DNA from: an uncultured Candidatus Saccharibacteria bacterium
Lineage (GTDB): Bacteria > Patescibacteriota > Saccharimonadia > Saccharimonadales > UBA4665
DNA: 64,000 bases
Direction: 5' to 3'
NCBI GenBank assembly: GCA_963841325.1
Contig: CAWJBZ010000004.1
Location: forward strand, 27,076-91,075
Shown here: piece after piece, positions 1 to 64,000 of the stretch
How positions within the stretch are numbered: position 1 is the first letter of the stretch
Layout: each line of letters begins with the position of its first letter
Position numbers and translations under genes: made by a program
Notes under the pieces: generated by a model
What the model saw: the letters and a program-made list of their open reading frames with translations, nothing else
What the model was told of the DNA's origin: nothing
Databases searched by the model: none

Positions 1-45
1 TTATTATGTCAATCCAAATTATATCTTATCTGTTATAATTGATAT

Positions 46-1143
46 ATGTCTTCCTCGGTCTCCTGCGGTATAGTTGGGTTACCAAATGTCGGTAAATCTA
101 CTCTTTTTAATGCTCTCACTAATAATAATGTATTGGCAGCTAATTACCCGTTTGCGACAATCGAACCAAATACTGGAATTGTGCCGGTACCAGATGCACG
201 CCTAAAAAAGCTAGCCGAGTTATACAAAACTGAGCGAATTATACCGTCAACAGTAACCTTCGTAGATATAGCTGGTCTAGTTGCGGGTGCCAGTAAAGGC
301 GAAGGTCTTGGTAACCAATTTCTAAGCCATATTCGCAGCACTAATACTATCGTGCAAGTAGTTCGTGCTTTTGAGGATAGTAATGTTGCTCATATCGACG
401 CACATCTGGACCCAAAACGAGACATCGATATCGTTAACACTGAATTAATACTAGCCGATTTGCAAACCATAGACAATCGTTTACCTCGTTTAGAAAAAGA
501 AGCTAAAGCCGATGCTAAATTACGCCCAAATGTTGATGAATTATCCAAAGTTAAAGCACTACTCGACAGCGGAAGACTACTTTCAGCTACTAATAACGGA
601 CTAACCTCAAGCAGTTGGTTACAAAAAGAGCTTCAATTACTCACCTTGAAACCGGTTATTTATGTCTTCAATGTTAGTGATCAGGATCTTGTTAATAACG
701 ATAAGCAAGATCAATTAGCAAAGCTCGTTCCGGGCAACAAGGCGTTGTTCATCTGCGCCAAACTTGAGAGTGAGTTACGCGATTTAGACGAAACTGATTC
801 TCAGGAATTATTAGCAAGTTACGGCGTAAAAGAGTCTGGACTTATTCAGCTTATTCATTCGGCTTTTGAGATACTAGGACTCCAAAGTTTTTTGACGGCT
901 GGCCCTAAAGAAGTCAGAGCTTGGACTATACCGAAAGGAGCCACTGCACCACAAGCTGCTGGAGTTATACATAGCGATTTTGAACGCGGTTTTATTGCTG
1001 CTCAAATTGTTAATTATCCTGATTTAATAACTAGTGGTTCAGAGTTAGCCGTCCGAGCAGCTGGGAAGATTCGCACTGAAGGTAAGGATTATATTATGCA
1101 ACCCGATGACGTGGTTGAGTTCAGATTTAATGTAAGTAGGTAG
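46..1143 (+). CDS. ychF: Redox-regulated ATPase YchF (Obg-like GTPase family)
   Basis: 365 aa. N-terminal P-loop GIVGLPNVGKSTLFNALT, DIAGLV G3 motif, and C-terminal TGS-like end RTEGKDYIMQPDDVVEFRFNV typical of YchF. Confidence 0.9.
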   Translation: MSSSVSCGIVGLPNVGKSTLFNALTNNNVLAANYPFATIEPNTGIVPVPDARLKKLAELYKTERIIPSTVTFVDIAGLVAGASKGEGLGNQFLSHIRSTNTIVQVVRAFEDSNVAHIDAHLDPKRDIDIVNTELILADLQTIDNRLPRLEKEAKADAKLRPNVDELSKVKALLDSGRLLSATNNGLTSSSWLQKELQLLTLKPVIYVFNVSDQDLVNNDKQDQLAKLVPGNKALFICAKLESELRDLDETDSQELLASYGVKESGLIQLIHSAFEILGLQSFLTAGPKEVRAWTIPKGATAPQAAGVIHSDFERGFIAAQIVNYPDLITSGSELAVRAAGKIRTEGKDYIMQPDDVVEFRFNVSR

Positions 1144-1229
1144 TTTTGGGTTTATTAGAATATTGCATTATCCGCGAGACATTCCCTACTGATCTTGTCC
1201 AAAACTTAAATTACTCTTATAGTTAAGTT

Positions 1230-1907
1230 ATGCTTGCGACTTTGGGACAAATGGCAGAATTAGTCAGGTTTTTTCGGGGAAAAGGCCATAAAGTTACCTA
1301 CCAGAAGGGGGATTTCATCATCGGACCCGGCGAGCAACCGCCGGGTGTTTTTTATATTGCTGAAGGTCTTGTTAAAGCTTACGACATTACTCGCTACGGC
1401 GACGAAAACCTATTGATAATTCGTAAAGAGCATGAGGTCTTTCCGCTTATCTGGGCCATAACGGGTCAGGAGAGACAGATCATTTACCGGGCATTGGCTG
1501 AAACAACAACTCTTCGTGTCAACCGACAAGTATTCATTAATTTCATGCGCCATAACCCCAATGCAATGGCACCTCTTATGGATATGACTATAGAAATGTA
1601 CCGTTTGCACAGTGAGCACATTATCAATTTAGAGTATCGGTCGGTGCGCGAGCGGGTTATTTCTTTTCTACTAACCATGTCTAATCGATTCGGTGTTGAA
1701 ACACCTACCGGTTTATTAATTAACGTACCGCTCAGGCATCAAGATATTGCCAGCTCCATCAATTCTTCGCGCGAGACAACCAGTCGTGAGCTTTCCATCT
1801 TAGAGCGTAAGGGTTATATTGTTGATGAATCTTCACATATTCTATTGAAAGACATTCATAAATTGCAGTCGTATTTATCCCGTTCTACCAATTCTACTTC
1901 CAGCTAA
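1230..1907 (+). CDS. Crp/Fnr-family transcriptional regulator
   Basis: 225 aa. N-terminal cNMP-binding-like beta-roll (FIIGPGEQPPGVFYIAEGLVKAY). C-terminal HTH (RHQDIASSINSSRETTSRELSILERKGYI). Confidence 0.7.
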   Translation: MLATLGQMAELVRFFRGKGHKVTYQKGDFIIGPGEQPPGVFYIAEGLVKAYDITRYGDENLLIIRKEHEVFPLIWAITGQERQIIYRALAETTTLRVNRQVFINFMRHNPNAMAPLMDMTIEMYRLHSEHIINLEYRSVRERVISFLLTMSNRFGVETPTGLLINVPLRHQDIASSINSSRETTSRELSILERKGYIVDESSHILLKDIHKLQSYLSRSTNSTSS

Positions 1908-2550
1908 AAATAATTCTCTCAATGATTTGAATAATCTTGTCATGTGGTGGTATGTCGCGTTGATCATAATAATGATCAGTGGATATATAGTTTTCAACGA
2001 CACTTAAGCAATATATTTCATCGGCGGCTATATGTAGCCGATCAACCGCTTGGACACTGGCTAATGGCGTGGCTACGATCATTTTTTCAATTGGGATGGT
2101 TTTTAAATAAGATGCGGCAAGATCAATTGCAAAACCGCTACTTAGCCCATCTGATACGAGAATGACATTTCGTCCAATTAGTAGGCGTTTATCAACTGTG
2201 TTTCCAGAACCTAATAGATGGTGCAACTCATGCAGTTTTTCTAATTTTTCTTGTTCAATGTACTGATAATATTCGCCGATAAATTCATCTAATTCACCTG
2301 GTGAATAGGAATCATTAAAAGATACTGACCCATCTTGGCTAATTCCTTCGATAGCCTCTAGTTCGCGCGGTAAAGTTATATCCTCACTCAAAAGCAGTGA
2401 CAATACACAGTGCAACGCCATGGCAATTTGGGCTCCAACTACTACCCCGCCGTCGCTTAAAGCTACAACCGCGCAGTTTTCATAGCGATACTTTGGCAGT
2501 ATCCGATTGGCCAGTATACGTCCGGCTTGCGTTCGACTCGCAAAGTACAT
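1894..2550 (-). CDS. Predicted phosphoribosyltransferase-family protein (COG1926-like)
   Basis: 218 aa. N-terminus MYFASRTQAGRILANRIL and LSDGGVVVG, plus a PRPP-loop-like VILVSDGLSSGFA; this matches the architecture of uncharacterised PRTases. Confidence 0.55.
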   Translation of the reverse strand: MYFASRTQAGRILANRILPKYRYENCAVVALSDGGVVVGAQIAMALHCVLSLLLSEDITLPRELEAIEGISQDGSVSFNDSYSPGELDEFIGEYYQYIEQEKLEKLHELHHLLGSGNTVDKRLLIGRNVILVSDGLSSGFAIDLAASYLKTIPIEKMIVATPLASVQAVDRLHIAADEIYCLSVVENYISTDHYYDQRDIPPHDKIIQIIERIIFSWK

Positions 2551-2591
2551 ATCCTTAGTCTAGCATTAAGGCTGCCTCTGCCGAAGGCTAC

Positions 2592-3350
2592 TTATTTACC
2601 CTTATCAACTGTGGTGTAATGGTTAGTTTTTGGAACTATTTTCAAAAGATAAAACCGCTCACGGTTGCCTTTAGCCCCAGTAATGTCCGAGTCAGCTTTA
2701 TTACTAATCACAAAGCTGCTTTTTGACCATTCTTCAAAAGCTTTGAGTATGTCGCGTCTGATCCGATTATTTTTAATAATTCCTTTGTGTTTTCGATCGG
2801 TGCTGGCAGTTTCAAATTGCGGCTTAACCATCGCTAAGATAGCTGTCCTGGGTATTGCTAAGCTAGCGATATGTGGCAATACTTCTCGAACTGAAATAAA
2901 AGACACGTCAATAAGTACAATGTCAAATTGTCGTTTAGTTTTAAAATCACGGATGTCAGTTTTTTCATGAAGTTCAATTTTTGGATGATTAATCAAACTT
3001 GGGTGAAGTTGTCTGGTACCAGCATCCACCGCTACTACCGACAGTGCACCATGTTGTAAGGCATAATCCGTAAAACCACCCGTCGAACTACCCACATCCA
3101 GCACTCGTTTGTCACGAAAATCAATCTTCAGTTTGGGAACGATACTGGCTAATTTTAGAGCTGCTCGGCTGACGTACTGTTTATTAGTCTTAAGCCTAAT
3201 TTGGTCATTTTCATCAACCAAACTGTCAATCTTTGTCACAATTTTGCCATTGACGCTGACTTGTCTAAGTTTAATTAAGCTCTCGGCCTGATGCCTGGAA
3301 ACTGTTAAGTGCTGGGCTAGCATCGCTTGATAAAGACGAAGCTTATTCAT
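2592..3350 (-). CDS. tlyA: TlyA-family rRNA 2'-O-methyltransferase (S4 domain + FtsJ-like MTase)
   Basis: 252 aa. S4-like N-terminus (RHQAESLIKLRQVSVNGKIV), YVSRAALKL, and SAM motif LDVGSSTGGFTDYAL. Confidence 0.85.
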   Translation of the reverse strand: MNKLRLYQAMLAQHLTVSRHQAESLIKLRQVSVNGKIVTKIDSLVDENDQIRLKTNKQYVSRAALKLASIVPKLKIDFRDKRVLDVGSSTGGFTDYALQHGALSVVAVDAGTRQLHPSLINHPKIELHEKTDIRDFKTKRQFDIVLIDVSFISVREVLPHIASLAIPRTAILAMVKPQFETASTDRKHKGIIKNNRIRRDILKAFEEWSKSSFVISNKADSDITGAKGNRERFYLLKIVPKTNHYTTVDKGK

Positions 3351-3816
3351 GTTTTAGCGTTACTCCTGAGATGATCTCTTTATACTCTCCTTTTTGTTCA
3401 ACTATCAAGACTGTATTGATGGAACAGATATCGTTTCTAGATAAATGTTTACTGCCTTGTGTGGTGACATGAGGTCGATAAGCAAATGCGGTCTTGGTTG
3501 TCTCGTCTACTAACCAGGCATTGTGCGATCGTAACATTTGTCGTAGCTTACTTTCGATAGCTACTAGCGGGCTGGGGAGTTGTATCAGACTCACTAATTT
3601 TTTGCGCTGATGACCAAAATGTGCATCTCCGGCAATAATGGCATTAAAAGAGGGGTAGGTTCGTAGCTTTTTCTGGATATCTTCCGTCAGTTCAATGGTA
3701 AGAACACCAACCCGAAACCACGGAATAATTGTTATATGTAGTGGCCAATTGGTAAATCTTGATCCCAATTCTGGTGGATCGATAAAAACACAAATCAATC
3801 GGTCACCAACTTGCAT
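3343..3816 (-). CDS. 2H phosphoesterase superfamily protein (2'-5' RNA ligase-like)
   Basis: 157 aa with two H-x-T/S-x motifs (PLHITIIPW and RPHVTTQG). Overlaps tlyA by 8 nt. Confidence 0.55.
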   Translation of the reverse strand: MQVGDRLICVFIDPPELGSRFTNWPLHITIIPWFRVGVLTIELTEDIQKKLRTYPSFNAIIAGDAHFGHQRKKLVSLIQLPSPLVAIESKLRQMLRSHNAWLVDETTKTAFAYRPHVTTQGSKHLSRNDICSINTVLIVEQKGEYKEIISGVTLKHE

Positions 3817-3818
3817 TT

Positions 3819-4385
3819 TTATTCTTTCACCCGCTCACGGTAGGTACCGGTTGAAGTATCAACCGATATCACATCTCCAGTCTTGATAAACGCCGGTACC
3901 TTAATAACTATGCCTGTCTCTAGTGTGGCATTTTTAGTAATTGTCGTACTGGTGTCTCCTTTTACGGCTGTTTCAGCATGAGTTACTTTCAGGGGTACAT
4001 TTTTTGGCAAGTCAATGTTAATTGGGTTACCTGCAAATAGTTGCAAGTTTACTAAATCACCCTCTTTAATATAAGCAGCACTATCACCAATCAGCTCGTT
4101 CGGTACAGTAAATTGTTCGAACGACGTTTGATTCATAAAATAAAACGACTTGCCGTCATTATAGAGATATTGAACACTTTGATTAGTAATATCCGCGACT
4201 TCGAGTTGTTCATTACCCTTGAAAGTCTTAGCCAGTACTCTACCATCGAGTAAACTTTTAATGCGCACATTAACAATTGAACCACCCCTACCCATCACCT
4301 TTTGCGAATAATCAATGACACGATAGGGTATGCCATCAAGCTGAAAGATAGTTCCCTTTTTAAGATCGGTGATATTTAGAGCCAT
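3819..4385 (-). CDS. efp: Translation elongation factor P
   Basis: 188 aa. Typical EF-P N-terminus (DLKKGTIFQLDGIPYRVIDYSQKVMGRGGSIVNVRIKSL) and OB-fold C-terminal domains. Confidence 0.92.
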   Translation of the reverse strand: MALNITDLKKGTIFQLDGIPYRVIDYSQKVMGRGGSIVNVRIKSLLDGRVLAKTFKGNEQLEVADITNQSVQYLYNDGKSFYFMNQTSFEQFTVPNELIGDSAAYIKEGDLVNLQLFAGNPINIDLPKNVPLKVTHAETAVKGDTSTTITKNATLETGIVIKVPAFIKTGDVISVDTSTGTYRERVKE

Positions 4386-4396
4386 AACTCTTCTCC

Positions 4397-4729
4397 TTAT
4401 ACTAAATGTTCTGAAATAAGTTCCGTTTGAGCTGTCAGCTGAGCTACATCAACTGAGCTAAAAATATTGTATTCACTAATGGCTAGAATGTATTTACGTA
4501 CATCTTCAAGCCGGCGACGACCACTTTTCAGGTTTCTAAGTTGATCTTCTCTGGTTTCCGATAATTCATAGTCTCGGGCATGGAGACGAACTTCAGTTAA
4601 CTGTTTTTTAAGCAGAGCGATTTCTCGGGCAGCTTGAGATTCCAGGGAATAGACATCAATTCCAGATAGCATACTCATAATGCTTTCTTCTAGGCTTTTA
4701 GCTGTCAAATACGGTGATATTTGTGACAT
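4397..4729 (-). CDS. Hypothetical coiled-coil protein
   Basis: 110-aa ORF in the same orientation as its neighbours, charged and heptad-like. No recognisable motif. Confidence 0.4.
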   Translation of the reverse strand: MSQISPYLTAKSLEESIMSMLSGIDVYSLESQAAREIALLKKQLTEVRLHARDYELSETREDQLRNLKSGRRRLEDVRKYILAISEYNIFSSVDVAQLTAQTELISEHLV

Positions 4730-4830
4730 TTTGTAATTGTCTATAAATATTCATCTAAGAAAAATATGCGTATTTCACTGATATAGACATGATTTTTAAC
4801 CGGTAGTATCGGTTACGCGCTAATAATTGA

Positions 4831-5034
4831 TTAATTACTGGCTGTAAATGGTAGTAGTGCAATGTGACGAGCCCGTTTGATGGCCCGAGCTAAATGGCGC
4901 TGTTGACTTTCGCTGAGCCCGGTTTTTTTCCGTGACTCGATTTGTCCGTAGCTATCAATATAGCGCTGTAAAGTCTTGAAGTCTTTGTAGTCAAAATAGG
5001 CTACATCGGTCTTAGGTTTAAAAATTTTTGCCAT
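4831..5034 (-). CDS. rpsR: 30S ribosomal protein S18
   Basis: 67 aa. YKDFKTLQRYIDSYGQIESRKKTGLSESQQRHLARAIKRARHIALLPF is canonical S18. Lies in the conserved rpsF-ssb-rpsR order. Confidence 0.93.
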   Translation of the reverse strand: MAKIFKPKTDVAYFDYKDFKTLQRYIDSYGQIESRKKTGLSESQQRHLARAIKRARHIALLPFTASN

Positions 5035-5103
5035 ATTTGGTTTACAAAATCCTTTCTATGTTGTGCTCTAATTAATCGACGATATTTTTCGATATAACAC
5101 TAA

Positions 5104-5547
5104 TTAAAATGGTATGTCGTCTAGATTTATTGGTTCGTCGCCAATATCCTCAATTTCGACATTGTCATCCTGTTTAGACGGTTTTGGTTGGTCAGTTGCC
5201 GGGGCTGTACCACGACTATCTACGAAGTTGAAATCTTCTACAATAACTTCAATTTTAGATCGTTTTTGGCCACTGTCTTTATCTTCCCAACTACGTTGCT
5301 CCAGATGTCCACTAACTAGCAGGGCGCGACCTTTTTGTAAATATTGAGCAATAACGTCACCCGCCTTACCCCATGCCACACAATCTAAATAGCTGACGCT
5401 TTCTTGTGATGTACCGTCTTGTCCTCGCCAGGTACGATTAACTGCCAAGGTGAAACCGGTTACATTTTGGCCATTCGGTGTGGTACGCGTCTCAGGGTCA
5501 CGCGTTAGATTTCCCATTAAAATAACTTTATTAAACCCTTTTGCCAT
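5104..5547 (-). CDS. ssb: Single-stranded DNA-binding protein
   Basis: 147 aa. OB-fold N-terminus (NKVILMGNLTRDPETRTTPNG) and an acidic tail ending DDIPF. Confidence 0.92.
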   Translation of the reverse strand: MAKGFNKVILMGNLTRDPETRTTPNGQNVTGFTLAVNRTWRGQDGTSQESVSYLDCVAWGKAGDVIAQYLQKGRALLVSGHLEQRSWEDKDSGQKRSKIEVIVEDFNFVDSRGTAPATDQPKPSKQDDNVEIEDIGDEPINLDDIPF

Positions 5548-5585
5548 TGTATCTCTCCTCTAATTTATCTCGATTGTACACTTGC

Positions 5586-5987
5586 CTACCGCTCGTCGCT
5601 ATCCTCATTATTTTCACTGGTCTCTGCAACGTCAACTTCGCTTTGCTTGGCTAGTAATTTAGCTTTTTCGGCTTCGGCTTTAGCAATAGCTTTCAGGTCT
5701 GGTTTAGTTATCAAAAAACGAATGACTTCATCAGTAATATTAAGAGTGTTTTCAATCTTTTGTAAACTAGCCGTCGGAAATTCAACTGTATAGAATAGGT
5801 AGATAGCATGCTCGTTTTTTTTGATTGGGTAGGCTAACTTTCGCTTACCCCAATTGTCAATGTTAGTAACTTTACCGTCGTTGTCGGTAAAAATTTTTTC
5901 AACCCGTTTACTAGCCTTGTCCAGATCAATTTCCAGATCTGGGTGGTATAAAACAGCAATTTCGTATTGGTTCAAGACAACCTCCAT
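5586..5987 (-). CDS. rpsF: 30S ribosomal protein S6 (acidic C-terminal tail)
   Basis: 133 aa. YEIAVLYHPDLE ... WGKRKLAYPIKK is canonical S6. First gene of rpsF-ssb-rpsR. Confidence 0.9.
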   Translation of the reverse strand: MEVVLNQYEIAVLYHPDLEIDLDKASKRVEKIFTDNDGKVTNIDNWGKRKLAYPIKKNEHAIYLFYTVEFPTASLQKIENTLNITDEVIRFLITKPDLKAIAKAEAEKAKLLAKQSEVDVAETSENNEDSDER

Positions 5988-6086
5988 TGGTTAAAGCCCA
6001 TGTGCACTAGATGGCCATAAGCTGAGTTAATAGTGACCCAAATTATACATTATCCACCTCTGTTGGTCAATTATTCAACAAAGGAT

Positions 6087-8270
6087 TTACCCTAACTCTG
6101 ATAAATCGTTATCTTCAGAATCAAAATCACTATTACCGAATACTGCATCCATGCTGCCAACCAGAACCTCTCGGGGACGTGAGCCATCAGCTGGACCAAC
6201 AATTCCCTGCTCTTCCATAGCTTCAATCAGACGAGCTGCCCGGCCATAACCAATGCGCAAGCGCCGCTGTAGTAAACTGGTGCTGGCTTTTCGTCCTTCA
6301 ATCACACAACGAACAGCATCTTTGAACATATCATCATTGGCATCATTTGTACCATAGTCGGCAATAACGCTACCTCGGCCATTTAATATAACCGGCTGAC
6401 TAACCACCTCATCGTTATACTGTGGCGGGCGTTGTGCGCGTATAAAATCCGTCACCCGAGTGGTTTCTTCTTCACCGATAAATGCTCCTTGGGCTCGTTT
6501 TGGCCTAACCATTTCAGCAGTCAGTAGTAGCATGTCGCCTTGGCCAAGCAGTTTCTCAGCTCCAATTTGATCAATAATCGTTCGCGAATCGACTTGTGAG
6601 GCTGTGGTAAAAGCAACCCGTGCTGGGAAGTTAGCTTTAATCAGACCAGTAATTACATCTACGCTCGGGCGTTGGGTAGCTATGACTAAATGAATACCAA
6701 CAGCTCTAGCTTTTTGAGCTATCCGGACTACTAGCGCTTCTACATCACGCGCGGCTAACATCATTAATTCGGCTAGTTCATCAATAACTATTACAATGTA
6801 GGGCATTCCTGCTTCTCTTTTTAGGGCATTATATTCAGTAATATTGCGCTTACCAACTTCTGATAATGCTCGATAGCGTCGTTCCATTTCAACAATAGCC
6901 CATTTCAGAGCGCTGATGCACTCTTTCGGTTCGGTAATAACTGGAGCTAAAAGATGCGGGATATCGTCATAAGGCTTGAGTTCAACCTGTTTTGGGTCGA
7001 CAAGAATTAATTTTAAATCGGATGGGGTATTGCGGTATAACAAGCTAGTTAAAACGGTATTGATCATCACCGACTTACCGGAACCAGTTTGCCCGGCAAT
7101 CATTAGATGCGGCATACTATCAAGATCAGCTACAATCGGTGTTCCGGAGATATCTTTGCCAATAGCAAAACCAAGGGGACTAGTTAGGGCCTGCCATTCA
7201 TGGGATATGAAAATAGAGCTCAAGCGAACTGTGGCTGATTTTAGGTTGGGTACTTCTATACCAACTGCTCGTTTACCAGGAATTGGGGCTTCTATCCGAA
7301 TAGAATGGGCTGCTAAATCCAGTGCTAAATTGTTTTCTAGTGCCGTAATTCTGCCCAGTTTGATGCCGGCCGGAGGTTTTAAAGTATATTGGGTGAGTCT
7401 AGGTCCGACATTAGCTCCTTCCATCTCTACTTCAATATTAAAATTAGCTAAGGTATCACGGATGATAGCAGCGTTGGCATTGATATTTCCAGCATCAGCT
7501 TTATCCTGTTTCTGATCTAATAAGCTAAGACTTGGAAATTGCCAGTCTGGGTCGCTAGCAGTAGTTAAGGCCTCTTGCTGAATACTCGGCATCAATTTTT
7601 GGGTAGTATTCCTCAGGCTGGCCATGTGTTGGGTATCGTGATGAACAATTGGCACGCCTTCGTTTAGTTTAAAGCCGTTTTCAGCTTTAGCTTTAAGTGC
7701 AGCCAGATCGTTTGCCTCATCTTCTTCTCCGCTGTGACTAAATATCTTAAATAAATGGATGATAACTTTTGGCGTAATACTAAAGGCAATAAATATAGCC
7801 AGTAGTGTCAGCGCAACAAATAGGATTGTTGCCGGCAATTTATCTAATACACTAAGTGATCCGCTACCTAAAACATTTCCAACAACCCCACCGTGTCCTC
7901 CGTGCCAGATACCGCTTGGATTTTTGGTGACAAAACTAACATAAAACAAACCGGCAGAAAAAATTAAAATACCGGCCATACCCGCAAATTTAGATAGAGA
8001 CAGGTGATGGTCTTCGCTGGCGAACAGAATCACTCCCCAATAGACAAGAGCTAGTGGGACAAGATATGCCATCCAGCCAAATACGGCATAAGCTCCATGG
8101 AATAAACCAACTGGCAACGAACCGCCACTATTAAAACCACCAAGCAAACAGAATAGTGCTAGCAAACAGAGTAGCGTGGCAATTGCCAGGGCTTGGAACG
8201 GAGATTTTTCGCTAGCCTCGTTTAATGTCGCTGGTTTTTTCTTAATATGTCTTTTATTTTTAATTGCCAT
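6087..8270 (-). CDS. ftsK: DNA translocase FtsK/SpoIIIE
   Basis: 727 aa. N-terminal multi-TM region, Walker A GQTGSGKS, Walker B VIVIDELAELM, and C-terminal gamma wHTH (LLQRRLRIGYGRAARLIEAMEEQGIVG). Confidence 0.92.
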   Translation of the reverse strand: MAIKNKRHIKKKPATLNEASEKSPFQALAIATLLCLLALFCLLGGFNSGGSLPVGLFHGAYAVFGWMAYLVPLALVYWGVILFASEDHHLSLSKFAGMAGILIFSAGLFYVSFVTKNPSGIWHGGHGGVVGNVLGSGSLSVLDKLPATILFVALTLLAIFIAFSITPKVIIHLFKIFSHSGEEDEANDLAALKAKAENGFKLNEGVPIVHHDTQHMASLRNTTQKLMPSIQQEALTTASDPDWQFPSLSLLDQKQDKADAGNINANAAIIRDTLANFNIEVEMEGANVGPRLTQYTLKPPAGIKLGRITALENNLALDLAAHSIRIEAPIPGKRAVGIEVPNLKSATVRLSSIFISHEWQALTSPLGFAIGKDISGTPIVADLDSMPHLMIAGQTGSGKSVMINTVLTSLLYRNTPSDLKLILVDPKQVELKPYDDIPHLLAPVITEPKECISALKWAIVEMERRYRALSEVGKRNITEYNALKREAGMPYIVIVIDELAELMMLAARDVEALVVRIAQKARAVGIHLVIATQRPSVDVITGLIKANFPARVAFTTASQVDSRTIIDQIGAEKLLGQGDMLLLTAEMVRPKRAQGAFIGEEETTRVTDFIRAQRPPQYNDEVVSQPVILNGRGSVIADYGTNDANDDMFKDAVRCVIEGRKASTSLLQRRLRIGYGRAARLIEAMEEQGIVGPADGSRPREVLVGSMDAVFGNSDFDSEDNDLSELG

Positions 8271-8422
8271 GGCTTTCTCGATTATACCCTTGTTACTTCT
8301 TATGGTCTAGGCTATCAGTAACAGATTTTCGCCTTAGCTTGGCTAATAATATAGTTTATTATAGCAAAATTTACATCAGTTGTCAAAAAGCTGTCGTTTA
8401 TCTAGAAAAGACGCTGATAATC

Positions 8423-10507
8423 CTAATCAACTCTTGGGTCCTGTGTTAACAGACGGGCTCGCATTTCTTGGAAGCGTCGTTCTTGCTCGGCAACAATTTC
8501 TTCACCAGTTTTAGTTGTGCCGTTACCATTGCCATTTGTAACCGTACTAACTTCGCCTTTGGAGCCGATGACGTTTACTACTGGGATAACAATTGGGCTA
8601 CGCTGTGTCTGATCAAATAAATAATGTGTTATGTGATCTTTGAGTTCTGCTTTAAAACGGTCTAGATCGACTCGTTTAAAACGCTGTTGGGTTGCTCGGC
8701 GCAGTTCAGTTCTTAATCCATTCATGAGCTCTTCATTGTCGCGCATGTAAATAAAGCCACGACTAATGATGTCAGGGCTGGTAAGCAGATTGCCAGTCTT
8801 TTTATCAACAGTCAAGACCACCGCCACTAAACCTTCTTCGCTCAATAACACTCTGTCTTTGACTACCACATTCGATACTATGGCGCTAGTTTCATCCACT
8901 AATATGGTACCGTGCGGAACTTCACCAATTACCGACATTTTATCGGCTGTCAGGGCTACAATTTGTCCATTGTCGGCATTGACGCAATTGGCACGAGGGA
9001 CACCACGCCGGATTGCTTCTTCGATGTGGTATTTCTTAGCCCGGAAGGAACCGTAAATCGGCATAAAGAATTTCGGTTTAATCATTTCGATCATATCGCC
9101 GTATTCTTCCAAGCTGGCATGACCAGAGACATGCAGCGGTCCACAGTTGTCAAGCTCATGAGTAGTATGACGATAGACATGTACTCCCATTTTCATTAGT
9201 TCATCAACCATATCGCCTATTAACTTATCATTGCCGCTTTCAGGGATAGGTGTACTCGACAATATCACTGAGTCTTGTTCTTTTAGCTTAATGTGTTTGT
9301 GGTCGCCGGTTGACATGCGCTGTAAGGCTGAGCTCGGTTCTCCTTGTGAACCGGTACAAACAACAACTATTTCGTCGTCGCGTAAATTAGCTACGCTAGC
9401 AATCGGGACAAAAGTACCTTTTGGGATCCGGATCATACCTAGTTTGACCGCAACTTCCAGAGTACTCATCATACTCCTCCCGTCCATCGCTATTTTACGA
9501 CCGTGATGGGTAGCGGCATTAACCACCATTTGGATACGATTAATGTTGGTTGAGAATATGGCAATGAAAACCCGGCCGGCGGCTTTACCAATCAAATCTA
9601 CAAAGGTTGGCTCGATAGTGCTCTCAGATGGTGTTCGGCCAGGTCGTTCAGACGAGGTACTATCGGACATTAATAACAATACCCCTTCATGACCCAGTTG
9701 TTTAAGTCGATCGGTGTCGCTTCGTTCATGATCCAACGGATTGGGGTCCAGGCGAAAATCGCCAGTATTGATTATTCTACCGACTGGGGTGTCCAGAATC
9801 ACGCTAGTACTGCCAGGTATCGAGTGGGTAATTCTGACCAGCTCAACAAAAAATGGACCGATTTTAAGCCGCTCGTGGGTTTCTTCATTCATGATTATGG
9901 TGCGTAGTTGAAAACCTTCAGGAAAAGGTAAAGTAAAACTCTCAAATACTTTTTCAATCATACCAATAGTAAATCTGGAGCCATAAATTGGAGCCGGGAT
10001 ACGCGGCACAATATGTGGCAACCCACCAATGTGATCGAGGTGACCGTGGGTAATAATATAAGCTCGTAGCTTATGTTTAATTTGTTCCAGGTAAGTAGTA
10101 TCGGCAATGCCATAGTTAATACCTGGTAGATCCACACTTAAGTCATTACCGCAATCAAGAACGACGGCATCATCCTGATATTCAACAAGTAACATATTCT
10201 TTGACCCACCACCGTCCATTCCACCCAAGCCAATGATGCGTAATCGGGGGCTGTCGTCAATGACATTAGCTCTTCGTTCTGGTTGTGGTACCGCCGCCGT
10301 ATACTGATCAGCAATCCGTTGAGCATCCATTTGTGACTTTTTTTGGGCACGTACCGCTTGACCGCGGGAAGTACTTAGTCTGGGTTGAGTTAGTGAAGCC
10401 GGTTGATCGTCCTGTTGTGTGACTGACGGGGGATTATGGCTACGCCTTGGTGGTTGATTAGGGTTATTATTTCTGTTCGGATTCATTATTTCTCCTTGAT
10501 TTATCAA
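8423..10507 (-). CDS. rnj: Ribonuclease J (metallo-beta-lactamase/beta-CASP) with low-complexity N-terminal extension
   Basis: 694 aa. HGHLDHIGG motif with beta-CASP and C-terminal domains. About 95 aa of N/P/Q-rich leader sequence precede the catalytic core. Confidence 0.88.
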   Translation of the reverse strand: MINQGEIMNPNRNNNPNQPPRRSHNPPSVTQQDDQPASLTQPRLSTSRGQAVRAQKKSQMDAQRIADQYTAAVPQPERRANVIDDSPRLRIIGLGGMDGGGSKNMLLVEYQDDAVVLDCGNDLSVDLPGINYGIADTTYLEQIKHKLRAYIITHGHLDHIGGLPHIVPRIPAPIYGSRFTIGMIEKVFESFTLPFPEGFQLRTIIMNEETHERLKIGPFFVELVRITHSIPGSTSVILDTPVGRIINTGDFRLDPNPLDHERSDTDRLKQLGHEGVLLLMSDSTSSERPGRTPSESTIEPTFVDLIGKAAGRVFIAIFSTNINRIQMVVNAATHHGRKIAMDGRSMMSTLEVAVKLGMIRIPKGTFVPIASVANLRDDEIVVVCTGSQGEPSSALQRMSTGDHKHIKLKEQDSVILSSTPIPESGNDKLIGDMVDELMKMGVHVYRHTTHELDNCGPLHVSGHASLEEYGDMIEMIKPKFFMPIYGSFRAKKYHIEEAIRRGVPRANCVNADNGQIVALTADKMSVIGEVPHGTILVDETSAIVSNVVVKDRVLLSEEGLVAVVLTVDKKTGNLLTSPDIISRGFIYMRDNEELMNGLRTELRRATQQRFKRVDLDRFKAELKDHITHYLFDQTQRSPIVIPVVNVIGSKGEVSTVTNGNGNGTTKTGEEIVAEQERRFQEMRARLLTQDPRVD

Positions 10508-10519
10508 TTATTATTAGTG

Positions 10520-11158
10520 TTATTTATTACTTGAAGCTTGTTTAAGAACTGCCGGTAGTTTAGCGAAATCATCAATCAGCGTCTGACGCATTCCGCCGTT
10601 GTATAACGCGGCTGCTGGGTGGAAAAGCGGCATGATTACTAATGGAAAGCCGTTTTCGGATTGGGTAGCTGCCTGCCCTTTAGTATTATTTGTCCGTTGA
10701 AAATTCAGGCGGATCCGTTTCGGTTGGCCATGACAAAGACTGATTGCCAGATCGGGCAAAAAACAACTTAAACTGTGGCTGCCTAGCGTTATCAGAACTT
10801 TCGGTTTAATAATCTCCAGCTGGGCTTGGAGGTATTGTAGAAAAGCCTTTTTTTCAACCGGCTCTGGTTCCCGGTTGTTTGGCGGCCGATATTTGACGAT
10901 GTTAGTGATATACACATCACCGCGTTTAAGACCAATCATATTGAGCATTTCGTCCAGAAAATGACCGGCAGCTCCAACAAACGGTTTACCCTGTTCATCT
11001 TCATTCTTACCTGGCGCTTCGCCAACAAACATCAATTCCGCTTGAGGATTACCAACGCCAAAGACTAACTGAGTAGCTGATTTTGCTAATTCCGGGCAAA
11101 CTTGGTCACTTAATATTTTAGCTTGAACTTGATCAAGTTTTTGTTGATTGGTGGACAT
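10520..11158 (-). CDS. Uracil-DNA glycosylase, family 4-like
   Basis: 212 aa. GEAPGKNEDEQGKPFVGAAG motif A and a late FHPAAAL motif. Confidence 0.8.
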   Translation of the reverse strand: MSTNQQKLDQVQAKILSDQVCPELAKSATQLVFGVGNPQAELMFVGEAPGKNEDEQGKPFVGAAGHFLDEMLNMIGLKRGDVYITNIVKYRPPNNREPEPVEKKAFLQYLQAQLEIIKPKVLITLGSHSLSCFLPDLAISLCHGQPKRIRLNFQRTNNTKGQAATQSENGFPLVIMPLFHPAAALYNGGMRQTLIDDFAKLPAVLKQASSNK

Positions 11159-11366
11159 GAGATACCTTCCGTATCAGTTTTATTAAATTTCGTAGGGTTC
11201 CAATAAAAGTTATCAGCGTTAATGCATACCACCACAGGCTGCCACGGTCGATAGCCAGTGAGGCAAACCCATAGGCTAATAACAGTTCAACAACAGCAAA
11301 CACCAATAACCCAATGACTGTCTGATGCCATTTTGTTATCTTATAAATAAGCGAACTCTTGTTCAT
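11133..11366 (-). CDS. Small two-TM membrane protein (hypothetical)
   Basis: 77 aa with two hydrophobic helices. Its 3' end overlaps the udg start by 26 nt. Confidence 0.4.
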   Translation of the reverse strand: MNKSSLIYKITKWHQTVIGLLVFAVVELLLAYGFASLAIDRGSLWWYALTLITFIGTLRNLIKLIRKVSHVHQSTKT

Positions 11367-11442
11367 AAAGTAGTTCCTAGCTTACCCATTTTTGGCAATC
11401 TGCCATCTAGTCATTTCGACTAATAATTTAAGTGCACCCATC

Positions 11443-13581
11443 TTATTTCTGCTTATGTAATTCTTGTTGAGCGGCTTTCATGCTTAGTACCAGGCGTCCA
11501 CGGTCATCAATAGCCACAAGTTTGACCGTAACATGATCACCTTCTTTAACGATGTCACTAGGCTTATTCACCCGACTATCTTGCATTTCACTGACATGCA
11601 CTAGACCTTCTTTGCCAGGCAGTATTTCTACGAATATTCCAAATTCTAGAACACTTACTACACGACAATTTTGGTAGATTTTACCCACCTCTGGCTCGGC
11701 TGTCAGAGTCTGGATAAACTGGATAGCGCCATCAATTGACTTTTTATCTGGGCTGGAAATTAGAACCGTGCCGTCATCTTTGATGTCGATTTCAGCTCCA
11801 GTTTCAGCGATAATTTTATTAATTGTTTCACCACCTTTACCAATAACTTCACGAATTTTTTCCGGATTAATATGAATCGATTCCACTCTTGGCGCATATG
11901 GGCTCATTTCGGCGCGGGGTTTTTCAATCGTACTAAGCATGTGCTTAAGAATGAAAGCCCGACCCGCTTTGGACTGAATAAGGGCTTGCTTAAGGGTACT
12001 GACCGGCAAACCATGAACTTTCATATCCATTTGCAAAGCAGTAATACCTTTTTCAGTACCGGCTACCTTAAAGTCCATATCACCAGCAAAATCTTCAGCA
12101 TCGGCTAAATCACTTAAGATATAAGTTTTATTGCCTTCCATGATTAAGCCCATGGCAATACCGCTGACTGGAGCTTTGATCGGTACGCCGGCATCCATTA
12201 GAGCCAGACAACTTGAACAGGTTGCGGCCATACTGGTCGATCCGTTTTGGCTCATTATCTCAGTAACCGAACGAATGGTATAAGGAAAATCGGTTTCATC
12301 TGGGATAACCGGCAGCAAGGCTCGTTCTGCTAAATAACCATGGCCGATTTCTCGCCTACCGGGGCTACCTAGTCGACGGACTTCACCAACTGTATAACCT
12401 GGTGCGTTGTAATGATGCATATAGCGTCGTTCACCGCTTTGCTCCATGGTATCCACCATTTGGGCATAAGACGGGGGCGCCAGTGTGACGATATTTAATG
12501 CCTGGGTTAATCCACGAGTGAATAGGCTTGAACCGTGAGCACGTGGTAAAATACCGACTTCACTGGAAAGCGGTCGAATATCTGTCGGAGCCCGTCCATC
12601 CGGTCGGATACCTTCTTCAACAACACCTTCACGTACGTCTTTATGAATCGCTAAGGTAAAAGCTTCTTCATACTTTTGTTTAACTTCAGCAAAGCCATCA
12701 CCTAATTCCTCTTCAAAGTGACCAAACATGGTATCACGCAGATCTCTAAGTAAATCATTCCGTTCTGGATAAGGCGCCCGTAAACCGGTGCCTAAACGAC
12801 CTTCCAGCCACGTTTCTACCCGTTGCTGAATATCACTGTCGGTCAATTCAAGTTCATATTTTTGCGGCGTAACGCCAACTTTTTTAATCAGTTCTTTTTG
12901 GGCTTCTATAGCCGGCTGCATCATTTTGAAAGCAAACTCTAAAGCGTCAACTATCTGCTCTTCACTGATTTCTTTAGCACCGGCTTCCACCATGGTGATA
13001 GCTTGTCCGGTTCCAGCTACCACTAGATCAAGCGGACCACTGGCCAGTTCGTCAGCCGACAAGAAAGCGGTTAGTTTACCGTCTTTTAAGCCAACCCGTA
13101 ATCCAGCTACCGGACCGTCAAATGGTGCCCCAGTCAGCATCAGTGCCGCACTAGTGGCAATCATAGCAATAACATCCGGTCGGAAACTCGGGTCGCTACT
13201 GAGGACTGTAGTAATGCCTTGGACTTCGTTCCGATAGCTTTTAGGCCAGAGCGGACGGATCGGTCGGTCAATAATTCGTCCAATCAATACCGCTTCATCT
13301 GATGGCCGACCTTCTCTTTTAATATAACGGCTACCGCTTATCTTACCGGCCGCATAGAATCGTTCTTCATAATCTATACTAAGCGGAAAATAATCCATAC
13401 CGGTGGAGGCAGTATCACCAATCATGACCGTAGCCAGCACTACGGTATCGCCATAACTAGCCAGTACGGCGGCTGAACTACGAAAACCGAGTCGTCCAAC
13501 TTCAAGCGTTAAAGTACGGCCGCAAAATTCGGTTTTAACATTTATAATTGCTTTTCCTGAAGGGTTAATTGTTTGTCCCAT
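11443..13581 (-). CDS. pnp: Polynucleotide phosphorylase
   Basis: 712 aa. Two RNase PH domains, a KH domain (IREVIGKGGETINKI) and an S1 domain (GIFVEILPGKEGLVHVSE). Confidence 0.95.
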   Translation of the reverse strand: MGQTINPSGKAIINVKTEFCGRTLTLEVGRLGFRSSAAVLASYGDTVVLATVMIGDTASTGMDYFPLSIDYEERFYAAGKISGSRYIKREGRPSDEAVLIGRIIDRPIRPLWPKSYRNEVQGITTVLSSDPSFRPDVIAMIATSAALMLTGAPFDGPVAGLRVGLKDGKLTAFLSADELASGPLDLVVAGTGQAITMVEAGAKEISEEQIVDALEFAFKMMQPAIEAQKELIKKVGVTPQKYELELTDSDIQQRVETWLEGRLGTGLRAPYPERNDLLRDLRDTMFGHFEEELGDGFAEVKQKYEEAFTLAIHKDVREGVVEEGIRPDGRAPTDIRPLSSEVGILPRAHGSSLFTRGLTQALNIVTLAPPSYAQMVDTMEQSGERRYMHHYNAPGYTVGEVRRLGSPGRREIGHGYLAERALLPVIPDETDFPYTIRSVTEIMSQNGSTSMAATCSSCLALMDAGVPIKAPVSGIAMGLIMEGNKTYILSDLADAEDFAGDMDFKVAGTEKGITALQMDMKVHGLPVSTLKQALIQSKAGRAFILKHMLSTIEKPRAEMSPYAPRVESIHINPEKIREVIGKGGETINKIIAETGAEIDIKDDGTVLISSPDKKSIDGAIQFIQTLTAEPEVGKIYQNCRVVSVLEFGIFVEILPGKEGLVHVSEMQDSRVNKPSDIVKEGDHVTVKLVAIDDRGRLVLSMKAAQQELHKQK

Positions 13582-13620
13582 AGGGTTATTCTGACCTTTC
13601 TACTACATCAGATGGTTTTT

Positions 13621-13708
13621 GTACTCGTAAGCAGAGTGCAAATATCCAGCCGTTCTTGTGCATGTCTAATTATCTGGTTGGTATATTTGTAGCTCTATCT
13701 ACGAGCAC
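13621..13708 (-). promoter_or_regulatory. Long imperfect stem-loop in the rpsO-pnp intergenic region (candidate pnp leader processing/autoregulation hairpin)
   Basis: Arms 13621-13651 and 13676-13708 are an imperfect inverted repeat of about 30 bp. Paired blocks run 9+4+7+3+2 bp; two plus-strand A:C mismatches become G:U pairs on the transcribed minus strand. Loop about 24 nt. Confidence 0.5.
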
Positions 13709-13776
13709 GTTTGGTGTTCGAGGTTTTAAAGTGCACAAGCTGGCGTCCTCAGTCGAGGGGGCTGGTTCATGCGCTT

Positions 13777-14052
13777 TTAGCGGCGAATACCCAGTTTTTT
13801 AATCAAATCTAGGTATGCTTGACTATCATGATCGGCTATATATTTAAGCAATCGGCGACGTTGGCCGACTAATTGTAATAAGCCCCGGCGTGCAGCAAAA
13901 TCTTTTTTATGTATCTTAAGATGTTCAGTTAATTCTTTGATTCGTTCAGTAGCAATCGCCACTTGATCTGCCGAACTACCGGTGTCGGTTTTATGCGCTT
14001 GCACACCAACAATAGCGGCCTGTTTTTTCTCACGTGTTATCATGTTTGCCAC
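13777..14052 (-). CDS. rpsO: 30S ribosomal protein S15
   Basis: 91 aa. GSSADQVAIATERIKELTEHLKIHKKDFAARRGLLQLVGQRRRLLKY is canonical S15. Upstream of pnp, as in most bacteria. Confidence 0.93.
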   Translation of the reverse strand: MANMITREKKQAAIVGVQAHKTDTGSSADQVAIATERIKELTEHLKIHKKDFAARRGLLQLVGQRRRLLKYIADHDSQAYLDLIKKLGIRR

Positions 14053-14103
14053 ATTATATCAGAAGATACCTAAGTGCACAAGGTGATTATTGAGAAAAAG
14101 TAT

Positions 14104-14799
14104 TCAGTTCAGCAATTTAATTTGCTGAGCAATAAGCTCTGCATTTAAGTTTTGTACAGCGATTGCCTGGTGTAGTGAATAATCACCAATACTGGTACGG
14201 CATAAATCCGACAAATAGGCGCCGGTTTGGAGTGCTCTGCCAATGTCCTCAGCCAATGAACGAATATAGGTACCGCTACTGACTCTACTAGTAAATTGAA
14301 CTATCGGGTATTGATAATGTTGCAATTCATTCTGGTAGATTTTAACCATGCGGGGTTCGAGGTTGACGTCTTTTCCGGCCCGGGCCAACTGGTAGGCTCG
14401 CTGACCATGAACTTTAATAGCCGAAAAAGCTGGCGGTGTCTGATTTAATTCACCGGTTAAATGTCGTAGTACTTTTTTTATTTCATTTATATCTGGCACT
14501 CGATCGCTCACCATCAGTTTTTCGCCTTCCTCGTCACCGGTTGAGCTAGTTTGACCTAGGCATAGTTTAACTATGTAAGTTTTGTCGAGGTGACTGAATT
14601 CATTAGCTTGATGGGTATATTCTTGACCTATTAGTAAAATTAGTAGACCGCTGGCTAGTGGGTCAAGTGTACCGGTGTGACCAACTTTAACGGTGTTTGA
14701 TTTAACACTTAGAGCTTGGGCTACTAGTTTACGAACATAATTCACTACATCAAAGGATGTCCATCCTTTAGGCTTATTTACTAACAATATTCCTTGCAT
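14104..14799 (-). CDS. truB: tRNA pseudouridine-55 synthase TruB
   Basis: 231 aa. GILLVNKPKGWTSFDVV and the catalytic-Asp motif VGHTGTLDPLASGLL. Confidence 0.9.
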   Translation of the reverse strand: MQGILLVNKPKGWTSFDVVNYVRKLVAQALSVKSNTVKVGHTGTLDPLASGLLILLIGQEYTHQANEFSHLDKTYIVKLCLGQTSSTGDEEGEKLMVSDRVPDINEIKKVLRHLTGELNQTPPAFSAIKVHGQRAYQLARAGKDVNLEPRMVKIYQNELQHYQYPIVQFTSRVSSGTYIRSLAEDIGRALQTGAYLSDLCRTSIGDYSLHQAIAVQNLNAELIAQQIKLLN

Positions 14800-14835
14800 G
14801 GTAGCAATTGTACTAAAGATTAAGACAATATCAGC

Positions 14836-16590
14836 TTATTGACCGGGATCCGTATAATTGTGAGGCGGCATAAATGGCGGTGGTACCGGAGGTGGAGCGT
14901 CAGTAGTGTCATGAGGTTCGGGTAAAGCGGACTGATCATGCCCTGGGGTTATGGAGGGATAATCCAAAGGTGCGTTGCCATTAGGCACCTTCTCTATTTC
15001 CGGTACTATTGTTGAAGGAGGTGTAACTGGTGGTGTTACTGGTTTTGGCGTTAAGTTGCCGTCCTTATCAATTTCGACTTCATTAGTGTGAGGTGTAGGA
15101 GTGACCATATCAGAAGCGGGATGAAGTGGGTCTCCTAATGGATTAGCACCGAGCGCATTCAAAGGTTTTAATGGCTCTTTACTGCTTTGTAAAGCCTGTA
15201 AGACACCTTGGCGGGCAGAATCAATATCGACATCTTTGGTAGCTTGTTCCTCCTTTAGGTGCGGGCTATTTACTTCTTCTTCAATTTTTTCAAGTGTTTC
15301 GTTATCTGATGTGGGAGTTAATGGTCCAGCCGGCGAATAAGGTTTTGTCGTATCCGACGTTTGCATAACTGGGGGGACAGAGGATAACGATGGTAATGAT
15401 GGTGAATCAGTCATCATCGGATTATCCAGCTGATTGTCACGTGTTAGTAGTGGTACCAAGGGTTCTTTATCGGGTATTTCATTTGGGTTAATGTTACTAG
15501 GTTCGGTTCGGCTGGGTACTACGGGATTATTACCTGAGTAAGTTGATTCGTCTATAAGATAGGAGTGGCCGGCTGGCGGCAAATCTTCAGTATCTTCTTT
15601 TTCCAATTCGGCGCTGAATGGATTTTCATCTGTCGGTACGCCTCGAACGCCTGAGATTCCCGGTGGTTCAGGTAAAATGCCTGGTTCTACTGGTGTTTGG
15701 ACGGGTTGTACCGATTCCATCTGAGTTTGATGGTTAATTTCTAACGTACCGTCATCTGGCTTTGGTAATTCGACATTTAAATTTTGGGAGCTACTTGGTC
15801 CACTTGCAGTACCACCAGAATCGATTTGGGCAGCGGTAATAGGTTCGCTTTCTTCTTCTAACTGAGTAGCGACAAGTTGTTGATTTGCTCCGGCTGACAT
15901 CAGATCACCAGCTAAACTCATCGTTCTTGGTGAAGTTTTCTCATTACTAAATCGGGCTGTTTCGGCTACTATACCGGTTAATAAAGCCGTGGCGATTTGT
16001 TCATCAAGCACAGCTTTATTAAGGTCCTTGATGAGTAAAGTGACTAGTTCGGATACTGAGCTAGCGCTAGTATCTTGCCAGTTTATCGAACCTAGGTTAC
16101 CGTTAGCAGTATTATTAATGCTCATTACCGTAGCATCGTGTAGTATCCGTCCGTGCGTTGTAATTGCCTGGTCAAGTTCTTGCTGTTCATGGGCTCCTAG
16201 TGCTATTACGGCATCAACATTAAAGTCACCTTGACTAAATTCTAGGTCGGATTGGCTCAGACTGGTTTTGTAGGGGGTAATAAAGATCCGGACTATTTTG
16301 TCTTCAACTTTATAACGTAATTTATCTGCCTTAGATTTATCCAGGGCTATAATAAAATCCCTTAAACTATCCGGATTTTGTTCAATGGTTTCTTCTGGTT
16401 TCAAAAACTCTAAAGTACTAGGCACTTCGCCGCTAAAAACAGCAGCGACGTGTTTATCCATTTTATCAAGCCCCAGAGCTAAGCCTATACAAGCACTGAG
16501 TAGGTCTACGGTTGGGTTGTTTCGAACTGTTACTAAGACGTTACGGGCTTGTTTTAAGTGGTCAATAACTTGCTGTTCTGCACTATCCAT
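14836..16590 (-). CDS. Degenerate DHH (NrnA-like) domain protein with ~330-aa proline-rich C-terminal region
   Basis: 584 aa, in the position NrnA usually occupies upstream of truB. The N-terminal ~250 aa align by eye with DHH motifs, but the catalytic residues are substituted. No DHHA1/GGGH domain. The C-terminus is P/T/S/E-rich low complexity. Confidence 0.5.
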   Translation of the reverse strand: MDSAEQQVIDHLKQARNVLVTVRNNPTVDLLSACIGLALGLDKMDKHVAAVFSGEVPSTLEFLKPEETIEQNPDSLRDFIIALDKSKADKLRYKVEDKIVRIFITPYKTSLSQSDLEFSQGDFNVDAVIALGAHEQQELDQAITTHGRILHDATVMSINNTANGNLGSINWQDTSASSVSELVTLLIKDLNKAVLDEQIATALLTGIVAETARFSNEKTSPRTMSLAGDLMSAGANQQLVATQLEEESEPITAAQIDSGGTASGPSSSQNLNVELPKPDDGTLEINHQTQMESVQPVQTPVEPGILPEPPGISGVRGVPTDENPFSAELEKEDTEDLPPAGHSYLIDESTYSGNNPVVPSRTEPSNINPNEIPDKEPLVPLLTRDNQLDNPMMTDSPSLPSLSSVPPVMQTSDTTKPYSPAGPLTPTSDNETLEKIEEEVNSPHLKEEQATKDVDIDSARQGVLQALQSSKEPLKPLNALGANPLGDPLHPASDMVTPTPHTNEVEIDKDGNLTPKPVTPPVTPPSTIVPEIEKVPNGNAPLDYPSITPGHDQSALPEPHDTTDAPPPVPPPFMPPHNYTDPGQ

Positions 16591-16770
16591 ACGTGTTTAT
16601 TTTAACCTTTAGCGTGAGCTTAACACAAATGACTACACTTGTCCATAAGCGTTAAGTTGTTAGCTGACGGTTATCTTATTAATGGCCAATAAATATAGTC
16701 AGACAGCTTTACAAGATTAACGCACATCTGTTATAGTCACTTGGAAATTGATTAAACTCTAAGGAAAGTT

Positions 16771-17160
16771 ATGCCCATAATTAAATCCGCTAAAAAGCGT
16801 GTCCGAACTGCCAGAAAAGCAACCATTCGCAATAGTAAGACTAAACGCACTATGAGAAGCGCCTTAAAGCTATTTACCAAGAAAATTACCCCAGATTCAT
16901 TAAGTAGCGCTCAAAGTACTATCGATACAGCAATTAAAAAAGGTTTGATATCAAAAAATAAGGCTGCCCGGATGAAAAAACAGCTAGCGGCTCGAGCTAA
17001 AGCAGCCGGAGCAAAGCCAACTGTCAGCAAAAAATCGACAGCTAAATCAGTATCTAGGAAGCTGGCCACTACCAAGAAAACAGCAACCGCTAAGAAAACA
17101 ACAACCACTAAAAAGGCCGTCACTAAGAAAACTAAACCGTCGAGTCGTCAAAATAAGTAG
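16771..17160 (+). CDS. rpsT: 30S ribosomal protein S20 with Lys/Thr-rich C-terminal extension
   Basis: N-terminus MPIIKSAKKRVRTARKATIRNSKTKRTMRSALK is canonical S20. 129 aa against the usual ~87; the tail is KKTATAKKTTTTKKAVTKKTK. Confidence 0.88.
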   Translation: MPIIKSAKKRVRTARKATIRNSKTKRTMRSALKLFTKKITPDSLSSAQSTIDTAIKKGLISKNKAARMKKQLAARAKAAGAKPTVSKKSTAKSVSRKLATTKKTATAKKTTTTKKAVTKKTKPSSRQNK

Positions 17161-17169
17161 TTCGACCAA

Positions 17170-18123
17170 TTAAGGTGTAAGTTTTATTAAAAAGAGCTGT
17201 AGAGTCTCATCAAGGTCGATATTTTCAAGTTTGGAGCGCATGTCGACGGTCACTAAATCGGCAATTAATTGTTTTAAATGGGCAAAACTAACCCGAGTTG
17301 CGGCTGATTGACTTTTACGGATAGTATAAGGATTAAGTTTAGATTCTTTAGTAATAGCATCTACGGAACGGCCGGCCGCTGTTTTAATAATTGCTATTGC
17401 CCGCAGCTGCCAGGTTAACATGGCAATTATCTGGGCTGGTTCAACTTTCTGCTCTCGTTGATCATGATAAAGCGCCAGGGCTCGTTTGGTATTGCCGCTA
17501 AAGGCTGCGTCGAGCAATTCAAAAATCGTGCTTTGTGGAGTTGGTTCAGTTAAAAGTGCGATGCTTTTTGAGGTTATTACGGGATTATAAAGTAATAGTT
17601 TACTAAGTTCATTAGCTAAGCGTTGTTGATTCATCCCCAATCGTTCAATTAAAAAGTGGGCATCTGCAAGACTAATGGTTCCGCCTTCAGACTTGGTTGA
17701 TTCGACCAACCATTTAGCCAGATTATTTTCATCTAATCCATTCAGCTCATGAAAATCCGAAGCTGATTTCAGTAATTTATAATAACTCAGCCGCTTATCC
17801 AAAGCCGGCTCTACCAATATTAAATCTGTCGATTCAGGTAGTTCTTGAATTAGTTTTTCAGCTTGCTCTACAAACAACTGATTAGCGCCGGCATTACTGA
17901 TTACTACCAGCTTCTTTTCGGCTAAGAAAGGAGAGCTCTGTAAACTTTCTCGCAGACGTTCAAAATTGGTTTCTTCACCATCAAGGCGTTCGACAGCTAT
18001 TTCACCGTAAATAGCTACAAAGGCCTCCATTAACTCCGCCAATTTTGATTGGATCGCGAATCTGTTAGCTCCTGTTAGTGTGGTAATCATCGTCTTAATT
18101 ATAAGTGAATCGGTAGCATTCAT
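17170..18123 (-). CDS. holA: DNA polymerase III delta subunit
   Basis: 317 aa. The size and overall pattern of HolA are the only support; no sharp motif was seen. Confidence 0.6.
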   Translation of the reverse strand: MNATDSLIIKTMITTLTGANRFAIQSKLAELMEAFVAIYGEIAVERLDGEETNFERLRESLQSSPFLAEKKLVVISNAGANQLFVEQAEKLIQELPESTDLILVEPALDKRLSYYKLLKSASDFHELNGLDENNLAKWLVESTKSEGGTISLADAHFLIERLGMNQQRLANELSKLLLYNPVITSKSIALLTEPTPQSTIFELLDAAFSGNTKRALALYHDQREQKVEPAQIIAMLTWQLRAIAIIKTAAGRSVDAITKESKLNPYTIRKSQSAATRVSFAHLKQLIADLVTVDMRSKLENIDLDETLQLFLIKLTP

Positions 18124-18172
18124 TTATCTTAATATGGGTGTTCATAGCTATCTGTTTATATGTCATGCTTTT

Positions 18173-19054
18173 TTACGAGTTCCGATATCGTTTTTGACAA
18201 CCTGGACATAAGTGGGTGCCTCTTCCGGCCACTCGTATTTTTTGAATTGTTGTTCCGCAACGGGGACAAGCCTGGCCATTACGCCGAAAAACCTTAGCAA
18301 ATTGTAAATAGTTCCCCTTCTGGCCTTCTGCATCAACGTAATTTCGGTCAGTAGAACCGCCTTGATTAATACTCAACTGAAGGATAGCTACTAAAGACAA
18401 GTACAGGACTTTAATTTTTGTATCTGATAGCTGCCTAACGAGACTCTGAGGATGTATTTTCGCTCCCCAGAGCGATTCATCGGCATAGATATTTCCAACA
18501 CCCGCAATAATGGTCTGATCTAGCAATGTCGATTTAATGTTCGATTTGGGCCGTCGATGTAGTTGTCCCTTCAGCGTCTGCCAGGTAAAACTACTTTCTA
18601 GTGGTTCTGGGCCTAATTTTTTAATAAAACTGACGTTCGGTACTTCGACTGTCGGCAACAATCGTATCCATCCGAATTTCCGCTGATCATTAAAATACAG
18701 CTTACTACCGTCTTTAAAAGTAAATATAACTCTTGTCGTCTTATCGGGTAGCATACCGATTAAGGAGTTGGTTGGGTGTCCAGCGCCGAAACGGACATTT
18801 TTGTTTTGGAATAGTAGTTGCCCAGTCATTTTCAAATGAATAACCAATGAATATTGATTAGTTAGTTCGATTAGTAAGACTTTAGCCCGTCTCCTGACAC
18901 AGACTATCGTAGCATCAACCGCCAATAACGGCCCTGCGTCTGTTAAACTAATAAAACTTTTCGGATTAATAACTTCCACCGACTTAATTACCAAACCAGG
19001 TAACAATCGGTTAAGGCCGCGGCGCACCGTTTCTACCTCTGGTAATTCAGGCAT
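18173..19054 (-). CDS. mutM: Formamidopyrimidine-DNA glycosylase (Fpg/MutM)
   Basis: MPELPEVETVRRGL N-terminus (the catalytic Pro must follow the initiator Met, so I place the start at 19054, not 19066). C-terminal zinc finger CPRCGTTIQKIRVAGRGTHLCPGCQ. Confidence 0.9.
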   Translation of the reverse strand: MPELPEVETVRRGLNRLLPGLVIKSVEVINPKSFISLTDAGPLLAVDATIVCVRRRAKVLLIELTNQYSLVIHLKMTGQLLFQNKNVRFGAGHPTNSLIGMLPDKTTRVIFTFKDGSKLYFNDQRKFGWIRLLPTVEVPNVSFIKKLGPEPLESSFTWQTLKGQLHRRPKSNIKSTLLDQTIIAGVGNIYADESLWGAKIHPQSLVRQLSDTKIKVLYLSLVAILQLSINQGGSTDRNYVDAEGQKGNYLQFAKVFRRNGQACPRCGTTIQKIRVAGRGTHLCPGCQKRYRNS

Positions 19055-19087
19055 AGTACACTCCATTATACCTGTTAGAATAGGATT

Positions 19088-19327
19088 ATGACTGATTCAC
19101 TTTCATCGATATTAAGCCACAAGGGATTTAACGAACCTTCGGAAATGGTAGCTATTAAACGTTACGTTCAGGATCATTTCCAGGTTGCCGTAGAAGTAAT
19201 GATTCGGGGCGGTGTCATTATAGTAACTTCACCAAGTGCCGCGCTGACTAGTACTCTCCGTTTTCAATCATTACAACTTCAAAAAGTTGCCCGGACAGAT
19301 AAACGGATAGTTCTTAGGACGAAATAA
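19088..19327 (+). CDS. Small DUF721/DciA-like protein (tentative)
   Basis: 79 aa. GGVIIVTSPSAALTSTLRFQSLQLQK resembles the 'L-V-V-ssa-a-eL-f' core of DUF721 proteins. Called by eye only. Confidence 0.35.
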   Translation: MTDSLSSILSHKGFNEPSEMVAIKRYVQDHFQVAVEVMIRGGVIIVTSPSAALTSTLRFQSLQLQKVARTDKRIVLRTK

Positions 19328-19334
19328 AACTAAA

Positions 19335-19886
19335 TTAAAGCGTGATACTACTAGTCAATGAGTCGTAATCGGGTATTTGGGCCACAAATAGCTGCCGGAT
19401 CACTAAGTTGTTCCCCTGAAATGTACCGGTACCGCAGGAGGTATACCAGTAACGTAAAAGGTCATTACTGTTACCGTTGACTACTTCGTAAACATAGCGA
19501 TCGCCTAAAGCACAATGACCACGATCATCGCTTAGAGCAGGATTATTGTTGCCGTCCGTAAAGCCGTTGAGCGCCAGTGCTCTTAAGAAGATAGCATAGG
19601 CATTGGTACTCATTGAGTAGGTTTTCATACTAACAATCTGGCCTTCATAGCCTTGAGTGACAACAATCGATGACTGAGTATTACCGACATTGATAATAAT
19701 GTCATGGTGCGTCACGGCCGCCGAGACCGGTGAATCAATGGTATATTGAACGATTACGTCTGAATTAGCATAGTCATTAAGATTGAACGGCTTTTGGGAA
19801 GGTCCGGTCAAACCACGAATAATCAGGATTAATACGATAATTATTAATCCGACGGCCAGTAAAAATCCGACGATATAACGTGTCAT
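19335..19886 (-). CDS. N-terminally anchored hypothetical exported protein
   Basis: 183 aa. One N-terminal TM helix (IVGFLLAVGLIIIVLILII) followed by a soluble domain with 2 Cys. Confidence 0.5.
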   Translation of the reverse strand: MTRYIVGFLLAVGLIIIVLILIIRGLTGPSQKPFNLNDYANSDVIVQYTIDSPVSAAVTHHDIIINVGNTQSSIVVTQGYEGQIVSMKTYSMSTNAYAIFLRALALNGFTDGNNNPALSDDRGHCALGDRYVYEVVNGNSNDLLRYWYTSCGTGTFQGNNLVIRQLFVAQIPDYDSLTSSITL

Positions 19887-19973
19887 TTACCAAAACTCTT
19901 TGATTAAACACTGTTATGATATCATAATATGCTTTTTTCGCAACTATGCTTGATGTAAATTTTCGCTACAATA

Positions 19974-20423
19974 GTGCTTATGCGTTTACGTTACGAAACT
20001 GGTATTGGGACTCTGGTTCAGTTTATAGTTACCACTGCATTAAGCTTCTTAAATACTATTATTTCAATCGTTAACGGATGTACCAGCGGTGTTAATGCTG
20101 ATTGCATCAGTAACACTTTAGTATCACTGATATTAATTATTTTGATTATTTTTGCTCTGGGATTCCTGTTGGTGTTAGGTTATGCCGCTCAGGAGCGACG
20201 TAGTAGCCGTCTAGCCAGGGTGTTAATTGTTTTAGAAGTATTTGCAGCATTTATTTATTTATATGATACGCAGCATGCGACTAGTATACTGGAACGGATT
20301 ACCAATCTCGTGTCCTGTCTGTTGGCTATTTGGGTGATTATTCTGGCTTGGCGATTATCCCGGGCTAAGGGTGGACGGATAGTTAAATTACGTAGTCGGC
20401 GGCGCCCAACCGTTAAAGATTAA
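19974..20423 (+). CDS. Hypothetical 4-TM membrane protein
   Basis: 149 aa, four hydrophobic helices and a basic C-terminus (RIVKLRSRRRPTVKD). Confidence 0.5.
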   Translation: MLMRLRYETGIGTLVQFIVTTALSFLNTIISIVNGCTSGVNADCISNTLVSLILIILIIFALGFLLVLGYAAQERRSSRLARVLIVLEVFAAFIYLYDTQHATSILERITNLVSCLLAIWVIILAWRLSRAKGGRIVKLRSRRRPTVKD

Positions 20424-21002
20424 TTAATTCTGTAATAAAAGCTGTAAATCAAGCTTCATCTGATCAAACGACTGATATTGGATAGCCTGCATGCCAACTC
20501 CCCTTGCACCTAGACAATATGCCTCTAAATCATCAATCATGATACATTCATTTAGTCTTACGCCTAGTTTATCGGCAGTTATTTCGTAGGCTTGAGCCTC
20601 CGGTTTGGCAAAACTAATATCGCCAGACGAAACAACTACATCGAAGTACTTAGTTAAGTCTTCGGCTGTAAAACGACGATACAATCCGCCGGTACTGATG
20701 TTGCTGAGCAAAGCAGTCTGATATTTCGGTCGTAGCCCAGCGATATAGTCAAGTATTTGCTGATCTTTCACCTCATTATTTTTAATTCGTACCTGGTATT
20801 CTACATCTGAAATGTTCAAAATTTTGGCTATCTTAGAATCGCAGACCTCGGCGCTAATTAATCCCTTGTTTGTGTCAGTTATTACCCTTTTTATAAGGTC
20901 GGCTTTTGCTGGATCAGTTTGGCGGAGTTGCCTACAAGTGGTTTTTAGTGTATCTGTTATAATCACCCCAAAACAATCGAAAATTACTGCTTTGATCATC
21001 AC
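20424..21002 (-). CDS. HAD-superfamily hydrolase
   Basis: 192 aa. Motif I AVIFDCFGV, motif II LLSN, motif IV MIDDLEA. Confidence 0.7.
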   Translation of the reverse strand: MMIKAVIFDCFGVIITDTLKTTCRQLRQTDPAKADLIKRVITDTNKGLISAEVCDSKIAKILNISDVEYQVRIKNNEVKDQQILDYIAGLRPKYQTALLSNISTGGLYRRFTAEDLTKYFDVVVSSGDISFAKPEAQAYEITADKLGVRLNECIMIDDLEAYCLGARGVGMQAIQYQSFDQMKLDLQLLLQN

Positions 21003-21039
21003 TTCTTTTTACAATCCAGAATAATGCTAATTAGCAATC

Positions 21040-23709
21040 TTAGAGTTCTCCCCAGTTATTGCCGATGCTAGTCTCTACGGTCAACTTAACAGCTATACTT
21101 GGATAGATATTTTCCATAGTCACTTTCAGTATATTTGCTACTTTTTCAGACATACTTTCTGGGCATTCCACTAAAATGGAGTCATGAATCTGCAATAGCA
21201 TATTGCAGTCGTTGTGTAATTCTCGCAGTTGTTTATCTAGTTTGGTCATAGCTAATTTCATCAGGTCGGCTTCTGTGCCCTGGATTGGCATATTCATGGC
21301 CGCTCGTTCAGCGGCAGTGCGAACGGCAAAATTAGGTGAATGGATATCCGGCATCGGCCGGCGACGGCCGAATAGTGTTTCAACATAACCATCCTTAAGT
21401 GCCCGTTCCTTCAAGTTTTCCAAGTAAGCGATCAGCGGCTTACGAATGGAGTTGTAGTCGGCTATAAAACGCTGGGCTTGTTCATAAGTCATGCCGGTCG
21501 CTTCCGATAAACCATGTGGACTCATGCCGTAAAGAATACCAAAATTAACAACCTTAGCGGTCCGACGCATTTGTTTAGTGACATCTTCTAATTGACGGCC
21601 GTAGACTAGTGCCGCAGTAGCCGCATGAATATCCACATCACGATTAAACATATCGATCAACTCTTTGTCCTGACTCATGGCGGCACTCAGCCGAAGCTCA
21701 AACTGACTATAGTCCGCGCTGACCAGTTTTTTACCCGGTCCGGCGATAAAAGCGGTACGGATTTTCCGACCCAGTTCCGTTCGAACTGGTATATTCTGCA
21801 GATTAGGGTCAGTGCTGGAAAGTCTTCCGGTTTGAGCAATAGTCAGATTGAAGGTGGTATGCAGCCGAGATTGTTTATCGACTAATAAGGGCAGCGTATC
21901 AACGTAGGTATTTTTTAACTTAGTAACTTCACGCCATTGGGTGATTAATCCAATAATTGGGTGTTGGTCTTGTAATTTATCGAGTTCACTAGCTGCCGTA
22001 CTAAATGTAGTTTTACCTTTTTTAATGCCAGCCGTGGATAACCCGAGGTGTAATTTACTGTATAAAATATCAGCTAATTGAGCTGGGCTGCCAATATTAA
22101 ACACTTCCCCAGCTTGGACATAAATTTGTCGTTCAATCCCCGCAATTACCTCATTGATTTCACTGCCCATATGCTGAAGATAGCTAGTGTCAAGTTGAAT
22201 GCCAACGTATTCCATGCGGGCTAGTACTGGTATGACCGGCCATTCTATATTACCAGCCAGTTCGGTAAATTTTGGGACTGAATGAAGCTCCTTAATTTGT
22301 TGTTCATAAAGCGCTTTAATAACGGCGATGATTGCCGGTGCTTGAGTAACATATTGTGAGGGTTTGAGATTTTCAAAAGCTAAACCTTGGTAGTGTAGAT
22401 CTGTCGTAGCTAGTTCAGTAAGAGTCTGCTCACGACGTAATGAATTCAATATAAAGGCTCCGATGAGTATGTCATGGCCAACTTCCGGTAATTGGTTAAT
22501 ACCTAAGGCCAGCAATACTTCAAGAGTAGCTTTAACATCATGCCCGATAAATGGCGCGGCATCTCTCAGCCAAGCGATTACTTTTTGGGGATCAAGTTTT
22601 GTCAAATCAAGGGCGTAGACTATTAAACCATCGGCGCTAACCAATAACATCAATGGTCCGCGACCATGTTCAGCTTTGGCCCAAGAATGAATAAATAGGT
22701 GCTCGGCATTTTTCAGATGGAGATTAGCTAATTTTTGGTTGCTATCGACAACAGTACATTTACCAGTCGGTCGGAGATGTTCGGCTTTAGTTGCGGCATT
22801 ATGATTGCCAATGGCTAATTGCATAATCTCTGGTAATTGACGAGCTAGTGTACGAAATTCCAGTTTTTGCAATAGCTCAAGTAATTTAGCCGGTTGGATT
22901 TTACTGCCGTCAACTTCAGATAAGTCAAGTTTTAATGGTGCATCCGTCCAAATCCGGGCCAGTTCTTTGCTTAACTGGGCCATTTTTTTGCCTGCCCCCA
23001 GTTTGTCGCGTAGACTCTGCTTAATTAGTGGCAAGTTTTTATAGACACCGTCAAGTGTTTTATATTGCTGCAGAAGCTCCATAGCTGTCTTTTCTCCGAT
23101 GCCTGGCACTCCCGGTATATTATCTGAAGAATCCCCCTTGAGGGCTTTGAAATCCAAAAACTGTTCGGGTTTAATCCCATATTTGGCCTCAAAACTTTCC
23201 GGCGAATACAAATCGATGTTGCTGAGACCATGCTTAATCACATAAACATGCACGTGCGGATCAACCAGTTGTAGCATATCCAGATCACTAGTCACCAGTA
23301 ATGTTTCAATTCCCTTTTTAGTAGCCTGTAAAGCCAGTGTTCCCATCAGATCATCAGACTCGTAGTCATCCATTTCGTAAAGTGGCCAACCAAACGTTTT
23401 AAGTAGTTCTTGTAAAATCGGAATTTGCGCATAAAAATCGGCTGGTGGAGATTTACGGCCAGCTTTATATTCTGGATAAAGTTTTAGCCGACGACGGATA
23501 TTGGTTTTTGGCTTGTCCCAAGCAACAGCCACATAATCTGGTTTCAGGCGGCGAATAACTTCCAGGGCCATGGTAGCGAACCCGAACACACCACCGGTCG
23601 GTGTGCCGTCTTTAGTGGTTAAATTCGGCATGGCATAATAACCGCGATAAAACACGCTTTTACCATCAATAATTACAAACTTCTTACGCTTCTCTGATAA
23701 GACATCCAT
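21040..23709 (-). CDS. polA: DNA polymerase I
   Basis: 889 aa. 5'-nuclease domain (GIPGVPGIGEKTA), central exonuclease-like domain, and polymerase motifs DYSQFELR, RRTAKVVNFGILYG and QIHDSILVE. Confidence 0.95.
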   Translation of the reverse strand: MDVLSEKRKKFVIIDGKSVFYRGYYAMPNLTTKDGTPTGGVFGFATMALEVIRRLKPDYVAVAWDKPKTNIRRRLKLYPEYKAGRKSPPADFYAQIPILQELLKTFGWPLYEMDDYESDDLMGTLALQATKKGIETLLVTSDLDMLQLVDPHVHVYVIKHGLSNIDLYSPESFEAKYGIKPEQFLDFKALKGDSSDNIPGVPGIGEKTAMELLQQYKTLDGVYKNLPLIKQSLRDKLGAGKKMAQLSKELARIWTDAPLKLDLSEVDGSKIQPAKLLELLQKLEFRTLARQLPEIMQLAIGNHNAATKAEHLRPTGKCTVVDSNQKLANLHLKNAEHLFIHSWAKAEHGRGPLMLLVSADGLIVYALDLTKLDPQKVIAWLRDAAPFIGHDVKATLEVLLALGINQLPEVGHDILIGAFILNSLRREQTLTELATTDLHYQGLAFENLKPSQYVTQAPAIIAVIKALYEQQIKELHSVPKFTELAGNIEWPVIPVLARMEYVGIQLDTSYLQHMGSEINEVIAGIERQIYVQAGEVFNIGSPAQLADILYSKLHLGLSTAGIKKGKTTFSTAASELDKLQDQHPIIGLITQWREVTKLKNTYVDTLPLLVDKQSRLHTTFNLTIAQTGRLSSTDPNLQNIPVRTELGRKIRTAFIAGPGKKLVSADYSQFELRLSAAMSQDKELIDMFNRDVDIHAATAALVYGRQLEDVTKQMRRTAKVVNFGILYGMSPHGLSEATGMTYEQAQRFIADYNSIRKPLIAYLENLKERALKDGYVETLFGRRRPMPDIHSPNFAVRTAAERAAMNMPIQGTEADLMKLAMTKLDKQLRELHNDCNMLLQIHDSILVECPESMSEKVANILKVTMENIYPSIAVKLTVETSIGNNWGEL

Positions 23710-23794
23710 AATAATCAGTATAGCTCAGTTACTATACGGTCTCTAACTAAACATCAGGTAACAGACAAGCTCAAAGTGTATAATAATCCTGAAG

Positions 23795-26626
23795 ATGAAC
23801 ACGGTGGGATCAGATAAGCGCTTGAATTACTACCGCTTGGCACCGGCTGATGTTATTGCCGAATTGCGAAGCCATAAAATGGGCCTGACCAATGCTGAGG
23901 CGGCTCGCCGTTTGGAGCAACTGGGCCCTAATGCCTTATACCATGTGCATCATGAATTAATACTGACTACCTTATTACGCCAGTTCAAAAGTCTGTTCGT
24001 CATCATCTTACTAGTTAGCGCTGTTTTCGCACTATATTTACAAGACGGTAAAACAGCTATCATCCTGATTTTTATCGCACTAATGAATGCTGCAGTTGGT
24101 TTCTTCCAAGAACATAAAGCTGAAACTCTAATGGAGAATCTAGAGGAACTAATGGTTCCGCACGCTAAAGTATTGCGTAACGGTAATCTGAGAACAATAG
24201 ATTCAACGAAACTCGTTTTAGGCGATATCGTTTACATCGAAGAGGGGGATGCAGTACCAGCTGATCTACGCCTATTAGATGAGATTGAACTAACCACCAA
24301 TGACTTTGCCCTAACTGGCGAGAGTAACCCAAGCCGTAAGTTTGTTCATGCTATTTCAGCCGTAGTTCCGTTACCTAACCGGCACAATCTGGCTTTTATG
24401 AGCACTACCGTAGCCACCGGAATGGCTCATGGCATCGTTATTGGTACTGGTATGCATACCGAGCTAGGCCGGATTGCTTCCTTAAGCCAAGTCCAAACAG
24501 TTGATTCTTCGCCACTACAAAAAGAGATGAATAACTTGGCTACCCGAATTACCCAAGGGACACTTATTCTAGCCGTATTACTGGCAATTGTGGCATTGCA
24601 AGCCAACTTAGGGCTAAAGGCCGCTTTACTGTTTGCTATCGGAATCAGTGCCGCAATGATTCCTAACGGTTTAGTTGCCGAGGTTAATATCACTTTGGCG
24701 CAAACCGCCAGTCGGATGGCTAAAGCCCGAGCGTTAATTAAAAAACTATCGGCAGTGGAAACACTCGGCGCCACCAATATTATCTTAACTGACAAAACCG
24801 GAACACTTACCAAAAACGAAATGACTATCAGCCAATTGCTGGTGGGGCGAACTAATTATCAAGTCAGCGGGACCGGTTATGAGCCTGGTGGTTCAATTCT
24901 AAGCAATCAACAAAAAACTCTATCCAATCAAGCGCTAGATGCTTTATCGCTCTTTTTTACAGCCGGAGCTTTAGCCTGTAACGCTAAAGTTAGTCAACCC
25001 GATGCTCAACATCTGACATGGTACGCCATTGGTGATCCGACCGAAGGTGCCATAATCACGCTAGCCAGAAAAGCCGGGTTAAATACCGAGAGGCTGCTAT
25101 TGTCGTACCCGGAAATCCGAGAGTTCCAATTCGATGCTGGCCGTAAGCTTATGAGTTCCGTTCGTCATTCAAGCGATCAAATCATGGTGTTTAGTAAAGG
25201 CGCTCCGGAAGCGGTACTCGAAAACAGTACTAAGCTTTGGGATCATGGACATGTCCGCCGGCTAACGGCAGCTGATCAAACTTTTTTCAAGTCTTATAAC
25301 GAAGCTGAAGCTAAAAAAGCGATGCGTAATTTAGCTTTGGCCTATCGAATTCTCCCAGCAAATACGAACGTCGAAAAACTCAACTTTAACGAGGTTGAGC
25401 AGAATCTTATTTTCTTAGGTATGGTTAGTATGAGTGATCCTTTGCGCGATGATGTCCCGGCGGCAATGACCACTGCCCGTCAAGCCCATGTCCACGTGTC
25501 GGTGATAACCGGTGATTACCCAACTACGGCCAAAGCGATCGCTATCAAGGCTAGATTGGCTGCATCTAATGACCAAGTTAAAATAGTGCTTTCCGATGAA
25601 TTAGCTACCCTATCAGACAGTCAGATCATGCAATTAGTCGAAGACGGTGGCACTATTTTTTCTCGGGCATCTCCCGAAGATAAACTCCGGATTGTCGAAA
25701 TAGTCAAAGCCAGCAGACAAGTTGTCGCTGTCACCGGCGATGGGATTAATGATGCCCCGGCCCTCAAACGAGCCGATATTGGTGTGGCAATGGGTAAAAC
25801 CGGGACAGACGTAGCTAAAGACGCTGCTGAAATCGTGCTGTTGGATGATAGTTTCAGTACACTAGTCAAAGCAATTGAGCAAGGACGGTTAACTTTCCAT
25901 AATATTCAGAAAGCCGCCCGTTGTGCTTTGACCGATAACTGCAGTGAGTTATTGGCTATTCTGATTAGTTTAGCCAGCCAGGTATTGTTCCACATACCAA
26001 TGGCAATTACTGCTATCCAGATCTTGGCCATAGATGTAATTGCGCAAATATTTCCAATTTCGGCCCTAGGATGGGATAAACCACTAGCTAATCTAATGCA
26101 TGATCGGCCCCGGCGGTTAAAAGATCATATTATCAATGGCACTACAATTCGCGAGTTCGTGTTGTTTGGTTTATTATCGGCCGCATTGGCTTATGTTAAT
26201 TTCTTATTTTTCTTTGCTCGGAGGGGCCTGAGTCCCGCCTATATCGACACCAGCAGCGGTTTATATGCACAGGCTACTATTTTAACCTATCTTACGCTGG
26301 TGCTTTGTCAGTTTATGAATTTATTATTAGTCCGGACTGACGAGCATCATAATTTCTTTAGTAATTATTTATGGAGCAACAAGAAGCTACTGATTGCTTT
26401 TGGTTTATCGCTTTTCTGTATCTTTAATATTCTTTACAATCCAGTTATTCAGCCCTATTTCCACGCCGGACCATTAAACTTCATCGATTGGTTAACGGCT
26501 ATTGGTGCAGCCATTATTTACTTAGGTATTCGTTTGCTCCAGAGGCATACCAGAAAACACACCCGTCAGGCAGTAATTAAGCTTCACCAAGAAGTACACG
26601 GCAAAACTTCCCTTGCCCAAATATAA
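23795..26626 (+). CDS. Cation-transporting P-type ATPase (P2-like)
   Basis: 943 aa. Cation_ATPase_N-like start, TGES, phosphorylation site DKTGTLT, hinge TGDGINDAPAL, 10 TM segments. The TM4 motif is IPNGL where PEGL is usual. Confidence 0.88.
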   Translation: MNTVGSDKRLNYYRLAPADVIAELRSHKMGLTNAEAARRLEQLGPNALYHVHHELILTTLLRQFKSLFVIILLVSAVFALYLQDGKTAIILIFIALMNAAVGFFQEHKAETLMENLEELMVPHAKVLRNGNLRTIDSTKLVLGDIVYIEEGDAVPADLRLLDEIELTTNDFALTGESNPSRKFVHAISAVVPLPNRHNLAFMSTTVATGMAHGIVIGTGMHTELGRIASLSQVQTVDSSPLQKEMNNLATRITQGTLILAVLLAIVALQANLGLKAALLFAIGISAAMIPNGLVAEVNITLAQTASRMAKARALIKKLSAVETLGATNIILTDKTGTLTKNEMTISQLLVGRTNYQVSGTGYEPGGSILSNQQKTLSNQALDALSLFFTAGALACNAKVSQPDAQHLTWYAIGDPTEGAIITLARKAGLNTERLLLSYPEIREFQFDAGRKLMSSVRHSSDQIMVFSKGAPEAVLENSTKLWDHGHVRRLTAADQTFFKSYNEAEAKKAMRNLALAYRILPANTNVEKLNFNEVEQNLIFLGMVSMSDPLRDDVPAAMTTARQAHVHVSVITGDYPTTAKAIAIKARLAASNDQVKIVLSDELATLSDSQIMQLVEDGGTIFSRASPEDKLRIVEIVKASRQVVAVTGDGINDAPALKRADIGVAMGKTGTDVAKDAAEIVLLDDSFSTLVKAIEQGRLTFHNIQKAARCALTDNCSELLAILISLASQVLFHIPMAITAIQILAIDVIAQIFPISALGWDKPLANLMHDRPRRLKDHIINGTTIREFVLFGLLSAALAYVNFLFFFARRGLSPAYIDTSSGLYAQATILTYLTLVLCQFMNLLLVRTDEHHNFFSNYLWSNKKLLIAFGLSLFCIFNILYNPVIQPYFHAGPLNFIDWLTAIGAAIIYLGIRLLQRHTRKHTRQAVIKLHQEVHGKTSLAQI

Positions 26627-26670
26627 ATAACTAGATATTAAATAGAGCTAGTGATGCTTAGATAAGGCTA

Positions 26671-27810
26671 TTAACCCTTGATATAATCGTGTAGCTTTTT
26701 AGCATCGCGGTGTTTCCGCAATTTTGCCAGAGCTTTAGCCTCTATTTGGCGAATTCGTTCGCGGGTAACCGCAAATTCCTGACCAACCTCTTCAAGAGTG
26801 TGGCTTTTGCCATCTTCCAAACCAAAGCGCAATTTAATGATCTTTTGTTCACGTTCGGTTAAAGCATTAAGCATATCTTTAACCTGTTCTTTAAGTAACT
26901 GACTAGTGGCTGATTCTTCAGGCGTAACAGCTTCCTCATCTTCAATAAAATCAGCTAGCACCGAATCATCTTCATCGTCACGGATAGATGCATCTAAACT
27001 AGAGATATCTTGTTTGATCTTCATAATGTGTTCGACTTTATCAACGTCGATTTCCATTTCCTTGGCAATTTCTTCGTTGGTCGGCTCACGATTCAGCTTT
27101 TGAGTCAACCGACGCTGAGTCCGTAATAGTTTGTTAATGGTCTCGACCATATGAACTGGAATTCGAATGGTACGCGCTTGATCGGCAATTGCTCGAGTAA
27201 TTGCTTGACGAATCCACCAGGTAGCATAGGTTGAGAATTTAAAGCCTTTATTAGGGTCAAATTTCTCGACAGCACGTAGTAAGCCAGTATTACCTTCTTG
27301 GATTAAGTCAAGCAGGTCTAAACCACGGCCAACATAACGCTTAGCAATTGATACTACTAAACGCATATTAGCCTCGGCCATTTTATCCTTAGCATCCTTT
27401 TCGCCAGAGGAAACACGCTTAGCCAATGCCAATTCTTCTTCCGCCGTAAGTAGCGGTATTTTACCAATTTCCCGCAAATAGAGTCTAACCGAGTCGTCAG
27501 CAATATCATCATCAAGGTACCCTGATGCTTCTGGTGAAGCGGCTTCTTCTTCCTCTTCCTCTACTAGCCATTCATCGCTAAAGTTTTCGGCATCTGGTTC
27601 GGCCAAAGTTACTTCAATATTGGCATCAGCTAGTTCGGTGTAAAGTTTATCGAGGATTTCGGCATTTTCCGGTACTTCTGGAATAGTCGATAATATCTCT
27701 TTTTGACTAATATGTCCGTCTTTTTTGGCTTGCTCAACCAAACGCGTCTTGGTTGCCTCCATGTCTTCGGGCGTCTTAATGCTCGGTTGTTTATCTTTAG
27801 GCATGATCAA
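26671..27810 (-). CDS. rpoD: RNA polymerase primary sigma factor
   Basis: 379 aa. Region 2 ([51 protein letters not shown]) and region 4 ([20 protein letters not shown]). The start overlaps the dnaG stop by 4 nt. Confidence 0.95.
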
Positions 27811-29576
27811 ATTCCTCCCGTCACTTGCTTAAGTAATTTATCTAGCCGTTTAACCTGTTCTAACAACGAAGTAGTATGGGCTTCGTTTGCCATATCTAGT
27901 TGTGCGGCTAGTTTTTGCTTTTGACGTTTCACATAAACTTCAACCAGTCTTGTTTGTAGTCGAGCCGCTTCATATTCCAGTTCTGGAAGCTCGATATTCT
28001 GGTAGAGCTCTTCATATTCTAATATTAAGATTTTAACATATTCGGCAGCCGATTTCAATCTGTCAGTGTCCTCAGCTTTAAAGTCTGGGTTAGTTTTTAT
28101 AAAATCAAGTGTTTGTCTGGCTTCGTCACTGAGTAGCATCTCGGGTGTCACTAATTTCAAATGAACGCGTAAATCCGGCAACATCAGAGTTAATGCCAAT
28201 AGGTGATCTTGCAGCTTATGGTATTCAATCTGTTCGGGACTCGACAACAACAGATCAGCTCTTGATGATTTACGAAAAACTTTATTTTCTGGAATAGCTT
28301 GCAATTTAGCTAGCAGAGCTTCATGGCTAATATTAATCGCCGAGGCTATGGCATTTAAGTAATGATCCTGCTCCACGCTATCTTGCAAACGCTGTACTAG
28401 GGGCAATAAAACGTCGGTAAATTGCCGCTTACCAGGCGCACTTTTAATGTCTATCAGCTGTTGATAGCGTTTCATTAACCAATCAAGTGCATAGCTATAT
28501 TTTGTGACCGCAGTTTGCCAAAGAAGCGGGTCTCGGCGTATTAGCTCATCTGGGTCTTTATCTTTGGGTATATCGATAATACTAAGGGAAACCCCGACTT
28601 TACTGGCAATCGGTATAGCTCGCTCCATGGCTGATAGTCCGGCTTGGTCAGTATCAAAACTAAGTCGGATATCATTTGTCAAACGGCTAATTATTTTAAG
28701 ATGTTGCTCGGTCAGAGCCGTCCCGGCGACGGCTACGGCCTGTCGGACATTAGCTTGATGACTGGCAATAACGTCCATATTGCCTTCAGTGATAACGGTA
28801 AAGCCGTTTTTACGGATGGCTTCTTTAGCCAGATGTAGGCCGAAAACGTGGCGTGATTTATCATAGAGTACCGTTTGAGGGGTATTAATATACTTGGGCG
28901 AATTAGGATCATCCGAGAGTACCCGACCGGTAAAACCGATAATTGCCCCGAAGGGATCCTGTAAGGGTATCATCAGTCGGTCACGAAACATATCGGAAGG
29001 CGTCTGGGAACGCCAGGTAATTAAACCGGCTTGGCGGATTTCCGCATCGTTATAACCCTTACTTTTAAGAAAAACATGGAGTGCGTTACCGCTACTCGGA
29101 GCGTAACCTATTTTCCAGGTTAACACTGTCTCTCGAGTGAATTGTCGCTTCTTGAAAACATAGTCGAGTATTATTCGATTCTTAGTCAAATGATGTTGGT
29201 AAAATCTGGCGCTTAACTCTAATAATTCATGCAGTCGTGCCTTATTGGGACCATCACCGCGATCATTTCGGTTATACTGTTCAAGATCAATGCCAGCTTT
29301 ACGTGCCAAAAGTTCCAATGCACCTTTAAAGTCTAAGCCTTCCATCTCCATCACAAAACTGAACATGTTACCACCTTTTCCAGATGAGAAATCATGCCAA
29401 ATTTGTTTTTCCGGACTAACCATGAAACTGGCTGTTTTTTCGTTAGTAAAGGGGCTTAAGCCTTTCCAGTTACGACCAGAACGTTTTAATTGAACATATT
29501 CACTAATGACATCTTCAATACTCAACCGAGCTTTAATCTCGTCAATTGCATCCATTGTAAGGATATTGTACGCCAT
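27807..29576 (-). CDS. dnaG: DNA primase
   Basis: 589 aa. A degenerate zinc-ribbon region and a TOPRIM domain ([14 protein letters not shown]). Conserved dnaG-rpoD operon arrangement. Confidence 0.9.
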
Positions 29577-29656
29577 TCGGCCTGATGAAGTTTATAGCTT
29601 ACCCCAATAAAGTTTCGCGAAGTATTTTGGCACACATACACCGCTTATGATTAAAT

Positions 29657-30301
29657 ATGATTATGCCTCCATCACAACCATACGGGCCGGCCCCATCAGA
29701 GCCAAAACCAGAACAATATGATTTTATCGTCAATTACGGTAAGCATAGTCACTCTAACAAACTTATTGCCTTGGATAATACTTCACTTAAAACTCGTTTA
29801 CTAGTGACCGGAATCGGTGGTTTTGTTCTGATTGTTATAATCTGGATTTTAGTCGCCCTTTTATCAAGCTCAACTACTTCTGTCTCCTCCCCATTAACTT
29901 CTATAGTTAAACAACAAGCTGATATAGCACAGGTATCCTTGGCAGCGGGACAAACCGCCACCGAACAACCAACCCAAAATTTTGCTATTACTACCGATCT
30001 AAGCTTATTAAGTGAACAAAATGCTTTTGTTACTTATCTACGTAGTCTGGGCAGTAAGCCTAGTAGTAACGATTTACAAGCAACGCCCAATTCAAAGACT
30101 GAAGCATCTTTACGAGCCGCCCAAAACGCCGGCGTTTATGACCAGACCTACATCGCTATTGCCCAATCTCAACTGACTACCTACGAACATTCCTTGCAGC
30201 AGGCTTTCGCCAACACCAATAATCTTAAGGAAAGACAGTTACTCAGTTCTGCCTATAATCAAGCCCAGTTGTTGATGCAACAAAGTACCCAAACAGAGTA
30301 G
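29657..30301 (+). CDS. Hypothetical single-TM protein
   Basis: 214 aa. Pro-rich N-terminus, one TM helix (LLVTGIGGFVLIVIIWILVALL), Q/S/T-rich ectodomain. Confidence 0.5.
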   Translation: MIMPPSQPYGPAPSEPKPEQYDFIVNYGKHSHSNKLIALDNTSLKTRLLVTGIGGFVLIVIIWILVALLSSSTTSVSSPLTSIVKQQADIAQVSLAAGQTATEQPTQNFAITTDLSLLSEQNAFVTYLRSLGSKPSSNDLQATPNSKTEASLRAAQNAGVYDQTYIAIAQSQLTTYEHSLQQAFANTNNLKERQLLSSAYNQAQLLMQQSTQTE

Positions 30302-30330
30302 CTTAACTTATCGGTCGTCCAATAAATTTG

Positions 30331-30666
30331 TTAGTGCTGTTTAGTTTTTTCAGCGCAGACTATATCGTAGGAGTGACGTATTAGGTCTTGTACTTCCGGC
30401 CAATTGAGCTGACCGCTAAGTATAAGAGTATTCCAATGTTTTTTATTCAGATGACTACCGGGCATGACGCTCTCATAACGTTGTCGCAAAACATTAGCTA
30501 ACACCGGATCACATCTTAGACTGATCTGGACCGGATCTTTTCCTTCTTTGATTAGTGCAAACATTTCTTCGTCGGCTTTATAAACCGCTAAATCCTTATC
30601 AAATGGGTATTCCCGCACTGTCTTCGGTAAACTTAAAATAAAATTTTCAACGGTAACCTGATTCAT
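30331..30666 (-). CDS. MmcQ/YjbR-family protein
   Basis: 111 aa. MPGSHLNKKHWNTLIL resembles the family signature (PGYHMNKKHWNTV). Confidence 0.7.
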   Translation of the reverse strand: MNQVTVENFILSLPKTVREYPFDKDLAVYKADEEMFALIKEGKDPVQISLRCDPVLANVLRQRYESVMPGSHLNKKHWNTLILSGQLNWPEVQDLIRHSYDIVCAEKTKQH

Positions 30667-30737
30667 GGCCCTTATTATAAAACGATATTGATTAGTTTTA
30701 GGGGCGAATGTAGCTTATGTTAATACAAAATTTCATT

Positions 30738-31316
30738 TTATAGGTCATCCGGTTGTTTTATATCACAGTTTGTCTTTAGCCATGCTAGATAATAACGAAG
30801 TTCGGTAATCGATTCCTTGATATCATCCATAGCACGATGAACTTCTTTCCCCTTAAAATCGATGTCGTATTTGCCTTGCATTAAAATTTTTAAGGCACTG
30901 ACATCTAACATCCGGTAATGTAATTTTTGGTTAAAAGCTGGCCACCAATGTCTAATGTAGGCTCGGTCGTAATGAATAGAATTTCCAGCTAGTATCGCCG
31001 GTTCATTTTTAAAATACTGGTTAACCAAATTGATTAAATCTCGTTCTACCTGCTTGAGTGGTTCACCGATTTTAATACCCTGCAATAGGGCCTGACGATT
31101 AGCTGGATAACTCTCCCACCAGTTATTTTTTGCCATAAGTCTTTCTACGATTTTTGGGTTCTGTTTGATCATCGCTTGATAAACAGCGAGCGTTTTAAAG
31201 TTAAAATCAGTCACTAAGACTGCTATTTCAAGGATGACGTCTTTTTCAGGATTTAATCCGGTCGTCTCCAGATCGACCCATAACAAATTTTTTGGTATCG
31301 CATGCTTGTCAATCAT
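30738..31316 (-). CDS. orn: Oligoribonuclease (DEDDh exonuclease)
   Basis: 192 aa. LLWVDLETTGLNPEKDVILEIA, AGNSIHYDRAYI, YRMLDVSALK and HRAMDDIKESITELRYY track E. coli Orn along the full length. Confidence 0.85.
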   Translation of the reverse strand: MIDKHAIPKNLLWVDLETTGLNPEKDVILEIAVLVTDFNFKTLAVYQAMIKQNPKIVERLMAKNNWWESYPANRQALLQGIKIGEPLKQVERDLINLVNQYFKNEPAILAGNSIHYDRAYIRHWWPAFNQKLHYRMLDVSALKILMQGKYDIDFKGKEVHRAMDDIKESITELRYYLAWLKTNCDIKQPDDL

Positions 31317-31334
31317 TAACCTGATTATAGCGTA

Positions 31335-31928
31335 CTACTTGCTTTGTGAACTCCGAGCGGTAGCTAAAGCATTGCTATACCACTTCAAATCTTCAAGTAG
31401 TGATTTAAGCGAAGCTTGTGGGCCGTAGGGATTAGTCTTGAGTTCTTCATTCAACATACCTGATTCATCAATCAACTCGCTGGCTCGGCCTATTAGAAAG
31501 GTTGCTCTTGGGATGGTTACTGCCATTAACCCGGGTATTACTCCGCGTAAGTGAGCAATAGCTTGGGCACCACCAGTGCTGCCGTGACCAATCAGGGCTA
31601 CGGGTTTGTTGGCAAACTGAAAATCAATATAGTCCAGAGCGTTTTTAAGTACTGCCGAATATGAACGGTTATATTCAGGCGTAACTAAGATATAAGCATC
31701 ACTTTCGGCTAATTTGTTTAACCATCTCTTAGCTACTGGGTTAGGCTGTCGATTAGGGTTAAACTGCGGCGAAATTGGTTCGTCTAAAAACGGCAGCGGA
31801 TAATCAGCAAGGTCAACCGCTTCGACACTGATGCCGGTTATTTTTTTAGCTTCGGCCACAACCCATTTGGCTACTCGATGAGTAGCTCGATTAGGGCGGG
31901 TACTGCCAATAATTACTTGAACTTTCAT
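31335..31928 (-). CDS. NADPH-dependent FMN reductase-family protein
   Basis: 197 aa. MKVQVIIGSTRPNR start and TPEYNRSYSAVLKNALD motif. Divergent from an HxlR regulator. Confidence 0.75.
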   Translation of the reverse strand: MKVQVIIGSTRPNRATHRVAKWVVAEAKKITGISVEAVDLADYPLPFLDEPISPQFNPNRQPNPVAKRWLNKLAESDAYILVTPEYNRSYSAVLKNALDYIDFQFANKPVALIGHGSTGGAQAIAHLRGVIPGLMAVTIPRATFLIGRASELIDESGMLNEELKTNPYGPQASLKSLLEDLKWYSNALATARSSQSK

Positions 31929-32005
31929 CTTATTTCTTTTCTTCCTTTACTATGATATACTTTGTATACTATTAACATTATAGCAAATACTATATTTTGT
32001 AAAGT

Positions 32006-32383
32006 ATGAAATCCATAACTATCCAACAAAATACCATAAATAAGGTGCTCGAACCCAGCGTCGGCTGCATTGCTGGTGCCATGGAAATAATCGGGAATAA
32101 ATGGACAGCCTTAATCTTGCGTGATCTAGCGGGTGGTTCTCAACGTTTTTGTCTCTTAGAAAAGAGCGTTGGCCACATCAACCCACGAACACTTTCCAAG
32201 CGCCTCGACGATCTAGAAGCCCACGGTATAGTTACTAAACAAAGCTTCGCGGAAATCCCACCTAGAATTGAGTACACTCTAACCACAAAGGGCCATGATT
32301 TAATCCCGGTTCTGGAGCAAATGGCTGCTTGGGGTAGTAAATATTGTAGAAACGTCTCGGCAAATCATAACTCATTGCCATAA
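32006..32383 (+). CDS. HxlR-family transcriptional regulator
   Basis: 125 aa. CIAGAMEIIGNKWTALILRDL and the wHTH segment PPRIEYTLTTKG. Confidence 0.8.
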   Translation: MKSITIQQNTINKVLEPSVGCIAGAMEIIGNKWTALILRDLAGGSQRFCLLEKSVGHINPRTLSKRLDDLEAHGIVTKQSFAEIPPRIEYTLTTKGHDLIPVLEQMAAWGSKYCRNVSANHNSLP

Positions 32384-32402
32384 TGACTCAGACTAAAGTT
32401 AG

Positions 32403-32789
32403 CTAGGACTGTTGCTTAAATTGTAAAGCCGTTGAATTAATACAAAAACGTTTACCGGTTGGCTGGTTAGGTGCATCATTAAATACGTGTCCAAGATGAC
32501 TGCCGCATCGCGAACATTGTACCTCAATACGCCGTAGACCATTGCTGTTATCTTCTTTTAACTTTACGGCATGGCGATTGGCTGCATCATAAAAACTAGG
32601 CCATCCTGAACCAGAATCAAACTTAGTGTTACTTTTAAATACAACGTTTTGACAAGCTGCGCAAAGATAATCTCCGTTAGCATTATTATGTAAAAGCGCT
32701 CCGGTAAACGGTGTATCGGTTCCTTTTTCGCGTAAGATACGATATTGTTCCGGAGTTAATTTAGCTCTCCACTGATCATTATCGGCCAT
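32403..32789 (-). CDS. msrB: Peptide-methionine (R)-S-oxide reductase
   Basis: 128 aa. CxxC pairs (CAAC, CSRC), GWPSF, and the catalytic-site segment GSHLGHVFNDAP. Confidence 0.9.
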   Translation of the reverse strand: MADNDQWRAKLTPEQYRILREKGTDTPFTGALLHNNANGDYLCAACQNVVFKSNTKFDSGSGWPSFYDAANRHAVKLKEDNSNGLRRIEVQCSRCGSHLGHVFNDAPNQPTGKRFCINSTALQFKQQS

Positions 32790-32824
32790 ATTTTAATTAT
32801 AACTTGGCTATATATGGTTAACTG

Positions 32825-33241
32825 TTAAGTTTTTGGCTTATCTAATTTATCCAATTTGAATAATTTGATAATGGCATATATGACTAATAGAACGAAGAGG
32901 AAATCTATTAAGGCATAAACGAAAGAACCCCAACCAAAATTAGCAAACTGATGCCCAAAATGTAGGGTAAAGGTCCGGGAACTTAAAGCTACACCGCCAA
33001 ACATTAAAGCCGAAAGTGGATTAATGAAACTGGCGATCAGTTGTTTAACTACTCCTTGGACTTGGGTACCAACCACAAAACCAACTGCCAAACCGATGAT
33101 GGCATTCTGCCGCAAAAAGGCCGTGAAGCCACTGACCGGTTGGGTTAACCCGCGAGAAACAACCCTAACGCGTTGTCGCTTGGTAGTTGGGTTATTACTA
33201 GTAGTATCGGAAGTTTGGTTGGTTGATTTTAGGGTCGCCAT
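32825..33241 (-). CDS. mscL: Large-conductance mechanosensitive channel
   Basis: 138 aa. FLRQNAIIGLAVGFVVGTQV TM1 signature and a second TM helix. About 30 aa of extra S/T-rich N-terminus. Confidence 0.8.
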   Translation of the reverse strand: MATLKSTNQTSDTTSNNPTTKRQRVRVVSRGLTQPVSGFTAFLRQNAIIGLAVGFVVGTQVQGVVKQLIASFINPLSALMFGGVALSSRTFTLHFGHQFANFGWGSFVYALIDFLFVLLVIYAIIKLFKLDKLDKPKT

Positions 33242-33260
33242 AGTTTATATCATACCCTAT

Positions 33261-34925
33261 TTACATCTGTGACGGAGCTGGGATGCCTAAGAGCTCTAAA
33301 CCAGCTTTAAGGACATTTGCATAATCTAATACCAAGACTAGTCGGTCTGCTTCGCGGTCACCACCAATTACCCGATTATGTTCATAAAAACTATTAAATA
33401 CCTGGGCTAATTCGTAGAGATAATTGCAGATATGATGGGGCATTAATTCGCTAGATGATCGGTTTACTACGTCTGGATATTCAATAATTTTTCGCAACAA
33501 GCTTCTTTCGGCCGGTTCCAGTTTGGTAATTGAATCTGCTGGTTTTACAATACTTTTCTTTAAGATACTCCGGGCTCGTACTTGAGCATATTGAAGGTAG
33601 GATCCACTGTTACCTTCCATACTGATGGCTTCGTCAATATCGAAAATTACATCACTGCCAATCCGATTTTTAAGAAATACGTATCTTATAGCCCCGACCA
33701 CGCCATCGGCTAAACTTTGATCATCTGCACCGCGTTTTTGTAGTGCTGTTTCAATTGCCTTAAATAACCATCCAATATTGATGGCCGTACCTTGGCGTGA
33801 ACTCATTTTGCCAGTTGAAAGTTTGACTATACCAGTAGGAACATTATGAGTAACCCCGGCAAGTTCGGGTTCGGCTAATTCAGCTGCCTTAAAGACAACT
33901 TGAAAATAAGCTTTTTGTTCGATAGCTGTAACTATGTAGCTAGACACGGGCTTAAAGTCTTGTTGCTTCAATTGAATTAATCCAAGGTCACGGGCTTCAT
34001 ATAGGGTGGTATCACGACTAGATATAAAAACCCGGGTGTGTAGCCCATACTTTTCACCTGGGAAAATAACTGCCCCGTCAGATTTTTCAAAGACATCACC
34101 GATATGTTGTTCAACAATCTTCCTCCCGACTTTATCGGCTTCGCTTTCTAGATATCGATGTTCGACTTTTTTACTTCCCAAATTATCGAGAACTTGGTCA
34201 ATATAGCTAAAACTCCAAGCTTTACAGATATCATAAACTTGCTTATAAAACGGATCGGTTAAGATAAACGATTCGTCGGAGTAACGTTCTATATCTTGTT
34301 TAGCCAAATCATCCTGTTCATAGGCAGTAGCCCCTTCGGCATACTTTTCGCTTAAAAATTTCGGCCGTTCAGACTCGGTAATCTGATTTAATTTATCTAG
34401 ATCGCCATTGAGAAATTTCAAGATAGCCCACATCGATTTACCAATATGTAGACCAACATCCCCATGGTAGCTAACCCGATGGGTAACTGCCCCGCCGGCT
34501 TCCAATAAGTTTGCCAGTGAATCGGCCACAATCGAATTAAAGGCATGGCCAATGTGGATGTCTTTAAATGGGTTGGGATTATTCGTTTCAATGACAACCG
34601 ATTGGTTAGCATAAGGATGTTTGTATGTAAAATTATGAGCATTATCACATAAGATCCGATCACTTAAGCGTAAATTTAAAAATCCCGGTTCGACAACGCT
34701 AATTTCCGAAACTGTTTCACTTAAGACTTTCCGTAGCTCAGTGGCCAGAGTATTGGCAACTTCTATTGGTGGCCGATTAAGCGTACCGGCCAGCTGTAAA
34801 GCAATATTAGTTGCATAATCACCAAACTGCTCTTCGGGTTGGGCTAGTTGAACGGCAATTTCAGCACCAAACAGGGTTTTACAGGTTTCGGCGATTATGG
34901 CTTCGTATTCAGACTTCATGGGCAA
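33261..34925 (-). CDS. argS: Arginyl-tRNA synthetase
   Basis: 554 aa. HIGH-type motif (FKDIHIGHAFN), KMSSR (KMSKS-like), a DALR anticodon-binding domain, and the characteristic terminal Met. Confidence 0.93.
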   Translation of the reverse strand: MPMKSEYEAIIAETCKTLFGAEIAVQLAQPEEQFGDYATNIALQLAGTLNRPPIEVANTLATELRKVLSETVSEISVVEPGFLNLRLSDRILCDNAHNFTYKHPYANQSVVIETNNPNPFKDIHIGHAFNSIVADSLANLLEAGGAVTHRVSYHGDVGLHIGKSMWAILKFLNGDLDKLNQITESERPKFLSEKYAEGATAYEQDDLAKQDIERYSDESFILTDPFYKQVYDICKAWSFSYIDQVLDNLGSKKVEHRYLESEADKVGRKIVEQHIGDVFEKSDGAVIFPGEKYGLHTRVFISSRDTTLYEARDLGLIQLKQQDFKPVSSYIVTAIEQKAYFQVVFKAAELAEPELAGVTHNVPTGIVKLSTGKMSSRQGTAINIGWLFKAIETALQKRGADDQSLADGVVGAIRYVFLKNRIGSDVIFDIDEAISMEGNSGSYLQYAQVRARSILKKSIVKPADSITKLEPAERSLLRKIIEYPDVVNRSSSELMPHHICNYLYELAQVFNSFYEHNRVIGGDREADRLVLVLDYANVLKAGLELLGIPAPSQM

Positions 34926-34940
34926 CAGTATATCAGGTTA

Positions 34941-35618
34941 TTATTCGCGTAGTCTTAGAAGCGTCATGCCCTGTTGGGCAACAACATACATACTCCCCAG
35001 AAGAGCAAAAAATGGTGCGATTACCGATAGAACTTGTGGATATTGCGATGGGTGTAGTAACCGAGTGGAGATTTCAAATATAACGCCGGCTGGATCGGTA
35101 GCAATGTCCCAGGTATTCCAGCGTAAATCACGGCCGACATAGATTGCAAAGCTGCAGGCCAGTAGTATCAAACCGACCATTATTGCCGTGGTGCGGGCTG
35201 AAAACCGTTTAGTGAACTCCTGATGGATAATATACAAGCTGCTAAACCCGAGTAAAACAGCCGTATAAATGAATGAGGTGAACATCACTGCACTAAACAA
35301 TAATTGTTGGGAATTTACCTCTACTAAATGGATAAAATCGCTGATCATGTAAAAAGTATTCGGTAGGAAAATCAACCATAAAGCACTGATGATTAGACCT
35401 TCCCAGCTGGACCAGAGTTTATGTCGCAAGCAGTGTTGTAGCCAAAGTGCCAGCCCCAGTGGGATCCAAGCTAGCACTAGATTAACAAACAAGTAATTCA
35501 CTACAAAACTATGGTTAGTGATGTCCGCAGCGATTAATAAACCAACACTAACAATCGTCGCCAGACAGAGTGCTACGATAAATTGCACCCATGGAGTTAA
35601 ACTTATCCGCCCACGCAT
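34941..35618 (-). CDS. Polytopic membrane protein (DUF1361-like, tentative)
   Basis: 225 aa, about 6 TM helices. Family assignment is by overall pattern only. Confidence 0.4.
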   Translation of the reverse strand: MRGRISLTPWVQFIVALCLATIVSVGLLIAADITNHSFVVNYLFVNLVLAWIPLGLALWLQHCLRHKLWSSWEGLIISALWLIFLPNTFYMISDFIHLVEVNSQQLLFSAVMFTSFIYTAVLLGFSSLYIIHQEFTKRFSARTTAIMVGLILLACSFAIYVGRDLRWNTWDIATDPAGVIFEISTRLLHPSQYPQVLSVIAPFFALLGSMYVVAQQGMTLLRLRE

Positions 35619-35679
35619 GTCGTTATCTATTATACCAAGCTACCCCTTAAGTACTGGTAGTGACCAACCCAAAAACTAT

Positions 35680-36705
35680 TTAAGCCAAGCCTCGTTTAAA
35701 GGCCTCGATCAACTCTACCGGCGCCGGATTTAATCCGTTCAGAAGCGCTGTATAGATAGTCACAAAGTCACCGAACGCAATAGCCCAAAGTAACTGTTCA
35801 ATAAGGCTGTTACCTTCAGTAGTTACAGAGTGTGGATGGGGCCAGAGCCCGGACAGTAACCGCTCCGAGACAGCAAAACGTTTCTGTATCCGTTCAGACT
35901 CCAAGTTGCTTTTTAGCTCAATGACGGCATATGGCTTATCGACGGGTTGTTTGCTCCAGCCGATAAATTCATTATGATTAAACTCTGGGAATTGGTTGGC
36001 CCAGGCTACTTGTTTAGCATTCTCATTAAAACTTATTTTCCACTTATAAGCAGCTGGGTATAGGCTTGGCCCGGCATACATTACTATCGACTTGCCAATA
36101 CATTCCAAAGCCAATAATTTGGCGGGATTATTCGCCACAGGAACGGTTGGCAGCCATTGGCTAACTGCCGCCTGCAAGCGTGGCCCGACTGCAGTTAACT
36201 CCTGAAGTGATTCTTCACGTAGCAGCCTTGCCGAAACCAACAGCGAGAGTAAGGCTTTCAGGCTATAAAACACTGCGTAACGCGGTTGCTCGGTCTTAGG
36301 AATAAGTGCTAATGGATAGTTCCTATCTTTGGCAAGCTCGGCTAATTTTCCACCATTAGTTATTACGGCAATTTTGGCACCTTTGGCTTCAGCTTGAGCA
36401 AGTGCCGTAAGCGTTTCTTCAGTGTTACCGGAATAACTGCTGACAATAAAATAAGTCCTTGGAGAGACATACTGAGGAATATTGTAATTACGTACCAACT
36501 CAAATGGTTTTTGATAGGCTGGCCAACTCTGGCTAATCAAGCCGGCTAAGGCCGATCCACCCATACCGGCGAATACCAAGTTATCAACATCGACGTCGGT
36601 CTGTGCCGTTGGGAAGCTGTAATTGAGTTGTTGCCACTGTTTTTCGGCTATACCTAGAGCATCGGACGTGTCTCGTTCGTGAATGTATTTTAGATCATCT
36701 AACAT
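35680..36705 (-). CDS. Bifunctional phosphoglucose/phosphomannose isomerase-type SIS protein
   Basis: 341 aa. SIS motifs (FAGMGGSALAG, VSSYSGNTEET) and the C-terminal PGI/PMI-like domain. Confidence 0.65.
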   Translation of the reverse strand: MLDDLKYIHERDTSDALGIAEKQWQQLNYSFPTAQTDVDVDNLVFAGMGGSALAGLISQSWPAYQKPFELVRNYNIPQYVSPRTYFIVSSYSGNTEETLTALAQAEAKGAKIAVITNGGKLAELAKDRNYPLALIPKTEQPRYAVFYSLKALLSLLVSARLLREESLQELTAVGPRLQAAVSQWLPTVPVANNPAKLLALECIGKSIVMYAGPSLYPAAYKWKISFNENAKQVAWANQFPEFNHNEFIGWSKQPVDKPYAVIELKSNLESERIQKRFAVSERLLSGLWPHPHSVTTEGNSLIEQLLWAIAFGDFVTIYTALLNGLNPAPVELIEAFKRGLA

Positions 36706-36775
36706 ATGCTATATCCTTGTACTTTTAGACTGGTTGTATATAGTATAGTTTAACTACTAACGTCGAGGGGAACAA

Positions 36776-37255
36776 ATGTTTGGGCACGATGAAGACGCTA
36801 CTACAAAAAGCAATAGCCAAAACCTAACTACTAACGAACCAGTTGATGACGGGACGCTTGGTTTGCCTGCTACCGATAATGATACTTCTAGTTATCCCAC
36901 AGAACCATCTACCAATGCTACAGATGACATAGTCCCTGTTCCGCCACCAGCTCAACCACCCACCTCCGATGAAGCCTTACTGGAACCGAATTCCTCACCG
37001 GATAAAACAGATGATTTATTAAGCATCAAGCAAAAAGCCTTACAACAATTAAAACCACTTATTGGGCACCTGGAGCAGACCCCAGAGGAACGATTTCGCA
37101 CAACTATGATGATGATTCAGGCCGCTGATGATCAAAGTCTAATACCCCAAGCTTATCAGTCAGCTAATGATATCAGTGATGAAAAAACCCGAGCACAAGC
37201 ACTACTTGATGTAATCAACGAGATCAATTATTTTCATTCGCAAAAAATCAGTTAA
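36776..37255 (+). CDS. Hypothetical acidic/Pro-rich protein
   Basis: 159 aa. Disordered N-terminal half and helical C-terminal half. Converges on the next gene with a 4-nt overlap. Confidence 0.45.
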   Translation: MFGHDEDATTKSNSQNLTTNEPVDDGTLGLPATDNDTSSYPTEPSTNATDDIVPVPPPAQPPTSDEALLEPNSSPDKTDDLLSIKQKALQQLKPLIGHLEQTPEERFRTTMMMIQAADDQSLIPQAYQSANDISDEKTRAQALLDVINEINYFHSQKIS

Positions 37256-37719
37256 AACTTTTTTTCGGATTTAGGAGTGGTCGAGGTCAAGTTTCTAGAC
37301 TGTCGAATATAGTAACAAATTGTCCCAGTAATTCCTGCCCCCAAGGCTACCCAGAAAACTTCGTTCCCTGGACCGGTATTAGGCATGTTGCTAGGTGTGG
37401 CTGATATCGACGAAGATGACTGTGTCGATGGTGTAGTGCTGGTTTGTTTAGACACTGGTGGAATTGGCTGGGTTTTTTGATTGTTTTTAGCTGTCTGAGA
37501 GGTTTGCGACTTAGCTGTTTTAGCATGGTTAGAACTACTGGAATGCCACCATAAACTGCCAAAAACAACAATCGCAATAATTAAAATCAAAATAATAGCA
37601 GCAATTAACCGTTGTGTGGTTATTTTTCTAATCAGTGATCGTTTATAGAAAGAACGAAACTCTGGTGGTATATCAGATCTGGTAGGTTGCTGATTTAGTT
37701 TTTTGCCAAAAATCCACAT
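37252..37719 (-). CDS. Hypothetical surface protein with LPXTG-like (MPNTG) C-terminal sorting signal
   Basis: 155 aa. N-terminal TM anchor and an S/T/Q-rich stalk, then MPNTG + hydrophobic VFWVALGAGITGTICYYI + basic RQSR. Confidence 0.5.
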   Translation of the reverse strand: MWIFGKKLNQQPTRSDIPPEFRSFYKRSLIRKITTQRLIAAIILILIIAIVVFGSLWWHSSSSNHAKTAKSQTSQTAKNNQKTQPIPPVSKQTSTTPSTQSSSSISATPSNMPNTGPGNEVFWVALGAGITGTICYYIRQSRNLTSTTPKSEKKF

Positions 37720-37837
37720 ATCTACAGTGTAATCCTGCTAGCAACAGATATAAAGCTTAAGCTCTATGCCTATATTCAGTTGATATCAATAGCTAATTTC
37801 AGCAGTAATGGTTTAAGGCGTTTTGGGGGACCTAGGA

Positions 37838-39484
37838 TTACATCATTCCCATACCACCGCCCATATCTGGCGGGGCGACTTTTTCCTCTTTCGGAACCTC
37901 AACTACTAATGCTCCCATGGTCATCGTGGTACCGGCAATACTGACAGCATTGAGCACAGCTTCTTTAGTCACGCGGGTCGGGTCAACGATTCCGTTAACT
38001 TTCATATCCACTAATTTACTGGGATTATTGACATCCACCCCGTAACCTTCTTTTGCACCTCTTACTTTAGGCAACCATTCGTCGGCATTGATACCGGCAT
38101 TAGTTAGCAGAATACGAAACGGTTGTTCTAGCGCTTTGATCAGTATTTGGCGACCAGCGGTTATTGAAGCGTCTTCGTGATCATCGAAAACGATTGAGTT
38201 AGTTAAGTTAATTGGTGTTACCCCACCACCGGGTACGATCCCTTCGCTTAATGCTGATTTAACAGAAGCTACAGCATCATCAACTCGAAACTTTTTCTCT
38301 TCAATTTCAGTTTCAGTAGCGCCGCCGACTTTAATGACGGCTACCTTACCGCTCAAGGAAGCCCGACGTTTTTCAAGATTTTCCTTATCGTATTCGCTAC
38401 TAGCCGCTTCAATTTGTTTATTGATTTGATTGATACGGGCACTGACTTCGGTAGTTGAACCACCACCTTCAATAATCGTGGTCTGGTCTTTGTTAACAAT
38501 CACTTTACGGGCTGAACCGATAACTTCTAATTCGGCGTTTTCAAATGTCATACCACGATCTTCGGTAATCACTTCGGCGCCAGTTAATATAGCAATATCA
38601 TTTAGGATATCTTTGCGTCTATCACCAAATGCTGGAGCTTTTATGGCGACCGTATTAAAGACACCTTTCAGACGGTTCAATATCAGGGTAGCTAGAGCTT
38701 CGCCCTCAACATCTTCGGCAATCAATACTAGGTCTTTCTTGCCAGCCTGAGCTAACTTTTCAAGTAAAGGCAAAAATTCGTTGATACTGGAAATCTTTTT
38801 ATCAGTAATCACAATAGCGGGTTTGTCATAGACTGCTTCCATCCGACCCGTATCAGTCACCATATAGGCACTGACGAAGCCACGATCAAAGGTAAAACCT
38901 TCTACGACTTCACTTTCTAGAGCTAAACCTTGACCCTCTTCGACAGTAACGACCCCGTCTTTACCAATGGCCGCCATAACCTCAGCAATTAAGTTACCAA
39001 TGTCCGGATCACCGGCTGAAATGGTGGCAACTTCAGCCACGCGACTTTTTTTATCCTCAACGTCTTCACTCATAGTACCGAGTTTTTCAATAACTTGCTG
39101 AGCGGCTGATTCCAGTCCCTTACGGAGCAGCATTGGGTTATGCCCCGCAGCAATCAGTCTATTGGCTTCACTTAAAAGGTGATACGTTAAAACTGTTACC
39201 GTGGTGGTACCATCACCGGCTACATCGTTCATCTTAGATGCGGCTTGTTTGATCAATTCAGCGCCAACTTTGTAACCGAGCGTTTCATCGTCCACTTCAG
39301 CTAGTTCAACCGCTTTAGCAACGGCAACACCATCATGGGTAACCGTAGGCGCACCATAAGATTTGCCGATTACCACGTTACGACCTTTCGGGCCCATGGT
39401 CATTTTAACGGCGTTATATAAAATTTCAGCACCGTCAAGCAATCGCTTTCGGGCAATATCATCATATAAAACTTTTTTTGCCAT
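37838..39484 (-). CDS. groL: Chaperonin GroEL
   Basis: 548 aa. AGDGTTTVTVL motif and a GGM-type tail (PPDMGGGMGMM). Confidence 0.97.
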   Translation of the reverse strand: MAKKVLYDDIARKRLLDGAEILYNAVKMTMGPKGRNVVIGKSYGAPTVTHDGVAVAKAVELAEVDDETLGYKVGAELIKQAASKMNDVAGDGTTTVTVLTYHLLSEANRLIAAGHNPMLLRKGLESAAQQVIEKLGTMSEDVEDKKSRVAEVATISAGDPDIGNLIAEVMAAIGKDGVVTVEEGQGLALESEVVEGFTFDRGFVSAYMVTDTGRMEAVYDKPAIVITDKKISSINEFLPLLEKLAQAGKKDLVLIAEDVEGEALATLILNRLKGVFNTVAIKAPAFGDRRKDILNDIAILTGAEVITEDRGMTFENAELEVIGSARKVIVNKDQTTIIEGGGSTTEVSARINQINKQIEAASSEYDKENLEKRRASLSGKVAVIKVGGATETEIEEKKFRVDDAVASVKSALSEGIVPGGGVTPINLTNSIVFDDHEDASITAGRQILIKALEQPFRILLTNAGINADEWLPKVRGAKEGYGVDVNNPSKLVDMKVNGIVDPTRVTKEAVLNAVSIAGTTMTMGALVVEVPKEEKVAPPDMGGGMGMM

Positions 39485-39502
39485 CTCTCTTTACTCCTTA
39501 CA

Positions 39503-39769
39503 TTATTGAATTGTCCCTAGGACATCTTCTTCTTTAACTAAAATATATTCGTCGTTACCAACTTTAACTTCGGTTGTACTATAACTTTTATAAATAATTC
39601 GATCACCGACTTTAAGCTGTTTTATATCTTTGCCGACGGCTGTTACTTTAGCAATTTTTGGTTTTTCAGCTGCCTTATCAGGCAAGTATAAACCGCTGGC
39701 GGTTTTGGTTTCTGGTTCTTCACTAATAGCTACCACGTATTCGGCTAGTGGATGAATTTTTGCACTCAT
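39503..39769 (-). CDS. groS: Co-chaperonin GroES
   Basis: Start placed at the internal Met (MSAKIHPLAEYVV), because AAAGGAGAG lies about 9 nt upstream of it. Mobile loop ETKTASGLYLP. Confidence 0.92.
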   Translation of the reverse strand: MSAKIHPLAEYVVAISEEPETKTASGLYLPDKAAEKPKIAKVTAVGKDIKQLKVGDRIIYKSYSTTEVKVGNDEYILVKEEDVLGTIQ

Positions 39770-39812
39770 AGCAAAACTCTCTCTCCTTTTCATAACTTAT
39801 AATCTCCGTTTG

Positions 39813-39880
39813 TTAGCACTGTATATAGTAGAGTGCCAACGCTGTTCTTAATCATACCGTTGCAATACTCGATCTGTCAA
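39813..39880 (-). promoter_or_regulatory. groESL promoter plus CIRCE-like (HrcA) operator
   Basis: Minus strand reads TTGACA (39880-39875), 18-nt spacer, TATGAT (39856-39851). Then TTAGCACTG-N9-GAGTGCCAA at 39813-39839, against the CIRCE consensus TTAGCACTC-N9-GAGTGCTAA. Confidence 0.7.
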
Positions 39881-39903
39881 GGTGACGAGCTATAATTACC
39901 ATA

Positions 39904-40794
39904 ATGAACGTTAAAATCAATCAGACAGTATTGATGTCTGGAGCCGAATATTTCGATGACACTTATGCCATTAATGCCTATATGGATAACCGTGTCCCGA
40001 TTAACCGCTCGCTGGCAACAGTTGAGCACGAAGCTATTCACGAGTCTCTGGAGCAAGCTGGAATAACGGTTGTTAAAGTATCCCCTCCTATTGCCTGCCA
40101 GGATGGAGTGTATACGGCTAACTGGGGTCTTTGTCGCGACGATACCGTAGTCCTCTCACGATTGCCTAATAAACGCAAAGCTGAGGAGCAATATGCCGAA
40201 AAAATCCTCAGAAACCTCGGTAAACGAATTATAAAACTACCAGAACAAGTTCGCTTCAGCGGTCAAGGTGATGCCCTTCCCTGTGGTAATTGGTTATTTA
40301 TGGGTACGACCTATCGCACTGATTTAGATGCACAGCGGCAAGTAGCTGATGCATTAAGTTACGAGGTAATTAGTCTTCAAACTGTGCCAAAGCGAGAATT
40401 CGCTGGCTTTGGGCCAATTACCATTAATTCAGTAACTGGTTGGCCGGACAGTTTCTTTTATGATCTTGACCTAGCGCTAGCAGTTTTACGGGTACCGACA
40501 CTAGACAATAAGGGATTAATTGCCTGGTGCCCTAAAGCTTTTACTCCAGAAAGCCAATTAAAAATTCGTTCTTTGGATATTGACGCGATTGAAGTATCCC
40601 GTCACGAGGCCCAGAAAGGTTATGCTTGCAACTTAGTCTCAACTGGTGAAGCCGTGATTATGACTGCTCAAGCACCTGAATTACAGCAAGCACTCGAAGG
40701 GCGCGGTTTTATGGTTTTCACTCCAAAAATCCAAGAGTTAGCCAAAGGTGGTGGTTATATTCGTTGCGTTACTCTTACTCTTGACAATAATTAA
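39904..40794 (+). CDS. Amidinotransferase/guanidino-group-modifying enzyme superfamily protein (DDAH/ADI-like)
   Basis: 296 aa. C-terminal GGGYIRCVTLTL matches the catalytic-Cys signature (GGG-x-x-RC) of the superfamily. Confidence 0.6.
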   Translation: MNVKINQTVLMSGAEYFDDTYAINAYMDNRVPINRSLATVEHEAIHESLEQAGITVVKVSPPIACQDGVYTANWGLCRDDTVVLSRLPNKRKAEEQYAEKILRNLGKRIIKLPEQVRFSGQGDALPCGNWLFMGTTYRTDLDAQRQVADALSYEVISLQTVPKREFAGFGPITINSVTGWPDSFFYDLDLALAVLRVPTLDNKGLIAWCPKAFTPESQLKIRSLDIDAIEVSRHEAQKGYACNLVSTGEAVIMTAQAPELQQALEGRGFMVFTPKIQELAKGGGYIRCVTLTLDNN

Positions 40795-41223
40795 TTGAAA
40801 ATTTGTTAATCAAAATAGATTAATTTATATTAAGCCTTCTTCTGGGTTTATTGACCGATCTTTTTTATGGTGTTAAATTATCAAATATAGTTCTTATGTT
40901 TGATTTGGTGAGATAGAGGGTACAACAATTACTTAAGAACGGCCGATCCAATCTATTAATTCTCTACCGGATGAGCCTACACTGACAGACTTGGGGCAGA
41001 CGGTGTTAATAGCATTAAATAAACCTAGAAGTATTCCGTCGTTAGGCCCCCGTCGTCTAAGACTAAGTCTTTCTGATATTTATAGCGTCACGACTGAACA
41101 TACTCTTGCGGCATCTGATACCTATAGCGTAACAGTAGACCTTAGGGATCCCGTTACGCCGGAAAATGTGATGATTCCGTCTCAGTCTACCGAAAAACGA
41201 AATAAATAGCCATAAACGTATAA

Positions 41224-42204
41224 TTGCCAAATTTGCGGCAGGTATTTTGGTTACTGCTGCGTTCCTATCGACAGTTTTTTTCGATAGAATCAAAAAACTC
41301 ATCACCGGAAGTTATTCACTCCACATCACCACTGGCGGCAACATGGTTTCATCCGAATAATAATCCTGGGCAGGTAGAAATCCCCAGATCAAAGCTTTTT
41401 GAAACTCCACTACCTTTACCGACATTACCTCCTGTTCCAAAACTTGTTTCGCTACCGCTACCACCAAAACTAACCATATTAACACCGCCAGTTACTCAAT
41501 CTACTCAACCATCATCTCGATCAACCACTCAACCATCGACCCCAGCTACTTCTATCTCTCCACAGGTAGATAATATTTCACGTATCTATCAGATTGATAG
41601 TGAAGATTGTGAAACTGCTAGTTTAGAGATGGCTTTGGAGCATGAGGGCGTTAGTCTTTCGCAATCTAATCTGTTAAGTTATGAGCATGTAGAATCTATA
41701 CCGTCCTCAAGTGTTTATTCAGATGATGGTAAGTTGGTGACCAACGCCGATCCGTATACTAACTTCGTCGGTAACCCTAATGGCAGCCAATGGTCGACCA
41801 CTGATTATGGTTATGGAACTTATGCTCCCAACATAGCTAATGTTGCCGGAGCAGCGGGAGGCGATGTGCTTTGGAGCGGAACAGGGATACCTATAGGTCA
41901 GCTTTATCAGTATGTTGAGCAAGGTCATCCAGCTATAGTTTGGGTGGATGATACCAATAATTTGGTTCTGCAATATTCTGCAACTTTTGACGTCAATGCT
42001 ACTGACCCTAATGGTAATCCGGTTTCGGTCCCCTATCCGGTGAGTGGCAATGAACATGCTATTGTCTTGGCTGGAGTTAACACTAATAATAATGAGGTTT
42101 ACGTTCTTAATCCGTTACATGGCGGCCCAAGTGGTTGGATTTCTATGAACGTTTTCCAAAACACCTTTGCCACTTTTGGCAATATGGCCGTAGTCATTAG
42201 TTAA
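41224..42204 (+). CDS. Peptidase C39-like (papain-fold) domain protein with Pro-rich linker; N-terminus unresolved
   Basis: The C-terminal ~200 aa hold the candidate catalytic Cys (QIDSEDCETASLEMALEHEG) and a later His (GNEHAIVLAGV). The track start is a TTG with no SD and no signal peptide. Confidence 0.5.
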   Translation: MPNLRQVFWLLLRSYRQFFSIESKNSSPEVIHSTSPLAATWFHPNNNPGQVEIPRSKLFETPLPLPTLPPVPKLVSLPLPPKLTILTPPVTQSTQPSSRSTTQPSTPATSISPQVDNISRIYQIDSEDCETASLEMALEHEGVSLSQSNLLSYEHVESIPSSSVYSDDGKLVTNADPYTNFVGNPNGSQWSTTDYGYGTYAPNIANVAGAAGGDVLWSGTGIPIGQLYQYVEQGHPAIVWVDDTNNLVLQYSATFDVNATDPNGNPVSVPYPVSGNEHAIVLAGVNTNNNEVYVLNPLHGGPSGWISMNVFQNTFATFGNMAVVIS

Positions 42205-42259
42205 CTGGATTGATTGGCTAAACTTCACAAACTTTTTTAAATACCTAGTTATGAGTAAT

Positions 42260-43588
42260 TTAAGTACTTCGGTTGTTATGTTTATTCGGTGTACTTGCTA
42301 GCATATTTCGGATGGCATTTTTAGTAGTACCAACTTCGTCCCACGGATGTTCGCCATCTGTTCGTTCAATAGTTTTTTCGTGTCCTTTACCCAACAACAA
42401 CACAGTATTGCCTTTATTGGCTCGTTTTATTGCAAAATTAATTGCCTCTGCTCGGTCATGTATCAGAAAAAGATCCTTACCCCGTACTTTACCAGCTTGT
42501 TCAGCTCCTTCTGCAATCTGATTCATAATTGATTGGCCGTTAACATCACGATCATCTTCTTCAGTAACAATAACCTCGTCAGCAAACTCGCCGGCGAGTT
42601 TACCCTGCACTGCTCTTTTAGTTTCGTCACGACGACCAGCACTACCAAACATAACTATTAACTTGCCTTTAATAACTGGTTTTAGGTCTCGAAATAGCTT
42701 TTCAAAACTATCGGGTGTATGGGCAAAGTCAACAATTACACTAAAGTTTTGGCCTTCATTTATGGTTGTCATACGACCTTCAACATTCTTTAAGTCGGCA
42801 ATTCCGTCAACAATTTGCTGATCTGATAAACCAATAGCTATACCGGTTGCGGCAGCTGCCAGAGCATTTTCCACATTAAAGCTCCCAGGTAAAGCTACTT
42901 TTATGTGTAAGATTAAATCCTTGTATTTCAATTCAAAGCTACTCCCCTCAGTTGTCGGTTGGATATTGATCGCTCGTAGCTCACCGTGTTCTAGCCCGTA
43001 AGTTACCGCTTTCGGAACAACATCGGTAAAAAATCTCCATGATGGATCGTCGGCATTAACTACGCCAATACGTAATCCTAGATGATTGCGAGCAACCAAC
43101 TTAAAAAGTCTAACTTTGGCTTCTCGATAGTTTTCGAATGTCCGATGATAATCTAGATGTTCATGGGTGACATTTGTCATAACTGCTACGCTATAGGGCA
43201 CACCCCAAATACGGTGTTGCGCTAGGGCATGGCTGGTCGTTTCCAAAACTAACCAATCTACGCCTTGATTACGCATCCATTTCAATCGTTGCATTAATTC
43301 TTTGACCGGTACATTGGTCATATGTTGAACTTGAGGTCTGATATCGTCATTGATTCCGTATGCTACGGTAGTCATAAACCCGACTTTATACCCGGCTTTT
43401 CGGAGCATGTGATAAATAAAAAAGGCGGTAGTGGTTTTACCATTAGTACCAGTTACACCAATTACTTTCAGATGGCGAGCCGGGAAACCATTCTTTAAGT
43501 TAAGGATAATGGCTTCGGCTAAATGTCCATACGGTTCAATTAATTGGAATAATTTCTTAGGGATAAATCTTTTAATAAATGAACGCAT
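42260..43588 (-). CDS. murE: Mur ligase, MurE-type (UDP-MurNAc-tripeptide synthetase)
   Basis: 442 aa. GVTGTNGKTTT P-loop, central and C-terminal Mur ligase domains, and LLGKGHE near the C-terminus. Confidence 0.8.
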   Translation of the reverse strand: MRSFIKRFIPKKLFQLIEPYGHLAEAIILNLKNGFPARHLKVIGVTGTNGKTTTAFFIYHMLRKAGYKVGFMTTVAYGINDDIRPQVQHMTNVPVKELMQRLKWMRNQGVDWLVLETTSHALAQHRIWGVPYSVAVMTNVTHEHLDYHRTFENYREAKVRLFKLVARNHLGLRIGVVNADDPSWRFFTDVVPKAVTYGLEHGELRAINIQPTTEGSSFELKYKDLILHIKVALPGSFNVENALAAAATGIAIGLSDQQIVDGIADLKNVEGRMTTINEGQNFSVIVDFAHTPDSFEKLFRDLKPVIKGKLIVMFGSAGRRDETKRAVQGKLAGEFADEVIVTEEDDRDVNGQSIMNQIAEGAEQAGKVRGKDLFLIHDRAEAINFAIKRANKGNTVLLLGKGHEKTIERTDGEHPWDEVGTTKNAIRNMLASTPNKHNNRST

Positions 43589-43695
43589 AGCTTATTTGGA
43601 GTATACGGTGACTAGTTAGTAATATCTAGTGACCTTGATAATTTGAGTTATCCTAATAACCAATCTAGTAATATTTTATGCTATGTTGTAGGGTA

Positions 43696-44757
43696 ATGAA
43701 GATTTTAGGTATTGAGACGAGTTGCGATGAAACCGCTGCAGCCATTGTAGAAGACGGTTATCATCTGTTATCAAATGCCGTGGCTAGCTCATTACAGGTG
43801 CACGTGAAATTCGGAGGAGTAGTCCCGGAGATTGCTGCTCGTAGTCATATTGAAGTAATTATTCCAATCGTTGAACAAGCCCTCAACGACGCTTCCGTAA
43901 ATTGGGATGATATCGATGCTATTGCCGTTACTTATGGTGCAGGCTTAGGTGGTAGCCTGTTAATCGGTGTTTTAACTGCTCGAACACTGGCAATATGTTA
44001 TGGTAAACCGCTGTATGCCATCAATCATGTTGAAGGCCATGTATATGCCAATTTTTTAACTGAGACCAAGCTTCAAGGTTATTTATTACCGAAAAACCAG
44101 CCAGCTTTCCCGATGCTAGCTTTGATCGTATCTGGTGGTCATAGTCAACTCGTCATATTCCGTAATCATTTTGACTACACCTTACTCGGCCAAACCCATG
44201 ATGACGCTCTCGGTGAAGCTTTCGACAAAGTTGCTAAAATCATTGGTCTGCCCTACCCTGGCGGTCCCAGTATCAGCGCAAAAGCTCCGGAAGGCGATCC
44301 CCTGGCCTATCAGTTACCTAAAGCCAAATTAGCAGCTAAATATGACTTTTCATTTTCTGGACTTAAAACGGCCGTTTTAAGACTAGCTCAAGCTCAAATA
44401 GGTGAAGATTTCACGTTTCCGTCCAAAAACGTCCCACAGCGCCTGTCTGAGGCCCAGAAAGCCAACATTGCGGCCAGCTTCCAACGAGTTGCCATGGAAA
44501 CGGTAGTCGATAAAACTGTCCTAGCTTTTCAGGAGTTCCAACCTGCATCAGTAGTAATTGCTGGTGGCGTTGCCGCTAACCAGGAGCTGCGTCGACAACT
44601 GACTAAACGCTTACCGGTATCAATTACTTACACCGATCCCAAACTTTGCACCGATAACGGTGCTATGATTGCGACACTCGGCTGTTTTAAGGCCAGTCTT
44701 AACCAGTCCAAGGCTAATCCATATACCCTAGATATACAACCTAATTTAAGTATGTAA
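43696..44757 (+). CDS. tsaD: tRNA N6-adenosine threonylcarbamoyltransferase
   Basis: MKILGIETSCDETAAAIV N-terminus (start moved to this Met), HVEGHVYAN, and SGGHSQLV. Confidence 0.92.
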   Translation: MKILGIETSCDETAAAIVEDGYHLLSNAVASSLQVHVKFGGVVPEIAARSHIEVIIPIVEQALNDASVNWDDIDAIAVTYGAGLGGSLLIGVLTARTLAICYGKPLYAINHVEGHVYANFLTETKLQGYLLPKNQPAFPMLALIVSGGHSQLVIFRNHFDYTLLGQTHDDALGEAFDKVAKIIGLPYPGGPSISAKAPEGDPLAYQLPKAKLAAKYDFSFSGLKTAVLRLAQAQIGEDFTFPSKNVPQRLSEAQKANIAASFQRVAMETVVDKTVLAFQEFQPASVVIAGGVAANQELRRQLTKRLPVSITYTDPKLCTDNGAMIATLGCFKASLNQSKANPYTLDIQPNLSM

Positions 44758-44876
44758 CGGCTAACTGTTGATTCTACAATCCTATCGGATATTTATTAGC
44801 GCTCATTGGTAATTTTCTAAGTTATACGTCACCTCTGTTTCCGAATCACCCCAAGAGGTGTTATCATGTTAGGCGT

Positions 44877-47437
44877 ATGAAGCTACCAAAAGCCTATGAG
44901 CCTAGCCAGTATGAGGCTGATATTTATGCACTCTGGGAGAAAAGTGGAGTTTTTACCCCGGCTACTAAGGGTACGCCATATAGCATTGTTGTCCCGCCAC
45001 CTAATGCAAACGCCAGTTTGCATATTGGTTTCGCTTTGACGATGTGCTTAGAAGATATTGCTATTCGCTACCACCGACAGAAGGGTGAGCGGACACTGTT
45101 TTTGCCCGGTGCTGATCACGCTGGCTTTGAGACTCAGGCAGTATTTGAAAAACAGCTGGCGACAGCCGGGAAAAGTCGCTTTGACTACACAAGAGAAGAG
45201 CTTTATCGACAAATCTGGGAATTTGTCGCTCAGAACCGTAAGGGTTTCGAGGAACAATTCCGACGGCTCGGTGGTAGTGTGGATTGGACACGTTATACTT
45301 TTACGCTTGATGACAAGATAGTGCGACGCGCCTATGCCACTTTTCATAAAATGTGGGATGAAGGGCTTATTTATAGAGGCGAACGACTAGTTAATTTTTG
45401 CACATTTCATGGTACAGCCTTTGCTGACATAGAAGTTGTCTACAAAGAAGAAAAAGGAAAATTGTGGTATATCCGTTATCCATTAACTGATGGCAGCGGG
45501 GGAGTGGTGGTGGCCACTACTAGACCCGAAACAATGCTCGGAGACACTGCCGTAGCCGTTCATCCAGACGATAAGAAGTATCGAGCTCTGATAGGGAAGA
45601 CCGTCAAGCTACCGCTTACTCACCGTGAAATACCCATTGTCGCCGACCCCTTTGTGGATACCTCGTTTGGTACCGGTGCCGTTAAACTAACGCCAGCTCA
45701 TGACCAAAATGATTTCGATGCCGGGAAGCGTCATGATTTACCGCTAATTACTGTGATTGATAATGAAGGTAAATTAACCCATCAAGTTCCAGAGCCTTAT
45801 GTTGGTTTATCGGTTGAGGATGGTCGTCAGAAAGTTGTTAGAGACCTAACAGAGCAGGGGTTTTTAATTAAAACCGAAGATTACACCCATAATGTCGGGC
45901 ACTGCTATAAATGCGACACCCCAATCCAACCATTACTCCGAGAGCAGTGGTTTGTCGACATGCAGCCACTTGCCCAACAGGCCATTAAAGTATTGCGATC
46001 TGGGGAAATCACTTTTTACCCTAAGACAAAAGCTGATCAGCTGATCAATTACCTTGGAAATCTCAAGGACTGGAATGTTAGTCGGCAAATTGCCTGGGGG
46101 ATCCCGATCCCGGCCTTTCAAAACGTTGACGATCCCAAGGATTGGATTTACGACGAGCGAGTGTCTGATGAATTCATTACCGTAAAGGATAAATCTTATC
46201 GTCGTGATCCAGACGTCTTCGATACCTGGTTCTCGAGTAGTTCTTGGCCTTATGCCACTCTAGACTATCCCGATGGGTCGGATTTCAAAACGTTTTATCC
46301 CTTAAGCCTCATGGAAACTGGTGGTGAAATCTTGTATCCCTGGGTTAGCCGAATGATTATGCTTGGTCTATATATAACAGGAGAAATTCCGTTTAAGGCG
46401 GTCTACATCCACGGTTATGTGATGGCTGAAGACGGTGCCAAAATGAGTAAATCCCGCGGCAGCGTGATAGATGCCACCCAAGCAATCGATCGCTATGGAT
46501 CTGATGCGCTCAGGATGGGAATCATCGCCGGTAGGGTGCCGGCAGTTAATCGAGGGTATGATCACCGCAAAGTTGAGGATGCTCGTAATTTTTGCAATAA
46601 ATTGTGGAATGTGGCCCGCTATATCGAGGGTGTAAGTGGGGAAGTGGCTAATCTTACTAACGTTAAACCGGAAACTGTAGCTGATCATTGGATATTGAAT
46701 AAGTTACAACATTTGCAAAGAAGTTTAGAGCGCGATTTAGATCGTTACCGTTTTGCTGAAGCTTATGATCGAATCTATCATTTCGTGTGGGATGACTTAG
46801 CCGATTGGTATATTGAAACTAGTAAGACGACACCAAATGCTCCGTTACTAGCTAAAGTATTGGAAATTGTGCTAATTTTCGCTCATCCCTTTGCCCCTTT
46901 CGTTACTGAGACCATTTGGCAAACTCTTAATTGGATTGGGGATAGTGTGCTTGCTTCTCAGCTCTGGCCAGAGGTCCCGAGGGCTGATGAAAGAGAGCCC
47001 AATCTTTCGCTAATATTCAACCAATTGTTACTGAAGCCCGTTACATCACTAAAACTCTCGGTATTCCTGATGCCACTTTGTACTATACGGACGTTCCATT
47101 TCTCGCCGAAAATGCACAGCTAATCAAACGCCTCGCTCATCTGACTAATGTCAGTGAAGTTCGTGATGGCACTGGTTTGTATCTGACAACAACGTCGTAT
47201 CGTTGCTGGCTGGACATCGAGCCATCTGCTGCTAGCCAATTCGTCAAACAATTGGCAGTCAAGCGAACCGCCCAAAAAGAAGTAGTCGACCGTCTTAAGA
47301 AACGCCTGGACAATAAAAACTACATTACTCATGCACCAGGGGATATTGTCAAGCAAACCAAAGAGCAGCTCACTGAAGCCCAAGCTAAATTAAATTCTAT
47401 TGATCAAGAGTATGAACGGTTTCGATTAGTGTCTTAA
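44877..47437 (+). CDS. valS: Valyl-tRNA synthetase, interrupted by an apparent single-base frameshift near 46991-47005
   Basis: ORF 44877-47123 has HIGH-like PPPNANASLHIGF and KMSKS. Its last ~40 aa are nonsense. ORF 47078-47437, extendable in frame back to 46991, encodes the expected ValRS end and coiled coil. Confidence 0.9.
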
Positions 47438-47452
47438 ATTTTAAATCAGTGA

Positions 47453-48313
47453 CTAGGATTTCACGGCCGGTTCTAGTGCTTCACGGATATGGGCTATTGA
47501 TTCATCAGGATGTAGATCGTCAAACCAGAGTACATGCCAACCAATTTTTTCGGCAGCCATTAAGTTAGTTCGGGCATCATCTACTAGTAAGATTTCGTTA
47601 GCTAAACAATCAGCTCGTTCAATGGCAAGTTCATAAATCTTTCTCTCTGGTTTCAATAAATGTACCTTAGAAGAGTCAATAATAGCATCGTAAGCTATGT
47701 TCGGTATCAAATTCTGTTCGCGCATCTGGTCAACTAGACCGGGCATGATATTAGTTAAAAGACCGATACCATAATATCTGTTCACCCAATCGACTAATTC
47801 ACTCATACGCGGAACCGGTTTGACTGTTTCTAGATAGTACTTATTCCAATCGAAGGAGGGCATATATAACCGTTCTCCGAGAGCCTGATTGAATTCTTGG
47901 GTCGTCATCTCACCCCGACAGATCTGGTCGTTATAGTGCCAGAAGGCCGTCTCGACCACATCAGAGGGTTGATCGCAGTCTATCGCTATTTTCGTAAAAG
48001 CCTGATGGTAAAAATGAACCAGGCAACCGTTGATATCAAAATAGACAAAACGTATCCCGCTTTTTGATTGCAGTCTTTGTTTTCTGGAGCCAGTAGGCAA
48101 TACACCTACTAACTCATCCAGACTAACTCCTAAAGCTGCAGCAATACTTTGAATTGTAAAAATTGAGGGTGATTTTATAGCACCACGTTCAATCTTGGCT
48201 AAAGTCGAATAACTTAAGTTGGCTTTTTGACAGAGTGACTGTTGAGTTAAACCAGCTTTTTGACGAGCTGATTGTAACAGCTTACCCATATTTTTTTCAT
48301 TAATCTGATTCAT
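47453..48313 (-). CDS. XRE-type HTH domain fused to a HAD-like hydrolase domain
   Basis: 286 aa. N-terminal HTH_3 (LTQQSLCQKANLSYSTLAKIERG), then HAD motifs: VYFDINGCL (I), LLTN (II), KPERKIY (III), LLVDDARTN (IV). Confidence 0.7.
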   Translation of the reverse strand: MNQINEKNMGKLLQSARQKAGLTQQSLCQKANLSYSTLAKIERGAIKSPSIFTIQSIAAALGVSLDELVGVLPTGSRKQRLQSKSGIRFVYFDINGCLVHFYHQAFTKIAIDCDQPSDVVETAFWHYNDQICRGEMTTQEFNQALGERLYMPSFDWNKYYLETVKPVPRMSELVDWVNRYYGIGLLTNIMPGLVDQMREQNLIPNIAYDAIIDSSKVHLLKPERKIYELAIERADCLANEILLVDDARTNLMAAEKIGWHVLWFDDLHPDESIAHIREALEPAVKS

Positions 48314-48441
48314 ATACCACCTCTATTCATTACTGACAAATATTTCAGTAACATACTTCCCAACTAAACTCATAGCCATATAGTACCAACTACATAACTA
48401 AAAATGAAGATTTTTAGTACGAAATGGTTGGTTCAATAGTA

Positions 48442-48624
48442 TTAACCAACGTGCAATACCCATTTAAGTAAGGTGTAAAGGATGATAAAAGTAATGACAC
48501 TGGCAACCGCAGAACTGCTTAGAACTTTTTTGGGGTCAGCATTCCCAGTCATACGTATTAACTTAGTCCAGACAAATACGCCTCCACCGATCGCACAAAC
48601 TAGGGCAACGATAAATGATGACAT
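48442..48624 (-). CDS. Small two-TM membrane protein (hypothetical)
   Basis: 60 aa with two hydrophobic helices and a basic loop. Confidence 0.4.
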   Translation of the reverse strand: MSSFIVALVCAIGGGVFVWTKLIRMTGNADPKKVLSSSAVASVITFIILYTLLKWVLHVG

Positions 48625-48636
48625 GTTTATATCAAA

Positions 48637-49032
48637 TCAAAATGCTAGCTTACTAGCAATATCCGATAGTGTTTTATGATCTGGCTCAACCGTTAAATCG
48701 GGTATGTATCGGAACTCTGTATCATTGTCAAAAGGAAAGATTTTAATATGGGCATGTGCCACATCCAAGCCCTCAATGATCATAGCTATCCTAGCTTTTT
48801 CGGGGAACGCTTGTTTTAAGTGTTGGACTATCAATTTAGCTGTGGTCATTAGAGCATGATAATCTTCATTGTCTAAATCCCAAACAAATTCAACCTGTTT
48901 CTTAGGAACGACCAAGGTATGCCCTGGTTGTATAGGATGAATATCTAGAAAGGCAAAAGTCCTATCATCTTCATAAATTTTATGACAGGGTATTTCGCCT
49001 TTGATGATTTTGCTAAATAGTGAATCTTCCAT
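48637..49032 (-). CDS. HIT-family protein
   Basis: Start moved to the internal Met (MEDSLFSKIIKGEIPCHKIYEDD, a typical HIT N-terminus). Histidine-triad region reads VAHAHIKIFP. Confidence 0.8.
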   Translation of the reverse strand: MEDSLFSKIIKGEIPCHKIYEDDRTFAFLDIHPIQPGHTLVVPKKQVEFVWDLDNEDYHALMTTAKLIVQHLKQAFPEKARIAMIIEGLDVAHAHIKIFPFDNDTEFRYIPDLTVEPDHKTLSDIASKLAF

Positions 49033-49265
49033 AACCTTATTGTAAACAAGTTTTGCTATAAAATGTGTGGCGGAACGCTCGGGTCTGGAACTTTCCATCT
49101 ATTCTAGACCTCTCTTCCGTCCTAACAAAAATGGGACACAAGCACTAGATCTGTCTCATTTCTGATGGCATTATATCTTAAAATGAGACAAAAACAGGGC
49201 TTTTAACAGTCCCTTTCTACCTCTTTCATTGTATCTGACCTCTGTAAAAAGTTCCATAATCTATC

Positions 49266-49356
<91 letters not shown>

Positions 49357-49470
49357 TAGTGTGGGTTTGTTGCTTAATTATTCTATCAGGTCGGGGGAGG
49401 TTATTGACACTCACTTACAATATAGAAACACTGGAGTAAATGTGTTAGGATTACCTCTGTTGTATATTAA

Positions 49471-49548
49471 GCGCCCGTAGCTCAGCTGGATTAGAGCGCA
49501 TCCTTGCGGAGGATGAGGCCGTAGGTTCGAATCCTATCGGGCGTACCA
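49471..49548 (+). tRNA. tRNA-Arg (anticodon GCG), encoded CCA
   Basis: GCGCCCGTAGCTCAGCTGGATTAGAGCGCATCCTTGCGGAGGATGAGGCCGTAGGTTCGAATCCTATCGGGCGTACCA. Anticodon stem CATCC/GGATG, loop TTGCGGA, with A20 and A73. Confidence 0.88.
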
Positions 49549-49646
49549 CGATTTTTGCCCATGTTGTTTTTGTTAGACTTCATTAGACATTCGGACAAAA
49601 TGCTGATGCTTGCTTTTAATACCCTATTTGTGGATTATTAGCAATT

Positions 49647-50492
49647 ATGACTGATTACGAAAGAGGCTCCGCTGAAACTCCGCCTGATGAAGCACTTCAG
49701 ATAACATTGAACCAATTGAGGTCCTGGCAGGGCGTATCTGATAGCCTGGATAATGATATGAATCAGCACGTTGCCCGTCATTATTGCCGGTGGCTCATTG
49801 ACCTCTGGGGTGAGGATGCGCTTAAAAGTAGCGCTAGGGGATTCTCAGGTGAAGAAATGCCTAGCTCTATGCAGTCTTTAATAGCTTATGAATTTGATAA
49901 TCGTGTGCTATTTTCTAACAACAATACAGTTCGCATGGAACACACCCCGAGGAATGACTATATACCAGGAGTTATCCCTCACTGGGACAATCTTCGTATG
50001 CTGCCCTTTGCTGTAGCGAAACAAAAAATTAAAGACGACCCTGAAATTCTTCAGAACATTCAATTCCCAGGGTCGCTTGTGCTTGATAGAATTATAGTTG
50101 ATTATCGTCCTGATTTCGCTGCATATCATTGGGGACTTGAATTTGATATAACGCCACTAAACACCATATCTTACCCCTATGGAGAACGAGGATATACGCA
50201 TAGTGCTGCTGAATATGCAAGAACAACAGGATCTAGTGTGCTTGCAACTACAGCGGCCACGCTTGCTTATTTGTGCACACGGTATTCAATTATTGCAAAT
50301 TCTCGCCCGGTTTCTACAGAAGTTTTACGCTCATTCGAGGGTAGGATTGAGGGTACTGCCCCAGTACTAGTTAATGCTGAAACATTACGAAAAACGTTTT
50401 CGCCACCCCCAGAGGATGCCGTTTTGATTCAAATGTTGCATGAGCTTATAGCTGACGGTGTTATTGGCAATATCAGAAAAGAACCCGATTAA
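49647..50492 (+). CDS. Hypothetical protein (orphan, no recognisable motif)
   Basis: 281-aa ORF immediately downstream of tRNA-Arg, flanked on both sides by ACATTCRGACA repeats. Confidence 0.55.
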   Translation: MTDYERGSAETPPDEALQITLNQLRSWQGVSDSLDNDMNQHVARHYCRWLIDLWGEDALKSSARGFSGEEMPSSMQSLIAYEFDNRVLFSNNNTVRMEHTPRNDYIPGVIPHWDNLRMLPFAVAKQKIKDDPEILQNIQFPGSLVLDRIIVDYRPDFAAYHWGLEFDITPLNTISYPYGERGYTHSAAEYARTTGSSVLATTAATLAYLCTRYSIIANSRPVSTEVLRSFEGRIEGTAPVLVNAETLRKTFSPPPEDAVLIQMLHELIADGVIGNIRKEPD

Positions 50493-50717
50493 CTGTTATT
50501 TGGCAAGGCTCGTACGACATTCAGACATCATTATCCGAACAACATTCAGACAGGTGTACCATGCAAGATTTTAATTTCTAATACAGATTCAGATAAGTTC
50601 TGATATTTTGGCTGTTTTTGACACAAATTCTTACTAACAGACTGAAATTGGTTCTAATCGGTTGAGACTTTTTAGCATAAACGCATAAAACGTTAATCTT
50701 ACTTACTTTCTTAACTT

Positions 50718-50758
50718 ATTAACGAAATATTGACATTAATACGTTAATTTAGTATACT
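50718..50758 (+). promoter_or_regulatory. Candidate sigma-70 promoter of fic with flanking inverted repeat
   Basis: TTGACA (50730-50735), 17 nt, TATACT (50753-50758). The ATG at 50765 lies 7 nt after the -10. ATTAACG (50718-50724) and CGTTAAT (50742-50748) bracket the -35. Confidence 0.55.
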
Positions 50759-50764
50759 TTAAAT

Positions 50765-51634
50765 ATGATTAGTGCCCATAATCGAAACAGAATTACTCGG
50801 CTCAAAAAAGCATTCGAGCAACTTAGAATTGACAAAGGTTCTCTACTCACTTTGTTAGAAGAAGCCGAGCTACCAGAATTAGTGTATAACTCTAACGCTA
50901 TCGAAAACTCTACTCTAACACTTAAAGAGACAGAACAAATATTACTTGAACTTGAAGTCGCCAGAAATGTTAGTGTGCGGGAATTATTTGAGGCTAAAAA
51001 CTTAGCTAGAGTTATTCAATATTTACAAAATAATCAAAACCTCGAACTCAATAAAGAGAATGTACTATTGTTGCACCGAATGCTTATAGGCAGTATTAAT
51101 GATGAGATTGCTGGAAGATTTAGAAGAAGAAATGAGTATGTCCGTGTTGGAACACATATAGCCCCAGCACCAGAGCGTGTTGAGCAATTGCTTGATAATC
51201 TTTTGATTGAATTCAAGAGTGCGGATAATAGTTATTTTATTGACCGTATTGCGTACTTTCACTTGGAGTTTGAACGTATTCATCCATTTGTTGATGGCAA
51301 CGGGCGTATTGGCAGGGTACTGCTTAATTTACAACTTAAACAACTTGGCTATCCACCGGTTATTATCCAAAGTAAGGGCAAGATTGATTATTATTATCCC
51401 GCATTTATTGAATATCAAGAGCTCAAACATACTGGTCGGTTGGAGTATTTAGTCATGTTGGCAACTATTGAGTCCTTGAATAAACGTTTAACGTATTTAC
51501 GCGGGCAAAACATAGTAAAACTGACTGACTATGCTAAAACAAATAAACAATCTATAAATACTCTTATCAATGCTGCTCGCCGACAAACAATTTCTGCCTT
51601 TCGTGAAAAAGGTGTTTGGAAAATTGGGCTATAA
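50765..51634 (+). CDS. Fic-family protein (AMPylase-type) with N-terminal auto-inhibitory motif
   Basis: 289 aa. Canonical Fic motif [12 protein letters not shown]. An upstream SNAIEN matches the inhibitory (S/T)xxxE(G/N) helix motif. Confidence 0.88.
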
Positions 51635-51729
51635 CTGTATTTTTATGAACATGTGGCTATATCCAAATCTTCGGTAATTGCGGTTCTGACTTCTCGGACT
51701 ACAGTGGACCAAATCCGGGGATATTACTG

Positions 51730-52281
51730 TTGCCTAAGCAATGTTTAAGCAACTGTCATTACTGTGTACAATTAAGATTAATGAAAAGACCTGTACAGTT
51801 TCGGGATCCTGATTTAGATACTAGCGGTGATGTCATCGGATTTTATGAGCGTGAGTTTTATGTTTTTAGTAACTTCTCTTCGTTCCAGGTTGATTGGAGA
51901 GGGCGGCGTTGGCCAACTTCTGAACATGCTTATCAAGCTTCACACTTTTTGGATACGGCACCCGAATTAGTAGAGACTATTTTCAAAGCCCGTTCGGCCC
52001 ATGAGGCCTATAAAATAGCCCAAGCCAACGCCGATAAAGCGCCCAAAAATTGGGAGGAAATTAAAGTTGGCATTATGTATGAGATCTGTAGGTTGAAAAT
52101 GCTTCAAAACCCCTATGTTTTACATAAACTTCTACAAAGCGGTGATTTAGATATGGTGGAAGATTCTACAAAAGATAATTTCTGGGGTTGGGGGCCAAAT
52201 AAAGATGGCCGTAATGAGTTGGGTAGGATCTGGATGAAGCTGCGGGCTCAATGGCGCTCAGGTGAAATTACTACCAAATAA
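51730..52281 (+). CDS. NADAR (YbiA/DUF1768) family protein
   Basis: FSNFSSFQVDWRGRRWPTSEHAYQASHF and FWGWGPNKDGRNELGRIWMKLR match the NADAR signature. The true start is probably the Met at 51781 (MKRPVQF). Confidence 0.8.
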   Translation: MPKQCLSNCHYCVQLRLMKRPVQFRDPDLDTSGDVIGFYEREFYVFSNFSSFQVDWRGRRWPTSEHAYQASHFLDTAPELVETIFKARSAHEAYKIAQANADKAPKNWEEIKVGIMYEICRLKMLQNPYVLHKLLQSGDLDMVEDSTKDNFWGWGPNKDGRNELGRIWMKLRAQWRSGEITTK

Positions 52282-52400
52282 GCATAGTGTTACGTTAGCC
52301 TCTAGCAATTCAACATGCCGAATATTACACTAGATTTAATCATTTATTATTTTACTTGATTGTGCTTAAGTGTTAGGAGATTCTAATCCCGGAGTAAGTT

Positions 52401-52619
52401 ATGGAAGAAAAAGAACACGAAAAGCATCGCCGTAGAAATAAAAAAATGGCAAAAGCCGGTGGGGCAAGTGGCGTCTGGTTTCTAGGCTTTATCGGGGCAC
52501 TAGTATTCTACATACATGTCCACTCGGGAACGTTTTGGTTAGTGGTACTCGCAGTTCTCAAAGCTATTGTTTGGCCGGCGTTTTTGGTGTATCACTTGAT
52601 GCTATTCTTAAAGATGTAA
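52401..52619 (+). CDS. Small two-TM membrane protein (hypothetical)
   Basis: 72 aa. A basic N-terminus (HEKHRRRNKKMAK) followed by two hydrophobic helices. Confidence 0.45.
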   Translation: MEEKEHEKHRRRNKKMAKAGGASGVWFLGFIGALVFYIHVHSGTFWLVVLAVLKAIVWPAFLVYHLMLFLKM

Positions 52620-52703
52620 CCTTACTGTGGTCATTTTCTTAAATAGTCCCCGAAAATATATTAGATAGTGTGGTAGCGGAAGTGCTAAATAGAGATAAAC
52701 CCT

Positions 52704-52940
52704 ATGGTAAAAACTAAATCTGTGAAAAAACATTATTTAGGATTTATTGACACGGTTGTGCTAATCACACTCGCCTTAATCTTTTTGATCATACTGGGGT
52801 GTGTATTTTATTATTATTCGCATAATAATTATCAAAATCAAAGTCCCCAAAAGTTACCGGTAATTTGTAGTTGCCCGAATATGCCTGTCAAGACAGGCAT
52901 TACCGGTACTGGTCCAGCACCTTGTTATTGTCCCGAGTAA
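52704..52940 (+). CDS. Small single-TM protein with Cys-rich tail (hypothetical)
   Basis: 78 aa. One TM helix (VVLITLALIFLIILGCVFYYY) and a C-terminal CSCPN...PCYCPE. Confidence 0.4.
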   Translation: MVKTKSVKKHYLGFIDTVVLITLALIFLIILGCVFYYYSHNNYQNQSPQKLPVICSCPNMPVKTGITGTGPAPCYCPE

Positions 52941-53019
52941 TACTGGCGATAGCTATTAAGCCGTTGGTTTTATAAATCATCAAATAAATGAAATGTGCTA
53001 ATGGCAATTAGTTTCGTAA

Positions 53020-53676
53020 TTAACTCGTGGGGGTGTCTTTTGACTGATGGTACAGCCCAACAATGTGTAAAATAATAATCCCGGCAAACACCGCAACCGT
53101 GACGGCTAACGAGAGACCGATATATTGCTGAATCAGCCCGTGAAAGTCTGTCCCTAATTTTTTGCCAACGCTCATAAAGATCAAAATCCAGGCCGTAGAT
53201 GAAATAATTGTACTGATTGCAAAAGTAGAATAACGGACACCTGACGATCCCGCTAACACCGTAATGATTATCCGTAGTCCGGGGATATGACGGCCAATAA
53301 TAATCGCCCAGACACTTTGCTTGGCAAACAATCTCTCGGCACGTCTGACATGTTTTTCACTAACGAAAACAAATTGAGCTAGTTTAGTTAAGATTAATTG
53401 CCCCCAACGCCTGGATAAGAAGAACAAGACCGACGCACCAGCCAAGATAGATATCAGAGCTAAAATAAAGGCTGGCCAAAATTCTGATGCATTACCAGGA
53501 ATCGACAGTTTATAGCCAACATAAGCTAAGACGGCATCGCCTGGCATGACAATCGGGATGCCCAACTCTTCAACAAAAAGCAGTAGTAACGGGGATAATA
53601 TTAACTGACTAGCAATAAAATGCTGTATTGCGTCGGTATATTGATCAAACCAAGATAACCAAGAAGCATAATACAC
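53020..53676 (-). CDS. DedA-family membrane protein
   Basis: 218 aa. EELGIPIVMPGD, IIGRHIPGLR and the general DedA/SNARE-associated pattern. Confidence 0.65.
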   Translation of the reverse strand: MYYASWLSWFDQYTDAIQHFIASQLILSPLLLLFVEELGIPIVMPGDAVLAYVGYKLSIPGNASEFWPAFILALISILAGASVLFFLSRRWGQLILTKLAQFVFVSEKHVRRAERLFAKQSVWAIIIGRHIPGLRIIITVLAGSSGVRYSTFAISTIISSTAWILIFMSVGKKLGTDFHGLIQQYIGLSLAVTVAVFAGIIILHIVGLYHQSKDTPTS

Positions 53677-53887
53677 GAGGTATAGTTTACACTTTTATCT
53701 ATTAGTCTCTAAAAAATTTATACGTATTTAGATATATGTGTGATATTGATCACATATACTTTTAATGCCTTTACGATTTTTTATAATATGAATATAGGCA
53801 GTTGTGGGTAAGAGGTTTCTCATCAGATACTCAGTTAAATGCATATACTGATACCCATAACACCGAATATAAAAGGGAAGCTGAGCA

Positions 53888-54079
53888 ATGAAAGCTAAAA
53901 AATTCCAGGAACCGATTCGCAAACCTCACCCTGACGCATATCATTTCACTTCTCATCTAAAAGAACAGCGGCTACATGAGCTTGACCGCGGTTATCTGCG
54001 CCAATTGCGGCAGCTACGTCGGATCGTTTGGTCTGCCAAATTGAAACGCGAAACAACATCTAAGCACTTTCCTAGCTAG
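53888..54079 (+). CDS. Small Arg-rich protein (paralogue of 55217-55348)
   Basis: 63 aa with AAGGGA upstream. Core DRGYLRQLRQLRRI resembles the second micro-ORF, and both share a 13-nt 3' flank (AAGTYTACTGTAT). Confidence 0.4.
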   Translation: MKAKKFQEPIRKPHPDAYHFTSHLKEQRLHELDRGYLRQLRQLRRIVWSAKLKRETTSKHFPS

Positions 54080-54134
54080 CCGGAAAGTCTACTGTATCAT
54101 TCAAAACTAACCGTAAAACGTGCTAGCTATATAG

Positions 54135-55094
54135 TTATGGATCAGGTGAATTATAGTCGTCAATGTCATGAAATTTAGCCCGGTTAATATAAAGACTGAA
54201 GGCCCGCTGATCAGCAGTAGTTAGGGGGCGTTTAATGCTCCGTGGCCAAAGTCGCAGTACTCTTACCGAATCAAACTCAAAAACATAAAACAACACTTGA
54301 GCTTGTAAGTAAATCCAATAAATTAATCCCAATATAATAGCAAATGTTCCGTAAAGATTATCTAAATTTCTAAGTTCACGAGCAACCAGGTAGCCACCAA
54401 GACTCTGTAAGATTTCTAGACTGATCGCAGCAATTGCCGCTCCGACCCATATTTGACGCAATGGTTTATGTACCGACAAGCTTATTTTCATTACCAACAC
54501 CAACATCCAGAACAGAAACACTAGTGTTAATAGAATTGAGAGTATTTCGAAAAAGAGATTATGCCCGAATACTAAAGCGTAACCAGCCACCACCGGAGCC
54601 AGAAGTAAACCAAGGCCTCCGATGATGATAATTCCTAGGCTACGCAGAATTGAACCAGGGAAGCTACTGCGCCGTCCTCGCGGTACTTGCCAGATATGGT
54701 CTAAGCCACCCCGCAATACGTCTGCCGCACCACGAATGCCATAAAGTGTCAGCAACAAACCAATAACTAGCGCGATGCCGGTTTTGGTCAGACCATGGAT
54801 GTTTTGCTGTAGATCATGACCGATAACTGGGAAATAGGTATTGGCGCCGTGAATAATTTGGTTCTTAAGTTGAGTATTGTCTCGCAAGAATAATCGCAAT
54901 GCGCTAGTTAACACTAGTAGCAGCGGAAATAGTGCTAAAAAACCATAATAAGTAAATAATGCCGCCCGGCGACCAGCCTCATCTTCCCGATGTTTCTTGA
55001 TAACGGCATACAAAAATCCGGCACGTTTATGATTTTGTTGGTAGTGATCGAAACGACTAACTAGCTGTTGAAACGTATTACTGACCAGTGGCAT
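54135..55094 (-). CDS. YihY/BrkB (ribonuclease BN-like) family membrane protein
   Basis: About 6 TM helices and the N-terminal pattern AALFTYYGFLALFPLLLV. Start placed at the Met preceded by GGAG (55094); the ORF is open to 55145. Confidence 0.65.
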   Translation of the reverse strand: MPLVSNTFQQLVSRFDHYQQNHKRAGFLYAVIKKHREDEAGRRAALFTYYGFLALFPLLLVLTSALRLFLRDNTQLKNQIIHGANTYFPVIGHDLQQNIHGLTKTGIALVIGLLLTLYGIRGAADVLRGGLDHIWQVPRGRRSSFPGSILRSLGIIIIGGLGLLLAPVVAGYALVFGHNLFFEILSILLTLVFLFWMLVLVMKISLSVHKPLRQIWVGAAIAAISLEILQSLGGYLVARELRNLDNLYGTFAIILGLIYWIYLQAQVLFYVFEFDSVRVLRLWPRSIKRPLTTADQRAFSLYINRAKFHDIDDYNSPDP

Positions 55095-55216
55095 CTTGAT
55101 CTCCACTATAACAAAACCAAGATGTACCTGCCTAATGTTAGGCATATGTTAGAAAGCTTACAGCTTAGCCAGCTTAAAATGACTAGTATGATAAGCATAA
55201 AAGTTAAGGAGGGGGT

Positions 55217-55348
55217 ATGCGCTACAACGAAGAAGCACTTATGGAAACCTTCGATCGTTGGGATCGCCAAGAACGCCGCCAACGTTTTTTAAGACGTATG
55301 GAGCGTAAATTCTATGCGAAATACCGTTTAGCACAGAGCCGCCGCTGA
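55217..55348 (+). CDS. 43-aa Arg-rich micro-protein (below the ORF-track cutoff)
   Basis: AAGGAGGGGG SD ends 1 nt before the ATG at 55217. Product MRYNEEALMETFDRWDRQERRQRFLRRMERKFYAKYRLAQSRR, TGA at 55346. A strong terminator hairpin follows 30 nt downstream. Confidence 0.55.
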   Translation: MRYNEEALMETFDRWDRQERRQRFLRRMERKFYAKYRLAQSRR

Positions 55349-55377
55349 AGTTTACTGTATATCAAAATCTATCCTTA

Positions 55378-55405
55378 CTACGCCCCCAAAAGGGGCGTAG
55401 TTTTT
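55378..55405 (+). terminator. Rho-independent terminator
   Basis: CTACGCCCC-CAAAA-GGGGCGTAG followed by TTTTT. Confidence 0.8.
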
Positions 55406-55411
55406 AGATAC

Positions 55412-56072
55412 TCAGAACCGAAGACGGCGCATTAATTGATCAACGGGGTCATTTCTTGGCTCTTCTATGGGCAAGTGAGCACTTAAAACTTTAATTATTT
55501 TATCTTCATCTGCAGGGTCAAAATAAACTGTGGTATACGTCGCAAACCTTTTAAGCGGCACTAACTCTATTCTCTGAGAATGCCCCTTCGGGTACAACCG
55601 AAAATGAGCGAAATTCGCTAAACATATGATGCATACGACCAATTGTTAAGCCCTGATCGTCAACTGTATAGGTCATTTCCCGGGGTTTATGGGCCCCATA
55701 GATACCCAGTAATAATATTCCGATGAATACTAACGCTGTTGAAATTTTGTCTTTAGTCATAAACCAAACTAGGGCCGCTATAATAATGGCTACCAGACCG
55801 AGCAGTGTATACCAGCCGACCGATTTATAGTGACCGATAAACTCTGAAGCAGTCCAGTTAACGCCGTTTGGTGATGTACTCAGATCTGTCGGGTGAATTG
55901 CCCTAGTATGATTGTCGGATAGATTTGCCATAGGGACGTTAGCAGTCAGTGGTTGTGGTAATTTTGACGGTGCTTGCTTTTCCGAAGTTATCTTATCGGA
56001 GGTCATGACCGAATCAGGTTTAAATAGATTTGGATCATCAGATGTGTTGCCGGGGGTTGTATCGTCATTCAT
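55412..56072 (-). pseudogene. Two-TM membrane protein with C-terminal beta-rich domain, split by an apparent +1 frameshift near 55565-55580
   Basis: ORF 56072-55551 ends ...FSVVPEGAFSENRVSAA*. The overlapping ORF continues ...RIELVPLKRFATYTTVYFDPADEDKIIKVL in the next frame. The track's N-terminal extension overlaps a tRNA gene. Confidence 0.55.
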
Positions 56073-56116
56073 AAGCGTTATTTTATAGCTTATACCCAAA
56101 GGTTTGCAAACAGCTA

Positions 56117-56206
56117 TGGCGGAGGGGGTGGGATTCGGACCCACGAAGCCTTGCGGCTTGCCAGTTTTCAGGACTGGTGGAATAAACCGGACTATCCGAC
56201 CCCTCC
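56117..56206 (-). tRNA. tRNA-Ser (anticodon TGA), encoded CCA; anticodon loop reads CCTGAAA
   Basis: Reverse complement is GGAGGGGTCGGATAGTCCGGTTTATTCCACCAGTCCTGAAAACTGGCAAGCCGCAAGGCTTCGTGGGTCCGAATCCCACCCCCTCCGCCA. Perfect acceptor stem and a long variable arm. Confidence 0.85.
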
Positions 56207-56359
56207 AGAGGTCATACAACTAATGCAGGCTGCTATTTTGAAGTACTCTCAGGTCTGTATTATAGGTGTTGTTGGGGTAATGCTCAACGGCTTTAGTTTA
56301 ATCTTATGTAACTAGTGACTAACGGTATTGGAAGACTTATAATACAATGGCCCATTCAG

Positions 56360-56453
56360 GGAGAGGTACCCAAGTTGGCTGAAGGGGACGGTTTGCTAAA
56401 TCGTTAGGGGGATGCAAGTCCCCGCGAGGGTTCGAATCCCTCTCTCTCCGCCA
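56360..56453 (+). tRNA. tRNA-Ser (anticodon GCT), encoded CCA
   Basis: GGAGAGG acceptor stem, anticodon stem ACGGT/ATCGT with loop TTGCTAA, long variable arm, T-arm GAGGGTTCGAATCCCTC. GTGACT-N17-TATAAT (56315-56343) lies upstream. Confidence 0.88.
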
Positions 56454-56613
56454 GTTAGTTACAGCGCATAATTTGTTCGAACCAACCAACTTGTTGTATT
56501 TATTGCGTTGTAAATAAGTTATCTAATGGTTGCATACTCTTTGACTGCTAAGCTATACTGCTATTAAGACAAATACGCAAGACTCATTTAGTAATTATCT
56601 GGAGGGTAACAAC

Positions 56614-57087
56614 ATGGCGCGACGTAATCGCGACGACGATCTATTGCTCGAAGAAGATGAGCTGACAGCGGCATTTTTAGGTGATGATGATACTAGCGCA
56701 GCTGCAGCGCCAACCACAGCAACACCAACTACTGACAGCGAGTGGACTGAAGAAGAAGCTGTTGTAGCCGGTCAGTTGGCGGTCGATGTTTATGAAACTA
56801 AGGAACGATTGGTCGTTAAAGCTCGTACTGCTGGTGTCAATAAGAGTGAGTTGGATGTAAGTATATCTGACAATCAGTTAACTATTAGGGGCACTCTTTC
56901 GGCGGGCGAAGAAGAAGTTGAGAATTACTTTTTACAAGAATGCTATTGGGGTGAGTTCACCCGCACCATTGCTTTACCGGTACCAGTCAAGGAAGAAGAA
57001 ATTGAAGCGGTATTGAAAGATGGTGTATTGACTATTAGTTTTGGCAAAGTTAAACAAGATACTGTTAAAAAGATACAAGTTTTGTAG
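56614..57087 (+). CDS. Hsp20/alpha-crystallin family small heat-shock protein
   Basis: 157 aa. Acidic N-terminus, then an alpha-crystallin domain (VDVYETKERLVVKARTAGVNKSELDVSISDNQLTIRG ... LKDGVLTISF). Confidence 0.85.
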   Translation: MARRNRDDDLLLEEDELTAAFLGDDDTSAAAAPTTATPTTDSEWTEEEAVVAGQLAVDVYETKERLVVKARTAGVNKSELDVSISDNQLTIRGTLSAGEEEVENYFLQECYWGEFTRTIALPVPVKEEEIEAVLKDGVLTISFGKVKQDTVKKIQVL

Positions 57088-57174
57088 AACTGGATAACTA
57101 TCGAACATCAATGGTGTCGATAACAGATGCTATTGTTGGTGTTGTGTATTATTGTGACTTAGATATCGACCAAT

Positions 57175-58566
57175 TTAGTAACTAAGTAATAGTTCACTAC
57201 TATTGGTCTGAATCACCAAACGCCACCCTGACTTCTGTAAACTGGTTAATAATTGGTTGTTAAGGCTGCTCTTGGACAACAGAACACAATGAATATCGTA
57301 CTTGGAAAATTGTTCTTTTCTGATTGTTTTGTTTTCAATTACTTGATTATAAATATTTAGATACTTTTGGCCTGAACTGTTACGCCAAGATGGCATTCGT
57401 CCGTCTATGTAAACTGGTTGGGAGGGTAGTTGCCATATGAGATATCCACCATAGTTATAGTCGTTAAATAAATTTCCATTACATGGATGAGCTCGTAAAT
57501 AAGCAACGGCTTGAACTGGATATGGCATATTACGCTGTGGCCACGGGATAAAGGCAGCAACAAAAACATAGATCAACCATCCAACAATAAGCAACGCAAA
57601 CGTTCTAATAACAACTTTACGTGGACGATCTAATTCCTTTGGCAATTGGTCTTTGATCTCTTCATAATATTTCTCTAGGTCTTTGACTGCGGCGATAACG
57701 AAAAGGGGTACATTTCTGGTTGCCGCCATGGCGGCTGCAAGCATTATCGGTCCTATGTCTAACCAATTGGCTAGTTTCTTCCGGCGCAATAACCAAAAAC
57801 CGGCTCCCCACAGACAAACAAAAGCAATTGCTGCCATTGGTAAATATAAAATAGCCCATTCGTCTATTTGGAAATGTAATGAGCTGTCAAATGTAGTTCG
57901 GGCAATTTCTACGTATAGGTTGAAGCCATAGGGGTTAATAAATGTGGCAATAATACTTAACGCCAGAGTGGCAGCCAGTATTTTTTGCCGTTTTCTAACC
58001 AGGTAATATGCCAAAATAGCTAGTCCAACGACGAATCCGGCATGCAAATTTGCCCACAGTACAAACATTAGGGGCATCAACCATATCCAGCGACCGTAGA
58101 GACTGGTAACTACTTTAAGTAAGACGGCTAAAAGAAGTACTGTCCAAGCTATTGGTCTGATGCCGGCATATGGCGATAAGGCTGCTACAGCCAGCAATAA
58201 CACTAATAACCGCGATCTGGCACTAACTATAAACAGGGAAGCGGCCCATAGACCGGCAAAAACCACAGCTAACAGGTTATAGCCACCAACGCCATAAAGT
58301 AATGAAACGATAACGTCATTACCCCATTCATGGTCAATCCAGTGAAAATTACGGGCAGTATAGGTAAAGATATCGTGGCTTGGGATACCATGAGCTCTGA
58401 TGTAGTTTCCGGCTTGTAAATGCCAGCCGAAATCTGGGTCTATTCTGACCCAAGCTATTAAGAAGAAGCCAATAAAGACTAAAATGATCTTCAGGCATAA
58501 GTTAACTTTGGGTCGGTGCAATAGAGTGCTGACAGCATGTGATACTTGCTTCATTTGTCTCGTCAT
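57175..58566 (-). CDS. Large polytopic membrane protein (GT-C-type glycosyltransferase-like, tentative)
   Basis: 463 aa, about 10 TM helices. Acidic first loop (RIDPDFGWHL) and a C-terminal soluble domain of about 110 aa. Called on architecture only. Confidence 0.35.
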   Translation of the reverse strand: MTRQMKQVSHAVSTLLHRPKVNLCLKIILVFIGFFLIAWVRIDPDFGWHLQAGNYIRAHGIPSHDIFTYTARNFHWIDHEWGNDVIVSLLYGVGGYNLLAVVFAGLWAASLFIVSARSRLLVLLLAVAALSPYAGIRPIAWTVLLLAVLLKVVTSLYGRWIWLMPLMFVLWANLHAGFVVGLAILAYYLVRKRQKILAATLALSIIATFINPYGFNLYVEIARTTFDSSLHFQIDEWAILYLPMAAIAFVCLWGAGFWLLRRKKLANWLDIGPIMLAAAMAATRNVPLFVIAAVKDLEKYYEEIKDQLPKELDRPRKVVIRTFALLIVGWLIYVFVAAFIPWPQRNMPYPVQAVAYLRAHPCNGNLFNDYNYGGYLIWQLPSQPVYIDGRMPSWRNSSGQKYLNIYNQVIENKTIRKEQFSKYDIHCVLLSKSSLNNQLLTSLQKSGWRLVIQTNSSELLLSY

Positions 58567-58667
58567 TGGATTTGTCCAACTAGTTGCCCAGCTAAAATAC
58601 TCAATAATCTATCCTCTGCCCTAGAGTAATATACGGCAGGTTTTTAATTTTATCGATTAGAAATAAT

Positions 58668-58694
58668 AAAACACTCGCTAGCTGCGAGTGTTTT
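58668..58694 (-). terminator. Rho-independent terminator closing the pilin-like operon
   Basis: AAAACACTCGC-TAGCT-GCGAGTGTTTT. On the minus strand the stem is followed by TTTTATT. Sits 55 nt after the stop of the last pilin-like gene. Confidence 0.7.
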
Positions 58695-58748
58695 ATAGTA
58701 ACCAGAAATTTTAAAATTAAACTTTATGGACAGTCTTTCTTCCAATTT

Positions 58749-59177
58749 TTAGCCAGCACCGCCGCTGCTATTTACAGTGGAAGCCTGGTTAATGACAAAG
58801 TGAACGACCAACTGCGCTAGAACGACTACTACTAAACCCACCAGGGCATAGATAATCGTAGTTTTAGCTGCGCCCACCCGGCTACTGTCACCACCTGAGG
58901 TTATGTATCTTAAGCCACCGACAATGATCATAACAACCGCTATCACCCCAACGATAGCTGAGAAAATATTCACAATATTGTCGAGCAGGGTTTGGAAACT
59001 GCTGGTAGTGGTTGATGGACAACCGGTACTACCGGACAGATCAAAACTAGTCCCACTACAAATTCCGTTGGTGATATTAACCTGAGCTGCTACTACCGCC
59101 GGTAAAGCCAGTGTCGGTACTGCAGCTATAAACAACATACTTAGTGCTATAGCCACATTCTTTAATTTCTTAGTCAT
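58749..59177 (-). CDS. VirB2/TrbC-like (T4SS pilin-like) protein, paralogue 1
   Basis: Start placed at MTKKLKNVAIALSMLFIAAVPTLALPAVVAAQ (signal peptide). Cys pair CSGTSFDLSGSTGC. Two-helix hairpin IVGVIAVVMIIVGGLRYITSGGDSSRVGAAKTTIIYALVGLVVVVLAQLVVHFV. Confidence 0.65.
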   Translation of the reverse strand: MTKKLKNVAIALSMLFIAAVPTLALPAVVAAQVNITNGICSGTSFDLSGSTGCPSTTTSSFQTLLDNIVNIFSAIVGVIAVVMIIVGGLRYITSGGDSSRVGAAKTTIIYALVGLVVVVLAQLVVHFVINQASTVNSSGGAG

Positions 59178-59294
59178 CGATTGCCTTTCTTTAGGAATAT
59201 ACCTATTAAACTTTATAGCATATATAAATGAGTTAGTCATCAAGCATTATAAACCAGTTGACTTATTTACATAAGCCTAATGTAGAGTTGTTGA

Positions 59295-59720
59295 TTAGGT
59301 ACTTTTAGTAACTTGGTTAATAACAAAGTGAACGATCAGCTGTGCTAGAACGACAATAATTATACCGACGATTGCATATAGTAAAGAAGCTCTTGCTTTG
59401 GATACGCTCTGTGGATTACCACCAGAGGTTATAAACTGTAGGCCAGCAATAATGATCATAATAACCGCAACTACTCCCACAATTATCGAGAAAATATTAA
59501 TGATTGTGGTTAGGGTGGTATTTAATTGACCACCGTTATCGTTGCAAGAATTACCAGTTACTAAGTTAACCCCCTGGCAAGCTTCGGTGGCAGCAGGACT
59601 CATAGCCATATAGTACGGCATTGGCCTAATTGATGATGCTCCAGCGCTGCCTACGAGTATTATGCTTGCTAAACCCGCTAGAACCAGACTAGTATTCAAT
59701 AATTTTGTTATTAACTTCAT
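59295..59720 (-). CDS. VirB2/TrbC-like (T4SS pilin-like) protein, paralogue 2
   Basis: 141 aa. Signal peptide, Cys pair CQGVNLVTGNSC, and the same hairpin (IAGLQFITSGGNPQSVSKARASLLYAIVGIIIVVLAQLIVHFV). Confidence 0.65.
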   Translation of the reverse strand: MKLITKLLNTSLVLAGLASIILVGSAGASSIRPMPYYMAMSPAATEACQGVNLVTGNSCNDNGGQLNTTLTTIINIFSIIVGVVAVIMIIIAGLQFITSGGNPQSVSKARASLLYAIVGIIIVVLAQLIVHFVINQVTKST

Positions 59721-59739
59721 GAATATTCTTATGACTAAA

Positions 59740-60135
59740 TCATACCTTACTTAGTACAAACCCAATAATACTCTCGGCCAAAACAATGATGACAATGCCG
59801 ACGATAGCACCGATTAGTGCACCTCTTGCACCTTGAGCTTTAGCTGGATCACCACCAGACGTAATGAAGCGTAAGCCTGAAACTATAATAACTATAACTG
59901 CAGCGATGCCTGCTATTGTTGCTATGATAAACGATATTTTAAGCAACAAGCCGTTAGGGCCAATTAAAGGGTTACTAGATGGATTGCTACCTGACACCCT
60001 TTCCTGGCACACTGTGCTATTGCTCCCACTGCCACTGCATACGTTATTAAATAAAACGTCAGCTGAAGCTATGGTTGGCATCAATCCAATGGCGAATACT
60101 AATACTATTATTAGAACTTTTGATTTACTGATCAT
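59740..60135 (-). CDS. VirB2/TrbC-like (T4SS pilin-like) protein, paralogue 3
   Basis: 131 aa. Signal peptide, Cys pair CSGSGSNSTVC, and hairpin VSGLRFITSGGDPAKAQGARGALIGAIVGIVIIVLAESII. Confidence 0.65.
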   Translation of the reverse strand: MISKSKVLIIVLVFAIGLMPTIASADVLFNNVCSGSGSNSTVCQERVSGSNPSSNPLIGPNGLLLKISFIIATIAGIAAVIVIIVSGLRFITSGGDPAKAQGARGALIGAIVGIVIIVLAESIIGFVLSKV

Positions 60136-60806
60136 AAAAACCTACCTAACACTAGTGACACAATCGATTCTGCCACAATCGCAACAATCAATCCTACTAA
60201 TGCATAAATGACTGTGCTTCTTGCTGCTGCAGCGGCTTGTGGATCTCCGCTAGAGAAGACATAGCGAAGTCCACCAATAACAACGAACATTAGTGCTAGC
60301 GCTCCAATTATGCCAAAGGCATCCTGGAGAATAGTACCGACAATAGCCCCATTTACAGTATTTGTAGAATAAGGTAGGGAATTAAGATTAAGAGTCGCGT
60401 TATTAGAAGCAGATATATTACCACTACCATTACCAGCACCTATACGATTGCCCAAATAAGATATGGTGGGGATGGCAATAATTGCAACAGCTAAACCAAC
60501 AAGAGCATATATTATGGTTGACTGAGCCTGGGCTGTTGCGTTTGGTGAGCCTTGGCTCGTTATATATCTAATACCACCGTATATCACGAAAATAACCGCC
60601 ACTAGACCCGCTATCATCAACAAGTCATCAATAATTGCCAGCAGAACAAGTAATGCATCGTTGGGACCGTTTAGTACAACATTGCAAGCCCCGGAGTTAT
60701 CGGGCTGAACGTTCAAATACGCATACCAAGGCTTCAGACCTAAAAAGCTCCATTGTTGGCAACTTGTAGTCGTTGTAGCTGCGAAAATTTTCAATAAGCT
60801 AACCAT
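60132..60806 (-). CDS. Tandem double VirB2/TrbC-like pilin-domain protein, paralogue 4
   Basis: 224 aa with two complete hairpins: YGGIRYITSQGSPNATAQAQSTIIYALVGLAVAIIAI and IGGLRYVFSSGDPQAAAAARSTVIYALVGLIVAIVAESIV. The 4-nt ATGA overlap (60132-60135) joins its stop to the start of paralogue 3. Confidence 0.65.
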   Translation of the reverse strand: MVSLLKIFAATTTTSCQQWSFLGLKPWYAYLNVQPDNSGACNVVLNGPNDALLVLLAIIDDLLMIAGLVAVIFVIYGGIRYITSQGSPNATAQAQSTIIYALVGLAVAIIAIPTISYLGNRIGAGNGSGNISASNNATLNLNSLPYSTNTVNGAIVGTILQDAFGIIGALALMFVVIGGLRYVFSSGDPQAAAAARSTVIYALVGLIVAIVAESIVSLVLGRFL

Positions 60807-61272
60807 GCAAGAAACCTCCTGGCATTAGGAACTGCAAAAATGCATATAACAGTATATACGCAAGTAACCCAAGCAGTGCATTGGTGATGTGCCTTCTCCC
60901 AGAAGCAAGCCTCTGCGGGTCTCCGCTAGATGAGCTGTATTCTATCCCGCCAATTATCACGGCAACTACAACTACCAACCCGACTGCACCAGATAAAACA
61001 TTTATGAATGGATTAATATATTTAGCAAATAAACATGCCATAGGGGTGCTTTGACTGCCATTAGGACAACATGTGATTTGACCACCCGTACTACTTCCAG
61101 ACTGCACAGCAACTTCTCCTGATGGACAAGTACTAGTATCGGCCATGTAATTCAGGGGAGCAGCAAAAACGCTTGGTCCCATAGAAGCTGTTAGGATAGT
61201 AAAAATTCCCAAAAACAATACATGCCCAAATATTCTCTGTTTGTATTTCATAATATGCATCATAAAGGTCAT
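60799..61272 (-). CDS. VirB2/TrbC-like (T4SS pilin-like) protein, divergent paralogue 5
   Basis: 157 aa. Signal peptide, 4 Cys, and hairpin IGGIEYSSSSGDPQRLASGRRHITNALLGLLAYILLYAF. Overlaps paralogue 4 by 8 nt. Start ambiguous (several Met between 61251 and 61272). Confidence 0.55.
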   Translation of the reverse strand: MTFMMHIMKYKQRIFGHVLFLGIFTILTASMGPSVFAAPLNYMADTSTCPSGEVAVQSGSSTGGQITCCPNGSQSTPMACLFAKYINPFINVLSGAVGLVVVVAVIIGGIEYSSSSGDPQRLASGRRHITNALLGLLAYILLYAFLQFLMPGGFLHG

Positions 61273-61431
61273 GCTTCTTTTCCTAGACTATATCGTTTAT
61301 CTGTTTATCAATCAAGAGTAAGCGTAAGTTGCAATGCATCAATGTTGGCAAAGTATCACATCTATGTTAGCGTTAACTTAGGTTCGTCTTGCGACGAAAG
61401 TATCTTTGATAAATTGGAGGGATTACTACCA

Positions 61432-62190
61432 ATGGACGTCAAGCCTGACAGGCCCCCCGACGGGAATACTGGTCAGATGCCGGTCTGGCCAATATGGATT
61501 TTCGGTTTGGTTTTGGTGTTCCCGGGGTGGTTAGCTTCTTTTTACCTGCAGCTAAAAGCTCAGCAGGACAAGCAACCGTCCGGCTATATTCGCCAGAACT
61601 ACCGGAAAATGCGGAATATCTACACCCCGGTCTGGGCCGTGCTTTTATTGGCAGGAGCAATTCTTGTAACTCAGTCCGCCACCAATAATTCCACCCCCAA
61701 CAGTAGTGTCATCCCGTCAAGTTATTCAACCCCTGCATATACTGTGCCGCCAACTGTTGCCGCAACAGCAACAAGCACACCAAGTATCATGCAGCAGGAA
61801 CAAGCGCTCTGCGAGCAACAATATGGCGGTACGTTTAACACACCGGTAGATTATGATGGCGCTACAGCTACCTGTGTAGCCACACTTGACGGAGGTGGCG
61901 TGACGGCTACGTTCAATACAGCTGGGGTCTTTGCTGACCCGTGTGCTGATTTCGCCTGGACTACAAAGTACGATGTACCGTGGTCTACGGGTTGTGGTGC
62001 ACCACCTGAATCAGCTAATCTGGCACAGACAGACTGCAACAACATGACGTACTTCCCCACTCCAGCTGAATCTAGCGCTGAAGGGTTCGACGTTAACTAT
62101 TATCCGTTCACTAGCAATCCTTCTACGCCACACTTCAACTGGTACCCGCTACTGGACGTCTGCACCGCTAGTCTCAACAGCGGTTCCTAG
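61432..62190 (+). CDS. Two-TM anchored protein with Cys-rich extracytoplasmic domain (hypothetical)
   Basis: Start placed at the ATG at 61432, preceded by GGAGG (61416-61420). TM helices WPIWIFGLVLVFPGWLASFYL and VWAVLLLAGAILV, then a T/P-rich linker and a 6-Cys domain. Visibly GC-richer than neighbouring genes. Confidence 0.6.
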   Translation: MDVKPDRPPDGNTGQMPVWPIWIFGLVLVFPGWLASFYLQLKAQQDKQPSGYIRQNYRKMRNIYTPVWAVLLLAGAILVTQSATNNSTPNSSVIPSSYSTPAYTVPPTVAATATSTPSIMQQEQALCEQQYGGTFNTPVDYDGATATCVATLDGGGVTATFNTAGVFADPCADFAWTTKYDVPWSTGCGAPPESANLAQTDCNNMTYFPTPAESSAEGFDVNYYPFTSNPSTPHFNWYPLLDVCTASLNSGS

Positions 62191-62472
62191 CAAAGAGATG
62201 TTCACTAGCACTAGTGAGCAGGATAATCGCAAACGACCTCGCCCTTCCAGGGTAGTGGCTTGCATTTCCCCACCGGGAAATACAACCACACCCTGGAGGG
62301 CAATTGACTCTTAAACTGAATTTGCAATAACTTATCTACAATTTATTCTCTAACCTCATAATCGATTAATAACAGATTACGGTTTGAGCTATTAGGTTTT
62401 GCCCATTAGCCTGGGCTAAGCTAGTTTTTTTAGCTAGTATTAGGTATAGTGTGGTTTATATAAACAAAACGT

Positions 62473-64000
62473 TATGCACACAAAAAATCTTCCTAAAATT
62501 TTGGGCGTTATTTTAGCGCTCCTTGCCTTTTTGGTGGCTTTAGGATTACCAATCGTTGATGGTACTCAAGTCTTTGCTTCACTGCCCCCTACTAATAGTG
62601 GTCCTCCAGTCGCTCAGTGGACAGACTATTGCGATATTACTTTAGGCAGTATTGCTTTTAATGGTGACCCAAAGGGTAATATAGACGGCACCCCGTGTAA
62701 TTTTACGACCAAAACATATAGCGGTACCACCTATGCAATGCTCTATGATACGCCTTTAGACTCAACCAGTTGCGCTGATGCTTTGATGTTCACGTCTACG
62801 GGCAGTGCAGATGCAACGATCACGGCCGCCTCTACTGCACAATTCGCACCTGGTTCCGGCTACCCTTCATGTACCTACAACTATAATGATCCGAATGGAT
62901 TTACGGTAGATATTACAGGCAATCGCCTACAGGCAACATGGACCAGCTATTCGCCGGCTGAAATTACCTATCTTGGGACTGTCTATGGTAATTTAAGCAG
63001 TAATTATAGTGGTGATACTGTCACCCTGGAAGAGAACACCCAAACCCTTTTCAATTGTCTCGATTTCATACAAGTATCCGGCAACAGTAGTACTTCTTAT
63101 GAAAATATTAAGACAGCAAATTTAATTATCAATCAATGCACTGGTTATGGTAATACACCATCTACTTATAAAACAGTTGCTATTACATTGACAAATTCTT
63201 ATGCTTCTGCTCCTGGTGCTCCTGGTGCTCCTGGAGGTGGCAGTGGCAGTACGACTGTCAATTATAACTGCCCCATCACTAACCCTGCAGCCGGGTGGGC
63301 TCTGTGCCCTATATTTGACGTCGGTGTTGATGCTGCTAATGCACTAAGTACACAGATCAGCAACTTTTTGTATATACCTACAGCTGGCATTTTTACTGGT
63401 AATAACAATTTACAAACAGCATTCGATAATTTCCGTGACATTGGACTAGCAATAATGGTCATAGCCGGTTTAATAATGGTGGTTAGTCAAGCCGCCGGAC
63501 TGGAAATATTTGCAGCCTATACAGTACGCAAGGCCTTACCACGACTTGTAATAGCTATCATCGGTATCTCATTGGCTTGGTCGTTGTTAGAGTTTGTGGT
63601 TACATTTTTTGATGACATCGGTATATGGGCTAATAATCTTGTTATGATGTCTGTAAATGCCACAAGCGCCGGTGTTACATTTAACCCTGCCCAAGCGCTT
63701 GGATCTTTGGTGGATGGAGTAGCGCTTGGTGGTGTTGCAGTTGTGGCACTGGGGGCAATAGGAGCTTTTAGTTTACTTCTGACAGCACTTCTAGCTCTGT
63801 TTGTAGGATTCCTTATTCTTTCCTTACGATGGTTGGTGGTGGTCGTTTGTATTTTAACCGCACCTCTAGCTATCGCCGCTTATGTTCTGCCCGGAACAAC
63901 CAAATTATGGACTTTTTGGAAGGATTCCTTACTTGGAGCTCTAATAATGTATCCATTAATCATGGCTTTTCTAGCTGCCGGTTTGGCGGCATCCTATATT
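62473..64000 (+). CDS. Large VirB6/TrbL-like polytopic membrane protein with ~300-aa Cys-containing N-terminal ectodomain (3' end beyond window)
   Basis: I translated frame 1 from the ATG at 62473 to the window end with no stop (509 codons); it is absent from the track only because it has no stop. Signal/anchor, 8-Cys domain, APGAPGAPGGGSGS linker, then at least 6 TM helices. Confidence 0.5.

Follow-up and report, generated by a model that had tools for sequence, protein, structure and literature searches.

The window (the whole stretch of 64,000 nucleotides that was analysed) comes from the 0.71-Mb assembly of a member of the Saccharimonadales (TM7/CPR). It contains five tandem pilin genes on the reverse strand, at 58749–61272, with six PF18895 hairpins in all, and the second of these genes encodes two hairpins in one chain. 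We consider it probable, from the sequence and the predicted structure, that this ORF encodes a genuine four-helix membrane protein made of two different VirB2-like pilin hairpins. In the explanation that we prefer, and hold to be likely as a whole, these are modules N and C of the six-pilin set of a T4SS, derived by the loss of the boundary between two genes and acting as an N–C pair. The fusion of these modules suggests that the two pilins work side by side as a fixed pair. Further in the text the modules are referred to, in the order of the array, as 1, N, C, 3, 4 and 5, and the fusion of two adjacent modules in one gene is denoted by the equals sign (N=C).

The frame of the fused gene is open throughout and comprises 224 codons and the stop codon. 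Coordinates of the gene, of its parts and of its neighbours are given in Table 1. The ATG at position 60806 is taken as the start, as it is backed by the AGGAGG sequence in front of it and by homologues that align from residues 1–3 on. This start overlaps the stop of the module 1 gene by 8 nt (60799–60806), and the stop of the fused gene forms an ATGA overlap with the start of the module 3 gene. With start/stop overlaps on both sides, the fused gene lies within a translationally coupled operon.

Table 1. Features of the fused pilin gene, its parts and its neighbours (window coordinates).
Feature	Position	Strand	Basis
Pilin module 1 gene, 157 aa	60799..61272	-	ORF; PF18895 at 26.1 bits, slightly below the cut-off of 26.6
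Shine-Dalgarno sequence AGGAGG, 8 nt 5' of the ATG of the fused gene, within the 3' end of the module 1 gene	60815..60820	-	Read from the sequence
Fused double pilin gene, modules N and C (second and third of six)	60132..60806	-	ORF; PF18895 twice; full-length homologues; identical independent assemblies
N-terminal head, residues 1–47	60666..60806	-	Conserved columns, AlphaFold2 model, hydropathy
Hairpin N, residues 48–123, two long hydrophobic helices, loop GGIRYITSQGSP	60438..60665	-	PF18895, hydropathy, AlphaFold2 model
Linker, residues 124–153, Gly/Ser/Asn-rich, predicted disordered	60348..60437	-	pLDDT below 50
Hairpin C, residues 154–224, two hydrophobic helices, loop GGLRYVFSSGDP	60135..60347	-	PF18895, hydropathy, AlphaFold2 model
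Pilin module 3 gene, 131 aa	59740..60135	-	ORF, PF18895
Pilin module 4 gene, 141 aa	59295..59720	-	ORF, PF18895
Pilin module 5 gene, 164 aa in the longest frame	58749..59243	-	ORF, PF18895
Large polytopic protein, divergent from the pilin array, runs off the window	62474..64000	+	ORF; synteny

Two separate stretches of the fused protein are matched by PF18895 (T4SS_pilin; 65.5 bits, cut-off 26.6), and two by NCBIfam NF045849 (46.3 bits, cut-off 40). A six-frame scan of the genome with PF18895 also found both hairpins (C4:87225-87410 and C4:87531-87698). The hydropathy profile of the protein has four long hydrophobic segments. In the AlphaFold2 model, built on an alignment of 65 sequences (mean pLDDT 75, pTM 0.55), helices occupy residues 48–83, 88–123, 154–184 and 189–223. 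The two hairpins of the model (48–123 and 154–223) are thus close to the positions at which the preliminary description had placed two complete hairpins of a single ORF, approximately 55–115 and 165–224. By hydropathy, the model and the alignment, both halves consist of two hydrophobic helices and a short polar loop of the form G-x-R-Y-x-x-S-x-G-D/S-P. Aligned to each other, as had been proposed, the halves are 50% identical over 64 aa (E=3e-18). The fused protein yielded no match to TrbC (PF04956) at E≤0.01. A Foldseek search of the PDB with the model, a comparison that is uninformative for a pair of long helical hairpins, retrieved nothing specific: all matches had E above 0.3 and were generic helical bundles (F-BAR domains, designed coiled coils). 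A profile search of PDB sequences with the fused pilin gave no meaningful match.

The 47-residue head in front of hairpin N is modelled as a small beta-hairpin and carries the Cys16/Cys41 pair and the FLGLKPWYAYL motif; columns C16, F21, G23, W27, Y30 and C41 are conserved in the alignment of homologues. Judging by hydropathy, the fused pilin lacks a canonical signal peptide, there being no hydrophobic segment before residue 41. Typical PF18895 members have one ahead of the hairpin, but its absence is usual in modules N and C. The linker occupies the place of the stop codon, the start codon and the short leader of split relatives, and keeps an L-x-S-L-P motif. The Asn/Gly/Ser-rich string GAGNGSGNISASNNATLNLNS, which the preliminary description had quoted from the linker together with several sequons, is indeed present at residues 123–143. 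Four N-x-S/T sequons exist in the protein (N89, N126, N130 and N136), but they are not conserved: the linkers of fused homologues contain 0.55 sequons each, against 0.54 expected from their composition, and the position is not fixed. A role in glycosylation, at which the sequons might hint, was set aside as unsupported: besides the lack of enrichment and of a fixed position, the neighbouring 463-aa protein has no Pfam or NCBIfam match.

Paralogues 3–5 of the window show weak matches to TrbC (PF04956; 17.5–24.7 bits with the cut-off of 27.9, E from 3e-5 to 5e-3). The large divergent ORF at the end of the window holds the TrbL_3/VirB6-like position of the related loci L001, L002 and L004. The part of it present in the window has no Pfam match, and a scan of the genome with PF19590 (TrbL_3) produced no match, but neither did its controls, so that it is uninformative. 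Past the end of the window, matches to PrgI (C4:92562) and to AAA_10 (C4:95469-96449) indicate PrgI/VirB3-like and VirB4-like genes. By its gene neighbourhood and module count we assign the locus to the published T4SS of Saccharibacteria.

Modules 4 and 5 are by far the closest pair of the set: their mean identity within a genome is 66% (61% for those of the window), and in 56 of 141 cases they cross-match between positions across genomes. This closeness would fit a later duplication or gene conversion. In the window the pilin operon is directly followed by the gene of the 463-aa polytopic membrane protein mentioned above (57175–58566, reverse strand). In other genomes HSP20 directly follows the array, so that the gene of this protein is an insertion relative to those genomes. 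A second compact T4SS-like cluster (locus L181, G000:C4:20500-27075) lies immediately upstream of window position 1. It comprises a 111-aa PF18895 pilin, a PrgI-like protein of 170 aa, a 229-aa protein, a VirB4-like ATPase of 578 aa and a 169-aa protein. It also encodes a 487-aa protein in which an N-terminal pilin hairpin is fused to a polytopic body at the VirB6-like position, the body being assigned by eye and by its position; this fusion of a pilin with a channel protein hints that hairpins contact the VirB6 component. Elsewhere in the window, at 50765–52281 of the forward strand, a gene for a Fic/DOC-family protein (289 aa) is followed by that of a stand-alone NADAR-domain protein (183 aa).

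Species genomes of the order (201) and of the family (121) were searched for the array. The array was excised from 160 genomes, every hairpin was located with an HMM, and coordinate anchoring was applied; counting the window, the set contained 161 genomes. Exactly six hairpins in the order 1-N-C-3-4-5 were present in 122 of the 161, and arrays with fewer than six were mostly cut by a contig end. Among the 122 six-module arrays, 107 have all modules in separate genes, 12 have the N=C fusion, and three have C=3. When arrays with extra modules and those cut by contig ends are counted as well, the totals for the 161 genomes are 17 with N=C (the window included) and three with C=3. About 89% of the 161 species keep N and C apart as two genes. 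The comparison of orthologous loci that had been called for hence reveals both states among relatives, fused and split. No module is gained or lost where fusion occurs. The protein database contributed 1=N fusions (P0094, P0103, P0118; locus L004) and three-hairpin proteins (P0073, P0090). G229, a 97% complete genome of the window's genus, yielded no candidates in an initial look and nothing that matched the fused pilin at E≤1e-15; the array is either missing from this assembly or highly diverged.

The modules largely keep their identity across genomes. The best cross-genome match was the same module in 141 of 141 genomes for module 1, in 140 of 141 for N and in 136 of 141 for C; by this measure modules 3, 4 and 5 are less distinct from each other. 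Between N and C the identity is 35%, in fused and split genomes alike (0.349 vs 0.345), compared with 49% between N and its own orthologues and 42% between C and its own. Fusion has therefore joined two old, distinct paralogues without later homogenisation. Gene conversion between the halves after fusion was considered and rejected, since the N–C identity is equal in fused and split genomes.

The 224-aa product is on record in NCBI, Logan and ENA. Logan assemblies of two other runs, ERR11523659 and ERR11593882, match the window with 100% identity along 3.7 and 2.8 kb, the whole ORF included. About 65 protein clusters from Saccharimonadales metagenomes, 204–232 aa long, align with the fused pilin at 91–100% query coverage and 40–64% identity, and the fusion is found in 16 other species genomes. 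A shorter gene call of 161 aa (P0001, starting at Met64) is explained by the ENA contig L178, which has a chimeric join inside the fused gene. Pairs of sequences among the 65 fused homologues share on average 61% of residues in hairpin N, 56% in hairpin C and 38% in the linker. The two hairpins are equally conserved in the fused family, so the second half is not a decaying remnant.

A tree was built from the six concatenated modules of 141 genomes with FastTree or a quick IQ-TREE search. Its only data are the pilin modules, so it is their gene tree, and the fused group was defined with the tree already in view. The window groups with the same-genus genome G311 and with two other genomes, G247 and G272. 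This clade is well supported, consists of fused genomes throughout and lies within a set of split ones, and therefore the fusion is derived in the window's lineage. On this tree the N=C state requires nine changes, at least seven of the changes being forced by well-supported branches, and the fused genomes are spread over ten different family codes. Forcing all of them into one clade cost 581 log-likelihood units (AU p=1e-5), and a single origin of the N=C fusion was rejected accordingly.

In split genomes the gap between N and C ranges from −4 to +5 nt. The commonest frame of the N–C junction is +2 (ATGA-type overlap, 67 of 143 split junctions); at 45 of the 143 (31%) N and C are in the same frame and separated by one TAA or TAG. 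These in-frame junctions are a single point mutation away from fusion. In the nearest split relatives, module N ends in LGNKLGG followed by the stop codon, and module C opens with a short Met-leader (e.g. MLDRLILFATDLSPLPG). In the fused clade the Met-leader stretch is replaced by the Gly/Ser-rich linker, in which only the S-L-P motif is kept.

Modules of split arrays differ in their leaders. A hydrophobic signal peptide is present in modules 1, 3, 4 and 5 in 77–98% of genomes, in module N in 29% and in module C in 6%, and module C has about 27 residues before its hairpin. Fused linkers measure 15–32 aa in every case and are free of hydrophobic segments; the three C=3 fusions have lost both the signal peptide and the Cys head of module 3.

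These features are best explained as follows. In the ancestor of the clade formed by the window genome, its same-genus relative and two other genomes, the stop codon and the boundary of two tightly packed genes were lost, and the short leader of module C turned into a flexible Gly/Ser-rich linker that retains the L-P motif alone. By the VirB2 paradigm, and from which fusions occur, we infer that both hairpins insert with the N and C termini outside and the short loops inside, the linker then lying outside. Fusions always give an even number of membrane helices, which fits termini on the same (outer) side and an external linker. Module C, which has no signal peptide to direct it, could follow helix 2 of module N into the membrane. 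In the fused pilin, which lacks a canonical signal peptide, N-tail translocation is the assumed export route of the 47-residue head. The product would act as a pre-joined 1:1 N–C pair in an assembly that relatives build from six separate pilins, and the fusion would create no new role. It may be tolerated and recurrent because N and C are obligate neighbours with adjacent termini. As to the fixed 1:1 arrangement of two subunits in the preliminary description, two complete, different and conserved units are truly fused, and the ratio itself is a reasonable expectation.

Several other explanations of the fused frame were weighed. In many relatives there is an in-frame stop exactly at the N–C junction, and the related ENA contig L001 has frameshifts there; one could suppose that a stop codon or frameshift in the linker was lost in assembly and that the window really holds two genes. 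The probability of this is negligible. Assemblies of two other runs reproduce the sequence at 100% identity along 2.8 and 3.7 kb, the same open frame is found in the same-genus genome G311 and in about 65 protein clusters, and the fused linker lacks the Met-leader sequence of split genes. L001 is frameshifted in the module 1 gene as well, which marks it as an error-prone assembly; it was rejected as a split orthologue and not counted as split. The fused ORF is not an assembly artefact. We also find it extremely improbable that the junction stops of relatives are partly read in a programmed way, fused and split products coexisting, with the window carrying a constitutive version of the same device. 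In 45 split genomes N and C are in frame with one TAA or TAG between them, as such read-through would need, but this share of the 143 junctions is the chance expectation of one third and hence gives no sign of programmed read-through, and within a few nucleotides each downstream gene opens with its own start codon.

Alternatively, the gene may encode a polyprotein that is inserted as one chain and then cut in the linker, e.g. by type I signal peptidase, releasing two ordinary pilins. Helix 2 of module N would be read as an internal signal sequence, and the fusion would serve only the insertion of the leaderless module C. Helix 2 does run from inside to outside like the core of a signal peptide and is followed by small residues (RIGA-G), module C is leaderless in 94% of split arrays, and canonical TrbC/VirB2 pilins are trimmed by signal-peptidase-like enzymes. 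We nevertheless regard such cleavage as unlikely, given that no cleavage motif is conserved across the 65 fused proteins, whose linkers are only 38% identical, and that in other natural chains, of 3–17 hairpins, the linkers are only about 15–25 aa long. It had further been suggested that the covalent dimer is a specialised subunit with its own role as a filament tip, base or nucleator. The fusion is kept through a clade diverged to about 45–64% identity and so is at least not harmful. However, about 89% of the species that have this six-module array encode N and C separately, and such a role is not indicated; moreover, fused and split hairpins are equally diverged from each other, and the module count is unchanged where fusion occurs. 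A special role of this kind is therefore highly improbable in our view. Nor does the presence of the fusion in only about 10% of species indicate an advantage over neutrality. Rather than a novel type of subunit, it seems to be a union of obligate neighbours that is tolerated and has recurred.

A search of 1.84 billion representative proteins with a single-hairpin profile gave 78,859 matches, and the highest-scoring of these were natural chains of 2, 3, 4, 5, 6, 7, 8, 10, 11 and 17 hairpins. Since natural chains reach 17 hairpins, covalent joining is a broad habit of the pilin hairpin family. Multi-hairpin chains from public metagenomes (P0123-P0133) include, for example, a protein of 552 aa with six and one of 1775 aa with 17 PF18895 hairpins. 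The six-hairpin chain P0123 (L183:1777-3435) is encoded in an array with four other pilin genes.

To our knowledge, no T4SS had been shown before that of Saccharibacteria to be essential for the organism that carries it. As far as we know, monoderm T4SSs normally have no pilin, and for that reason the six VirB2-like pilins of this system are a puzzle. On a tentative reading, which we consider possible though rather doubtful, the six modules would be parts of one hetero-oligomeric tube or ring of fixed stoichiometry, in which neighbouring genes encode physically neighbouring hairpins, and not a major pilin accompanied by interchangeable surface variants. This reading draws on the occurrence of N=C fusion at least seven times, of C=3 twice and of 1=N in other lineages, as well as on the pilin hairpin joined to a VirB6-like body in the same genome and on CPR chains of up to 17 hairpins. 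If it is true, the architecture of this T4SS would be unlike the homopolymeric VirB2 pilus, and the fusions would provide a ready-made map of subunit adjacency.

It has been suggested that the pilin paralogues supply variants for different hosts (PMC12102498). Position-specific orthogroups (a clear pattern in modules 1, N and C), the order shared across 161 species and the repeated independent fusions of neighbours argue, contrary to this suggestion, that the modules are co-assembling parts. The fusions imply that successive hairpins have the ends to be joined, the C terminus of the first and the N terminus of the second, on the same side of the membrane and within the reach of a linker of 15–32 residues. 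The pattern of fusions thereby constrains how the six-pilin set fits together and may be used for structural modelling.

Proteolipid c subunits of V-type and archaeal A-type ATPases are also two-helix hairpins packed side by side, occurring singly or in chains of 2, 3 or many. As they illustrate, covalent hairpin chains usually mean side-by-side packing with fixed stoichiometry. The likeness of these subunits to the fused pilin is an analogy only, with no homology and a different machine. The pilin-like conjugal transfer protein Mbov_0395/MMCAP2_0565 from Mycoplasma ICEs (NF045849) shares with the fused pilin the VirB2-like hairpin of a T4SS in a wall-less or monoderm host, and differs from it in lineage and in the array context; the 46.3 bits of the fused pilin against this model are the sum of two hairpins, each matched to a single-hairpin model of 80 positions. 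VirB2, TrbC and TraA (PF04956) resemble it as small hydrophobic helix-loop-helix hairpins encoded in a T4SS locus, whereas the window's protein has two hairpins per chain, no canonical signal peptide and a monoderm host. In addition, TrbC matches in the window are below the Pfam cut-off, and the fused protein has none.

In Candidatus Southlakia epibionticum ML1 the locus SEML1_0006-0019 carries a six-pilin array that belongs to an essential T4SS (Wang et al. 2023, PMC10633639; reviewed in PMC12857230 and PMC12102498). This T4SS array was shown by Tn-seq in S. epibionticum ML1 to be essential for epibiotic growth (PMC10633639), and arrays of 2–11 pilin genes have been catalogued across Patescibacteria (PMC12102498). 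A two-hairpin pilin is not mentioned in PMC10633639, PMC12857230 or PMC12102498, and in the literature on PF18895/T4SS_pilin and on VirB2 of Saccharibacteria we found no paper describing fused pilins. The ML1 array and that of the window belong to the same Saccharibacteria lineage, have VirB6-like, PrgI/VirB3-like and VirB4-like neighbours, and consist of six sequence-divergent VirB2-like hairpin modules in tandem, the likeness being one of lineage, neighbourhood and count. They differ in that the published accounts present six pilins or arrays of pilin genes, whereas in the window the second and third modules are one gene. The fusion behind the double pilin is real, conserved and derived, has recurred, and joins two subunits that are obligate neighbours in an already known system.
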